Below are positions 1 to 64,000 of a stretch of 64,000 nucleotides of DNA, piece by piece. Source of the DNA: Octopus vulgaris (lineage: Eukaryota); contig OX597841.1 in the NCBI GenBank assembly GCA_951406725.2, positions 22,878,001-22,942,000 of the forward strand, in the 5' to 3' direction. The notes below the pieces were generated by a model. That model was not told the DNA's origin and ran no database searches. It saw nothing but the letters and a program-made list of their open reading frames with translations. The translations under genes were made by a program, and so were the position numbers. The first letter of the stretch is position 1, and each line of letters begins with the position of its first letter.

Positions 1-1155
1 TTCCCAGACCCCAGTTGAACCGTCCAACCCATGCTAGCATGGAAAGCGGACGTTAAACGATGATGAAGGCGTTAGGAAGGGCATCCAGCGGTAGAAACAC
101 TGCCAGATCAGACTGGAGCCTGGTGCAGCCTTCTGGCTTCCCAGACCCCAGTTGAACCGTCCAACCCATGCTAGCATGGAAAGCGGACGTTAAACGATGA
201 TGAAGGCGTTAGGAAGGGCATCCAGCGGTAGAAACACTGCCAGATCAGACTGGAGCCTGGTGCAGCCTTCTGGCTTCCCAGACCCCAGTTGAACCGTCCA
301 ACCCATGCTAGCATGGAAAGCGGACGTTAAACGATGATGAAGGCGTTAGGAAGGGCATCCAGCGGTAGAAACACTGCCAGATCAGACTGGAGGCTGGTGC
401 AGCCTTCTGGCTTCCCAGACCCCAGTTGAACCGTCCAACCCATGCTAGCATGGAAAGCGGACGTTAAACGATGATGAAGGCGTTAGGAAGGGCATCAAGC
501 TGTAGAAACACTGCCAGATCAAGACTGGAGCCTGGTGCAGCCTCCTGGCTTCCCAGACCCCAGTTGAACCGTCCAACCCATGCTAGCATGGAAAGCGGAC
601 GTTAAACGATGATGAAGGCGTTAGGAAGGGCATCCAGCGGTAGAAACTCTGCCAGATCAGACTGGAGCCTGGTGCAGCCTCCTGGCTTCCCAGACCCCAG
701 TTGAACCGTCCAACCCATGCTAGCATGGAAAGCGGACGTTAAACGATGAAGGTGTTAGGAAGGGCATCCAGCGGTAGAAACACTGCCAGATCAGACTGGA
801 GCCTGGTGCAGCCTTCTGGCTTCCCAGACCCCAGTTGAACCGTCCAACCCATGCTAGCATGGAAAGCGGACGTTAAACGATGAAGGTGTTAGGAAGGGCA
901 TCCAGCGGTAGAAACACTGCCAGATCAGACTGGAGCCTGGTGCAGCCTCCTGGCTTCCCAGACCCCAGTTGAACCGTCCAACCCATGCTAGCATGGAAAG
1001 CGGACGTTAAACGATGAAGGTGTTAGGAAGGGCATCCAGCGGTAGAAACACTGCCAGATCAGACTGGAGCCTGGTGCAGCCTTCTGGCTTCCCAGACCCC
1101 AGTTGAACCGTCCAACCCATGCCAGCATGGAAGGCGGATGCTAAATGATGATGAT
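1..1155 (+). repeat. Tandem array of about 8 copies of a ~134-138 bp unit derived from the 3' end of a retroposon with a (GAT)n tail
   Basis: TTCCCAGACCCCAGTTGAACC recurs at 1, 138, 275 and onward. The same sequence ends dispersed elements at ~3600-3745, 24480-24617 and 26020-26155. Confidence 0.9.
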
Positions 1156-1518
1156 AAAGCTGCAATGCAATCTCCTAATGTAGCAACCTTGTTGGCATGA
1201 ATGTCTTTGTAGCGTAAACCATTTTTCTGCAGGTACTTGGTAACACCATCATCATCATCATCGTTTAACATCCGCTTTCCATGCTAGGTAATATCTGCAA
1301 GACGAGCACTGGAAGGCTACCACACCAACCCTTGTGAAAGCAGTGACCCATATACGGGAGAATCCAGTGCAGCATACCAAAGAGGACATCAAGCAAAACA
1401 AACTGAGGAAGATATGAATTCACAGCACCTTGACCTCAAGCATGCTAAGGTCAGCACCGTGGTTTTTAAAGCAAGGAGTAACATAAGCACCAGAGCCTGC
1501 CATCCAGCAACATCCACA

Positions 1519-1760
1519 GTGGAGGCGTAATGGCCCAATGGTTAGGGCAGCAGACTCGCTGTCGGAGGATCGCAGTTTCGATTCCCAGACCGGTGTGTGT
1601 TTATTGAGCGAATACACCTAAAGCTCCACGAGGCTCCGGCAGGGAGTGGTGGCGACCCCTGTTGTACTCTTTCGCTCCAACTTTCTCTCACTCTTTCTTC
1701 CTGTTTCTTGTCCCCGACTTCCTGCGCAACCACTAAGCCTGGATGCGCATTCATCCATCC
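1519..1760 (+). mobile_element. tRNA-derived SINE, family B, partial
   Basis: Head GTGGAGGCGTAATGGCCCAATGGTTAGGG with a B-box-like GTTTCGATTCCC; matches the copies at 4606-4988 and 24985-25370. Confidence 0.75.
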
Positions 1761-2091
1761 GTCGGTGTCGGGGGTTGACCTGCTTTCTCTTCTACAGGTC
1801 TTATGAATAGCAAAGGATCACGTTTCGGACTTCTCCCATCTTGCGAGCTCTGGGTTGAAGACCGTTCACTCAACAGCAACAGTAGCACCCACAGCAGCGT
1901 ATTGGTTGAGAGGACAGATCCACCTCCAGTCACAAGCTACGGATTTTACTTACTAATGTTAACCATTGCAAACATCAGAAAATATTCTATCTGTATCAAG
2001 ATGTGGGAGCCTATACTGAAGTTTAAGTTATCTACCATTGGATGTTTCAGTCATTAGACTACAGCCATGCTGGAGCACTGCCTTAAAGGGT

Positions 2092-2560
2092 TTTAAGTTA
2101 AGTTAATTTTTTGGCTCAAAAAGCAAGGCCATGTAGGGGGACATGGAGTTATGTACAGGGTGGTGTTCATGCAAAGAGTTCAGGCCATTTCTGGTCAAGA
2201 GATACTTTGAACCGAGCGGTCATTGGCATCTTCACTATGTCGTCCGGCAGCTTATTCCACGGATCCGCAACCCGGACGGAGAAAGCCCCTCTCCTTCGAT
2301 TGAGATGAAATCGTCGCAGATGGAGCTTTTCGGAGTGAACCCCGCAGCCGACGCTCTGGAGCAGGAGTGAAGAACAGCTCTTTCGAGAGGTTACACTTTC
2401 CACTTATGATGTTGTGCGCAAGAATGAGATCACCACGGCGGCGGCATTTTTCTAGAGAATAAAGGTCGAGCGTCTTCAGCCTTTCTTCATAAGACAAATG
2501 CATGAGACCAAGAACCATGCGGGTAGCCAGCTTCTGGACTCTTTCGAGATGATGTATGTC
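2092..2560 (-). mobile_element. CR1/L2-like LINE 3' fragment
   Basis: ORF 2252-2587 reads LERVQKLATRMV...SYEERLKTLDLYSLE..RRRGDLI, the typical CR1-group ORF2 C-terminus, and is followed by a (TAACT)n tail. Confidence 0.85.
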
Positions 2561-2707
2561 TTTTATGATTGAATGAATCAATTCCACTATTTATTTTTTC
2601 TTAAACTTGATACTAATTCTATTGGTCTTTGTGCGACAAGCAGTTAAGTTACAGGTATGGAAACAAACCACCACTGCTGAGTAGTGGCAAGAGACAAACA
2701 GATATAT

Positions 2708-3091
2708 ACTCTTACTTTTTTACTTGTTTCAGTCATGTGACTGTGGCCATGCTGGAGCACCGCCTTTAATCGAGCAACTCGACCCCGGGACTTATTCTTT
2801 TGTAAGCCCAGTACTTATTCTATCGGTCTCTTTTTTGCCGAACCATTAAGTGACAGGGACATAAACACACCAGCATCGGTTGTCAAGCGATGTTGGGTGG
2901 GACAAACATGCACATACATATATATATACGATGGGCTTCTTTCAGTTTCCATCTACCAAATCCACTCACAAGGCTTTGGTCGGCCCAAGGCTATAGTAGA
3001 AGACACTTGCCCAAGGTGCCACGCAGTAGGACTGAACCCGGTACCATGTGGTTGGTAAGCAAGCTACTTACTACACAGCCACTCCTACGCC
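2708..3091 (-). mobile_element. tRNA-derived SINE, family A (CORE-like)
   Basis: Minus-strand head GGCGTAGGAGTGGCTGTGT, B-box GGGTTCAGTCC and CCTTGGGCAAGTG core-like motif; many copies in the window. Confidence 0.8.
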
Positions 3092-3551
3092 TATATATAT
3101 ACATATATATAATAATAATATTAGGGAGTATGGCTCCAAACTTAATTTATATTGTATTTATCATTCTTGTTATACTTTTTGGATAAAAAAATATATATAT
3201 AAAGCAAAACAAACAAAAAAGCAAATGTTTGAATGGGCTCTGTTTTGAAATACTTACTTGGTAAAGCTGATTTTGCTATCATGAGAAAGCTAACATCTGA
3301 ATAATTTTTATTTCTTAATGGATATTTGAATTTTAAGGATAAGTTCTTTGGATATGATATGTGTTGTGAATTTTTAAATCTGATTTAGTGATTATATTCA
3401 TTTAAGTGAGGGATAGCATCATGTTCTCTCTCAACATATAATAGTTTACTTCTTGACTCTGTGAACCCCACTTCTCTCTCTCTCTCTCATACACACACAC
3501 TCACATATATATATATATATATATATACGTAATATATATATATATATATAT

Positions 3552-3745
3552 GTGCAGGTGGCACGTAAAAAACACCCACTACACTCGCGGAGTGGTTGGC
3601 GTTAGGAAGGGCATCCAGCCGTAGAAACACTGCCAGATCTGACTGGGTCTGACGAAGCCTTCCAGCTTCACAGACCCCAGTTGACCCGTCCAACCCATGC
3701 TAGCATGGAAAACGGACGCTAAACGATGATGATGATGATGATGAT
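3552..3745 (+). mobile_element. Retroposon 3' fragment, family D, with (GAT)n tail
   Basis: Same sequence as the 1-1155 repeat unit, ending in (GAT)n. Confidence 0.75.
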
Positions 3746-3746
3746 A

Positions 3747-4134
3747 GGTGCAGGAGTGGCTGTGTGGTAAGTAGCTTGTTTACCAACCACATGGTTCCGG
3801 GTTCAGTCTTTCTGAATGGCACCTTGGGCAAGTGTCTTCTGCTATAGCCCCGGTCAAACCAAAGCCTTGTGAGTAGATTTGGTAGATGGAAACTGAAAAG
3901 AAGCCCATCGTATATATGTATATATATATATATATATGTGTGTGTTTGTCCCCCTAGCATTGCTTGACAACCGATACTGGTGTGTTTATGGCCCCGTTAC
4001 TTAGCGGTTCAGCAAAAGAGACCGATAGAATAAGTACTGAGCTTACAAAAGAATAAGTCCCGGGGTCGAGTTGCTCGATTAAAGGCGGTGCTCCAGCATG
4101 GCCGCAGCCATATAACTGAAACAAGTAAAAGAGT
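3747..4134 (+). mobile_element. SINE family A, full length
   Basis: Runs from GGTGCAGGAGTGGCTGTGTGG to GAAACAAGTAAAAGAGTA with an internal (TA)n tract. Confidence 0.8.
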
Positions 4135-4605
4135 ATATAGTATATTTATATTGTTATTTATGTTTTTGTTTATGTCTATCACTGTTTGAGTTGCCTAATA
4201 GTGGTTTTATCTCTAATTCATATTTTATGTATCTATATATATATATATATATAAATTTGATTAGAGATTGTGTTAACCTCATGAAGGGATGGTTTCATAC
4301 TGGTTCAATACCTAGTATTTTCGGGGAATGAATTTCCTTAAAATGATAGGTATATATATATAAAAGCATGTAATTTATATTCAGGTAAAAAGTGTAAACG
4401 CATATATATATTTACATACATGTATTGTGTGTGTGCACATGCATGTACATATATGTATATATACGTATATGAGTGGACATGTGTGGATGTATGTATGTGT
4501 ATTATATGCATGTTTCTGTGTGTATGTATATATATATATATATATATTTGTACATACAAAATTTAAAAGACTGACCACTAAAAGTGGACAGTCAACATGC
4601 TAGAT

Positions 4606-4988
4606 GGAAGCACTCCGTCGGTTACGACGACGAGGGTTCCGGTTGATCCGATCAATGAAACAGCCTGCTCGTGAAATTAACGTGTAAGTGGTTGAGCACT
4701 CCACAGACAAGTGTACCCTTAACGTAGTTCTCGGGGATATTCAGCGCGACACAGAGAGTGACAAGGCCGGCCCTTTGAAGTACAGGTACAACAGAAACAG
4801 GAAGTAAGAGTGAGAGAAAGTTGTGGTGAAAGAGCACAGCAGGGATCACACCATCCCCTGCCGGAGCCTCGTGAAGCTTTTAGGTGTTTTCGCTCAATAA
4901 ACACTCTCAACGCCCGGTCTGGGAATCGAAACCGCGATCCTACGACCGCGAGTCTGCTGCCCTAACCACTGGGCCATTGCGCCTCCAC
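4606..4988 (-). mobile_element. SINE family B, full length, with TSD
   Basis: tRNA-like head at the 4988 end; direct repeat CAACATGCTAGAT at 4593-4605 and 4989-5001. Confidence 0.85.
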
Positions 4989-5120
4989 CAACATGCTAGA
5001 TATAGACGTCAAATCGCTATTTTCCACAAAGAATATGTTCTCAAATAAAAAAACTCAGCACAAACCAAAGTATTAAAAATAAGAAAGACAAATGAAAATA
5101 TATGAAATAAAAACGATTAC

Positions 5121-5187
5121 CCATGTACCGATCAGTTTCGATTGTTAATATCCACGCATATGGATACCTGCAATCTCTTCAGCATAG
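5121..5187 (-). ncRNA. Type I hammerhead ribozyme motif (Penelope-like)
   Basis: Minus strand: CTATG-CTGAAGA-GATTG..TATCCA/TGGATA..CAATC-GAAA-CTGATCG-GTA-CATGG. The core is intact and stems I, II and III all pair. Confidence 0.75.
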
Positions 5188-5653
5188 TCTGTCATATAGA
5201 AATACAATTTGCAGGACTAGATACAAAACCGTTTGACCGGAGTCTCGTATGCATAGAGTCCAACCAATTATATTTTTATGTATCTTTCAAATGCCTTCAC
5301 TTTGGCGTGCTGAGATCGGAAATCTACCCAGCATCTAATAAGTAGCAGCAGTCAATTTATATATATATAAATTAGGAAAAAAACCACCTTTTATCAATTC
5401 AAAATGAACAATTAAATTACACCATCTAGAAAATTACATATAATAGAAATATTAAAATTAAAATAACAATAATATACCGATGATTAAGTAAATTGCAAAA
5501 TAATAATAAAAACGTGCTAATGATACTTCCAGTTCAGCGCCTTTGTCCAATAAATAATAACCAACAAATACTATAGTAGTAAGATTTTAAATTTATAAGA
5601 TTCTTTCCTAAAATATGATTTTTATTAAAATAAGATTTAAATTTACATATAAA

Positions 5654-6051
5654 TCTTTATATATAAAAGTGAAGTTGTGTGTCTGTCTCCTACGATTTAG
5701 ATTACTAACTACTCCCACATTTTGTGGTGCAGTGTAACTAAAAGCGGATATCTTATAGTCATGATTCATATCGAGCCCTTCTGGGTATTAGCGCGCGTCT
5801 ACGATGAGTCTACGATTAAAAAAAAAATTTACCATCATTTTTTCCTATTTTTAATGCATTTTTGGGCTATTATATAAAGGAAGTAACTCTCTAAAAATGT
5901 ATTATTAAATCTCAGAACGTAAAAAGCTACAGTAACACCCCCCCCCTTTGTGGTTAGCCATATTGAGATGGCTATTATACTTTACATCTCTAAAAATGCT
6001 TATATAGTTATTTCCCTTACAAACCCGAGCAACGCCGGGCGATACTGCTAG
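5654..6051 (+). mobile_element. Non-autonomous Helitron
   Basis: 5' TC start, subterminal hairpin CCCG..CGGG and 3' CTAG end, inserted between A and T. An empty site is visible in the duplicated segment at ~7170-7190. Confidence 0.8.
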
Positions 6052-6779
6052 TTTTATAATAAATTTTGGTGATAAGATCAAACACGAATTTATCAATGAT
6101 TTCGTCTTTTGGTGAAACTTAAGAATTGACTCAGAGAAAATGGTAAAATTTCTCAAATAAATTCTTCACTTTATTAATGTTTTAATTAGGGAATAGTTTT
6201 GAAAGATGGTGAGCTAGTAGAATCGTTAGCACATCGGGTAAAAATACTTAGCCACATTTCTTTTGGCTTTTTACATTCTAAAAAACACCTTTTGGGTGTT
6301 GGGCCTCACAGACTCAATGACAAATGACCAAGACCTTTGGCAATATGCTGTGTATGTGAAGACTTACCAAGCCAAGTGAAATTGTAGTCATGACCGATAC
6401 TGGTATCACACAGCTGGCATGTAAAAGCACCCATGACACTCTCTGATGAATTCTGCATTAGGAAGGGCATCCAGTCGTAGAAACCATGCCAAATCAGATT
6501 GGAACCTGGTGCAGCCCCTCAGCTTACCAGCCCTGGTCAAACCATCCAACCCATGCCAGCATGGATAAGCCGTTCAAGAATTTGGACCTGGAGATCTCCA
6601 TTTCCAGCGACTTCGAGGGCCACGTCCCAGTGGTTTCGGGCGTCAACGAAGAGCCCTCGACTACAACAAGATGACCAAAGTTTTTTGGGTTTTTTTCCAA
6701 AGTCTGGGGTCTCCCGCCCCTAAGCCCTAGACCATCACCTAATCAACCTTACCCATCTTGTTGCTTAACAACAACAGCA

Positions 6780-7390
6780 TGGATAATAGACATGAAATGA
6801 TGAGGATGATGTTGGTATGTTTACAGTGCTGAAACAATTTTGCAATTAGTAATTTTCACCGTCCAATAAATATTACAGGAGCAGTTGTAAGATTTTTAAT
6901 TTAAAATTTATAAAATTTTTTCCTAAAATATGATTTTTATTAAATTAAGATTTAAATTTACATATCAATTGGATAATGGACATGAAATGATGAGGATGAG
7001 GATGATGTTGGTATGTTTACAGTGCTGAAACAATTTTGCAATTAGTAATTTTCACTGTCCAATAAATAATAACCAATAAATATTACAGGAGCAGTTGTAA
7101 GATTTTTAATTTAAAATTTATAAAATTTTTTCCTAAAATATGATTTTTATTAAAATAAGATTTAAATTTACATATAAACTTTATAACAAATTTTGGTGAT
7201 AAGATCAAAGATGAATTTCTCAATGATTTCTTCTTTTGGTGAAACTTAAGAATTCCCATAAGTGGTAAAATTTCTCAAATGAATTTTGCACTTAATTAAA
7301 GTTTTAATTAGTGAACAGTTTTGAAAGATTTTGAGCTGGCAAAAATTGTTAGTACATTGGAGAAAAATACTTAGTCATATTTCTCCTGAG
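6780..7390. repeat. Local duplications: a ~190 bp tandem pair plus a copy of 5545-6260
   Basis: TGGATAAT..ACATGAAATGATGAGG recurs at 6780 and 6970; 7057-7385 resembles 5545-5653 joined to 6052-6260. Confidence 0.75.
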
Positions 7391-8196
7391 TTCAAATTCT
7401 GCTGATGGGGACTTTGCCTTCTATCCTTTTGGGATCGATAAAATAAAGTACCGTCAAGTACTGGGGTTTATGTAATCAACTTTCAACTTGCCGCCACCCT
7501 TCAAAATTGCTGGCTTTGTGCCAAAATTAGAAAGGATTATTAAATTCTTTTGTCCTTCAACATAATCTGGGAAGCTTAAAGAAGGTGGTCATGCGTGTAT
7601 ATACATATATATTTCTTTACTACCCACAAGGGGCTAAACATAGAGGGGACAAACAAGGACAGACAAAGGGATTAAGTCGATTACATCGACCCCAGTGCGT
7701 AACTAACATCAGTTTTCCATGCTTGCATGGCTCAAACTGTTTGACAGAACTGGTAAGCCATGGAGCAGCACCAGGTTCCAATCTGATTTGGCATGGTCGC
7801 CATGGATGGATGCCCTTCCTAATGCCAGCCACTCCAAGACTGTAGCAGGTGTTTTTTTATGTATCACCAGCATTAGCCACAACTCACTTGGCTTGACAGG
7901 TCTTGAGGCTGCATGGCCTAGTGGTTAGAGTTTTGCATTCAGAACTGCATGATCGTGGTTTCAATTCCTCCAACAAGTGGTATGTTTGGTTTTTGAGCAA
8001 AACACTTCATCTCAAGTTGTTCTATAATCACATCAAGACCTGACATGTGGTACACCATGCACCTCATCTTGCAATGCCAATTTGATGGATGGAATGAGCT
8101 TATGCACAGCGAATATATTGGATCAGTGTAAACAAGGTATTTGAGCAGGTTGTTTGGCAAGAAACTGCAGAACCGTCTTTCTTGGACTACAACAGG

Positions 8197-8228
<32 letters not shown>

Positions 8229-8413
8229 TACAAAATTAGGAAATGGAGAAACATACTTAAATCAATAAAACATCAACTATCAGATGATACCCAATCAATA
8301 CTTTATTACACCATTACATATCAGTAAAGGCATTATACAAAATATACAGTAAATGTAAATAGACAAAGAGATATAAGTATAAAATTTCAAATATAATATG
8401 TAATTAAATCATA

Positions 8414-8523
8414 TCTGACAGCTGTTTCGGCAGCAAGGGCAGTCATACCTCATTTAACCTATAAGCCATAAAGGCAGGTATAAATGAGGCATTAACAAGG
8501 ATGCCCCACGGCCTCTTCAGAGA
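8414..8523 (-). ncRNA. Minimal hammerhead ribozyme motif with long stem II
   Basis: Minus strand: TCT-CTGAAGA-GGC...(ATGCCTCATTTA/TAAATGAGGTAT)...GCC-GAAA-CAGCT-GTC-AGA, within a segment bounded by (TA)n tracts. Confidence 0.75.
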
Positions 8524-8613
8524 ATTAAATTTGTTATATATATATATATATACGTACATTTGAATATATGTATATATATATGTACATTTGAATATATATA
8601 TGTATACATATAT

Positions 8614-8868
8614 GTGGAGGCACATGGCCTAGTGGTTAGAGCAGCAGACTCGCGGTCGAATCTTAGACCGGACGATGTGTGTGCTTATGAGCGAAGCACC
8701 TAAGCTCTACGCAGCTCCAGCAGAAGATAATGGTGAACTTCTGCTGACTCTTTCACCACAACTTTTGCTCTTTCCTCTTGCAACTCACCAGCGTCCTGTC
8801 CAGGTGGGGAACCTATACGCGAAGGAAACCGGCCCTATGAACCAGGCGTGGCTCAAGAAAGAACAAAC
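8614..8868 (+). mobile_element. SINE, family B-related subfamily
   Basis: Head GTGGAGGCACATGGCCTAGTGGTTAGAGCAG; similar to 15983-16280 and 60220-60450. Confidence 0.7.
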
Positions 8869-8884
8869 ATAGATATATATATAT

Positions 8885-9100
8885 ATTTCTTTATTGCCCA
8901 CAAGGGGCTAAACATAGACGGGACAAGCAAGGACAGACAAAGGGATTAAGTCGATTATATCGACCCCAGTGCGTAACTGGTACTTTATTTATCGACCCGG
9001 AAAGGATGAAAGGCAAAGTCGACCTCGGCAGAATTTGAACTCAGAACGCAGTGGCAGACGAAATACCGCTAAGCATTTCGCCCAGCGTGCTAACGTTTCT
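8885..9100 (-). mobile_element. SINE family C
   Basis: Minus strand has tRNA-like A and B boxes and a GCCTTTCATCCTTTC..GGTCGATAAA central domain, ending AAAGAAATA next to (TA)n. Confidence 0.75.
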
Positions 9101-9418
9101 GCACTCTGTTAGTTATGATGACAATTGTTCCAGTTGGTCCAATCAACGGAACAGCCTGCTTGTGAAATTAACATGCAAGTGGCTGAGTACTCCACAGACA
9201 CGTGTACCCTTAACATAGTTCTCAGGGAGGTCCAGTGTGATACAGAATATGACATGGTTGGCCTCTTTGAATTACAAGTACAACTCATTTTTGCCAGCTG
9301 AGTGCACTGGAGTAACATCAAATAAAGTGTCTTGCTCAGTCAAATGGTTTTTCTCTAAAACGATTTCTTTTGTAATAATAAATCTCTGAACGAGGTATAA
9401 ACAGTAACTGCATGACAA

Positions 9419-9575
9419 TGTGAGGTATACTTGCCATCTCAATATGGCTAACCACTAAGGGTGGGTGTTACTGAAGCATGTAGCCCCAGGAGAACGTCGT
9501 CTCCAGCTGGCTACAAGCTACAGTAACACCCACCCTTAGTGGTCAGCCATATTGAGATGGCAAGTATACCTCACA
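9419..9575. mobile_element. Small MITE with ~54 bp inverted arms
   Basis: TGTGAGGTATACTTGCCATCTCAATATGGCT..GTTACTG is mirrored at 9521-9575. Confidence 0.8.
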
Positions 9576-9772
9576 GATTTCTTTTGCGAATTACAAGATT
9601 TGGGTTCTGAGACAATATTTTACAACAAAAAGATTTTCACCTGATTGTAGATAAAAAGAGAATTCCACATACATTTCCAACAATTTCACAGTGAAACTTC
9701 TTTATCCAGTGTGTTTTTTATTATGAATTACAAAACGAGACATCAGTGAATGATTTCCTGATAAGGTTTTTT

Positions 9773-10235
9773 AGATCTTTTCCTTTTGAACGGCAGACAA
9801 TTTCTAGTTAACTAAACACTTTAAAACTTCGTATACTGGTAGAATGTGTCAAAATAAAGCATTTTTTTCTCTTGGCTTTCTTGAGAAAATTGTAATTTGT
9901 TTGTTTATAGTAGTTTAATTTTTCGAATTTTAACCAATCCTATGCTCTCTTTTGAGCTAAAATCATTTGCTGCGTCTAAAACTGAGACAACATCCTGTAA
10001 CTAACCCTAAACCTCCCCCTAACCTTAACCTTAAATTTTTTTTTTTTTTTTTCTTAATTGTTAATGCCGAAATGCTCGGATTTTCAGATGAAATATCTTA
10101 CAAACTATAGAATTTTCTCAATAAAACCAAGAGAAAAAGATGTTTTATAAACACATTCAACCAGTATACGAAGTTTAAAACTTTTTAGTTGCCTAGAAAT
10201 TATGTTACAAACTGCCGTTCAAAAGGAAAAGATCC
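9773..10235. mobile_element. MITE with long imperfect TIRs and an internal (TAACCC)-like tract
   Basis: GATCTTTTCCTTTTGAACGGCAG and CTGCCGTTCAAAAGGAAAAGATC are inverted; a related right half lies at ~26500-26688. Confidence 0.8.
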
Positions 10236-10314
10236 AGTTTCTCTCCAGCGTGGGCTATATTAGTGAATTGCAAGAATTGAAGTGTCGGAAAACGTTTTCC
10301 CTCCACATTAATAC

Positions 10315-11055
10315 TCAGTCAAACGGTTTCTCTCCAAAATGTATCTTTTTGTGCATCACAAGATTTGGATTCTGAGTGAAAGACTTGCCGCAAATATCAC
10401 AATGAAAGGGTCTTTCACCCGTGTGAGTACGATTGTGGATAACAAGACCAGAATTCCGTGTAAAAGATTTACCACATATTTCACAACGATAAGGTTTTTC
10501 GCCAGTGTGAAGTCTTCCATGTTTTTTCAATTCACCATTACTACTAAAAGATTTTCCGCATATTTCACAACGATATGGTTTTTCCCCCGTGTGAATCCGT
10601 TTATGCCTCGTTAAGTCACTGTTATTTACAAACGATTTACCGCAAATTTGACAAAAGTTGGGCCGTTCTCCCGTATGCATTCGCTTGTGGACCACAACGT
10701 TAGAATTACTAGAAAATGATTTACCGCAAATTTCACAGTGATATGGCTTTTCGCCCGTGTGGATTCGTTGATGTCGTTTTAAGTGATCGTTGGTGATAAA
10801 AGATTTCCCGCATATTTCACAACGATGAGGTTTATCCCCGCTATGTATCCGTTTGTGTTTTGTTAAATTACTGTTAGAAACAAAAAACTTCAAACATATT
10901 TCACAGTGAAACGGTTTTTCTCCGGTGTGAGTACGTCTGTGAATAACAAGATTTGATTTGTGAGTAAAAAACTTCCCGCAGATTTGACACTGGAGCACTT
11001 TTTCTCTAGTCTGTACTTTTTTGGGTCTGTTCAGATCACTATTTATAACAGACAT
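10315..11055 (-). CDS. C2H2 zinc-finger protein, 8 fingers, 246 aa (ZNF-A)
   Basis: Repeated CxxC-x12-HxxxH motifs with TGEKP linkers and an ATG start. Confidence 0.9.
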   Translation of the reverse strand: MSVINSDLNRPKKVQTREKVLQCQICGKFFTHKSNLVIHRRTHTGEKPFHCEICLKFFVSNSNLTKHKRIHSGDKPHRCEICGKSFITNDHLKRHQRIHTGEKPYHCEICGKSFSSNSNVVVHKRMHTGERPNFCQICGKSFVNNSDLTRHKRIHTGEKPYRCEICGKSFSSNGELKKHGRLHTGEKPYRCEICGKSFTRNSGLVIHNRTHTGERPFHCDICGKSFTQNPNLVMHKKIHFGEKPFD

Positions 11056-11845
11056 TTCTCAACTTTTAATCAGCTCCTCGATAATCAATATAAAATACGT
11101 TAATCACTTGGACACTTCTAAAACAACGGAGTTTTTTTTTTAACCATGTAGATACAGTTATAGGGACAATCGGTGGTGAAAGCTTTCATCTATTTATAAC
11201 AGACATTTCTCAACTTTTAAACAGCTCCTCGATAATTAATATAAAATACATTAATCACTTGGACACTTCTAACACAACTGAGTTTTTTTTTTTTTTTGCC
11301 CCTTGTGAGTAGTAAAGAAATAGGTATTACATCGTATTCCTGGAAGCCGGATTAAGAAGTCTGATGTTGTATTTATCAGGGGTCGGGTACAATGGGACAA
11401 TCGGTGATGAAAACCTTCAGCTATTTATAACAGACATTTCTCAACTTTTAAACAGCTCCTCGATAATTAATATAAAATACATTAATCACTTGGACACTTC
11501 TAACACAACTGAGTTTTTTTTTAGCCCCTTGTGAGTAGTAAAGAAATAGGTATTACATCGTATTCCTGGAAGCCGGATTAAGAAGTCTGATGTTATATTT
11601 ATCAGGGGTCGGGTACAATGGGACAATCGGTGGGGAAAGCTTTCATCTATTTATAACAGATATTTCTCAACTTTTAAACAGCTCCTCGATAATTAATATA
11701 AAATACGTTAATCACTTGGACACTTCTAACACAACTGAGTTTTTTTTTTAGCCCCTTGTGAGTAGTAAAGAAATAGGTATTACATCGTATTCCTGGAAGC
11801 CGGATCAAGAAGTCTGATGTTGTATTTATCAGGGGTCGGGTACAA
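11041..11845. repeat. Four tandem ~150-230 bp repeats that include the ZNF-A start region
   Basis: ATTTATAACAGA(C/T)ATTTCTCAACTTTTAA recurs at ~11041, 11192, 11423 and 11649. Confidence 0.85.
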
Positions 11846-12500
11846 TTGAAGATGTTTCTGACTGCATTAAATTTTTACAAAAACAAAGCAGAGAGAGAGG
11901 GGCCATAAATAATAGGTAGCAGAAGTCCTGAGAAAACAGGAATTTTTGTAATGGGACGATAGCGCAGGAGTAAGGCAAGTGAAAGACACAGAGGTACTGG
12001 ACGGATGTCAGGGGGGTGAATGCGTAGGATATAAATATCGATATGTCTGGGTGTGGGTAATGTGGCTTGAATAGTTCGCAATTGTTTACCACGGATGGAG
12101 AAAAGTTCAGAATGTATTCTGTTAATTGCAATCCACATAAGGTGAAGGCAGTGCGTGATATAACAAAGTTTGTGATGAAGTAAAATATTTAATCATGAAG
12201 GTAATGGAACACCAACCCTGAAACATGTATGTAACCGTATGTTATCCACAAGCACCAACGTTCACCTTGACAAGAGATGATTACTAAATATTCCTTAATT
12301 AACTTGCCTGAACTAATTTTCTCGCACCAAGTAGACGGTGTCATTCACAATTTTTTCCCACCTTCAATGACATCGGTGTCATAAGTTAAAAGTGTCCATA
12401 AAAATTTAATACTGTCAGAAACATCTTCAATTGTACCCGACCCTTGATAAATACAACAACAGACTTCTTAATCCGGCTTCCAGAAATACGATGTAATACC
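11776..12500. mobile_element. Non-autonomous DNA transposon with ~105 bp TIRs
   Basis: GGTATTACATCGTATTCCTGGAAGCCGG...ATTAAATTTTT is mirrored at ~12400-12500. Confidence 0.75.
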
Positions 12501-13535
12501 TATTTCTTTATTGCCCTCAGTGGGCTAAACACAGAGGGGACAAACAAGGACAGACAAACGGATTAAGCCGATTATATCGACCTCAATGCGTAACTGGTAC
12601 TTATTTAATCGACCTCGAAAGGATGAAAGGTAAAGTCGACCGCGGCGGAATTTGAACTCGGAACGTAACGGCAGGCGAAATACGGCTTTTGACGATTCTC
12701 ACTTATTTCCAGTTAAAGCAAACCCATTGATAAGATCAGCTGTAATGAATATATAATACTTTATACTTCGATTAATGTGCCCACGCTGTTGATAAATATA
12801 TGCAAGTGAATATTTTTTCTACCTTATGGATCACACACACCCACAATTTCTTGCAAAAAATAAATTCAAAGCATATTTATCGACCCCGAAAAGATGAAAG
12901 GCAAAGTCGACCTCGGCGGAATTTGAACTCAGAACGTATCGGCAGACGAAATACCTATTTCTTTATTACCCACAAGGGGCTAAACACAGAGGGGGACAAA
13001 CAAGGACAGACAAAGGGATTAAGTCGATTACATCGACCCCTGTGCGAAACTGGAATTTGACCCCTGTGCGAAACTGGCAGACGAAATACCTATTTAATCG
13101 ACCCCGAAAGGATGAAAGGCAAAGTCGACCTCGGCGGAATTTGAACTCAGAACGTAACGGCAGACGAAATACCTATTTCTTTATTACCCACAAGGGGCTA
13201 AACATAGAGGGGACAAACAAGGACAGACGTAGGTATTAAGTCGATTACATCGACCCCAGTGCGAAACTGGTACTTTATTTAATCGACCCCCGAAAGGATG
13301 AAAGGCAAAGTCGACCTCGGCAGAATTTGAACTCAGAACGTAACGGCAGACGAAATACCTATTTCTTTATTACCCACAAGGGGCTAAACATAGAGGGGAC
13401 AAACAAGGACAGACGTAGGTATTAAGTCGATTACATCGACCCCAGTGCGAAACTGGTACTTTATTTAATCGACCCCCGAAAGGATGAAAGGCATGGTCGA
13501 CCTCGGCGGAATTTGAACTCGGAAAGGTAACGGCA
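12501..13535 (-). mobile_element. Tandem array of SINE family C units
   Basis: About five full or partial ~185 bp units containing CGACCCCGAAAGGATGAAAGGCAAAGTCGACCTCGG. Confidence 0.85.
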
Positions 13536-13580
13536 CATCCAAATATAGAAATATAGATATATGCACATCCAAAAATGAAA

Positions 13581-13729
13581 CTGACGTCAGTACGCATGCG
13601 TAGTTAGAGAAAGATCTTCACGTCCGCTTTCATATCCACCTTTGCTTAATTCGTTGTCTTATCTTCGATATTTCTCATCTCCCAGTCACAGTCCGACACT
13701 GTTGTACTTCATAAAACATTTCCGTAAGT
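13581..13729 (+). promoter_or_regulatory. Putative promoter and non-coding exon 1 of ZNF-B
   Basis: Adjacent palindromes CTGACGTCAG (CRE-like) and TACGCATGCGTA (NRF1-like); GTAAGT donor at 13724; homologous blocks precede each paralog. Confidence 0.6.
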
Positions 13730-13909
13730 ATTCAATAACGAAACTATTATATCTGTTAATACTGGGTGTTTTCGTCGGCATTAAATGGTCCCCTGATATC
13801 GACATTGTACCCTCGGCGAAGGTAAAACGAGTGGAGATCGCCACCCTTCTACCGCTTTCGTTTTTTTCCCTTTTTTTTCAATATTTCCTTCGGATTTCTT
13901 GGCCTTCTT

Positions 13910-14336
13910 GGCGATCTTTCGTCTCTAGTAGACCTTTCCGTCGATTTCCGTAAAAAAATTTTTTTTTTTTTTACATATGGGCTTGCGGGAACTTTTGAAG
14001 TAATATACATACATATATACACATACACCGAGTAAAAAATTTCAGTTATCTCTTTCTTTCACACATTACTCTGTCTCTTCACACACACTAACAGAAGCAC
14101 TTCACTTACACAACATACTGTCTGTCTCCCACACCGCATCAAACACACATACACACACATGTACATCAATGCTTCCCATGCACGGTAACTTCAAAAGAAC
14201 TTCCCTCGTCATACAATCGCTTTCTCTTAGTCTCTTTCGCTCTCATTACTTCAAAAGTTCCCGCAAGCCCATATGTTAAAAAAAAAAAATTTTTACGGAA
14301 ATCGACGGAAAGGTCTACTAGAGACGAAAGATTGCC
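13910..14336. mobile_element. MITE with ~95 bp TIRs
   Basis: GGCGATCTTTCGTCTCTAGTAGACC...GAAGTAAT is mirrored at ~14246-14336; CGGATTTCTT occurs near both flanks; a second copy lies at 28149-28575. Confidence 0.85.
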
Positions 14337-14497
14337 CGGATTTCTTTATACGGGAATACGATTTTGCCCAAATATAACGTTTTTCAAAATTTTATCCCCC
14401 CCACCACCACCACCACCACCAATTTCTTAATTTTAGACTTTGCTAGGTCGTCGTTGTAGGATCGACTACTTACGACTGTTCGCTTGTAGTACTTTCG

Positions 14498-14732
14498 GGT
14501 ACTACTAGCGAACAGTGGTCCCGGTGCGCACGCGCGCCAGTTCGTCATGACTAGTCGATCCTTGCTTTGTGTCTTTGTGTGTTATTTACTTTGTGTAAAA
14601 AAAAAAATATTTATTTTGTGTTTTATTTACTCTGCTAGGTCGTCGTTGTAGGATCGACTACTTACGACTAGCTAGCGCGGATGCGCGACTTGGCGTGCGC
14701 GCGCACCGGGACCACTGTTCGCTAGTTGTACC
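14498..14732. mobile_element. MITE with GGTACTACTAG termini
   Basis: GGTACTACTAGCGAACAGTGGTCCCGGTGCGC and GCGCACCGGGACCACTGTTCGCTAGTTGTACC are inverted. Confidence 0.75.
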
Positions 14733-15136
14733 AAAACAGAACAAGCACACACACACACACACACACAACCCATTTCTCTTCCCAACTGACAATTGATTTC
14801 TTTATTAGCCACAAGGGGCCCAAAATAGAGGGGACAAACAAGGGCAGACAGGACACCTCAGAGGGGACAATATATAGAACAAATATGAGATGAAGACAAG
14901 ATATTTGGGCCTAAAAGATTCAGTATTTTCTGTACCTTAAACAGTATTTTTCACACTGTCTTTTTTTTATCTTATTTCAGATTATCAAATAATATTTACG
15001 ATTAAAGAATTCTTTACAGTGGATACATCTTCATTATTTATCATCTTTTGAAGACAAAAAGAAAATGTTTTACTGAACTTCTATAATTGTTTACATAAAC
15101 TTGTGGATAATTTATTTTCATGAGGTGAGAAAAATT

Positions 15137-15898
15137 ATGGAAGTTGAATTATGTGAGAAGAATGAAGAATTTAAATCACAATGTAAAACTTCTGATTTTC
15201 CTGAAGATATAAAGAAAGAGGAAAAAGAAACATCTTATCACTGTGATACATGTGATAGATCCTTCTCTGAGAGATGCCACCTCAATAAACACAAATGTAT
15301 TCAAACGAGGGAGCGACCGTATCAGTGTAATAATTGTGGTAAATCATTTTCGCATAACCGTAATTTAATTGTTCACATACGTATTCATACTGGAGAGAGA
15401 CCGTATCATTGTGATATCTGTGACAGATCTTTCTCCACAGGAAGCAGCTTGACTAAACACACACGCATTCATACAGGAGAGAAACCATTCCACTGCGATC
15501 TCTGCGGGAAATCGTTCTCTGGCAGTAGTGACTTGACTCAACATAAGCGCTTTCATACAGGTGAAAAGCCATATCAGTGTGATATCTGTAATAAATCATT
15601 CTCGCAGAGTGGACACTTAACTGTCCACAGACGTATTCATACGGGAGAAAAACCATATCAGTGTGATATCTGTAGTAAGACCTTCTCTGAAAGCAGTCCC
15701 TTAATTCAACATACGCGTATTCATACGGGAGAGAAACCATATCACTGTGATATCTGTGGTAGATCATTCACACAAAGTACCCACCTAACTATACATAGAC
15801 GTAAGCACGCAGGCAAAAAACTCTATCCTTGTGATATCTGTGGTAAATCATTCTCTCGAACTGGTCTATTGGCTCTTCATAAATTAGATTGTAATTAA
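15137..15898 (+). CDS. C2H2 zinc-finger protein, ~8 fingers (ZNF-B, paralog 1)
   Basis: First ATG of the ORF at 15137 (MEVELCEK); acceptor TCTTATTTCAG ends at 14980; first and last fingers are atypical. Confidence 0.9.
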   Translation: MEVELCEKNEEFKSQCKTSDFPEDIKKEEKETSYHCDTCDRSFSERCHLNKHKCIQTRERPYQCNNCGKSFSHNRNLIVHIRIHTGERPYHCDICDRSFSTGSSLTKHTRIHTGEKPFHCDLCGKSFSGSSDLTQHKRFHTGEKPYQCDICNKSFSQSGHLTVHRRIHTGEKPYQCDICSKTFSESSPLIQHTRIHTGEKPYHCDICGRSFTQSTHLTIHRRKHAGKKLYPCDICGKSFSRTGLLALHKLDCN

Positions 15899-15982
15899 AC
15901 AAAATTGTTTCAAGTGTGAGCATGACAGAAACTGTAATGAAATTTCAAGATGTAGTCTCTTGTGATTATCAAGAGTAAAGTT

Positions 15983-16280
15983 GAGGTACATGGCCTAGTG
16001 GTTAGAGCAGCGGACTCGCGGTCGAGGGATCGCGGGTTCGAATCTCAGACCGGGCGATGTGTGTGTTTATGAGCGAAACATCTAAGCTCCACGCGGCTCT
16101 GGCAGAAGGTAATGGCGAAACTTCTGCTGACTCTTTCGCCGCAACTTTCTCTCACACTTTCCTCCTGCATCTTGCAGCTCACCTGCGACGGACCGGCGTC
16201 CCGTCCAGGTGGGTAACCTATACGCCAAGAAACCAAGAAACCGGCCCTTATGAGCCAGGAATGGCTCGAGACGGAACAAA
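15983..16280 (+). mobile_element. SINE, family B-related
   Basis: tRNA-like head TGGCCTAGTGGTTAGAGCAG...GGTTCGAATCTC. Confidence 0.75.
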
Positions 16281-18569
16281 TAAATAATAAAATATAACCA
16301 AGAGTAAAGGCAGTGCTCCAGCATGGCCGCAGTCAAATGACTGAAACAAGTAAAAGAGTAGGAGGATTATTTCTCTAATCAATATTCACCAACACAGTCC
16401 CAATTACACCATGTAACACGATTTTGTGTAGGTGGGTAGTAACAGTTATTTCTTATTTGCTTACCCCTAGAAAGTATGAAAAATGGCTAACATTTCCTTC
16501 ACACTTTGCTTTTGTTATAATATTTATTCAATCCCCAGAGAATCCCTCTCAAAGAATCATGGCTATGATGCTCCTCCACTGCTCCTGTTCATCATCAGAG
16601 ATGTACATGATATCGGCCACCAAGAGACATTCTCAGGTGGTTATGGTCAGGCAATTGACAACTAAATTTATTGTATTGAGCAGAATATTTGTAATGGAAA
16701 ATAAGTCAGCTTCGAACAACTGATGTCCAGGTCACAAAAAGTATGAAGGGGACAGTAGGGATTTCTTCGTATTTCGTACATAGAAGCAAATATGAGATAA
16801 CACTTACTCACCAAAGACAAGACAAAACATAATTTTTATTGTACAGCACTATTTATGTAACTTGTATTAAAATCTTATGTTCATGTTCAATGTGTACTGT
16901 ATCTTAATTGTCATTGTATAAAAGTCGGCATTTATATCATTTAATCTTCTCTTGTCTTTGAATCATTTATCTCTGAAAAATTTTTAGTCAAATAAATTGA
17001 CCCCATTACTTTTCTGTTTTTTCTTACAAAAATATGGTAGACTTTTTATCCATTATATCCATTTTCTGAGAGTTGTGAGACTACAAAGTCGATTAGCAGT
17101 GGGGAGCAGACTTATGTAGGTCTGCCTCTGTGCGTGTATGAATATACATACATGTGTGTGTGTGTGTGTGTAGTGGATCTTGCAAGCATGAAGTGGATTC
17201 GATCCACCACAGCTAAATTTAAATTAACACTGCAACCCCGGTGGAACAATGGTTTTTCTCTGACAGCAGTTTTACATTTTCCAGATGCCTTTAGCTAGGC
17301 CGAAATAATGTTTTCACCACTTGACCCATTCTAATCTCTTCTACTCCACCAAAAGCTAGAATAGAGATAACAAGACCACCAACTAAATCTATTGTTCTCA
17401 ATGATATATCTATCCTTCTGGATGATTATAAAAGCAAGCACACCCCAAGCAAAAATCAGTTAGTCACAGTCGGCGACAACTCAACGAAGTCTGGCTAACC
17501 AGCTAGAACATTGGGAGAAATGGAGTTTACTGTCAGCAACTGTGAGACAACATCCCACACATTACAACTCTCACTATCTCTAATTCTGTTCTCTTACAAT
17601 ATCATTCTATCTCTCTCGGTATTTACTACTAAACACTGAAGAGGACACAAACACAAACTTTACTTCGCATGCTTTTGGATTTAACATAACCTGCCCATCG
17701 AGGCAAGGTATTGTAACATAATGGTAAATAAATATTTCCTTAAAACTTCATGCATTGTTCATCTTTCACATCCTACAGTATGCAATTATAACAACAAATT
17801 TTTATCATTACAACTGCTGACTCTGACATTTCATTATATTGTTTACAAATCAATTTCTCCCGTTAAAAATATATATATATATATTCGGAGACCCCCTTCG
17901 GTCACGACACTGACCATGGGATTGCACCTAGAAAGTTACCCTCCTAGACACAAGTCCGGGCGAGGTTGTTTATGGAAGACCAGCAGTCGCCCATGCATAC
18001 CAGCCTCCCCTCTCCACGCCACCAGTGTAATTCCAAGGGAAAGACAAAGGTCGATACAGCTTGGCACCAGTGACGTCGCAACTCATTTCTACAGCTGAGT
18101 GAACTGGAGCAACGTGAAATAAAGATATATATATATATATATCAGTGGCGTGCTAATCATGCACTGCCTGTCCGTTGATTTTTAAAAAAATCAATTTAAT
18201 AACCAAATGTATTCATAGCCACATTGAAAAGTCATCCAAATCACTGCAAACTGAGCTAAAATAGTTACTTTGTTACAAAAGAAACCCATCTGGGTTCGAT
18301 ACTTCGCTGTGTCGCCCTGTTCCGCTTTCACCAGGCGTGCTTAAAGAAGAACGCATATGAATTCTCTCCCCTTCTCCGCAACCTATCTTGCAATTGCTAT
18401 CATTTCAATGCCTGAAAGATTATTTTTGTTTTTTTATTTCAGTAAAATAACTACAAAAGGCCTGCTTTGGCTCTCCCCCCCTCCCTTTATGTCAGATCTT
18501 TACTCTTTTACTCGTTTCAGTCATTTGACTGCGGCCATGCTGGAGCACCGCCTTTAATCGAGCAACTCT

Positions 18570-19104
18570 TTACGTTCTGAGTTCAAATTCCGCCGAGGTC
18601 GACTTTGCCTTTCATCCTTTCGGGGTCGATTAAATAAATACCAGTTACGCACTGGAGTCGATGTAATCGACTTAATACCTACGTCTGTCCTTCTTTGTCC
18701 CCTTTATGTTTAGCCCCTTGTGGGCAGTAAAGAAATAGGTATTTCGTCTGCTGCTACGTTCTGAGTTCAAATTCCGCCGAGGTCGACTTTGCCTTTCATC
18801 CTTTTAGGGTCAATAAATTAAATACCAGTTACGCACTGGGGTCGACGTAATCGACTTAATACCTATGTCTGTCCTTGTTTGTCCCCTCTGTGTTTAGCCC
18901 CTTGTGGGTAGTAAAGAAATAGGTATTTCGTCTCTCTTTACGTTCTGAGTTCAAATTCCGCCGAGGTCGACTTTACCTTTCATCCTTTCGGGGTCGATAA
19001 ATTAAGTACCAGTTACGCACCGGGGTCGATGTAATCGACTTAATACCTATGTCTGTCCTTGTTTGTCCTCTCTGTGTTTAGCCCCTTGTGGGTAATAAAG
19101 AAAT
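18570..19104 (+). mobile_element. Tandem array of three SINE family C units
   Basis: TACGTTCTGAGTTCAAATTCCGCCGAGG...AAAGAAATA occurs three times. Confidence 0.85.
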
Positions 19105-19154
19105 AGGATAGATAGATACTGCTCCTTTATAAATACGAAACAGATATCACCTCT

Positions 19155-19279
19155 ACGCATGCGTCGTCAGTGAAGAATTTCTGCTTCTGTTTCGCAACAG
19201 GGTTTTTTTTTTTATATCTCATGTTTTCTCTCATTGCAGTCGTATCACTATTTATTCTTTACAAAGCATTTCCGTAAGT
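19155..19279 (+). promoter_or_regulatory. Putative promoter and exon 1 of ZNF-C
   Basis: ACGCATGCGT at 19155; GTAAGT donor at 19274. Confidence 0.6.
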
Positions 19280-19599
19280 ATTCGATAATGAAACTATTAT
19301 ATCTGTTAGTATTGTATGTTTTCTTCAGCACTGACTCTACTCCCTAACATGCCCCCCACTTTGAAAAAACGCAATTGAATGGTGCTCGTCAGAGATCGAT
19401 ATTAATTCTGTTCTCCACCACATTTACTGAAATCAGTGATAAGTCAGTTTTAAGGAATAACAACACAAATCAACAACCTTGGGCACAACTTAAATGCTTT
19501 ATTATTAAGGTGGCAAGCTGGCAGAACCGTCAGCACGTCGGGCAAAAATGCTCATCTGTTTTTATATCTTGGTTGAAATTCTGCTGGGATGATCTTAAC

Positions 19600-20097
19600 C
19601 TATTTCTTTACTACCCACAAGGGGCTAAACACAGAGAGGACAAACAAGGACAGACATAGGTATTAAGTCGATTGCATCGACCCCAGTGCGTAACTGGTAT
19701 TTAATTTATCGACCCCGAAAGGATGAAAGGAAAGTCGACCTCGGCGGAATTTGAACTCAGAACGTAACGGCAGACGAAATACCTATTTGTTTACTACCCA
19801 CAAGGGGCTAAACATAGAGGGGACAAACAAAGACAGACATAGGTATTAAGTCGATTGCATCGACCCCAGTGCGTAACGCCAGACAAGGGGCTAAACACAG
19901 AGGGGACAAACAAGGACAGACATAGGTATTAAGTCGATTACATCGACCCAGTGCGTAACTGGTACTTAATTTATCGACCTCGAAAGGATGAAAGGGAAAG
20001 TCGACCTCGGCGGAATTTGAACTCACAACGTAACGGCAGACGACATACCGCTAAGCATTTCGCCCGGCGTGCTAACGCTTCTGCCAGCTCGCCGCCT
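19600..20097 (-). mobile_element. SINE family C array with an intact head
   Basis: Head GGCGGCGAGCTGGCAGAAGCGTTAGCACG on the minus strand at ~20097, followed by repeated units. Confidence 0.8.
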
Positions 20098-21981
20098 TGA
20101 TCTTAGCCTGTCATCCTTTTGGGGTTGATAAAATGAACACTGGTCAAGTACTGGGGGTTCGATGATAATCGACTAACCTCCTCCCCATTTTACACCCAGA
20201 CGTGTGTGTATCCGTATGAGCGTATGTATGAGTTAGTGTGTTTCTAAGTGTCTCGGCATCACTTAAGTACCAGTTACGCACTGGGGGGGGGGGTCGATGT
20301 AATCGACTTAATCCGTTTGTCTGTCCTTGTTCGTCCCCTCTATGCTTAGCCCCTTGTGGATAATAAAGAAACAGATAATCGACTAACCTCCTCCCCACAA
20401 ACTTTAGGCTTTGGTAGACCTAAATTTCACATACACACGTATGTATGTATGTCTGAGTTAAGTCTGGTACTGTCATACAAGTGGAGTCCCTTGTTTCAAG
20501 TCTTCCGTGAAAACATGTCCAGCCATGGAGAGATATTTACTTCCTTGTAAACAAACAAGGGTTTGCTATAATATGGTAATACTGCTGTCTTCTATAGAAC
20601 CCTTTAGCATTGAGATTATTACTCTGGCTGGCGTAAGCGAAAGCAAGGTATAGTAATCACACGTCTTTGTGTGTTTGCAAAATTACTGAAAAGCGATCGA
20701 ACAGATTTTTACCAAATTTGGTAGATCTAAGCATTGGGTGAGTGGCTTCAAACATACGTAAATACATACATAGATATGCGACTATTTGTGATGTATTCGA
20801 GGGTCTTGTTTCGTTTATTTACGAATTAACTTTACGGATTTCAACAGACAATTATTACTATGATGGATAATATAAGGATATAACTACTTATACACACATA
20901 CAATAAATACAGACGCACACACATTAGTCAAACATATAGCCACATATACACACACACATACGTGTGTGTATGATTGGTGTATGTGATCGCGGTGGTGGTC
21001 ATTTGTGCAGATTTGGTGTGATTTCTTTTTTAAAAACAATAATGAATAATGCAAGAATATATTTATTTATAAATATATTTATTTATAAACAGCGTAAATT
21101 AACGAAGGTATAAACCTGACAGTGCCTAACTTCTTAATTCCACCAGTGTCAATACTTATAATAGTAATTAATACTTAAAACTAAAATAATTTGGTTAATG
21201 TTTACAAGTACACAGGGGAGTAAAAATCGGCCTTTTGGTTAATGCTGACATCACCAGGTGACAAAATCGAAAATATATATATATATATAGTGGAACGTGT
21301 GTGAAAAAAAGGTGTAGGAAACGAACATCAAGGGAAAAATGCCCGGAAAGTAACGATGGGATGTCTTTGGAGAATTGACGAGATCCGATGTATTCATTCA
21401 TAACTTTCAGGAAAATGAATTTTTTTTAATGAAATTTTATATAAATACCTTACACATGGTATAGATTACGATTATAAAGAAATTTATGGGGGAACTTCTT
21501 TTCCGAGGGGGTGTGAAGAGGAATTCGGAAAATTCACAAAATCCGATTTTTTCCCTCATAACTTTGCGGAAAAATTGGCTTTCTTTTTCATTTTATCAAA
21601 TTTAAATCTTATTTATTCATAGTAGTTTTGAATTAATCCTGAATTATCTCATAGCTAGAATGTTTTGATGATGTGATTGTTTATTTTTTTGGATAACATT
21701 GTAGGGTAGGTGTGAGAGGCTGGATCTGGCTGGTTTGAATATAAACAAGTTGAAAATATTTGCACCACTTTAAATGCTATGTTAAATATTTTCTATATCT
21801 TATACAGTATATCTCACACTATATTTTTCCATCGTATTTCAGAATATCATATAATGATAATTATGATTGAAGAATTATTTATCATCTTTTGAAGACAAAA
21901 AGAAAGAAAATGTTTTACTAAAGTTATATAATCATTTACAAAAATTTGAGGATATTATATTTTGATGAGAGGAGAAAAATT

Positions 21982-22833
21982 ATGGAAATTAAATTGTGTG
22001 AGAAGAAAGATGGATTTAAAGCAAAATCTACAGCCATTGATTATCCAGATGATATAAAGAAAAAGGAAGAAAAAGCACGTTATCACTGTCATATATGTGA
22101 TAAATCATTCTCTGTGAAATGCCACCTCAATAAACACAAACTTACTCATACAGGAGAGAGACCACATCGTTGCGATATCTGTGGTAAATCGTTTTCTAAA
22201 AGGCGTAATTTAATTGTTCACATTCGCGTTCATACTGGAGAGAAACCGTATCACTGTGATATCTGTGATGAATCATTCTCTGCGGAACGGCGCTTCAATA
22301 CACACAAATGTTTTCATCCCGGATGGAGACCACATCAGTGCGATATCTGTGGTAAATCCTTTTCTCTTAATTGTAATTTAATTATTCACATACGCATTCA
22401 TACTGGAGAGAAACCATATCACTGTGATGTCTGTGGCAAATCTTTCTCTGTAGGAAGCAGCTTGACTAAACACAAACGTATTCATACAGGAGAGAAACCA
22501 TTCCACTGTGATGTCTGCGGTAAATCATTCTCTGGCAGTAGTGACTTAACTCAACATAAACGCTTTCATACAGGGGATAAACCATATCAATGTGATATCT
22601 GTAGTAAATCATTCTCGCAAAGTGCACACTTAACTGTACACAGACGTATTCACACTGGAGAAAAACCATATCAGTGTGATATCTGTGGTAAATCATTCTC
22701 TGAAAGTAGTCCCTTAACTCAGCATAAACGTGTTCATACAGGAGAGAAACCATATCACTGTGATACCTGTGACAAGTCCTTCTCTGAATTACGTAGCTTA
22801 ACTAAACATAGACATATTCACACAGGGGACTGA
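21982..22833 (+). CDS. C2H2 zinc-finger protein, 9 fingers (ZNF-C, paralog 2)
   Basis: ATG at 21982 (MEIKLCEKK); acceptor TATTTCAG at ~21842; TGEKP-linked fingers. Confidence 0.9.
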   Translation: MEIKLCEKKDGFKAKSTAIDYPDDIKKKEEKARYHCHICDKSFSVKCHLNKHKLTHTGERPHRCDICGKSFSKRRNLIVHIRVHTGEKPYHCDICDESFSAERRFNTHKCFHPGWRPHQCDICGKSFSLNCNLIIHIRIHTGEKPYHCDVCGKSFSVGSSLTKHKRIHTGEKPFHCDVCGKSFSGSSDLTQHKRFHTGDKPYQCDICSKSFSQSAHLTVHRRIHTGEKPYQCDICGKSFSESSPLTQHKRVHTGEKPYHCDTCDKSFSELRSLTKHRHIHTGD

Positions 22834-24239
22834 CCATATTTGTGTGATATCTGTGGTAAATCTTTCTCTGAAAGTTGTTTTCATAAACGTGCTCATACAT
22901 GAGAGAAACCCTCTCACTTTATTGTCTGTAATAAACTAGTCATAGTGACAGCAAATATGGTGGGTGTGGAATGAAGAAGAGAAAATTCGTATTTTCTTTT
23001 CTCATAGAGCGACAGTGTATGAAATGTGTCTCAGACATGTTCTCAGACACTGCACTACTGTTTTCCTCTGCAAAATTGAAATAACAGCAGACCATCTGAA
23101 AAGGGAGCCCTTTGAAGTCCAGTCCTTGCTGAGCCTTTTCTATGGCAACTCTGTCTTGGTTGTGACCACATGGAAAGGTTTTTTTCTGTGGTGTGTGTGA
23201 CTATTGCTCCTCCCTTTCCATCTAGTGTTCAAAACCGTGCCACATTCTTTCTCTTGCATTTTCTGTTTCATTTGTTTCCTTGTAATTAAAATACGATAAA
23301 TAAAAGTGTTTCAAGTGTGAGCATGACAGAAACTCTAATATAATTTCAAGATGTCGTCTGTTCTGATTGTTAACAGTAAGAGGATTGTTTCTCTAATCAA
23401 TATTCACCAACACTGAACCGGTTACACCTTGTAACACGATTTTATGTTGGTGGGTAGTAATAGTTATTTCTTATTTGCTTACCCCTAGAAATTATGAAAA
23501 ATAGCTAACATTTCTTTCACACTTTGCTTTTGTTATAATATTTATTCAATCCCCAGAGAATCCCTCTCAAAGAATCATGGCTATGATGCTCCTCCACTGC
23601 TCCTGTTCATCATCAGAGATGTACATGATGTCGGCCAGCAAGAGACATTTTCAGGTGGTTATGGTCAGGCAATTGACAACTAAATTTATTGTATTGAGCA
23701 GAATATTTGTAATGGAAAATAAGTCAGCTTCGAACAACTGATGTCCAGGTCACAAAAAGTATGAAGGGGACAGTAGGGATTTCCTTTTATTTCTAAATAG
23801 AAGCAAATAGGAAATAACACTTACTCACCAAAGACAAGACAAAACATAATTTTTATTGTACAGCACTATTTATGTAACTTGTATTAAAATCTTATGTTCA
23901 TGTTCAATGTGTACTGTATCTTGTCATGGTATAAAAGTTGGCATTTATATCATTTAATCTATCTTTTTCTTGTCTTTCAATCTTCTGACTGTGGCCATGC
24001 TAGGGCACTGCCTTGAAAAATTTTTAGTCAAATGAATTGACCTCAGTACTTTTCTGTTTTTTCTTATAAAAATATGGTGGACTTGTACACATACATACTG
24101 ATATGCATCACAATTTGTTTTCTAAGTATCAACGTCGATTTTGTAGATATATGTGATGTGTGTCACTATGTACAGTGTGGCCCAAGGAACTGTATTCACA
24201 CTTTACATGACAATTCAAATGATTCGAATTTACGCGAAG

Positions 24240-24617
24240 ACATGTTGGGGCAAGCGAAATCGAATTGAACCAGCCAGGATCCCTGGTCTGGTGGTACGTA
24301 AAAAGCACTATCCGACTCATGGCCGATCATGCCGATGCCAGCGCCGCCTCGACTGGCTTCTGTGCCGGTGGCACATAAAATACACCAATCCGACCGTGAC
24401 CATTGCCAGCCTCGCCTGGCACCTGTGCAGGTGGCACGTAAAAAGCACCCACTACACTCACGGAGTGGTTGGCGTTAGGAAGGGCATCCAGCTGTAGAAA
24501 CATTGCCAGATAAGACTGGAGCCTGGTGCAGCTTTCTGGCTTCCCAGATCCCCGGTCGAACCGTCCAACCCATGCTAGCATGGAGAACGGACGTTAAACG
24601 ATGATGATGATGATGAT
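24240..24617 (+). mobile_element. Retroposon family D with internal GGTGGCACGTAAAAAGCAC repeats
   Basis: Internal repeats and a (GAT)n tail; similar to 25817-26155 and 42134-42425. Confidence 0.7.
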
Positions 24618-24984
24618 GGTCAAAAGATACTCTCACTCTTTAAATCACAATAAGTGCATTGTTTATTGACAATGATTAATGGTTAAACACAAACTGGTAA
24701 ATGCATTTTTATTAATTTTTTAACTGATGACCATCACTCTCCAAACACATTTGATACCTGTGGGATGACGTCAGCAGCTGGGTGCGTTGACCGGAAGTTG
24801 GGGCAACCGGAAGGGGCAGCCGTGAGGCGTGCGCAGGGAGCGGGGTTTTCAGCTTTTCCAATGATGGTCGTCGAGGTGTTAAGACGTGTGAAGACGTTGC
24901 TAAGGTTGGGTGAAGCAGCTGCTATCTTTAGCGTTCGGGTCGGGGCTGTGACGAAGGATCCGTTACCACTGAAGGGTCTCTGGA

Positions 24985-25370
24985 CTGGAAGCACTCCGTT
25001 GGTTACAACAATGAGGGTTCCGGTTGATCCGAATCAACGGAACAGCCTGCTCGTGAAATTAACGTGTAAGTGGCTGAGCACTCCACAGACACGTGTACCC
25101 TTAACGTAGTTCTTGGGGATATTCAGCGTGACACAGGGAGCGACAAGGCCGGCCCCTTGAAATACAGGTACAACAGAAACAGGAAGTAAGAGTGAGAGAA
25201 AGTTGTGGTGAAAGAGTACAGCAGGGATCACCACCATCCCCTGCCGGAGCCTCGTGGAGCTTTTAGGTATTTTCGCTCAATAAACACTCGCAACGCCCGG
25301 TCTGGGAATCGAAACCGCGATCCTATGACCGCGAGTCCGCTGCCCGAACCACTGGGCCATTGCACCTCCA
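24985..25370 (-). mobile_element. SINE family B with TSD
   Basis: ACTGAAGGGTCTCT occurs on both flanks; near-identical to 4606-4988. Confidence 0.85.
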
Positions 25371-25816
25371 CTGAAGGGTCTCTATCAGAGCGAAGAGAAG
25401 GTAGGTGCCTTTATATATCGACTATCTCGCAATGGTGTTCCATACTAACATGCAGATTTTCTGGAGCTCAGTAGTTGCAATTGTGACGGTTTATTGAGCC
25501 ATTTAACTTAAAACTGTCCTTTCATTTGCCCAAGGAGCACTCACAAAACTCAACTCTCTGTTCAGGATCGTCTTCATTTAGAGCACAGATTAATATTGGA
25601 GTGTAACAGTCCAACCAACTCACTTTAAAATGCGATGGGCTCTTGATTTTAGGATTCCCATCTCATGAGCCATTTGTCAGACAGATTTCTGTGGGGATTG
25701 CCAGAGGGTCTCCAGCAATGGTTCTTCCTTTGTGGGGCTAGTTGATGACTGTGGATTTCGTGAATGTTCCTTATCGACATTATGCACAGCTCCATCTGAT
25801 TCAAACTTATATCCAT

Positions 25817-26155
25817 TCGTGGCCGTTTGCCAGCCTCGCCTGGCCCCCGTACCGGTGGCACGTAAAAAGCACCATCCGTCCGTGGCCGTTTGCCAGCCTT
25901 GCCTGGCCCCCGTGCCGGTGGCACGTAAAAAGCACCATCGTGGCCGTTTGCCATCTCCGTCTGGCACCTGTGCGGGTGGCATGTAAAAAGCACCCACTAC
26001 ACTCACGGAGTGGTTGGCGTTAGGAAGGGCATCCAGCCGTAGAAACACTGCCAGATCAGACTGGAGCCTGGTGCAGCCTTCTGGCTTCCCAGACCCCAGT
26101 TGAACCGTCCAACCCATGCTAGCATGGAAAGCGGACGCTAAATGATGATGATGGT
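25817..26155 (+). mobile_element. Retroposon family D
   Basis: Three GTGGCCGTTTGCCA repeats followed by the shared 3' tail. Confidence 0.75.
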
Positions 26156-26829
26156 GCATTGTATTGGTGGATTTTAGTGAAGCTGTCCTCTAGATTGTCT
26201 TTTGCACTTCCATGATATTTTCATGCTTCCAATAGCACTTTGATAAATTTTCTTACTTCAAGACTTGGTCAAATTGATCTGAAAAGAATTGAAAAAATTC
26301 AGTGAGTTATGAGGAGTCAAACTTTGAGTTCCTTTTTGGGAAAACCCAGTATGTGTACAATGCCACCATATTTCATTTTTCATATTAAATTTCAGTAGAA
26401 TCGTAATCTGCACACGGAAGACACCTGTAGAAAGTTACATAAAAAGCAAAACAGCCATTTTTTCTTATGGCAGTAATTGTATTCACCTCAACAGACGTCA
26501 TTGATTGGTTGAAATTGCCAAAATACGAGAAATTAAAGAAGAAATAGCTTACAAACTACAGAATTTTCTCAAGAACGCCAAGAGAAAAAGATGTTTTATG
26601 TGACACATTCTACCAGTATACGAAGTTTAAAAGTGTTTAGTTACGTGGAAATTATTTTAGAAATCTGCCAGTCAAAGTGAAAAGATCCATTGACCTTATA
26701 CATATAATCAGTTAATCCCATTTACAGATTGTGTATTCTACACCTATCCACCACTACAGATTTATAGCTTCAAGTTTATAGTGTGTGTGTGCTTGCATAT
26801 ACACACATACATACATACACACATGCGTA

Positions 26830-27241
26830 CTCTTTACTCTTTTACTTGTTTCAGTCATTTGACTGCGGCCATGCTGGAGCGCCGCCTTTAGTCGAGGAAA
26901 TCAACCCTGGGACTTATTCTTTGTAAGCCCAGTACTTATTCTATCGATCTCTTTTGCCGAACCGCTAAGTGACGGGGACGTAAACACACCAGCATCAGTT
27001 GTCAAGCAATGCTAGGGGGGCGCAAACACAGACACACAAACATATACACACACACTTATATATATATATACATATATACGACAGGCTTCTTTCAGTTTCC
27101 GTCTACCAAATCCACTCACAAGGCATTGGTCGGCCCGGGGCTTTAGCAGAAGACACTTGCCCAAGATGTCACGCAGTGGGACTGAACCCAGAACCATGTG
27201 GTTGGTTAGCAAGCTACTTACCACACAGCCACTCCTGCGCC
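26830..27241 (-). mobile_element. SINE family A
   Basis: Matches 2708-3091. Confidence 0.8.
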
Positions 27242-27349
27242 TGTACGTATGTACATGCATGCATACATGCGTGCATACATACATACACACACACATACAT
27301 ACATATATATAATGAACTAACTGTTACTTTCTCAGATGCCGCACGGATT

Positions 27350-27400
27350 TTTGTCAGTGAACAGGTCGCGGTCTTAAAGCGACGAAAATATTTTGACAAA
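27350..27400 (+). ncRNA. Hammerhead-like motif with a G3-C8 variant core
   Basis: TTTGTCA-GTGAACA-G-GTCGC[9 nt]GCGAC-GAAA-ATAT-TT-TGACAAA. Confidence 0.55.
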
Positions 27401-27599
27401 TTAAATTTAAATGTTGAAGTGAATCGAACGGCTTTTGTGTGTTTCTCGTGGAGCTTTTAGGTGTTTTCGCTCAATAAAAACACTCACAACGCCCGGTCTG
27501 GGAATCGAAACCGCGAGTCCACTGCCCGAACCACTGGGCCATTGCGCCTCCACGAGACAACTAGATATGCTCCTTTATGAATACGAAGACATCATCTCT

Positions 27600-27735
27600 A
27601 CGCATGCGTCGTCCTACAAATGATTTTTCGCATCCATTTTCAACCTGGGGCGGTTTTTCTTCTCCTTGTCCTGTTCGTGTTGTTTTTCCATTTCCTCAAA
27701 GCAGTGTTTATCCTTTACAAAGCGTTTCCGTAAGT
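27600..27735 (+). promoter_or_regulatory. Putative promoter and exon 1 of ZNF-D
   Basis: ACGCATGCGT at 27600; GTAAGT donor at 27730. Confidence 0.6.
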
Positions 27736-28148
27736 ATTCGATAATGAAACTATTATATCTGTTAATATTGTATGTTTTCTTCGGCACTGACTGGACTCCC
27801 TAACATGCCCCCCCCCACTTCGACAAAACGTAATTGAATGGTGCTCGTCAGACATCGATATTAATTCTGTTCTCCACCACATTTACTGAAATCAGTGATA
27901 AGACAGATTTCAGGAATAACAACACAAATCAACAAGCTTCGGCACAACTTAAATACATTATTATTAAGGTCGCAAGCTGCCAGAACCGTCAGCACGTCGG
28001 GCAAAATGTTCATCTGGGGTTGATAAAATGAGCACCGGTCAAGTGCTGGGGTCGATGATAACTGTTCTTAAGTAGTAGTACCCTGTTGTCTTCTACAGAA
28101 CCCTTTAGCATTGAGATTATTACTCTGCACACGTAAGCGAAAGCAATG

Positions 28149-28575
28149 GGCAATCTTTCGTCTCTAGTAGACCTTTCCGTCGATTTCCGTAAAAAATAAA
28201 TTTTTTTTTACATATGGGCTTGCGGGAACTTTTGAAGTAATGAGAGCGAAAGAGACTAAGAGAAAGCGATTGTATGACGAGGGAAGTTCTTTTGAAGTTA
28301 CCGTCCAGGGGAAGCATTGATGTACATGTGTGTGTGTGTGTTTGATGGGGTATGGGAGACAGACAGTATGTTGTGTAAGTGAAGTGCTTCTGTTAGTGTG
28401 TGTGAAGAGACAGAGTAATGTGTGAAAGAGAGAGATAACTGAAACTTTCGTCATACTCGGTGTATGTGTATATGTATGCTATATTACTTCAAAAGTTCCC
28501 GCAAGCCCATATGTAAAAAAAAAAATTTTTTTTACGGAAATCGACGGAAAGGTCTACTAGAGACGAAAGATAGCC
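28149..28575. mobile_element. MITE of the 13910-14336 family, opposite orientation
   Basis: Same TIRs with the internal part inverted; absent at the homologous site near 20645. Confidence 0.85.
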
Positions 28576-29257
28576 AATTATTGTAATCACTCGTCTTTGT
28601 GTGTTTGCAAAATTACTGGAAAACGATTGAACTGATTTTCACCAAATTTGGTAGATCTATGCATTGGGTGAGTGGCTCAAAATGATGAAACTTTGGTTTG
28701 ATTATCTTCAAACATACATAAGATATGCGACTTTGTGTATAGGAATGGATTCGAGGGTTTCGTTTATTTACGAGTTAACTTCTTAATTTCGCCAGAGTAT
28801 AAATACTTATAATAGTGATACATAAAACCAAAATATTTTGGTTAATGCTGACATTACCCAGAAAGGAAATCGAAAAGCAAATAGTGCAGTGAGTGTAAAA
28901 ATAAAATATAAGAATATGGAAACAAAAAAGTCCGGAAAGCAACGGGGAGTGAAAATTGATGAGATCCGATGTCCGGCTAAAAATGGAATAGAGGCATCAT
29001 GATTGCCATAGAAACGGAGTAAGGCATTATATAGACTTACATTGCATGAGCTGCAAACATCCATGCTTTTGTATCAAGTCTTCAAATTCGAGGGTGGAAA
29101 TGAAAAGCGAATAAATATTAGTGGGAATCATGATTCTTTCACTTGTAGTTTGGTATTTGTAGGGCAGCCTTTGCTTTTGTAAATTCACTGAACCAGCATT
29201 TAATACTGACTTTCCTATCATTTGTGTGGAAAACTGCAAATATGGCATATAACTCTT

Positions 29258-29643
29258 CTTACTCTTTTACTTGTTTCAGTCATTTGACTGCGGCCATGCT
29301 GGAGCACCGCCTTTAGTCGACCAAATCGACCCCGGGACTTATTCTTTGTAAGCCCGGTACTTATTCTATCGGTCTCTTTTGCCGAACCGCTAAGTGACGG
29401 GGACGTAAACACACCAGCATCGGTTGTCAAGCAATGCTAGGGGGACAAACACACAAACACATACATATATATATATATACATATATACGACAGGCTTCTT
29501 TCAGTTTCCATCTACCAAATCCACTCACAAGGCTTTGGTCGGCCCGAGGCTATAGCAGAAGACACTTGCCCAAGATGCCACGCAGTGGGACTGAACCCGG
29601 AACCATGTGGTTGGTTAGCAAGCTACTTACCACACAGCCACTC
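29258..29643 (-). mobile_element. SINE family A
   Basis: Matches the other family A copies; absent at the homologous site near 36660. Confidence 0.8.
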
Positions 29644-30245
29644 AACTTATTTTCATAGAATTTTTATTAATACCTTCCTGTAAATGTTTTTCTTGCGCAC
29701 ACCTTCACCCAACGCACACCTGCACGCAGGTACACATGAATGAAGGCTAACAAATTTGTAAGACACATTATTATTTGTAAAAAAAAATTATCTGCACGCG
29801 GGGTATGAGTCACCCCGCCAATGGCTTTCTTTTTCATTTTATCAAATTTAAATCTTATTTATTCATAGTAGTTTTGAATTAATCATGAATTATCTCATAG
29901 GTAGAATTTTTGATGATGTGATTGTTAATTTTTTGGATAACGTTGTAGGGTAGGTGTGAGAGGCTGGACCTGGCTGGTTTGAATATAAACTAGTAGAACA
30001 TATTTGCACCTCTTTAAATGCTATATGGTTAAATATTTTGTATATCTTATACAGTATATCTCACACTATTTTTTTTCATCTTATTTCAGATTAACATATA
30101 ATACTTAGGATTAAAGAATTCTTTACAGTGGTTACATCTTCATAATTTATCATCATTTCAAGACAGAAAGAAATTGTTTTACGGAAGTTATATAATCGTT
30201 TACATAAATTTGTGGATAATTTATTTTAATGAGAGGAGAAAAATT

Positions 30246-31097
30246 ATGGAAATTAAATTGTGTGAGAAGAAAGATGGATTTAAAGCAAAATCTAAAGCCA
30301 TTGATTATCCAGATGATATAAAGAAAAAGGAAGAAAAAGCACCTTATCACTGTGATATATGTGATAAATCATTCTCTGTCAAATGCCACCTCAATAAACA
30401 CAAACTTATTCATACAGGAGAGAGACCACATCGTTGCGATATCTGTGGTAAATCGTTTTCTAAAAGGCGTAATTTAATTATTCACATTCGCGTTCATACT
30501 GGAGAGAAACCGTATCATTGTGATATCTGTGATGAATCATTCTCTGCGGAACGGCGCTTCAATAAACACAAATGTTTTCATCCCGGAAGGAGACCACATC
30601 AGTGCGATATCTGTGGTAAATCATTCTCTCTCAGGTGTCATCTAACTATTCACATACGCATTCATACAGGAGAGAAACCGTATCACTGTGATGTCTGTGG
30701 CAAATCTTTCTCCGTCGGAAGCAGCTTGACTAAACACAAACGTATTCATACAGGAGAGAAACCATTCCACTGTGATGTCTGCGGTAAATCATTCTCTGGC
30801 AGTAGTGACTTAACTCAACATAAACGCTTTCATACAGGGGATAAACCGTATCAATGTGATATCTGTAGTAAATCATTCTCGCAAAGTGCACACCTAACTG
30901 TACACAGACGTATTCACACAGGAGAAAAGCCATATCAGTGTGATATCTGTGGTAAATCATTCTCTGAAAGTAGTCCGTTAACTCAACATAAACGTGTTCA
31001 TACAGGAGAGAAACCATATCACTGTGATATCTGTGACAAATCCTTCACTGCAATACGTAGCTTAACTAAGCATAGAGATAGTCACACAGGGGACTGA
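30246..31097 (+). CDS. C2H2 zinc-finger protein, 9 fingers (ZNF-D, paralog 3)
   Basis: ATG at 30246 (the track start at 30174 is TTG); acceptor TCTTATTTCAG at ~30089. Confidence 0.9.
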   Translation: MEIKLCEKKDGFKAKSKAIDYPDDIKKKEEKAPYHCDICDKSFSVKCHLNKHKLIHTGERPHRCDICGKSFSKRRNLIIHIRVHTGEKPYHCDICDESFSAERRFNKHKCFHPGRRPHQCDICGKSFSLRCHLTIHIRIHTGEKPYHCDVCGKSFSVGSSLTKHKRIHTGEKPFHCDVCGKSFSGSSDLTQHKRFHTGDKPYQCDICSKSFSQSAHLTVHRRIHTGEKPYQCDICGKSFSESSPLTQHKRVHTGEKPYHCDICDKSFTAIRSLTKHRDSHTGD

Positions 31098-31152
31098 CCA
31101 TATTTGTGTGATATCTGTGGTAAATCTTTCTCTGAAAGTTATCTATTAACTC

Positions 31153-31335
31153 TGGGCTTTCTCCGTCCGGGTTGCAGATCTGTGGAATAAGCTGCCGGAC
31201 GAGATAGTGAAGATGCCGACGACCGCTCGGTTCAAATTCTCTCTTGACCAGAAATGGCCTGAACTCTTTGCATGAACACACTCCCTGTACATAACTCTAT
31301 GGCCTTGCTTTTTGAGCTAAAAAATTAACTTAACT
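31153..31335 (+). mobile_element. CR1-like LINE 3' tip in the ZNF-D 3' region
   Basis: Reverse complement of the 2092-2290 LINE end, with a TAACT tail. Confidence 0.8.
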
Positions 31336-31789
31336 ATGTTCATACAGGATAGAAACCCTCTCACTTTAATGTCTGTAATAAACTAGTCATCCTGACATCC
31401 AGTATGGTGGGTGTGGAGTGAAGAGGAGAAAATTATCAATAGGAAATTCGTATTTTTTTTTCTCATAGGGTGACAGTGTATGGAATGTGTCTTTGGGATC
31501 TGGAAAGGAAGGCTAAGTCTATGAAAAGGTATCGTACTTCTTCTGCAAGTCCTAGCCAGCAATCACTACATAGAGTCATGGTGATTTTTTTTTTTTCATA
31601 ATAAAGGCATCCTTTTCCTCAGTTTTCTGGAACATGGCTGTAGAATGATATGCAATTGAGACATTGAAAAAACTTAGAGAAAGCATTTAGAAGGAAGAAT
31701 CTGAAAACTATCCACATTCATCAAAACAATCCATGACCACCTACATTTGACTATGCTTGGTCCACTGCAAGATAGGGTCCTACAGCATG

Positions 31790-32180
31790 AAATAATAAAA
31801 ATAATGAAATTATTGTATACAGTGCTCTGGTGCACCACAACTTGTCAGAAAGTGCGTATAGAGTATATGCAGTAATGTACAAATGTCTGGAGTGAACAGT
31901 GTAATGAGTCAGATACATGCTTGCGTGTGTATGGAGGGAAGAAGATCAGGTGTAGTGTTGGCGAATCTCAGGAAGCATGGAAGTTTTGAAGGATGCAGTG
32001 CTCCGACAACTAACAACTGATGCCGGCAGTTTGTTCCATGCTTCAGCAACTCTCAGCATGAAAAAATGTTTCCTAAAGTCATGGGAGCTGTGCTGTTTTC
32101 TGACTTTGTAAAAATGTCCACGGGTGTTAGACAGGTGGAGTTTGAAAAGGTGCTCAGAGTTATTGTTTGTAAGATGGTCA
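31790..32180 (-). mobile_element. CR1-like LINE 3' end, second family
   Basis: Minus strand reads NTRGH.YKVRKQH...FFMLRVAEAWNKLPASVV; same family as 37170-38035. Confidence 0.8.
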
Positions 32181-32677
32181 CTGAATCTCTGAAATGTAAT
32201 GGGAAAATAGGTCAGTTTCAAAATATTGATGTCCAGGTTACAAAACCATAAGCTTGAAGGGAATATTAAACATTTCCTTTGGTTTCTATGTAGAAACAAA
32301 TAGGAAATAAGCCTTACTGACCAAAGACAAATAGTGAAAAAATGTTTCCTAAAGTCATGGGAGCTGTGCTGTTTTCTGACTTTCTCCACCACCGACTGTG
32401 ATGTGAAGGCCATAAGTTTGAACTTGAGATTATAATGGTTATAATGAGCCTGTTCCACTATATTTTCTCAACATGGCTTGGCAAAAGGATGCTGTTTTTA
32501 TACTCATACCCAGCAGCAGGAAACTGAATTAATCGATCCCAGCATCCAACACACATCTTTGTCATGAAATCAGGCAATTGGCAAATTTCCCTCAACCACT
32601 GTGCAGCATGGATCTGATGCCTTCTAACTTCCACCTCTTCAGTACAAGGAAGAACAGTCTTCATCATTATTCATCAT

Positions 32678-32907
32678 TTAACCCTTTAGTGTTCGCATTA
32701 TTCTGCCAAAGTTAATGCTTTTTTCATCCACATTGTTTTGAACTAATCATGCATTATCTTGTAGCTATGAGATTTTGATGAAGTAGCTGTCAATTTTTAA
32801 AACGATATTGTAGGGTTGGTGTGAGAGACCAGATCTGGCCAGTTTGAACATAAAACAAGCAGAATACTTTTGGCCGGATATGGCCAGTTTAAATGCTAAA
32901 GGGTTAA
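32678..32907. mobile_element. piggyBac-type MITE
   Basis: TTAA-CCCTTTAG...CTAAAGGG-TTAA termini. Confidence 0.7.
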
Positions 32908-33140
32908 TGTTTGTTTTCCATGTTGGCATGAGTTGGATGATTTGACCAGATCTGACCAGCTGGTTTGGTTTGTATGGTTGGATGTCCTTCTTTAATGCCA
33001 ACCATTTTACAGAGTGTGCTGGTTATTTTTTTTGCATTGTAGCGGCATAGGTGCTCAACACGTGGCCCATCATGGGTGTCTTGCATGCAGCCCTAGCATG
33101 AGTGCATCGTATATGGTGCCGGCATTACATAGAACAAATA

Positions 33141-33557
33141 AGGTGGCGAGCTGGCAGAAACGTTAGCACGCCAGGCGAAATGCATAGCTGTATTTCGTCT
33201 GCTGTTACGTTCTGAGTTCAAATTCCGCCGAGGTCGACTTTGCCTTTCATCCTCTCGGGGTCGATAAATTAAGTACCAGTTACGCACTGGGTTCGATATA
33301 ACTGACTTAATCCGTTTGTCTGTCCTTGTTTGTCCCCTCTGTGTTTAGCCCCTTGAGGGTAGTAAAGAAGTGGGTATTTCGCCTGCCGCTACATTCTGAG
33401 TTCAAATTCCGCCGAGGTCGACTTTGCCTTTCATCCTCTCGGGGTCGATAAATTAAGTACCAGTTACGCACTGGGTTCGATATAACCGACTTAATCCGTT
33501 TCTCTGTCCTTGTTTGTCCTCTCTGTGTTTAGCCCCTTGTGGGTAGTAAAGAAATAG
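33141..33557 (+). mobile_element. SINE family C dimer
   Basis: Head GGTGGCGAGCTGGCAGAAACGTTAGC followed by two units. Confidence 0.8.
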
Positions 33558-35207
33558 GCATTAGTGCTTTTTACACAGCACTAGCATGGGTCTTTCTATG
33601 TGGTACTGCCACGGGACTCTTGCATGGCAAAACCCCTTGGGAATACCTGTTTCATGTCACAGAGGTGATAATTGTTGGGATGAAGATGGTACAGCAGTGC
33701 ACCCCTGTATTTTTTTTACCAAAGAAAATCAAGAGTTAAATTGAAAGATTGTGTAAATGCTGCCCTTGTAATGGAAACAATGTTGAATAAGTCCCTTTGG
33801 ATGAAGGAATAACACTCTTCCTGCAGGTAGAATTTGAAAGATCTATATCATCATCGTTTAACGTCCGTTTTCCGCGCTAGCACGGGTTGGACGGTTCGAC
33901 CGGGGTCTGGGAAGCCAGGGGCTGCTCCAGGCTCCAGTCTGATCTGGCAGAGTTTCTACAGCTGGATGCCCTTCCTAACGCCAACCACTCCGCGAGTGTA
34001 GTGGGTGCTTTTTACATGCCACCTGCACAGGTGCCAGGGGGGGTCCGGCATCGGTCACAATCGGTTATTAAAAAAGTTATGCTCTCTTTTATAATGGTTT
34101 CAGGAACAACTCCCCACCACCATATTCACAAGCTCAAAATTATATATACAGGGGCTTGACCAGCCACTACAAGTTTCTACTGGTCACTATTGAAATCTCA
34201 CATTTTCTCAGACACTACACTACTGTTTTCCTCTACAAAATTGAAATAATGGCAGACCGTCTGAAAAGCAAGCCTTGTGAAGTCCAGTGGCTGCTGCAGT
34301 GTTTGCCACTGAGCATTTTCCATGGCAATTCTATCTTGTTTGTAGCCACATGGAAAGGTTGAGCACATCACTTTTTCTGGGGTGTGTGACCATTGCTCCT
34401 CCCCTTCCATCTAGTTCTGTTTCATAGCATGCCAAACACTTTCTCTTTCATTTTCTGTTTCATTTTTCCTTGTAATTAAAATGTGATAAATAAAATTGTT
34501 TCAAGTGTGAGCATGACGGAAACTGTAATATAATTTTCAAGATGTAGCAAATAAAAAATTGAATATCTCACAGTTGTTCGAAAATGTTGTTCATTTCGTT
34601 TCTTCAAATGTGAACCATTCGGAAAAGTGCTTGAGAATATTCTCAAAACATTCCTTTCCATATTTACCATACTTAAGAAGAGTGGTCCCGGTGTGCGCAC
34701 TCGCGCAAGCTAGTCGTGACTAGTCGATCCTTACTTTGTGTTTTTGCTTTATTTACTTTGCCTTTCATCCTTTCGGGGTCAATAAATTAAGTGCCAATTA
34801 CGCACTGGGGTCAATGTAATCGACTTAATACCTATGTCTGTCCCCTCTATGTTTAGCCCCTTGTGGGTAGTAAAGAAATAGGTACTACTAGCTAATACTG
34901 GTCCCGAAGTACCTAGGTACCGTAAGTGGCTTTATTTACATTTCTGAAGATAACAGAAACCCTTTTCTCCACTCCTAACCCTAACCCTAAGCCTCCATAT
35001 ATAGAAAATACTCTCTTGAAATGTTACACAAAGTAAATAAAGGCGCAGGAGTGGCTGTGTGGTAAGTAGCTTGCTAACCAACCACATGGTTCCGGGTTCA
35101 GTCCCACTGTGTGGCATCTTGGGCAAGTGCCTTGCGAGTGGATTTGGTAGACGGAAACTGAAAGAAGCCTGTCGTATATATGTATATATATCTTCTTAAG
35201 TAGTACC

Positions 35208-35695
35208 TATTTCTTTATTACCCACAAGGGGCTAAACATAGAGGGGGCAAACGGATTAAGTCGATTACATCGACGCCAGTGCGTAACTGGTACTTAATTT
35301 ATCGACCCCGAAAGGATGAAAGGCAAAGTCGACCTCGGCGGAATTTGAACTCACAAATACGGCTACGCATTTCGCCCGGCGTGCTAACGTTTCTGCCACC
35401 TCTACGTTACACATGTCGTACCCTGATTATCATCTGAACACTTGACTGCATTGTTTTACAGCGATCATGGGCGCAGACAAATAGACATGTTCGTACGTAG
35501 GAGGACGGATAGACCAAGACACAGATATATTTCTTTACTGCCCACAAGGGGCTAAATATAGAGGGGACAAACAAGGACAGACAAAGGGATTAAGTCGATT
35601 ACATCGACCCCAGTGGGAAGCTGGTACTTTAATTATCGACCCCGATAGGATGAAAGGCAAAGTCGACCTCGGCGGAATTTGAACTCAGAACGTAA
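35208..35695 (-). mobile_element. Two SINE family C copies
   Basis: Family C units at 35208-35398 and 35528-35695. Confidence 0.75.
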
Positions 35696-35738
35696 GCAAG
35701 AGATGCTCCTTTACAAAAACGAAACCGACATCACCTCT

Positions 35739-35864
35739 ACGCATGCGTCGTCAGAGAATGATTTCCGTCTTCGAACTCGGCTTCACTTTTTGTTGTATCC
35801 GAAGTTCTTCTCATCTCATTGCAGTCGTAGCAGTATTTATCCTTCGCTCAACATTTCTGTAAGT
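35739..35864 (+). promoter_or_regulatory. Putative promoter and exon 1 of ZNF-E
   Basis: ACGCATGCGT at 35739; GTAAGT donor at 35859. Confidence 0.6.
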
Positions 35865-36809
35865 ATTCGATAATGAAACGGTAAACTATTATGTCTGTTT
35901 AATATTCTATGTTTTCTTCACCATTGACTGGACTCTCCTAACATGCCTCCCAGTTTGATAAAACGCAATTGAACGGTGCTCGTCAGACATCGATATTGAT
36001 TCGATTCTCCACCCCTTTTCCGAAGGGACTTGCATTTTAAACATCCCTCTGAAGGGTTCCGCTCCTTAATTCTACTATACATACACACGCACACACATTT
36101 ATCTCTCTATCCACATATATACTCTTTGACTCTTTTACTTGTTTCAGTCATTTGACTGCGGCCATGCTGGAGCACCGCCTTTTAGTCGAGCAAATCAACC
36201 CCGGGACGTATTCTTTGTAAGCCTAGTACTTATTGTATCGGTCTCTTTGGCCGAACCGCTAAGTGACGGGGACGTAAACACACCAGCATCGGTTGTCAGA
36301 CACACAAACATCGTAGGATCGACTACTTACGACTAGCTATAGCGGACGCGCGACTGTGCGCACCGGGTCCAGTCTTCACTAGTAGTACCCCAGTAATTTT
36401 GCAAACACACAAAAACGAGTGATTACAATACCTTGCTTTCGCTTACGTGCAGGAGTTGCAAAGAGCCAAGCTTTTGTATCAAGTCTTCAAATTCGAGGGT
36501 GGAAATGAAAAGCGAATAAATATTAGTGGGAATCATGATTCTTTCACTTGTAGTTTGGTATGTGTAGGGCAATCTTTGCTTTTGTAAATTCCGTAAATTC
36601 ACTGAACCAGCATTTAATACAGACTTTCCTATCATTTATGTGGAAAATTAGAAATATAGCATATAAAGAATTCTTACACTTTTGATCCATAGAGTATATT
36701 GGCCATGATACTGGGGTAGGTGGCCAGGTCTTTCCCCAGGCCAGAGCCATTTAGCCAGCATACTTACCATATGCCGTTGCCACCCCCAGCACCACGGTGA
36801 GGAGAACGG

Positions 36810-36946
36810 TTGGACTTTGGAGTCAAGAGTGATACCAGAATGGACATAGCCAATCTGAAAGAAGCGGCCCAGGATAGAACTGACTGGAGGACACTGATCC
36901 AGCGAGTGACCGAGAGTCGACTTCGACTGAGCGGATAGAGAGAGAG
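36810..36946 (+). mobile_element. RTE-clade LINE 3' tip
   Basis: Translates as ..LKEAAQDRTDWRTLIQRVTESRLRLSG* followed by (GA)n. Confidence 0.65.
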
Positions 36947-37171
36947 CATATAAAGATAACTTATTTTCATAGAATTTTTATTAATACCTTTTTGTAAATG
37001 TTTTTCTTGCACACTCTCCCATCCCCCCCCCCCACACACACATGAATATAGGTTAAGAAAACTGTAAGTCTATGCTATAAGTTCTAAAAAGTATTATCTG
37101 CATGCAGGTTAATCATTGCCCCTCCAATGCCTTTCTTTTTCATCTTATCAAATTTAAAGCTTATTTATTCA

Positions 37172-38035
37172 TATAATAATAATAATAATAATAATGAAAT
37201 TATTGTATACAGTGCTCAGGTGCACCACATCTTGTCAGAAAGTGCATATAAAGTACATGCAGTAATGTAGAAATGTCTGGGAAGCGAACAGTGTATGAGT
37301 CAGATACATGCTTGTGTGTGTATGGAGGGGAGAAAATCAGGTGTAGTGTTGGCGAATAATATAATAATAATAATGAAATTATTGTATACAGTGCTCAGGT
37401 GCACCACAATTCGTCAGAAAGTGCATATAAAGCATATGCAGTAATGTACAAATGTCTGGAAAGCGAACAGTGTATGAGTCAGATACATGCTTATGTGTGT
37501 ATGGAGGGGAGAAAATCAGGTGTATTGTTGGCGAATAATATAATAATAATAATGAAATTATTGTATACAGTGCTCAGGTGCACCACAATTCGTCAGAAAG
37601 TGCATATAAAGTACATGCAGTAATGTACAAATGTCTGGAAAGCGAACAGTGTATGAGTCAGATACATGCTTGTGTGTGTATGGAGCGGAGAAAATCAGGT
37701 GTAGTGTTGGCGAATCTCAGGAAGCATGGAAGTTTTGAAGGATGCAGTGCTCCGACAACTAACAACTGATGCCGGCAGTTTGTTCCATGCTTCAGCAACT
37801 CTTAGCGTGAAAAAATGTTTCCTAAAAATCATGGGAGCTGTGCTGTTTTCTGACTTCGCAAACATGCCCACGTGTGTTAGATGGGTGGAGTTTGAAAAGG
37901 TGCTCAGAGTTATTGTTTGTAAGATGGTTAATAATTTTATGGGTGTCTGCCAAGTCAGCTGCCAGACGTTGGAGTTTCAATGTGTCCATGCCCAGGGAAG
38001 TAAGGCGTTCAGAATATGGCAAATGCCTGATGTTC
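37172..38035 (-). mobile_element. CR1-like LINE 3' fragment with a triplicated ~180 bp 3' UTR
   Basis: Minus strand reads LPYSERLTSLGMDTLKLQRLAADL; AATGAAATTATTGTATACAGTGCTC occurs three times. Confidence 0.85.
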
Positions 38036-38321
38036 ATGTTCGTTTCAAATTAATTATGTTTTGATGATGTGATTGTTTCTTTTAGGATAACATCATAGGG
38101 TAGGTGTGAGTGGTTTGAATATAGACAAGTAGAAAATATTTGCACCACTTTAAATGCTATGTTAAATATTTTCTATATCTTATACAGTATATCTCACACT
38201 ATTTTTCCATCTTATTTCAGAATATCATATAATGATTATGATTGAAGAAATGTTTTACTGAAGTTATATAATTGTTTACATAAATTTTTGGATAATTTAT
38301 TTTAATGAGAGGAGAAAAATT

Positions 38322-39173
38322 ATGGAAATTAAATTGTGTGAGAAGAAAGATGGATTTAAAACACAATCTAATGACATTGGTTTTCCTGATGATATAAAGA
38401 AGGACAAAGAAGGAACACCTTATCATTGTGATATATGTGATAAATCATTCTCTGCGAAATGCCATCTCAATAAACACAAACTTATTCATACAGGAGAGAG
38501 ACCACATCGTTGCGATATCTGTGGTAAATCATTTTCTCATAACCGGCATTTAATTGTTCACATGCGTGTTCATACTGGAGAGACACCGTATCACTGTGAT
38601 ATCTGTGACGAATCATTCTCTGCTGTATGCCACTTCAATAAACACAAATGTTTTCATCCCGGAAGGAGACCACATCAGTGCGATATCTGTGGTAAATCAT
38701 TTTCTCTGAAGTGTAATTTAACTATTCACATACGCATTCATACTGGAGAGAAACCGTATCACTGTGATGTCTGTGGCAAATCTTTCTCCGTAGGAAGCAG
38801 CTTGACTAAACACAAACGTATTCATACAGGAGAGAAACCATTCCACTGCGATCTCTGCGGGAAATCGTTCTCTGGCAGTAGTGACTTGACTCAACATAAA
38901 CGCTTTCATACAGGTGAAAAACCATATCAATGTGATATCTGTAGTAAATCATTCTCACAAAGTTCACACTTGACTGTACACAGACGTATTCACACGGGAG
39001 AAAAACCATATCAGTGTGATATCTGTGGTAAATCATTCTCTGAAAGTAGTCCGTTAACTCAGCATAAACGTGTTCATACAGGAGAGAAACCATATCACTG
39101 TGATATCTGTGACAAATCCTTCACTGCAATACGTAGTTTAACTAAACATAGAGATAGTCACACAGGGGACTGA
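38322..39173 (+). CDS. C2H2 zinc-finger protein, 9 fingers (ZNF-E, paralog 4)
   Basis: ATG start; acceptor TCTTATTTCAG at 38220; TGEKP-linked fingers. Confidence 0.9.
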
Positions 39174-39228
39174 CCATATTTGTGTGATATCTGTGGTAAA
39201 TCATTCTCTGAAAATTGTCTATTAACTC

Positions 39229-39431
39229 TGGGCTTTCTCCGTCCGGGTTGCGGATCCATGGAATAAGCTGCCGGACGAGATAGTGAAGATGCTGACGACC
39301 GCTCGGTTCAAATTCTCTCTTGACCAGAAATGGCCTGAACTCTTTGCATGAACACACTCCCCGTACATAACTCCATGTCCCCCTACATGGCCTTGCTTTT
39401 TGCTTTTTGAGCCAAAAAATTTAACTTAACT
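39229..39431 (+). mobile_element. CR1-like LINE 3' tip at the same site as in ZNF-D
   Basis: Junctions match those of 31153-31335. Confidence 0.8.
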
Positions 39432-39729
39432 ATGTTCATACATGAGAGAAACCCTCTCACTTTAATGTCTGTAATAAACTAGTCATCCTGACATCCAGTA
39501 TGGTGGGTGTGGAGTGAAGAGGAGAAAATTATCAATAGGAGCTTTTTTCTGGGGTGTGTGACCATTGGTCCTCCCCTTCCATCTAGTTCTGTTTCATAGC
39601 ATGCCATATTCTTTTTTCCTTGTAATTAAAATACAATAAATAAAATTGTTTCAAGTGTGAAAATGACAGAAACTCTAATATAATTTCAAGATGTAGTCTC
39701 TTGTGATTGTTAACAGTAAGATTGTTTCT

Positions 39730-40270
39730 CTTTTTTACTCTTCTACTTGTTTCAGTCATTTGACTGCGGCCATGCTGGAGCAACGCCTTTAGTCGAGCAA
39801 ATCGACCCCGGGACTTATTCTTTGTAAGACCAGTACTTACTCTATCGGTCACTTTTGCCGAACCACTAAGTAATGGGGACATAAGCACACCAGCATCGGT
39901 TGTCAAGCAATGCTAGGGGGACAAACACAGACACACAAACACACACATATATATATATATATACATGCTTGCGTCGACTTTGCCTTTCATCCTTTCTGGG
40001 TCGATAAATTAAGTACCAGTTACGCACTGGGGTCGATGTAATTGACTTAATCCCTTTGTCTGTCCTTGTTTGTCCCCTCTGTGTTTAGCCCCTTGTGGGT
40101 AGTAAAGAAATATATATATATATATATACGACAGGCTTCTTTCACTTTCCGTCTACCAAATCCACTTACAAGGCATTGGTCAGCCCGGGGCTATAGCAGA
40201 AGACACTTACCCAAGGTGCCACAGTGGGACTGAACCCGGAACCATGTGGTTGGTTAGCAAGCTACTTACC
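39730..40270 (-). mobile_element. SINE family A with a family C fragment nested in its (TA)n tract
   Basis: A family C piece at ~39973-40112 interrupts the family A copy. Confidence 0.75.
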
Positions 40271-40884
40271 ACACAGCCACTCCTGCGCCTATTTATTCTC
40301 TCTATTCAGTATTCACCAAAACGGATCCGATTACACCATGTTACACGATCTTGTTTCGGTGGGTAGTAACTGTTATTTCCATGAAGGCGCGTGGCTCAGT
40401 GGTTAGAGCATCGAGCTTACAATCGTGAGGTTGTGAGCTCGAATCCCGGACCGGGCTGTGTGTTGTGTTCTTGAGCAAGACACTTTATTTCACGTTGCTC
40501 CAGTTCACTCAGCTGTAGAAATGAGTTGCGGAGTCACAGGTGCCAAGGTGTATCGACCCCTCTGCCTTTCCCTTGGATAACACTGGTGGCGTGGAGAGGG
40601 GAGGCCGGTATGCATGGGCGGCTGCATAAGTAAATTTATTTCCAGCCGACTATAACAAGCAAAAAGAATTGCTCTCTTTTCTTCTTTGAAGGAAAACTTC
40701 TTCGTATAGGGACACGGATTTGGAACTTCTGCCTCTTGTGAGGTAAGTACCCCTTTTCATTTGTTTAATTTCCTGTAATTCAATGTAACGTCTGAGTTAG
40801 GACCTCATCTCTGTTTAGATTCTGTTAATAATCTTTCAATTTGTTTCAGCGCCCGCTTCGCTTTTATCAATTTCTCACTACATC

Positions 40885-40917
<33 letters not shown>

Positions 40918-40985
40918 CTAGTTTCAGCTTATGAGCTGTGGCCATGCTGGGGCACCGCCATTTGGTGTTGCTACTTGGTTTCACT

Positions 40986-41360
40986 TCATGGAGGCTTTCT
41001 AGCAACTGCTATTTGGTGCATGAGAGAGTTCGATGCAGCTGCCCTCATCTGCCCCTCCTGCCGTGAAGTTGGTTCATCTGGGACACCTGACAGGAAGAGA
41101 TCCAGCTTCATTTTAAAGACATCTGTATCCACCCCATGCAGGTCTCTCAGGTTCTTCGGGAGGATATTGAAGAGCTGTGGGCCTCGGAAGCCCAGGCTAT
41201 CACAGAATCTTGTCCTACATCTTGATGGCAGGTTTGGAGTCCTAGGCACCACGCAGTGGCGCCCAGTTCTGGCATTTGCGTAACTCTCGATGCCAAAGTT
41301 CAGGACACTTCCCTCCAGGATCTTCCAGATGTATATTATGGCATATCTTTCCCGCATCTC
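40986..41360 (-). mobile_element. LINE ORF2 C-terminal fragment
   Basis: RERYAIIYIWKILEG...GPQLFNILPKNLRD...FKMKLDLFLSGVPDEP. Confidence 0.75.
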
Positions 41361-41424
41361 TTTAAAATTATTCAATTTTTAGATAGGTATATATTTATTT
41401 GATACTTTATTTATATATATATAT

Positions 41425-41812
41425 AGGCGCAGGAGTGGCTGTGTGGTAAGTAGCTTGCTTACCAACCACATGGTTCCGGGTTCAGTCCCACTGCGTGGCA
41501 TCTTGGGCAAGTGTCTTCAACTATAGCCTCGGGCCAACCAAAGCCTTGTGAGTGGATTTGGTAGACGGAAACTGAAAGAAGCCCGTCGTGTATATGTATG
41601 TATATATATGTGTGTGTATGTGTTTGTCCCCCTAGCATTGCTTGACGACCGATGCTGGTGTGTTTACGTCCCCGTCACTTAGCGGTTCGGCAAAAGAGAG
41701 CGATAGAATAAATACTGGGCTTACAAAGAATAAGTCCCGGGGTCGATTTGTTCGACTAAAGGCGGTGCTCCAGCATGGCCGCAGTCAAATGACTGACACA
41801 AGTAAAAGAGTA
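41425..41812 (+). mobile_element. SINE family A, full length
   Basis: Runs from the GGCGCAGGAGTGGCTGTGTGG head to AAGTAAAAGAGTA. Confidence 0.85.
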
Positions 41813-42133
41813 TATTTACTCAGCCTCTCAATCTTCCTAAATATATAGACGCGAACATTAGAAATATAGTCGTAATTAGTTAAGAAGAAAACTTTCGTAG
41901 TTACGGATAGATAGATATTTATAATTAGCTTAGAAGAGAACTTTCGTAGCTGCAGATAGATATATATTTATTTGTTGCATAACCTCCTCTCTTTCATTTC
42001 TTTCTCTCTCTGTCTCTTCACTTCTCTCTGTCACACCATCTTTCCTCTCTCGGCCTCTCAATCTTTCTAAATATATAGACGCGAACTTTCTCCTCTCACT
42101 CTCTCTTACTCTCTTTTTATCTTCTCTCAGCTC

Positions 42134-42425
42134 TCATCATCATCGTTCATCATTTAGCGTCCGCTTTCCATGCTAGCATGGGTTGGACGGTTCAACTGGG
42201 GTCTTGGAAGCCAGAAGGCTGCACCAGGCACCAGTCTGATCTGGCAGTGTTTCTACAGCTGGATGCCCTTCCTAACGCCAACCACTCCGTGAGTGTAGTG
42301 GGTGCTTTTTACGTGCCACCGACACAGGTGCCAGACGAGGCTGGCAAACGGCCACAATCGGATGGTGCTTTTTACGTGCCACCGGCATGGGGGCCAGGCA
42401 AGGCTGGCAAACGGCCACAATCGGT
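42134..42425 (-). mobile_element. Retroposon family D
   Basis: (CAT)n tail followed by the reverse complement of the family D body. Confidence 0.75.
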
Positions 42426-42597
42426 TGGTGCATTGTGCTGACGGAGATAATCCGAACAACATAATTACAGCTGCGCTGAAGAGCAATGGTTACACAAGGA
42501 CGCCACCTGCCCCAAAATGGAGGTACGCAGATGTAGTGCGTGTCACAAACCATCAACATGTTATTGAAAGGGCAGCTGCTGAACAAGAATCTTTTTT

Positions 42598-43935
42598 GTG
42601 CATGGCACAAAAGATTGTACAGCAGCTAACCTGGCTCCCTCAAACTCAAACTCACAGATGGGACTATCCACAATACACAAGACCACCACAACAAATAGAC
42701 CCAAGCTGGACACCACTGGCAACAACACACACATCACCTTGATGCCCCTACTGAGCATCAGAGGACTGCTAACACTCAGTAACAGGACAAAAATCCCTTT
42801 CTTGAGAGACCTTGTTGCATGCAATCAAACCTTATGCATAGCACTTACGGAAACACACCTGAAACCGGACATAGCAGATGCAGAAATACACATACCACAG
42901 TATGTTGTATTACAGACCTACAGAAAAGAAAGGAGCCATGGTGGAGTTGCTATGTACATCCACGAGGACCTCACATCCCAGGTCCTTTTGTCAAACTCAA
43001 ATTCGGTGTGTGACACACTAATTGTATATATAAGGCAACTTGGTGTAGTTATATGTGCTACATATCGCCCTCCAGATGCTCCAAGCCATGTAGGCAAGTT
43101 TGAAGACTGCCTTATAAAAATAGAAGTTCTAACCACATTAGAACAACACATAAGTGTACTTCTTATGGGAGACTTCAATCTGCCCAGTGTCAGATGGCCC
43201 GAGGGCCTTTCTCTCCCAGGAATGACAAGATGTGAACGAGGACAGACGAGGTCCCTCCTGAACCTCATCAACACCCTGTACATGGAGCAGGTAATACTCC
43301 AACCAACCAGGGCAGGTAACACACTGGATCTCTGCTTCACAAATGACATGGATCTCATCCATAATGTGAAAGTGACACCGACACTACTCTCGGATCACAA
43401 CATGGTAGAGTTGACCATGTACGGACCAAAGGAAAGCATGGACATGCAGTCTACAAGAAACTCTCAGAATCTTTCCAGCTTGAACTTCCATAAGGCAAAC
43501 TGGAAACAAATTGAGAAAGAGATCCTCAAACAAAACTGGCCTGAATGTCTCTCCTTGCCAGACATCGACATGAAACGTCAACAATTCATGTCTGTAATGC
43601 AAGCCATATGCTACAAATGTGTCCCAGAGAGAAAGGCCACTGTACACAAGAGGAAAATTCTAATGAGACGGCGTACAAAAGTTTCAAATCACCTAAACAA
43701 ACAAATTGAAAGCAGTGAAAAGTCCCGCCTGAAAATAAAACTGTTGGAAATTGAAAATTGTCTGCAACTCTCTCATGAAAAAGAAAGAGCAGACAAAGAA
43801 GCCTGGGCTATAGACAACATAAAATCTAACCCCAGAGCTTTCTACAAGTTTGCCAAAGAAACAGCTACAGTGCACTGTAGGATAGGGCCACACCTTGAAA
43901 AAGATGGTACACTCACAGGAAATCCAATGATTTAA
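42598..43935 (+). pseudogene. LINE ORF2 N-terminal AP-endonuclease fragment, truncated before the RT domain
   Basis: Motifs IRGL, IALTETHL, GGVAMYI, YRPP, MGDFNLP, TRAGNTLDL and SDH. Confidence 0.85.
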
Positions 43936-44011
43936 AGCTTTCCCTAATTATCAATCTCCTGTCTGCATCCTGGTTAGTTTATTGCTATATATCCTGCTGT
44001 TTATTTCATTT

Positions 44012-44111
44012 GTCCCCTACATGTGTTTCGCCATTGTGGTTTCTTGGAATTTCACCAGTAAATGCTCCAAGTGCAAAGGGGTGCTTAACCACAACGGGTC
44101 ATCAGGGAAAC
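44012..44111 (-). ncRNA. Hammerhead ribozyme motif with long stem II
   Basis: Minus strand: GTTTCC-CTGATGA-C-CCGTTGTGGTT...AACCACAATGG-C-GAAA-CACAT-GTA-GGGGAC. Confidence 0.65.
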
Positions 44112-44919
44112 ACTATACTGCAACTGTGTTACAAAGAACTGAAGTCTGAAGTTGGGTGGATGTCAAGACATTCTACAAGTATTCAGAGATTAGAATAGAA
44201 ATGAATTAACCCTTTTGTTACCATATTTCTGTTGAGATGCTCTGTGTTTCTTTCAATTGATTATAAATATAACAAAGAATTTAGTAAAATAACTTTATTA
44301 CCATTCAGCTAGTGTTAGGATCATAAATTATAACAAAATATAACAAAGAATTTAGTAAAATAACTTAGTTATCATAGGCAGATGAACGTTAGAAGCAGTT
44401 GAAAGGGTGAGGACAGTAGGAAATTTAGGCTATTATTTCTAGGACATAGAGTGACCACATTGAGGTCTCCTCTCATGTCTTCTGCTGGTTACCATATTTC
44501 TGTTGAGAAGCTCTGTGTTTCTTTCAATTATTTTAAATATAACAAAGAATTTAGGAAAATAACTTCGTTATCATAGGCAGATGGACATTAGAAGCAGTTG
44601 AAAGGGTGAGGATTTAAGGAAATTTAGGCTATTATTTCTAGCACATAGATTGACCATATTGAGGTCTCCTTCTCTCATGTCTTCTGCTGATTATTTTTCT
44701 TCTTAACCATTTTGTTACCATATTTCTGTTGAGATGCTCTGTGTTTCTTTCAATTACTTTAAATATAACAAAGAATTTAGTAAAATAACTTTATTACCAT
44801 TCAGCTAGTGTTAGAATCATAAATTATAACAAAATATAACAAAGAATTTAGTAAAATAACTTGGAGGAGGTGGCTTTGTTCCAGGTAATAAGTGTGAACT
44901 AATAAAGTGTGTGTGTATG

Positions 44920-44977
<58 letters not shown>

Positions 44978-44981
<4 letters not shown>

Positions 44982-45529
44982 GACATGCAGGAAGTAAATA
45001 GACAACTTCAATTTTCAAAATTTCTGATCTAAGCATCTTAATGTTTTCAGCAGTGTAGAATTTACAATGTAATTATTCTTTTTCATTCCAGGTGCCATTA
45101 TATTAAACATTTGTGAAGAGTAACCATGCCATGCACAAAAAATTCAGCACAACTGTCAGATTTTCAAAGAGGTCGTATTGTTGGGCAATCTGAGGCTGGT
45201 CTTAGCCAGCGAAAAATTGCCGAAAATCTTCAAATTCCTCTTGCTACTGTTAATAGAATTATAGTGCAATTCAAAAGCCCCGGCAGCCGAACTGGGCCCT
45301 CGGAAAAGAAGCTTCGCTGTTTGAAAAGAATTGTGGAAAATGAACCCTGTTCGAAGGCTTCTGACATTGCAAAACAGCTAGAAGTTAGTCCAAGAACATG
45401 TGTTACATATCTGCATAAGCTTGGGTATTATGGACGAGCAGCTAGAAGAAAACCTCTCCTTCAACCAATTAATATCAAATAAAAGATTTTGAAAATTAAA
45501 GGTGTCTATTTACTTCCTGCATGTCTGTG
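44978..45529 (+). mobile_element. Internally deleted Tc1/mariner element with a transposase HTH remnant (45126-45482)
   Basis: TIR CACAGACATGCAGGAAGTAAATAGACA is mirrored at the right end before TA; the ORF reads LSDFQRGRIVG...SQRKIA...ARRKPLL. Confidence 0.85.
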
Positions 45530-45651
45530 TATATATCCTTGTTCCAGGTAATAAAAGTTTGAACTAATAAAGTGTGTGTATATATATATATGTAAAAGAA
45601 AAAAAAAATTGTACTTAGTAAGAATTGAACTTCCTCTGTGTAGTTTCCTTC

Positions 45652-46052
45652 TCTATCCCAGCAAAAGTTCAACCATCAAAATAGGTTTAAATATCTCATA
45701 AATACCTCTGCTATTGGGCCCCTGCCAGGTGGGGGAGTGGGTTAGGATGTTGGACCTGAGAGCTGGGGGATCCAGGTTCAATATCAGTTCAAGGGTGGCA
45801 GAGATCCTGGGTCTAGGTAGATAGCTTTTTACATTTTTTAAAATTCGTCTTTAAAAAAAAAGTATAAAAAGCTACCTACCTGGACCCAGGATCTCTACAA
45901 CCCTTCAACAGGTATTGAACCTCTATCCCCCAGCTCTCCAGCTCTCCAGTCCAACATCCTAATCCACTCCCCCACCTGGCAGGGGCCCAATAGTGGAGGT
46001 ATTTATGAGATATTTAAACCTATTTTCATGGTTGAACTTTTGCTGGGATAGA
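45652..46052. repeat. ~400 bp near-perfect palindrome (foldback element)
   Basis: TCTATCCCAGCAAAAGTTCAACCAT and ATGGTTGAACTTTTGCTGGGATAGA are inverted, with the centre near 45848. Confidence 0.9.
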
Positions 46053-46715
46053 TTTAAGTATATTAAAATTTTAGTAATTTTAGTGTGGGTGTCTTGGTGG
46101 TTGTGTGGGTAAAGACAGGAAAAAAAAATACCAGCTTTAGAAATTTTTTTAAAATGTAGACAGTGAGTTCAATTCTTTCTTAGCTCTCACAATTTTTTTT
46201 TTTATTATACACACACACATACTAGCTTTAGAAAAATTTTCAATGTAGACAGAGTGGGTTCAATTCTTTCTTAGCACTCACAATTTTTTTTTTATTTTTT
46301 ATATACACACACACACACACTTTATTAGTACATATATCTTTTAAGTCATTTTAAACACAGGGCGAATCCTCAAAAGTTCTTGGCTTTGAGGGTAGTGCTG
46401 TTACCACCACAGTACAAGTTACTCAAAAATAAAAAAATCATGATGGTATACAATATCTTTCTCTTTCTTGCAGATTTAACACATAATGGCAACTTCTCCA
46501 ATAGATTTTGGTAAAATTAAAGCACGGGTGGTCACGATGTTCTTTTTTCAAGGCAAAGGAACAACAGAAATCCATGGCAAGACGAAGGAAGTCTTGAAGG
46601 ATGGTTGTCCATCTTACTCCACAGTGAAAATCTAGGCATCGAGGTAACAGACTGGTCATTTTGACATCACAGATGACCCCTAGTCAGCTTTCACAATTGC
46701 AGAGGATAAAGATGC

Positions 46716-47180
46716 TAGTTAGTTAGTTAATTTGGCTCAAAAGCAAATAGCAAGGCCATGTAGGGGGACATGGAGTTAAGTACAGGGTGGTGTTCATGTA
46801 AAGAGTTCAGACCACTTGAGGTCAAGGGAGGCTTTGAACAAAGCGGTCATCGGCATCTTCACCATCTCGTCTGGCAGCTTATTCCACGGATCCGCAACCC
46901 GGACGGAGAAAGCTCCTCTCCTTCGATTGAGATGAAATCGTCGCAGGTAGAGCTTTTCGGAATGACCCCGCAGCCGACGCTCTGGAGCAGGAGTGAAGAA
47001 CAGCTCTTTCGAGAGGTTACACTTTCTGCTTATGATGTTGTGGGCGAGAATGAGATCACCACGGCGGCGGCGTTTTTCAAGAGAATAAAGGTCGAGCGTC
47101 CTCAGCCTTTCTTCATAGGACAAATTTTTGAGTCCGTGAACCATGCGAGTTGCCAGCTTCTGGACTCTTTCGAGATGATT
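46716..47180 (-). mobile_element. CR1-like LINE 3' fragment of the 2092-2560 family
   Basis: ORF 46794-47144 reads LSYEERLRTLDLYSLEKRRRRGDL. Confidence 0.85.
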
Positions 47181-47460
47181 CAGTGCACGTCATAATTCTC
47201 AAGGACTGACAGATTTCAGCTGATGCCATAGCCGAGACTGAGAATTTCCTGCAAAAGACTTTGCCATATCATCCACAATATTCCTTTCTTATCATTCTCT
47301 CTCCCTTTTGTTTTTCCTCTTAATCCTCTCAATCAATGAGTGGTAGGCTCAAAACATGAGAGATTTCCATTCTCCCTGAGCGTTAAACTAATACACCTGC
47401 TTGTTGTTCCCTTCACCCGCCTTTGTCTTGTTTTCTGTGAATATAAACTATATATATATA

Positions 47461-47591
47461 CAGGGTGTCCCAAAAAAATGTATACACATAGTGGTTCAGC
47501 AAAAGAGAACGATAGAATAAGTACTAGGCTTACAAAGAATAACAAATTTACAATTATTTAAGGTGTGTATACATTTTTTGGGGACACCCTG
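47461..47591. mobile_element. Tc1/mariner-type mini-MITE carrying a SINE family A fragment
   Basis: TA-CAGGGTGTCCCAAAAAA...TTTTTGGGACACCCTG-TA. Confidence 0.8.
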
Positions 47592-47780
47592 TATGTATAA
47601 ATTAAATTAGAGATAAAACCACTATTAGGCAAATCAAACATAAAAATAAAAATAATATAATAAATAAAATTTTAATTATTTAAATTTAAAATTATTAATT
47701 TATATTTATTTAATTTTTTTTTATAATTATATATAACATTTCAAAAAAGTATTAAAAAGTTTATTATAAGATAAGTAAAA

Positions 47781-47880
47781 CCACTACGTACGTTTCATGG
47801 CCATAACCTAATTCGAATTACAATAATTTAATTTAAATTCAATTATGAATTCGAATTATGGTTATAGTCAATCTTCAGGT
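47781..47880 (-). ncRNA. Hammerhead ribozyme motif with long stem II and weakened stem I
   Basis: Minus strand: AC-CTGAAGA-T-TGACTATAACC..AATTCGAATT...AATTCGAATT..GGTTATGGCCA-T-GAAA-CGTAC-GTA-GT. Confidence 0.55.
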
Positions 47881-48162
47881 TAATGATAATAGTTAAATAA
47901 ATAAGAAAATATATTTAAACAATATTTTTTAAGAAATAAATAAAATAATAATTTTTCTTATAAAAAACTTATTATCAAACTAGAAACTTTAATGATTATG
48001 ATTATGTCATACAATCCTATTATAATGTTAAATATTAATTTTTAAGGTAAAGATAGATAGAAAATGTATTTATGTATTCAGATATAATATGGCTTAAAAA
48101 AACATAAGCTCACGAATAACCTAATCTCAGTTATAGTCATATATATATATATATATATATAT

Positions 48163-48469
48163 AGGCGCAGGAGTGGCTGTGTGGTAAGTAGCTTGATTAC
48201 CAACCACATGGTTCCGGGTTCAGTCCGACTGCATGGCAACTTGGGCAAGTGTCTTCTACTAGAGCCTCGGGCCGACCAAAGCCTTGTGAGTGGATTTGGT
48301 AGACGGAAACTGAAAGAAGCCCGTCGTATATATGTATATATATATATATGTGTGTTTGTCCCCCTAGCATCGCTTGTCAACCGATGCTGGAAGTCCCAGG
48401 GTCGAGTTGCTCGATTAAAGGCGGTGCTCCAGCATGGCTGCAGTCAAATGACTGAAACAAGTGAAAGAG
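48163..48469 (+). mobile_element. SINE family A, internally deleted
   Basis: Family A head and tail are both present. Confidence 0.75.
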
Positions 48470-48489
48470 ATATATACTGTCCCCCGTCC

Positions 48490-49575
48490 CAGGGTCTCAC
48501 GAGCCCACACTCTCAACATTGGCTCACTGAAAGGTAGGTCTGGTGAGATTGTTGAGATGCTTGAACGGAGATGTGTTGATATGTGCTGCATCCAAGAAGT
48601 AAAGTGGAGAGTAGGTTGTGCTAGGTTCCTCACAGGCAAAGAACACTGGTGCAGCAGCATAATAGTCAACTGTTACAAAGGTAAAGGTGACACTTTAGAC
48701 ACAAATAATTACAGAGGTATCAAGCTCTTGGATCAGGTAATGAAGATCACAGAGAGGGTCTTGGTTTCATGCCAGGGAAAAGCACCACTGATGCTATATT
48801 TCTGGTAAGACAGTTGCAGGAGAAATACCTAGCCAAAGATAAGCCCCTGTACATTACTTTTGTTGACATGGAGAAAGCCTTTGACAGTTCCCCCGATCCC
48901 TTATCTGGTGGTCAATGAGGAAACTAGGGATAGATGAATGGTTAGTGAGAGCCGTGCAAGCCATGTACAGGGACACTGTCAGTAAGGTGAGGGTTGGCAA
49001 TGAGTACAGTGAAGATTCAGTCCACAGCCCCCTCCTATTTATCATAGTCCTCCAGGCAATAACGGAGGAATTCAAGACAGGATGACCTTGCTCTAATTGC
49101 TGAGTCACTATCAGAACTAGAGGAGACGTTTCAAGTGTGGAAACCAGGATTAGAATCGAAGGGCCTAAGAGCCAACCTAGCTAAAACCAAAGTCCTAATA
49201 AGTAGGAAGGCAAGCAAACCACAAATCCCTTCAGGTAGATGACCCTGCTCGATTTGTAGTAGAGGTGTAGGTAGAAACTCTATAAGATGTACCCAGTGTA
49301 AGCTATGGACACATAAGAGGTGCAGCAATATCAAAGGAAGGCTAACTGGGAGGATACCTTTTGTATGTGGCAGATGCTTGGGAGCAATAAATAACACTGA
49401 AAATGTGTAGAGAACAACTTCTGCCACATTCCAGGGAGAAAAACTAGAAATAGTTGATAGCTTCTGTTACCTGGGTGACCAAGTCAGTAGCGGGGGAGGG
49501 TGCGCTGAAAGTGTACCTGCTAGAATAAGAATAGCTTGTGCTAAGTTCAGAGAGCTCTTACCTCTGCTGGTGACA
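48490..49575 (+). pseudogene. Multiply deleted RTE-clade LINE (EN, RT and Cys-rich remnants)
   Basis: TLNIGSLKG..CCIQEVKW, KGKGD..NNYRGIKLL, FVDMEKAFD, CSICSRGVG..CTQCKLWTHKRC and FCYLGD occur in shifting frames. Confidence 0.8.
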
Positions 49576-50217
49576 GTTTTTGATGGTGTGAGAGAGCAGT
49601 ACATGCCATCAAATGACACTGGGGTAAAATATACGAAGCCCAGTATACCCATCATGACTACCCGTCTGATAAGGGTACACCAGGCACATGTATCACAACC
49701 ATATGTGCACGACATGGTGATCTCATATCAAGATAAACAGCACATGACCTTGCAGGTGGGGGCCCAGTTAGAATTTTCTTCTGGTCAAGTAACCCATTCC
49801 GCTCAAAAGGTCCCTGAATAAGGGTTATTTAAGGATGTTGAACGAAACACCCATGTTTCCAGAGGTGAATTATTCAAAGCCCAAAGAATCCCTCTCAACA
49901 CATGGCTATGATGCTCCCCCACTACTTCTGCTCGTGATCAGAGATGCACATATCGTCAGCCACTAAGGGACATGCTCAACTGGTTAAGGTCAAACAACTG
50001 ACAAGCAAATCTGTGGTATTGAGCAGAATATTTGTTGTAGCCCATCTTTTATACCAACACAAAACAATGTACATGATAACACTTCCAATCAGTTAAGATT
50101 AAGCAAATCTGTGGTATTGAGCAGAATATCTGCTGTAGTCCATCTTTTATACCAAAACAAAACAATGTGCATGATAACACTTCCAATCTATTATTATTAT
50201 TAACATCATATCATTAT

Positions 50218-50465
50218 TAAGAAGGGTTCCACAATGCTTTGCGCTCATCACTAACATCCACACATCCAAATTTGTGGAAACTATGCACTGCCCTTACATC
50301 TGAGGAGGGATTAAACCAGACAAAAATTGCACACGTTCGACGTGGAGGAACAACAAAAAAGACCTATCAAATTACTGATGCACGACTGAAGAAGTTAGTT
50401 CAGGAACATCAAAATGAAAATCCTCTGCAATTTTTATGAAGTATTACACACAATTTGTGTTTAGA
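50218..50465 (+). mobile_element. MULE-like transposase C-terminal remnant
   Basis: EGFHNALRSSLTSTHPNLWKLCTALTSEE resembles the MULE EGxHN...HPNIW motif. Confidence 0.6.
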
Positions 50466-50658
50466 AATTTTTTTTAAGTAAAATAAATTTTCTTATTTTT
50501 ACTCTATTTCACAATGTACTCACTGTTATTATTTTTTTTTATCCTATTGTTATAATAAAATGTGTGTGAAAATTTTATCTTTTCTTCCTTTATCTCAAAT
50601 TATTTTTGAAATTTTGTGATGAGTCTTCTTCATAGATTCTTGCTCAATGGGAGAACAT

Positions 50659-51050
50659 TAACCCTTTCGTTACTGTATTTATTTTGAGATGCTCTGTGTT
50701 TCTTTCAATTACTTTATAACAAAGAATTTAGTAAAATAACTTAGTTATCATTCATCTAGTGTTAGGAACATAAATTGTGACTAAGGTTTGATGGAAGATT
50801 TTAATTCAGAACTTTTGAAAACAAGACATTTGTACAACAGAGCCAGAGGCGGTTTCAGTCGTATTGGTATCGAAAAGGTTAAATATAACAAAGAATTTAA
50901 TAAAATAACTTAGTTATCATTAAGTTAGTGCTAGGAACATAAATTGTGACTGAGGTTTGGTGGAAGATTTTAATTCAAAACTTATGAAAACAAAACATTT
51001 GTACTCACAGCGATAAGTGGTTTCAGCCGGGTTGGTATTGAAAGGGTTAA
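50659..51050. mobile_element. piggyBac-type MITE with an internal duplication
   Basis: TTAA-CCCTTTC...GAAAGGG-TTAA termini; related fragments at 44207-44860. Confidence 0.7.
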
Positions 51051-51466
51051 ATTGATCCCATCTCAATTCAAGTAGATTATAAAGATTATCTTCTATCTCA
51101 CCTTCAGACTCTCTCTCTCTCTTCTTAAGACTTGAGAGATAGACAGATTAAATAACACAGGTACTGGCCCACGGTCTAGAGAAACTGACCACAGTGATTA
51201 TTAGCGGGTGGAATTTACCTATGTTGTTTTTGTTGTTGGCGGCTCTACTGGCTTCGTTTTGCTGCTTTCACCGTCCGGTGAGGGTTTCTCATTTGCTGAG
51301 CGTTGACGCACGCGAGTTTCTCAGGGCCAGTAAATTGCGGGTCGTTTGTGTGGGGACCAGTAGTGGCACCGGAGGGGCCGCGTGCAGGATAACAATATAC
51401 ATGTTTAATGCGTAACTTCGGCAGATGTACCGGTGGAAGTACCGGATACATTTCAAGAAAGTGTTT

Positions 51467-51775
51467 TTGGCGATGTTACGGTACAAGTACCGGTGTACTT
51501 TTCAAAAAACTTTTTTTTAATATATATGGGGGGTTATGGTTTCTGTTAGGGTTAGGGTTTGTGTTAGGGGTGGGAGAAAAGGGTTTCTGTTATCTTCAGA
51601 AATGTAAACAAAGTCACGTGTGTACATATACCGAAGCATAGTCACATACCCTAACCCAAACCCTAACAGAAACCCTAACCTTAACCCTAACACCCCATAT
51701 ATAAAAAAAACACTTTTTTGAAATGTATCTGGTACTTTCAGAAGTACACCGATACTTATACCGTAGCAACGCCAA
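51467..51775. mobile_element. Inverted-repeat element with inward telomere-like TTAGGG/CCCTAA tracts
   Basis: TTGGCGATGTTACGGTACAAGTA and TACTTATACCGTAGCAACGCCAA are inverted; related sequence at 34881-35040. Confidence 0.65.
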
Positions 51776-52398
51776 CGACGGGTTGGATCATTTGAAAGAA
51801 TGGCATTTCTGAATGTACTAAATTTTGTTGGGGACTTTTAACCTATGTCACCGATACATTCATCGTTTCGGCAATTTAATTGTTATAATGTGTAATAATT
51901 ATATTACGAGGACATATTAATGTTTGTGGACGACATCCGATTGCCTACATGTTTCAGGGTCAGTGTTCTATCACCTTCATCATTAATTAATTCCATCATA
52001 AATGAAGTTACATCGTCGATTGTTTGTAACTCATTCGGAATATCATTGCGCGCACCTTACAATCGTTAATGGAAAATTGCATCGCCCTGTCTTTCAATGA
52101 TTTACTATTATGCTAAGGGATTGTTTTGTTATAAGCTGCGAGAAAAAACAAAATGTTCACCTGAAGTTCTGTTACCTGTCATTTATGATCTCTCTCTAAA
52201 ATCGTTTTTGCCTTTATTAAATTATATCCAAATCTCTTAAAAGAGAAAAGAGACGACCCAGTTGACAATCTGCATTTTCGTAGCGAATAGAATATATATC
52301 TGCATTGCATATTTTCCACAAACGTTATCAAAATTCTTATGAGATTCAAGACAAGGAACTGGATCGTTATATATTAATATATTCCTGAATTCTGAAGA

Positions 52399-53556
52399 AT
52401 GAAAATGCAGGACATTAATCGGTTGAACACTTCTAACCCGACTGTTCAGACCGATACAGAAACAGTTACACGGACATTCAGCGACGAAAAGCCTTTAATT
52501 AATGAATCTAAAGAAAGGTTATTAGATAAAAGGAATATTCCTGAATATCGCTGTGAGATTTGTAGGAAAACATTCTCTTCAGAACAGGAAGTTTTAACGC
52601 ACAAAGAAATACACAAAACAGAGAAACTATATCGATGTGAAACGTGTGAGAAAGATTTTGCTACTAATCGTTATTTAACAAAACACAAAAAATTACACAG
52701 TGAAGAAAAACCATATCAGTGTGAATTATGTGAGAAATCATTCGTCTGTAAAAGTTATTTAACAAAGCACAAACGAATACATACAGCGGAAAAAAAGTAT
52801 CGTTGTGAAACGTGTGAGAAAACATTCTTTGAAGAATATGATCTTGTAGTTCACGTTAGAATCCACACGGGTGAAAAAAACTATCGTTGTGAAATGTGTG
52901 GTAAATCATTCTCTCAACGTTCTACTCTTATACCTCATCGACGAATACACAGTGGGGAAAGGCCTTTTCACTGTGATATATGTGGGAAAAGTTTTGTGAT
53001 CAAATCTGATTTGAAAAACCACGTGAGGGTACATACGGGAGAGAAACCCTACACCTGTGATCTCTGTGGCAAATCGTTCACCGTTAGCAGCCACTTAAAA
53101 TCCCACAGGAGGATTCATACGGGAGAACGACCATTCCGCTGTAAAATTTGTGGGAAATCTTTCAGTGAGAATTCCAGTCTTGTAGATCACCAACGGAAGC
53201 ATGCTGGGGAAAAACGCCATCGTTGTGAAATATGCGATAAGTATTTTCATTCTAATGGCAAGTTAACAGCACACAGGCGGGTACACACAGGAGAAAGGCC
53301 CTATCGTTGCGAAACATGTGGTCAGTCTTTTAAAAATAATTCTCATTTAAAGACCCACAAACGAATCCATAGTGGGGAGAAACCCTTCCATTGTGAAACA
53401 TGTGGTAAATGGTTCTCTGATAGTTCTGGTTTTATAGTTCACAAAAGGATTCATACCCGGGATAAACGCTTCATGTGTAAAACGTGTGGGAAATCATTTT
53501 GTGTGAAATCAAATCTTGTTGTTCACCAAAGAATACACAGTGCAATAAACCCATAG
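52399..53556 (+). CDS. C2H2 zinc-finger protein, 12 fingers, 385 aa (ZNF-F)
   Basis: Twelve CxxC-x12-HxxxH repeats and an ATG start. Confidence 0.9.
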   Translation: MKMQDINRLNTSNPTVQTDTETVTRTFSDEKPLINESKERLLDKRNIPEYRCEICRKTFSSEQEVLTHKEIHKTEKLYRCETCEKDFATNRYLTKHKKLHSEEKPYQCELCEKSFVCKSYLTKHKRIHTAEKKYRCETCEKTFFEEYDLVVHVRIHTGEKNYRCEMCGKSFSQRSTLIPHRRIHSGERPFHCDICGKSFVIKSDLKNHVRVHTGEKPYTCDLCGKSFTVSSHLKSHRRIHTGERPFRCKICGKSFSENSSLVDHQRKHAGEKRHRCEICDKYFHSNGKLTAHRRVHTGERPYRCETCGQSFKNNSHLKTHKRIHSGEKPFHCETCGKWFSDSSGFIVHKRIHTRDKRFMCKTCGKSFCVKSNLVVHQRIHSAINP

Positions 53557-53959
53557 AAATATTTTCGATCAGTGATTTTTTAAAAAAGGGCTTAAGAATC
53601 CACCCTGGAGAAAAACCGTTCTAGTGTTCATATACACAGTGACACGAGAGAAAGGCTTTTTCATTGTGAAATCTTTTAGCACTAATGGTCCCTTAGAAAG
53701 ACCAACAAATACACACAAGCGGAAATTCTTTTAACAGACAAATGTAAGAAAATTTCTTACAGTCCCCCAACATTGAAGAATATCCATTGTGGGCATGTGT
53801 TGTAAGAATCAATCTTTTACAGATTTTATCTGAGAGAAAGAGCCTTTATCTTAACCCTTTAGCACTCACACCTGACACCAACATCAGCCACGTGATTGTT
53901 TACTTTTAGAATGACATTGTAGGGTAGGTGTGAGAATCTGGTTTCAGTATAAAGATGGA

Positions 53960-54229
53960 AACTACCACCTGTGTCATCTCTTGTGAAAGGTAGGAGAGTC
54001 CAGTTTGCTGGACATTGTTGTAGAGCTGAAAAAGAGGTAATTTCTACTCTTCTCCTCTGGAAGCCATCTACTCGCGATACCAGAGGGCGCACACTCTCCT
54101 ACCCTGATGTAATCTCCAGGGATACAGGCATCCAGCAACAGGACCTCCGTAATGCCATGATGGACCATGAAGTCTGGCATAGCATAGTAAATTATATTGT
54201 TTCGACCACGGTCGAACAATGATGATGAT
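53960..54229 (+). mobile_element. RTE-like LINE 3' end
   Basis: RRVQFAGHCCRAE...LLLWKP...LRNAMMDHEVW followed by a (GAT)n tail. Confidence 0.75.
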
Positions 54230-55439
54230 AAAGATGGATACAGCTAGTGTAATGCTTTAGCATCCAGATTCCTGTGTAAAATGTAATGCTTATTTATTCG
54301 CATAGTTTTGAATTAATCCTGCATTATCTCAGAGCTTTGAAATTTCTTCTAAACTTCTAATCCACTGACATTGAAGAATATTTATCATGAGCAAGCATTA
54401 TGGAAATCATTCTTTTGCAGATTTCATCTCAGAGAAAAAGCCTCTACCTTAATGCATTTGGCAAATCCATCATTATGAACGATAAAGACACACTCATTAA
54501 TCCTGATTAATATACAGTAAGGAAAAACCATGCCACTGTTGAAATCTGTAGAATATATCTTCAATCAAACAGTGATTTAAGCAAACACGTAAGAATACTC
54601 ACCAGAGGATCCACACTGCAGGGGATAATAAGAAAAAATGGAAGGGTAAAAGATTCTATGTATGAAATTTGTGGAAAATTATACATTCAAAAGCCATGTT
54701 AATCATAAGCAAATATGTCCAGAAGAAAAATATTCAAATAATTTGTTGAGAATATTCTTTGCAAATCTTTTAGCATTAATGGTCTCTTAAAAAGACAAAT
54801 GCATACAAAAGGAAAATCTTTTCATAGCTGAATGTAAGAAAATTTCTTACACACCCGGACTTACAATCCACCAATATTGAAGAATATTTATTGTGGGCAA
54901 GCATTATGGAAATCATTCTTTTTCAGATTTCATCTCAGATGAAAAAGCTTAATTTATTTGGAAAATCCATCCTTATGAATTAAAAACACTCCCTCATTAA
55001 TCTTGATCAGAATAATGCAGGGGTTAGACGCCAATATGTCTATGAGAAAATTCTCTTTTTGACTGACTTTGTCCTGACATTGTAGCCTTGCCACTGTCTC
55101 TGTCCTCAAAACACTGGTGACAGTGTCCCAAACGTGCTTCTTCTCAGCACATCAAACGTTTTCAGCAATACCACTGCCATGCCAGTAGCTATGCTACCTG
55201 CAACATCATTGATACCAACCAACAAACCCAGTAAATTCTTGTCTTTTTCTCTTTGTCAAACAAGAATCTGTCAGCATCACATGCCTGCAATCAGTTCATA
55301 TTGGGTCCCTAATGACATCAGCCTCACCGTTTGCACAAACTGGATACTCTTCATGATGGTAACCACTTTACAGAGTGCACTGGACATATTACACAGCACC
55401 AGGGTGTTATATGACTTTTTTGACTTGAGACAGCATTCA

Positions 55440-55770
55440 CCCGGGGTGGGTTGAGCTGGCTTCATTCATCCTCAATGCTGCATTTCTCAGAAACGCCGAC
55501 CAGGCCTGGCGATTTGAGGCTAATGACCGCATGATTTCCAACCACTCCTTATTCCAGCAGCGAACGCCAAAGATATGGGGGCCTAGGTTGGGTTCCAGAT
55601 CAGCCTTGACTGTCATCAGCCAGGTTTTTCGTTGTCCATGTAGGGTCCTAGGTTGGGTTCCAGATCAGCCTTGACTGTCATCAGCCAGGTTTTTCGTTGT
55701 CCATGTAGGGTCCTAGGTTGGGTTCCAGATCAGCCTTGACTGTCATCAGCCAGGTTTTTCGTTGTCCACC
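55440..55770 (-). mobile_element. RTE-like 3' fragment containing three copies of a 65 bp repeat
   Basis: Minus strand reads GQRKTWLMTVKADLEPNLGP...LASNRQAWS; repeat units start at 55582, 55647 and 55712. Confidence 0.65.
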
Positions 55771-56929
55771 ACATCACTTTTGAAACCCTGAAGGGGTGCT
55801 ATGTGGCACCGGCATGGGTGCTTTTTCTTATGTGACACCAGAAATATACATAAAATTACTGTCGACAGAAGATGCAACCCTACTTCTGCTCCTAAGTTTA
55901 TGATACCAATCCACTGGTCGTCAATATAAATGCACATTAATATGCAACTATCAACTCATTGGTGTGCTTGCACTTTAATATGTACAACTTCAGTCACTCA
56001 CTCACTCTTAGCTGCACTCACCTGGCTCTTGTACTTACATATATCTTCATCAGTTATTCCTTCATAGTATTTTTACAATTATACTCTGGCCTAACATTTA
56101 GCCAACATTTTTAGTCTTGCATCACCCATTTTTTAACACATGCTCCTTTATACAATCCACATTTGCAGTTCCTGTGCCATTCTTATCATCATCATCATCT
56201 TCATTTAACATCTGCTTTCCATGATTGCATGGGTTAGATGGTTTGACAGGTGCTGGCTAGTGAGAAGACTGCACCAGGCCTCAGTGTCTGTTTTGGCATT
56301 GTTTTTTTACAGCTGGATGTCCTGCCTAACACCAACCACTCTGCAGAGCGGTTTCCATTTACTACGAACATACATTTCACTGGTAGGAGAGTCATGAGGT
56401 GGGAATATTTAGCAATCGGATCTCTACATCCAATCTCCATCATTCACTAGAATATTATTTACACGATAAAAAGCTAAACTAATCACGACTTTGTGTGAAA
56501 TAGACTCCAGGAATAATTTCATCTTTTGGCAAGCTTGTTTCTGAGCCTAACCATCAATATAAATGCAGCATGGCTACTTGTCAGAGAGCATTGGGTTAGA
56601 GCAGAGAGAACAGTGAAAGACAGCAGAGATGAGGCAACGAGTATCCATAGACAGATGCTGACAACATCCACAATGAACGATCAGCAACAACAACACAACG
56701 ACTCTCATTTCACTTTCTCACTGTTGTAACAATAACATTTAAACTCTTTTGACATTCTGTCATTCATAGCACAGACATTGCTTATATTTTTGTGTAGGAA
56801 AAGAATAAAATTTTGTCTATCAAAAATTGCAACAGATTCAGTATTATTCTTTATACATCATCATCTTCATCATTGTCCTAATCGATATAGCAAGCCCAGC
56901 TGACACCAAGGTATGCGATAAGTCGAGAG

Positions 56930-57135
56930 ATATGACAGGTTAGCTTGGGACGTTTAAGCAGTTGTGGTCGATGAAAAAGATAGCAGTAGTACCAATAATT
57001 GTCGGAGCCTTGGAAACAGTGAGCAAAAATCTCGAGAAATATGTGGAACAAATAGGGGCCGCAATAAGGGTGGAGCACTTGCAGAAAACAGCATTGCTTG
57101 GAACCGCCCGAATACTCCGGAAGGTGCTGAAAAAA
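56930..57135 (+). mobile_element. C-terminus of an R4/NeSL-like (restriction-like endonuclease) non-LTR element
   Basis: LKQLWSMKKIAVVPIIVGALETV...LQKTALLGTARILRKVL. Confidence 0.65.
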
Positions 57136-57599
57136 TAAGAGGTATTACCTTTAACATCTGTTATCCATGCTGGCATGGGTCGGATTGGTTGGCTGAAGCT
57201 GGAGATCTGCACCAGGTTCCACTCTGATTTGGCTTGGTTTCTATGGCTGGATGCCCTTCCTAATGCCAACCACTTCACAAAGTGTATTGGGTGCTTTTAA
57301 TGTGGCAATGGCATGAACACGTTTACATGACATCAGCACAGGACTGTTGCAGGCTAATCCTTTTCATCAGGCAGTGGTGGCTCATTGATAAAATTAGGAG
57401 GGTTGCTGCTTCAGAAAAGTTTTAGCCATTGGTTTCATATTGTGTAAAAGGAAAATTTATACATTTAGGCGCAGGAGTGGCTGTGTGGTAAGTAGCTTGC
57501 TAACCAACACATAGAAGGTACCTGTACTAGTGATATGTCTATGTATGATGATGCCTCTGGAACCACTAACTTGGGATGACCCCAGACCCATAAAGCAAG

Positions 57600-58425
57600 A
57601 GCATGAAGCTGTCAATCCTCTTTTTCAGGGTGTTTGAGAGGGCCCACGTTTCTGCTCCATAGAAGAGAATGGTGAGGGCCAATGTATTGTAGATGCAGAA
57701 CTTCATCTTCTGGGAGATGAAGCAGTGGAAGCAAAGGGGCTTCCATTGAGGGTACACGACTCCAGCATCCAGTCTACATCTGCAGTCAATCTCCAGGGTC
57801 TTTTATGTGTCACAGGCACAGGTGCCTTCTATGTGTCACCAGCACGTGCCTTTAACATGTCACTGTGTACCTATTTCATGTCACTGACACAGGTGCCTTG
57901 TACGTTTCACCAGCATGGGTGCCCTTTATGGTTCACTGGCACAGGTGCCTTGTACGTTTCACCAGCATGGGTGCCCTTTATGGTTCACTGGCACAGGTGC
58001 CTTGTACATTTCACCAGCATGGGTGCCCTTTACGGTTCACTGGCACAGGTGCCATTTAAGTGCAACCAGCATTGGTTCTCTGACCTTTTATGTGGCACTT
58101 TTACATGGCCCTGCACAGGTGCTTATATGTGACACTGCATGGGTTCTACAACACAGTGCCACATGGGCGCTTTTTCGTGACACTGCCAGGAGTACCTTTT
58201 ACATAGCACCAGCCCAGGACTCTTGCAGATCAACCCTCATCAGTGGAGGAACTGGTCTTAGCACTTCTGCTGCTCTATCTCTCAGACGAAGCTCTGCATC
58301 TACTATGCATTGATCTTCACCATCCTCCTCTATGGAGCAGAAATGTGACCCGCTGGAAGACCCTGGCAAAGAGGATTGACAGCTTTGGTAGCAGAGTCCT
58401 GAGAACGGTCAAGAACTTCAGATGG
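57600..58425. mobile_element. Two oppositely oriented RTE fragments flanking a 52 bp minisatellite
   Basis: IYNTLALTILFYGAETW on the minus strand (~57600-57720) and IYYALIFTILLYGAE on the plus strand (~58285-58425); three 52 bp units at ~57882-58052. Confidence 0.65.
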
Positions 58426-58457
58426 TACCATCATCATCATCATCATCGTTTAGTGTC

Positions 58458-58623
58458 CGCTTTCCATGCTGGCATGGGTTGGACGGTTCAACTGGGGTCT
58501 GGGAAACTAGAAGGCTGCACCAGGCCCAGTCTGATCTGGCAATGTTTCAAACTGGGCCTGGTGCAGTCTTCTGGCTTCTCAGACCCCAGTTGAACCGTCC
58601 AACCCATGCCAGCATGGAAAGCG
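58458..58623. repeat. Inverted pair of family D tails forming a hairpin
   Basis: Arms of ~72 bp (CGCTTTCCATGCTGGCATGG / CCATGCCAGCATGGAAAGCG) with a 20 nt spacer. Confidence 0.85.
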
Positions 58624-59234
58624 AACTGTGTGCACACACATCAGCCTGCAGCCTACCACCTTACAGTCTTCTTGAGCGCAGCAAGGTATCAGGCATCTTG
58701 GTCCTTTGTCATCCCACCAGCAAGGTTCAGCATCCTCATTTTATACTTATAAAAAACATCTAGTCCACACTGTAAATTGGTTGGCATTTGGAAGAGCAAC
58801 CAGCTGTAAAAAGCCATGCCAAAATAGATTTCACTGGTGCTGGTTCCACATAAAAAGCATCCAGTCTACACTGTAAAGTGGTTGGTGTTTGGAAGGACAT
58901 TCACCTTCCCAACCATAAGGTAGGGTTCAGTCTCATTATGTGACACCTTGGGCAAGTGTCTTCTACTATAGCCTTGAATCGATGAAAACCTCAAATTGAT
59001 TGGGAAGGTAGAAACTGAAAATAAGTCCATTGCCTGTGTATGTTGGTATCTGTCCCCACCACCACCACCATCACTTGACAACTGGTGTTGGTGTGTTTAC
59101 AACCCTGTAACTTAGTGGTTCAGTAAAAGACACTGATAAGTACTGGTATGGGTTCATTCAGCTATAAATTCTTCAAGGTGGTGCTCCAGCATGGCTACAA
59201 CCTTGTGACTGAAACAAGTAAAATATGAAAGATA

Positions 59235-59753
59235 TACGGAGATGTACTTGCATAGCAAGTGATTTGATCTGAGATCGTGTGCTGAAACGAAAACAATTGC
59301 AGCGTGGAAGGTGTTTATAAGCCATTTAAGAAACACACAAAAGCCGTTCGATTCACTTCAACATTTAATTTGTCAATATATATATATATTACGGAGGTGT
59401 ACTTGCATAGCAAGTGATTTGATCTGAGATTGTGTGCTGAAACGAAAACAATTGCAGCGTGGAAGGTGTTTGTAAGCCATTTAAGAAACACAAAAGCCGT
59501 TCGATTCACTTCAACATTTAATTTGTCAATATATATATATATTACGGAGGTGTACTTGCATAGCAAGTGATTTGATCTGAGATTGTGTGCTGAAACGAAA
59601 ACAATTGCAGCGTGGAAGGTGTTTGTAAGCCATTTAAGAAACACACAAAAGCCGTTCGATTCACTTCAACATTTAAGTTTAATTTGTCAAAATATTTTCG
59701 TCGCTATAAGACCGCGACCTGTTCACTGACAAAAATCCATGCTGAATAAGGTT

Positions 59754-59791
<38 letters not shown>

Positions 59792-59935
59792 CAATTGCAG
59801 CGTAGAAGGTGTTTGTAAGCCATTTAAGAAACACACAAAAGCCGATTGATTCACTTCAACATTTAAGTTTAATTTGTCAAAATATTTTCGTCACTTTAAA
59901 ACCGTGACCTGTTTACTGACAAAAATCCGTGCTGC
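59235..59935 (-). repeat. Tandem ~153 bp repeats of an element carrying the G3-C8 hammerhead-like motif (59683-59733 and 59873-59923)
   Basis: TACGGAG.TGTACTTGCATAGCAAGTG at 59235, 59390 and 59543; the right part is the reverse complement of 27340-27445. Confidence 0.8.
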
Positions 59936-60219
59936 ATCTCTCATAAAAGATATATATATCCTTAAATTCTGTTGTAAAATATTTTCTTGTATGTCTTGTT
60001 CGTTAATTGCAATACACTTTGTTCAAAAGAGAACACTGGAGTCTGATGAGATTTTAGATAAACAGAACTTTATTCTTTTCATACACAAACAACAAATATT
60101 GTTGTTGACAAAATATTGAGAGAGGTTTTGTTCTTGGTGTAGTTGTAGCAGCAGATAACATGTGGTTAGTTGCTTGCCATCGACTGACTTCTAATGTCAT
60201 TCATTCTTCAACTGTTCCC

Positions 60220-60450
60220 GTCTAGGTTCCCCACCTAGATGGATGCAGGTGAGCTGCTAGATGTAGGAAAGAGTGAGAGAAAGTTGTGGCAAAAGAGTCA
60301 GCAGAAGTTCACCATTACCTTCTGCCAGAGCCGCACGGAGCTTAGGTGTGTCACTCATACACACACACACACATCACCCGCTCTGAGACTCAAACCCGCG
60401 ATCCCTCGACTGTGAGTTCACTGCTCTAACCACTAGGCCATGTGCCTCCA
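60220..60450 (-). mobile_element. SINE, family B-related
   Basis: Minus-strand head GTGGAGGCACATGGCCTAGTGGTTAGAGCAG. Confidence 0.7.
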
Positions 60451-60801
60451 CAAAAGGGTGAGCACTAGAAAATGAAACTGTCAGTAAACACTGCCCTGTA
60501 TAGGTAACAGCAATGTGTATGATTACAGTCCACAAGGTCAACCCTTTAGCATTCAGATTATTCCGTAAAATGTTAAGCTTATTTATTCACACCATGTAAA
60601 ATTAATCTTGTATCATTTCATGGCTTTGAGATTCCAATGATGTGATTGTTTATTTTTAAAAATGACACAATAAGATAGCTATGAATGACCATATCTGAAT
60701 AGTTTGAACATAAAATAGGTAGAATATTTTGGCCGGTTTAAACACTAAAGGGTTAATGCTTATTCACAGTATTCTGAATTAACTATGCATTATCACATAG
60801 C

Positions 60802-62243
60802 TTCAAGATCTCCAGGTGATTGCGTTATGGCAAAAATCATGACCCCCCCCCATGAGACATGGTGTGTGGTAGTGATAGGTGCTTTCTCACCAAAGTATTG
60901 CAGTCTACGAAGATGTCTGATGGGGTTCTCAGTTATTTGGTTTAACCCCTTAAAATTCAGATTATTCTGTCAAATTTAATGCTTATTCAAGATTTCCAGG
61001 TGATTGTGTTATGGCAAAAATCATGACACCCCATGAGACATGGTGTGTGGTAGTGATAGGTGCTTTCTCACCAAAGTATTGCAGTCTACGAAGATGTCTG
61101 ATGGGGTTCTCAGTTATTTGATTTAACCCCTTAAAATTCAGATTATTCTGTCAAATTTAATGCTAATTCAAGATTTCCAGGTGATTGCGTTATGGCAAAA
61201 ATCATGGCACCCCATGAGACATGGTGTGTGGTAGTGATAGATGCTTTCTCACCAAAGTATTGCAGTCTACGAAGATGTCTGATGGGGTTCTCAGTTATTT
61301 GATTTAACCCCTTAAAATTCAGATTATTCTGTCAAATTTAATGCTAATTCAAGATTTCCAGGTGATTGCGTTATGGCAAAATTCATGACACCCCATGAGA
61401 CATGGTGTGTGGTAGTGATAGATGCTTTCTCACCAAAGTATTGCAGTCTACGAAGATGTCTGATGGGGTTCTCAGTTATTTGGTTTAACCCCTTAAAATT
61501 CAGATTATTCTGTCAAATTTAATGCTTATTCAAGATTTCCAGGTGATTGCGTTATGGCAAAATTCATGACACCCCATGAGACATGGTGTGTGGTAGTGAT
61601 AGATGCTTTCTCACCAAAGTATTGCATCTACGAAGATGTCCAATGGGGTTCTCAGTTATTTGATTTAACCCCTTAAAATTCAGATTATTCTGTCAAATTT
61701 AATGCTTATTCAAGATTTCCAGGTGATTGCGTTATGGCAAAAACCATGACACCCCATGAGACATGGTGTGTGGTAGTGATAGATGCTTTCTCACCAAAGT
61801 ATTGCAGTCTACGAAGATGTCCGATGGGGTTCTCAGTTATTTGATTTAACCCCTTAAAATTCAGATTATTCTGTCAAATTTAATGCTTATTCAAGATTTC
61901 CAGGTGATTGCGTTACGGCAAAATTCATGACACCCCATGAGACATGGTGTGTGGTAGTGATAGATGCTTTCTCACCAAAGTATTGCAGTCTACGAAGATG
62001 TCCAATGGGGTTCTCAGTTATTTGGTTTAACCCCTTAAAATTCAGATTATTCTGTCAAATTTAATGCTTATTCAAGATTTCCAGGTGATTGCGTTACGGC
62101 AAAATTTATGACACCCCATGAGACATGGTGTGTGGTAGTGATAGATGCTTTCTCACCAAAGTATTGCAGTCTACGAAGATGTCTGATGGGGTTCTCAGTT
62201 ATTTGGTTTAACCCCTTAAAATTCAGATTATTCTGTCAAATTT
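60802..62243. repeat. Satellite of eight ~181 bp units
   Basis: CCAGGTGATT at 60812, 60996, 61177, 61358, 61539, 61719, 61900 and 62081. Confidence 0.95.
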
Positions 62244-62266
62244 AAAACAATGAACTTTGATACAAC

Positions 62267-63232
62267 TTACGCATCTGAATGGATGGCTACGTGTTTAGTC
62301 AAGTTACTTTTTTGGGAGAAAGATTTATCACAGATGTCACAATGATATGGCTTCTCTCCAGAATGAGTACGTTTGTGTATAGTTAAATCACTGTTTTGAG
62401 AGAAGGATTTATCACAGATATCACACTGGTATGGCTTATCTCCCGTGTGTATACGTTTGTGTACAGTTACTTCGCCATTTCGAGAGAACGATTTACCACA
62501 GATGTCACACTGAAATGGCTTCTCTCCTGTATGAATCCGAATGTGGATGGTTAAGTCACTCTTTTGAGAGAATGATTTCGTACAGATGTCACACTGATAT
62601 GGCTTCTCACCTGTATGAATACGCTTGTGCTTAGTCATATAACCAATTTCAGAGAATGATTTACCACAGATATCACAGTCAAATGGCTTCTCCCCTGAAT
62701 GAATACGTTTGTGTTTAGTTAAGACTCCATTATCACAGAATGATTTACCACAAGTATCACATCGATATGGTTTATCCCCAGTATGAATACGCTTGTGTGC
62801 AGTTAAGTTTACGTTTTGAGAGAATGATTTTCCACAGACATCACAGCAATAAGGCTTTTCCCCTGTATGAATACGTATATGCCTGGTTAAGTCACTACTT
62901 CCAGAGAAGGATTTACTACAGATATCACAATGGTACGGTTTCTCGTCTATATGGATACGCTTGTGAATGGTCAAGTTGTTTCCGTGAGAAAACGATTTAC
63001 CGCAAATATCGCAGTGGTACGGTTTCTCTCTCGTATGAATGCGTCTGTGTGTTGTTAAATTTCCGTTATGAGAGAAGGATTTACCACAGATGTCACAGTG
63101 ATATGGCTTCTCTCCTGTATGAATGCGTCTGTGGTTAATTACTTCACCGTTTCGGGAGAAAGACTTACCACAGATATCACAGTGATGTAGCTTATCATCT
63201 ACGTTAACCCGTTCGTGAGTAGTTATCTCCAT
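62267..63232 (-). CDS. C2H2 zinc-finger protein, 11 fingers (ZNF-G)
   Basis: First ATG of the ORF at 63232 (the track start is TTG); eleven linked fingers. Confidence 0.85.
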
Positions 63233-63369
63233 GAGCGAATGATTTACCACAGATATCTTCAGCAATGTGATTTATGTCCTTTATGAGTTTGTGCCTATTT
63301 AACCCTTTAGCGTCCAAATTAATATGTCATAAGTAATCCTTATTCATTTACATTTTATAAAATTAATCT

Positions 63370-64000
63370 GGTGAGCTGGCAGAATCGTCAGCACGCCGGG
63401 CGAAATGCGTAGCCGTATTTCGTCTGTCGTTACGTTCTGAGTTCAAATTCCGCCGAGGTCGACTTTGCCTTTCATCCTTTCGGGGTCGATAAATTAAGTA
63501 CCAGTTACGCACTGAGGTCGATGTAATCGGCTTAATACCTATGTCTGTCCTTGTTTGTCCTCTATGTGTTTAGCCCCTTGTGGGTAATAAAGAAATAGGT
63601 ATTTCGTCTGCTGTTACGTTCTGAGTTCAAATTCCGCCAAGGTCGACTTTGCCTTTCAGCCTTTCGGGGTCGATAAATTAAGTACCAGTTACGCACTGGG
63701 GTCGAAGTAATCGACTTAATACCTATGTCTGTCCTTGTTTGTCCCCTCTGTGTTTAGCCCCTTGTGGGTAGTAAAGAAATAGGTATTTCGTCTGCCGCTA
63801 CGTTCTGAGTTCAAATTCCGCCGAGGTCGACTTTGCCTTTCAGCCTTTCGGGGTTGATAAATTAAGTACCAGTTACGCACTGGGGTCGAAGTAATCGACT
63901 TAATCCGTTTGTTTGTCCTCTCTGTGTTTAGCCCCTTGTGGGTAGTAAACAAATAGGTATTTCGTCTGCTGTTACGTTCTGAGTTCAAATTCCGCCGAGG
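63370..64000 (+). mobile_element. SINE family C tandem array running off the window end
   Basis: Head GGTGAGCTGGCAGAATCGTCAGCACG followed by at least three repeated units. Confidence 0.85.

Follow-up and report, generated by a model that had tools for sequence, protein, structure and literature searches.

The question raised by this locus is whether a hammerhead-like motif, in which the usual pair between core positions 3 and 8 is reversed, is a genuine ribozyme spread by a mobile element, and whether it still cuts. The motif lies in a stretch of 64,000 nucleotides from Octopus vulgaris (contig OX597841.1), hereafter the window. An earlier note, made from the letters of this DNA alone, had described a minimal hammerhead at 27350..27400, and every element of that description was located on the plus strand. 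The features of the window that bear on the question are as follows.

27314..27333, plus strand: upstream tract of the pseudo-LTR (ACTAAC, a pyrimidine run and a CAG end), resembling a 3' splice site or initiator context
27334, plus strand: putative transcription start, the A of AGATG, at which many genomic copies start with an extra G
27350-27356, plus strand: 5' strand of stem I, TTTGTCA, 7 bp (from the sequence and the fold model)
27357-27363, plus strand: core positions 3-9, GTGAACA (GUGAACA in RNA), with G3 at 27357 and C8 at 27362
27364, plus strand: extra G between A9 and 10.1 (from the sequence)
27365..27383, plus strand: stem II of 5 bp (GTCGC at 27365-27369, GCGAC at 27379-27383) with a 9-nt loop that differs among subfamilies
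27384-27386, plus strand: G12-A13-A14, read as GAA (from the sequence)
27387-27392, plus strand: palindrome AATATT (AAUAUU in RNA, 15.1 to 16.1; from the sequence and the descriptor)
27393, plus strand: U17, last base of the UUU site (from the sequence)
Between 27393 and 27394, plus strand: predicted cut, placed by hammerhead numbering
27394-27400, plus strand: 3' strand of stem I, TGACAAA (from the sequence and the fold model)
27401..27446, plus strand: remainder of the pseudo-LTR, interrupted here by a different repeat that begins near 27445
59637..59742, minus strand: second intact copy, whose core to GAAA occupies 59696-59726 and precedes the 3' tail of the element
59827..59939, minus strand: third copy, with G5A in the core, arranged in tandem with the second and lying some 200 nt upstream of it
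59329..59534, minus strand: two tandem 3' fragments (BLAST pieces 59488-59534 and 59329-59381)

The motif has the build of a type I minimal hammerhead, with U4, G5, A6, N7 and A9, G12, A13 and A14, A15.1-U16.1, H17 and stems I and II all in place. The consensus letters C3 and G8 are absent, and the Watson-Crick pair between these positions is retained as G-C. Features of Penelope minimal hammerheads are present as well, namely the palindromic stem III, the extra base after A9 and the G10.1-C11.1 pair (G27365-C27383). Two exact motif matches occur in the window, and none of 100 shuffles yielded two; a descriptor that accepts any Watson-Crick 3-8 pair together with a palindromic stem III matched the two intact copies only, with no match in 30 shuffles of the window. 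In the third copy a G-C pair of stem II has become A-U, changed on both sides, and this copy opens with an extra G at the putative start. The start of either tandem 3' fragment is no more than one base away from the predicted cut.

Such a likeness could in principle have arisen by chance and been multiplied as the repeat spread. Few masters stand behind all the copies, so copy number alone proves nothing, and the Rfam hammerhead models matched neither the window nor the 101-nt motif. However, a copy with a canonical core from a sister family in the same genome is likewise without an Rfam hammerhead match, and the miss is therefore not due to the swap. The descriptor found no match when the 1.2-kb 3' region of the element was shuffled 2,000 times, and a hammerhead built alike occupies the corresponding position in five related elements. 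These positional homologues largely refute a chance origin, which we now find hardly credible; the motif is almost certainly a hammerhead homologue. By definition, a search based on CUGAnGA would miss it, as the earlier note had claimed.

The motif belongs to a mobile family, as had also been proposed: the exact G3-C8 core is found at 6,133 genomic places (exact 21-nt patterns; 6,685 pattern matches overall). G3 is combined with another letter at position 8 at 364 places, and another letter stands at position 3 at 188 places; among 100 listed of these 188 matches, C3 occurs in 11 and is never combined with G8. The family copies have the same 3' end, to which a tail of some 60 nt may be added, and are truncated to varying extents at the 5' end; they often form head-to-head pairs or tandem arrays, often within (TA)n. 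The head-to-head pairs are often 42-44 nt apart and joined at or just past the putative start (e.g. L063:837-1058). At two loci (L167 and L177) the two arms of such a pair differ in loop II, which suggests two different RNA templates per insertion. One further locus (L021:1963-3100) holds a retrozyme-like tandem array of units of about 190 nt, each with the motif and most with a broken stem II.

An associated Penelope element with RT and GIY-YIG domains, for which the earlier note had recommended a search, was indeed found. The sequence upstream of one motif copy led to a GIY-YIG-like frame, and a search with this frame gave 150 scored matches among 4,606 candidates. Of 30 loci selected on protein alone, 25 have the motif region no more than 1.5 kb from the endonuclease (one other is partial and four lack it); the same holds for all ten long-frame loci and for nine of ten older loci. 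It sits about 1 kb past the stop codon of the RT-endonuclease frame. The long frames, of 839 and 1025 aa, contain YVDD, DKSG, a C-x3-C-x2-C linker and GIY-YIG, with the RT motifs identified by eye. Pfam PF01541 (GIY-YIG) matched one of the two frames, that of 1025 aa, with an E value of 1.8e-5; no Pfam RT family matched either frame, and a Pfam search of a 118-aa fragment gave no match. The build is that of an endonuclease-bearing Penelope-like element: RT then GIY-YIG in one frame, inverted or tandem partial copies and an optional tail. The linker CQSNCAVC (in L063 and L064) and the (TA)n flanks are traits of the Neptune clade. As described in the accessible part of PMC8557442, that clade shares with the octopus element the order of RT, C-x2-5-C-x2-C linker and GIY-YIG, as well as (TA)n targets, inverted 5'-truncated copies and an optional tail. 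The host thus appears to be a Neptune-like Penelope element, a clade name given from motifs and with a tree that holds no reference Neptune protein.

Relatives of this element provide the comparison needed for the swap. A sister family in the same genome has 53-54% protein identity and joined the G3-C8 family at 94/95 in a tree of unnamed homologues. Its hammerhead has the same length, lies 524 nt past its stop and has a near-identical stem II; of the 4,294 places of this family, the first 100 listed include 98 with C3-G8, and C17 was seen at 20 of 30 sister-family loci. At position 9, 100 listed of the same 4,294 places have C in 89, A in 8 and T in 3. The sister hammerhead is thus mostly A9C, with the canonical A9 in a minority of copies, and the family (L083-L087 and L182-L211) is younger, with frames of up to 1312 aa that are about 99% alike. 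An unrelated stretch in the 3' flank of L087, which combines a canonical CUGAUGA with a GAAAC some way off, is possibly the hammerhead of another repeat. Among 14 metagenome relatives, the 3' flank contains a hammerhead in four, and stem III is palindromic in every one of these: two are C3-G8 (L118 and L122) and two U3-A8 (L119 and L120, the latter spotted by eye, its 3-bp stem II being below the descriptor limit). The other ten loci, in which no hammerhead was seen, mostly have short 3' flanks; L126 has none in the 850 nt beyond its stop. Single departures were also noted, U15.1-A16.1 in L118:4973 and U3-A8 combined with C9 in L119:2497. A distant-homologue search for a third family returned only the G3-C8 and sister families.

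Pair 3-8 therefore covaries, as G-C, C-G and U-A, all Watson-Crick, appear at the same place in related elements. Since the sister family and the four metagenome relatives have C3-G8 or U3-A8, parsimony suggests that G3-C8 is probably the derived state and arose on the branch of the G3-C8 family. The view that the swap is compensated thus gains support from these five related elements, together with the published rescue by C3G/G8C that is discussed below.

The accessible part of Cervera and de la Pena 2014 (PMC4209133) describes Penelope minimal hammerheads that share with the octopus motif the place in the pseudo-LTR, the extra nucleotide between 9 and 10.1, G10.1-C11.1, the palindromic stem III, solo and inverted copies and a common U17. 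The 56 rows of its Fig. S3, as far as that figure was available, hold 53 C3-G8 and three U3-A8, with no G3-C8 and no cephalopod. Small dimer-cleaving hammerheads, according to the available text of PMC6765202, likewise combine a short palindromic stem III with association to Penelope elements. The natural U3-A8 variants (Perreault 2011, PMC3088659, and Schistosoma Cercyon, PMC4209133, both from the accessible text) are also compensated at 3-8. However, U3-A8 takes two transitions and keeps a purine at position 8, whereas the octopus G3-C8 takes two transversions, puts a pyrimidine there and, unlike U3-A8, lets G3 pair with position 17. The engineered C3G/G8C cores in the accessible parts of PMC11167929 and PMC9901934 have the same letters as the octopus core, but they are laboratory mutants, whereas the octopus core is the wild type of a high-copy family. 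In the accessible part of a 2026 octopus repeat annotation (PMC13282606) the words hammerhead and ribozyme are absent. A natural, high-copy G3-C8 variant of the Penelope hammerhead is, in our view, real and well supported. In the literature searched, G3-C8 was found in engineered form only and not in nature. Outside that scope lies a 2017 survey by Lünse, Weinberg and Breaker of small dimer-cleaving hammerheads, reportedly the largest of such motifs, and priority for the variant depends on its content.

We then consider how the motif varies within its own family. Across 92 copies, retrieved by the core pattern with at most three mismatches and leaving out 50 loci picked for variants at 3 or 8, a second letter reached at least 10% in ten columns, some of them linked, and all ten fall in the leader, in loop II or in the downstream part. 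The earlier note had called for covariation of stems I and II and conservation of the core across copies: stems and core are indeed spared by the common variants, but compensatory change within the stems at the level of subfamilies was not seen inside the G3-C8 family. By eye, G3.G8 makes up about 40% of the listed copies with G3 and a letter other than C8 (L162-L181, L074, L077 and L080). Together with C9 in 89 of the 100 listed sister places, this hints at relaxed constraint. The G3.G8 share exceeds the expectation for a transversion, and most of the G8 rows (21 of 24) belong to the older type. An amplified G3.G8 intermediate was considered and rejected: with positions 3 and 8 masked, 18 changes were counted against 17.4 in shuffles, with no clustering.

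These patterns bear on whether the motif, though truly homologous to hammerheads, has lost any useful rate of cutting, its fold being kept for the RT or an internal promoter, or simply by youth, and G3-C8 being a tolerated or accidental double change. The sister family reached thousands of places with A9C, and the core lies 24-30 nt past the putative start in a group of elements whose promoters are internal (PMC2377424). On the other hand, the two transversions keep a Watson-Crick pair, and the rest of the core, the palindrome and the stems are intact across subfamilies; because of this, selection on a catalytic fold fits better than drift.

According to the accessible part of PMC11167929, in the Anolis Penelope (Poseidon) hammerhead either C3G or G8C alone abolishes cleavage and the double change partly restores it; pairwise mutagenesis found the G:C swap to be the sole rescue in that region (PMC9901934, accessible part). 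A G3-C8 variant is said in the accessible text of PMC3884650, from data unpublished there, to be more active with G17 than with C17. In our fold model, a competing 3-17 pair forms with a probability of 0.98 with C17, 0.67 with the native U17 (as a G3.U17 wobble) and 0 with C3-G8, and the lower pairing with U17 would be in line with that report. This G3-U17 pairing also fits a motif that has lost its activity. UUU is a weak cleavage triplet. In the modelled monomer, stems I and II have pair probabilities of 0.87-1.0 (0.4 for the outermost pair of stem I), the palindrome stays open, and closure of stem III within one molecule costs about 5 kcal/mol. Weak cutting, as dimers, is what metazoan minimal hammerheads display in the accessible parts of PMC4209133 and the review PMC6765202.

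A fast ribozyme, active as a monomer through hidden contacts between loop II and the flank of stem I and routinely trimming or decapping its transcript, would draw on the stem I of 7 bp, long for a Penelope minimal hammerhead, and on the two tandem fragments in the window that begin at the cut site. We consider it very improbable, as loop II is free to vary among subfamilies, the modelled closure of stem III in a single molecule is costly and about a thousand copies appear to stem from uncut RNA.

The last point comes from the 5' ends of the copies. The upstream tract is kept in just 2 of 30 core-pattern loci, most of which begin near AGATG at 27334. A purine precedes AGATGCAGCA at 1,208 genomic places; among the first 100 listed, the base before it, read by eye, is G in 85 and A in 15, with unrelated flanks. 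A script count of 19 start junctions gave 13 G, 3 A, 3 C and no T. In full-length L1 insertions an extra G is the mark of a copied cap (PMC11702581, accessible part). These ends suggest that transcription starts at 27334, with G3 lying 23 nt further on, and that about a thousand copies derive from uncut, capped RNA; the extra-G copies span the cut site, and their templates would therefore have been uncut, as most templates probably were. Some of the extra G's could come from microhomology with the inverted arm. The tract at 27314-27335 was also weighed as a 3' splice site, but a start site is the better fit to junctions that carry the extra G next to unrelated sequence on the upstream side. 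The copies have no more than a single G in common there, and on this ground splicing from a first exon or leader was rejected. In four sets of RNA contigs, neither a GT-AG joint into the 27314-27333 tract nor an accumulation of ends was seen. Contigs from four runs (three organisms) contain the motif region and, being contigs, show neither ends nor level.

A predominance of uncut templates is what a non-cutting homologue would give, and the hammerhead mutants of another Penelope element left its insertion in vitro unaffected, with no reads ending at the cut site, in the accessible part of PMC11167929. The junctions at the cut site, however, may speak for some activity. A 9-nt window that ends at this site holds 118 of them and the following window 90. 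When junctions were inspected by eye, no base past the cut site was shared in 20 of 100, compared with about 9 of 90 in the control, roughly twice as many (a script gave 6 of 30). This excess is a weak hint of some cutting and is open to microhomology bias. On balance, complete loss of useful cutting seems unlikely to us, and it is quite likely from these sequence comparisons that the motif still cuts, weakly and as a dimer.

The explanation that we prefer, and hold to be probable, is a hammerhead of a Neptune-like Penelope pseudo-LTR in which pair 3-8 flipped to G3-C8, likely a slow cutter and probably one that acts via dimers. A promoter in the pseudo-LTR would begin capped transcripts 23 nt ahead of the core. 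For the most part these would stay uncut and be copied by the element's RT, which would initiate internally, at sites that lie downstream of the hammerhead. This would account for the short copies, thousands in number, that stand alone or head-to-head and are often set in (TA)n. The cut would fall after U17, slowly, probably when two copies pair through their AAUAUU palindromes. Because cutting would remove the cap and the first 60 nt of the RNAs, its most likely role is to hold the element back weakly or to trim tandem transcripts, and insertion would not depend on it. A bolder version remains tentative and, to our minds, rather doubtful: that this is the first active high-copy G3-C8 hammerhead, having crossed a valley of two transversions, in which U17 limits the G3-17 trap and the motif, 60 nt into a capped transcript, is a decapping switch gated by dimer formation, cutting only when tandem copies are co-transcribed.

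The natural alphabet of pair 3-8 is thus widened from C-G and U-A to G-C, with the sister elements as built-in controls. Descriptors with a fixed CUGAnGA would find no ribozyme in the octopus family, a point of relevance for Penelope clades reported 'without' hammerheads. The extra-G copies point to a mapped start site and to uncut RNA as the main germ-line template, and so bear on the purpose of Penelope hammerheads. Two octopus families with altered cores, G3-C8 and A9C, offer a direct test of whether catalysis has been tuned down or lost. Elsewhere in the window, positions 1-1154 are occupied by a tandem array of a 137-nt unit, of which dispersed single copies are also found.
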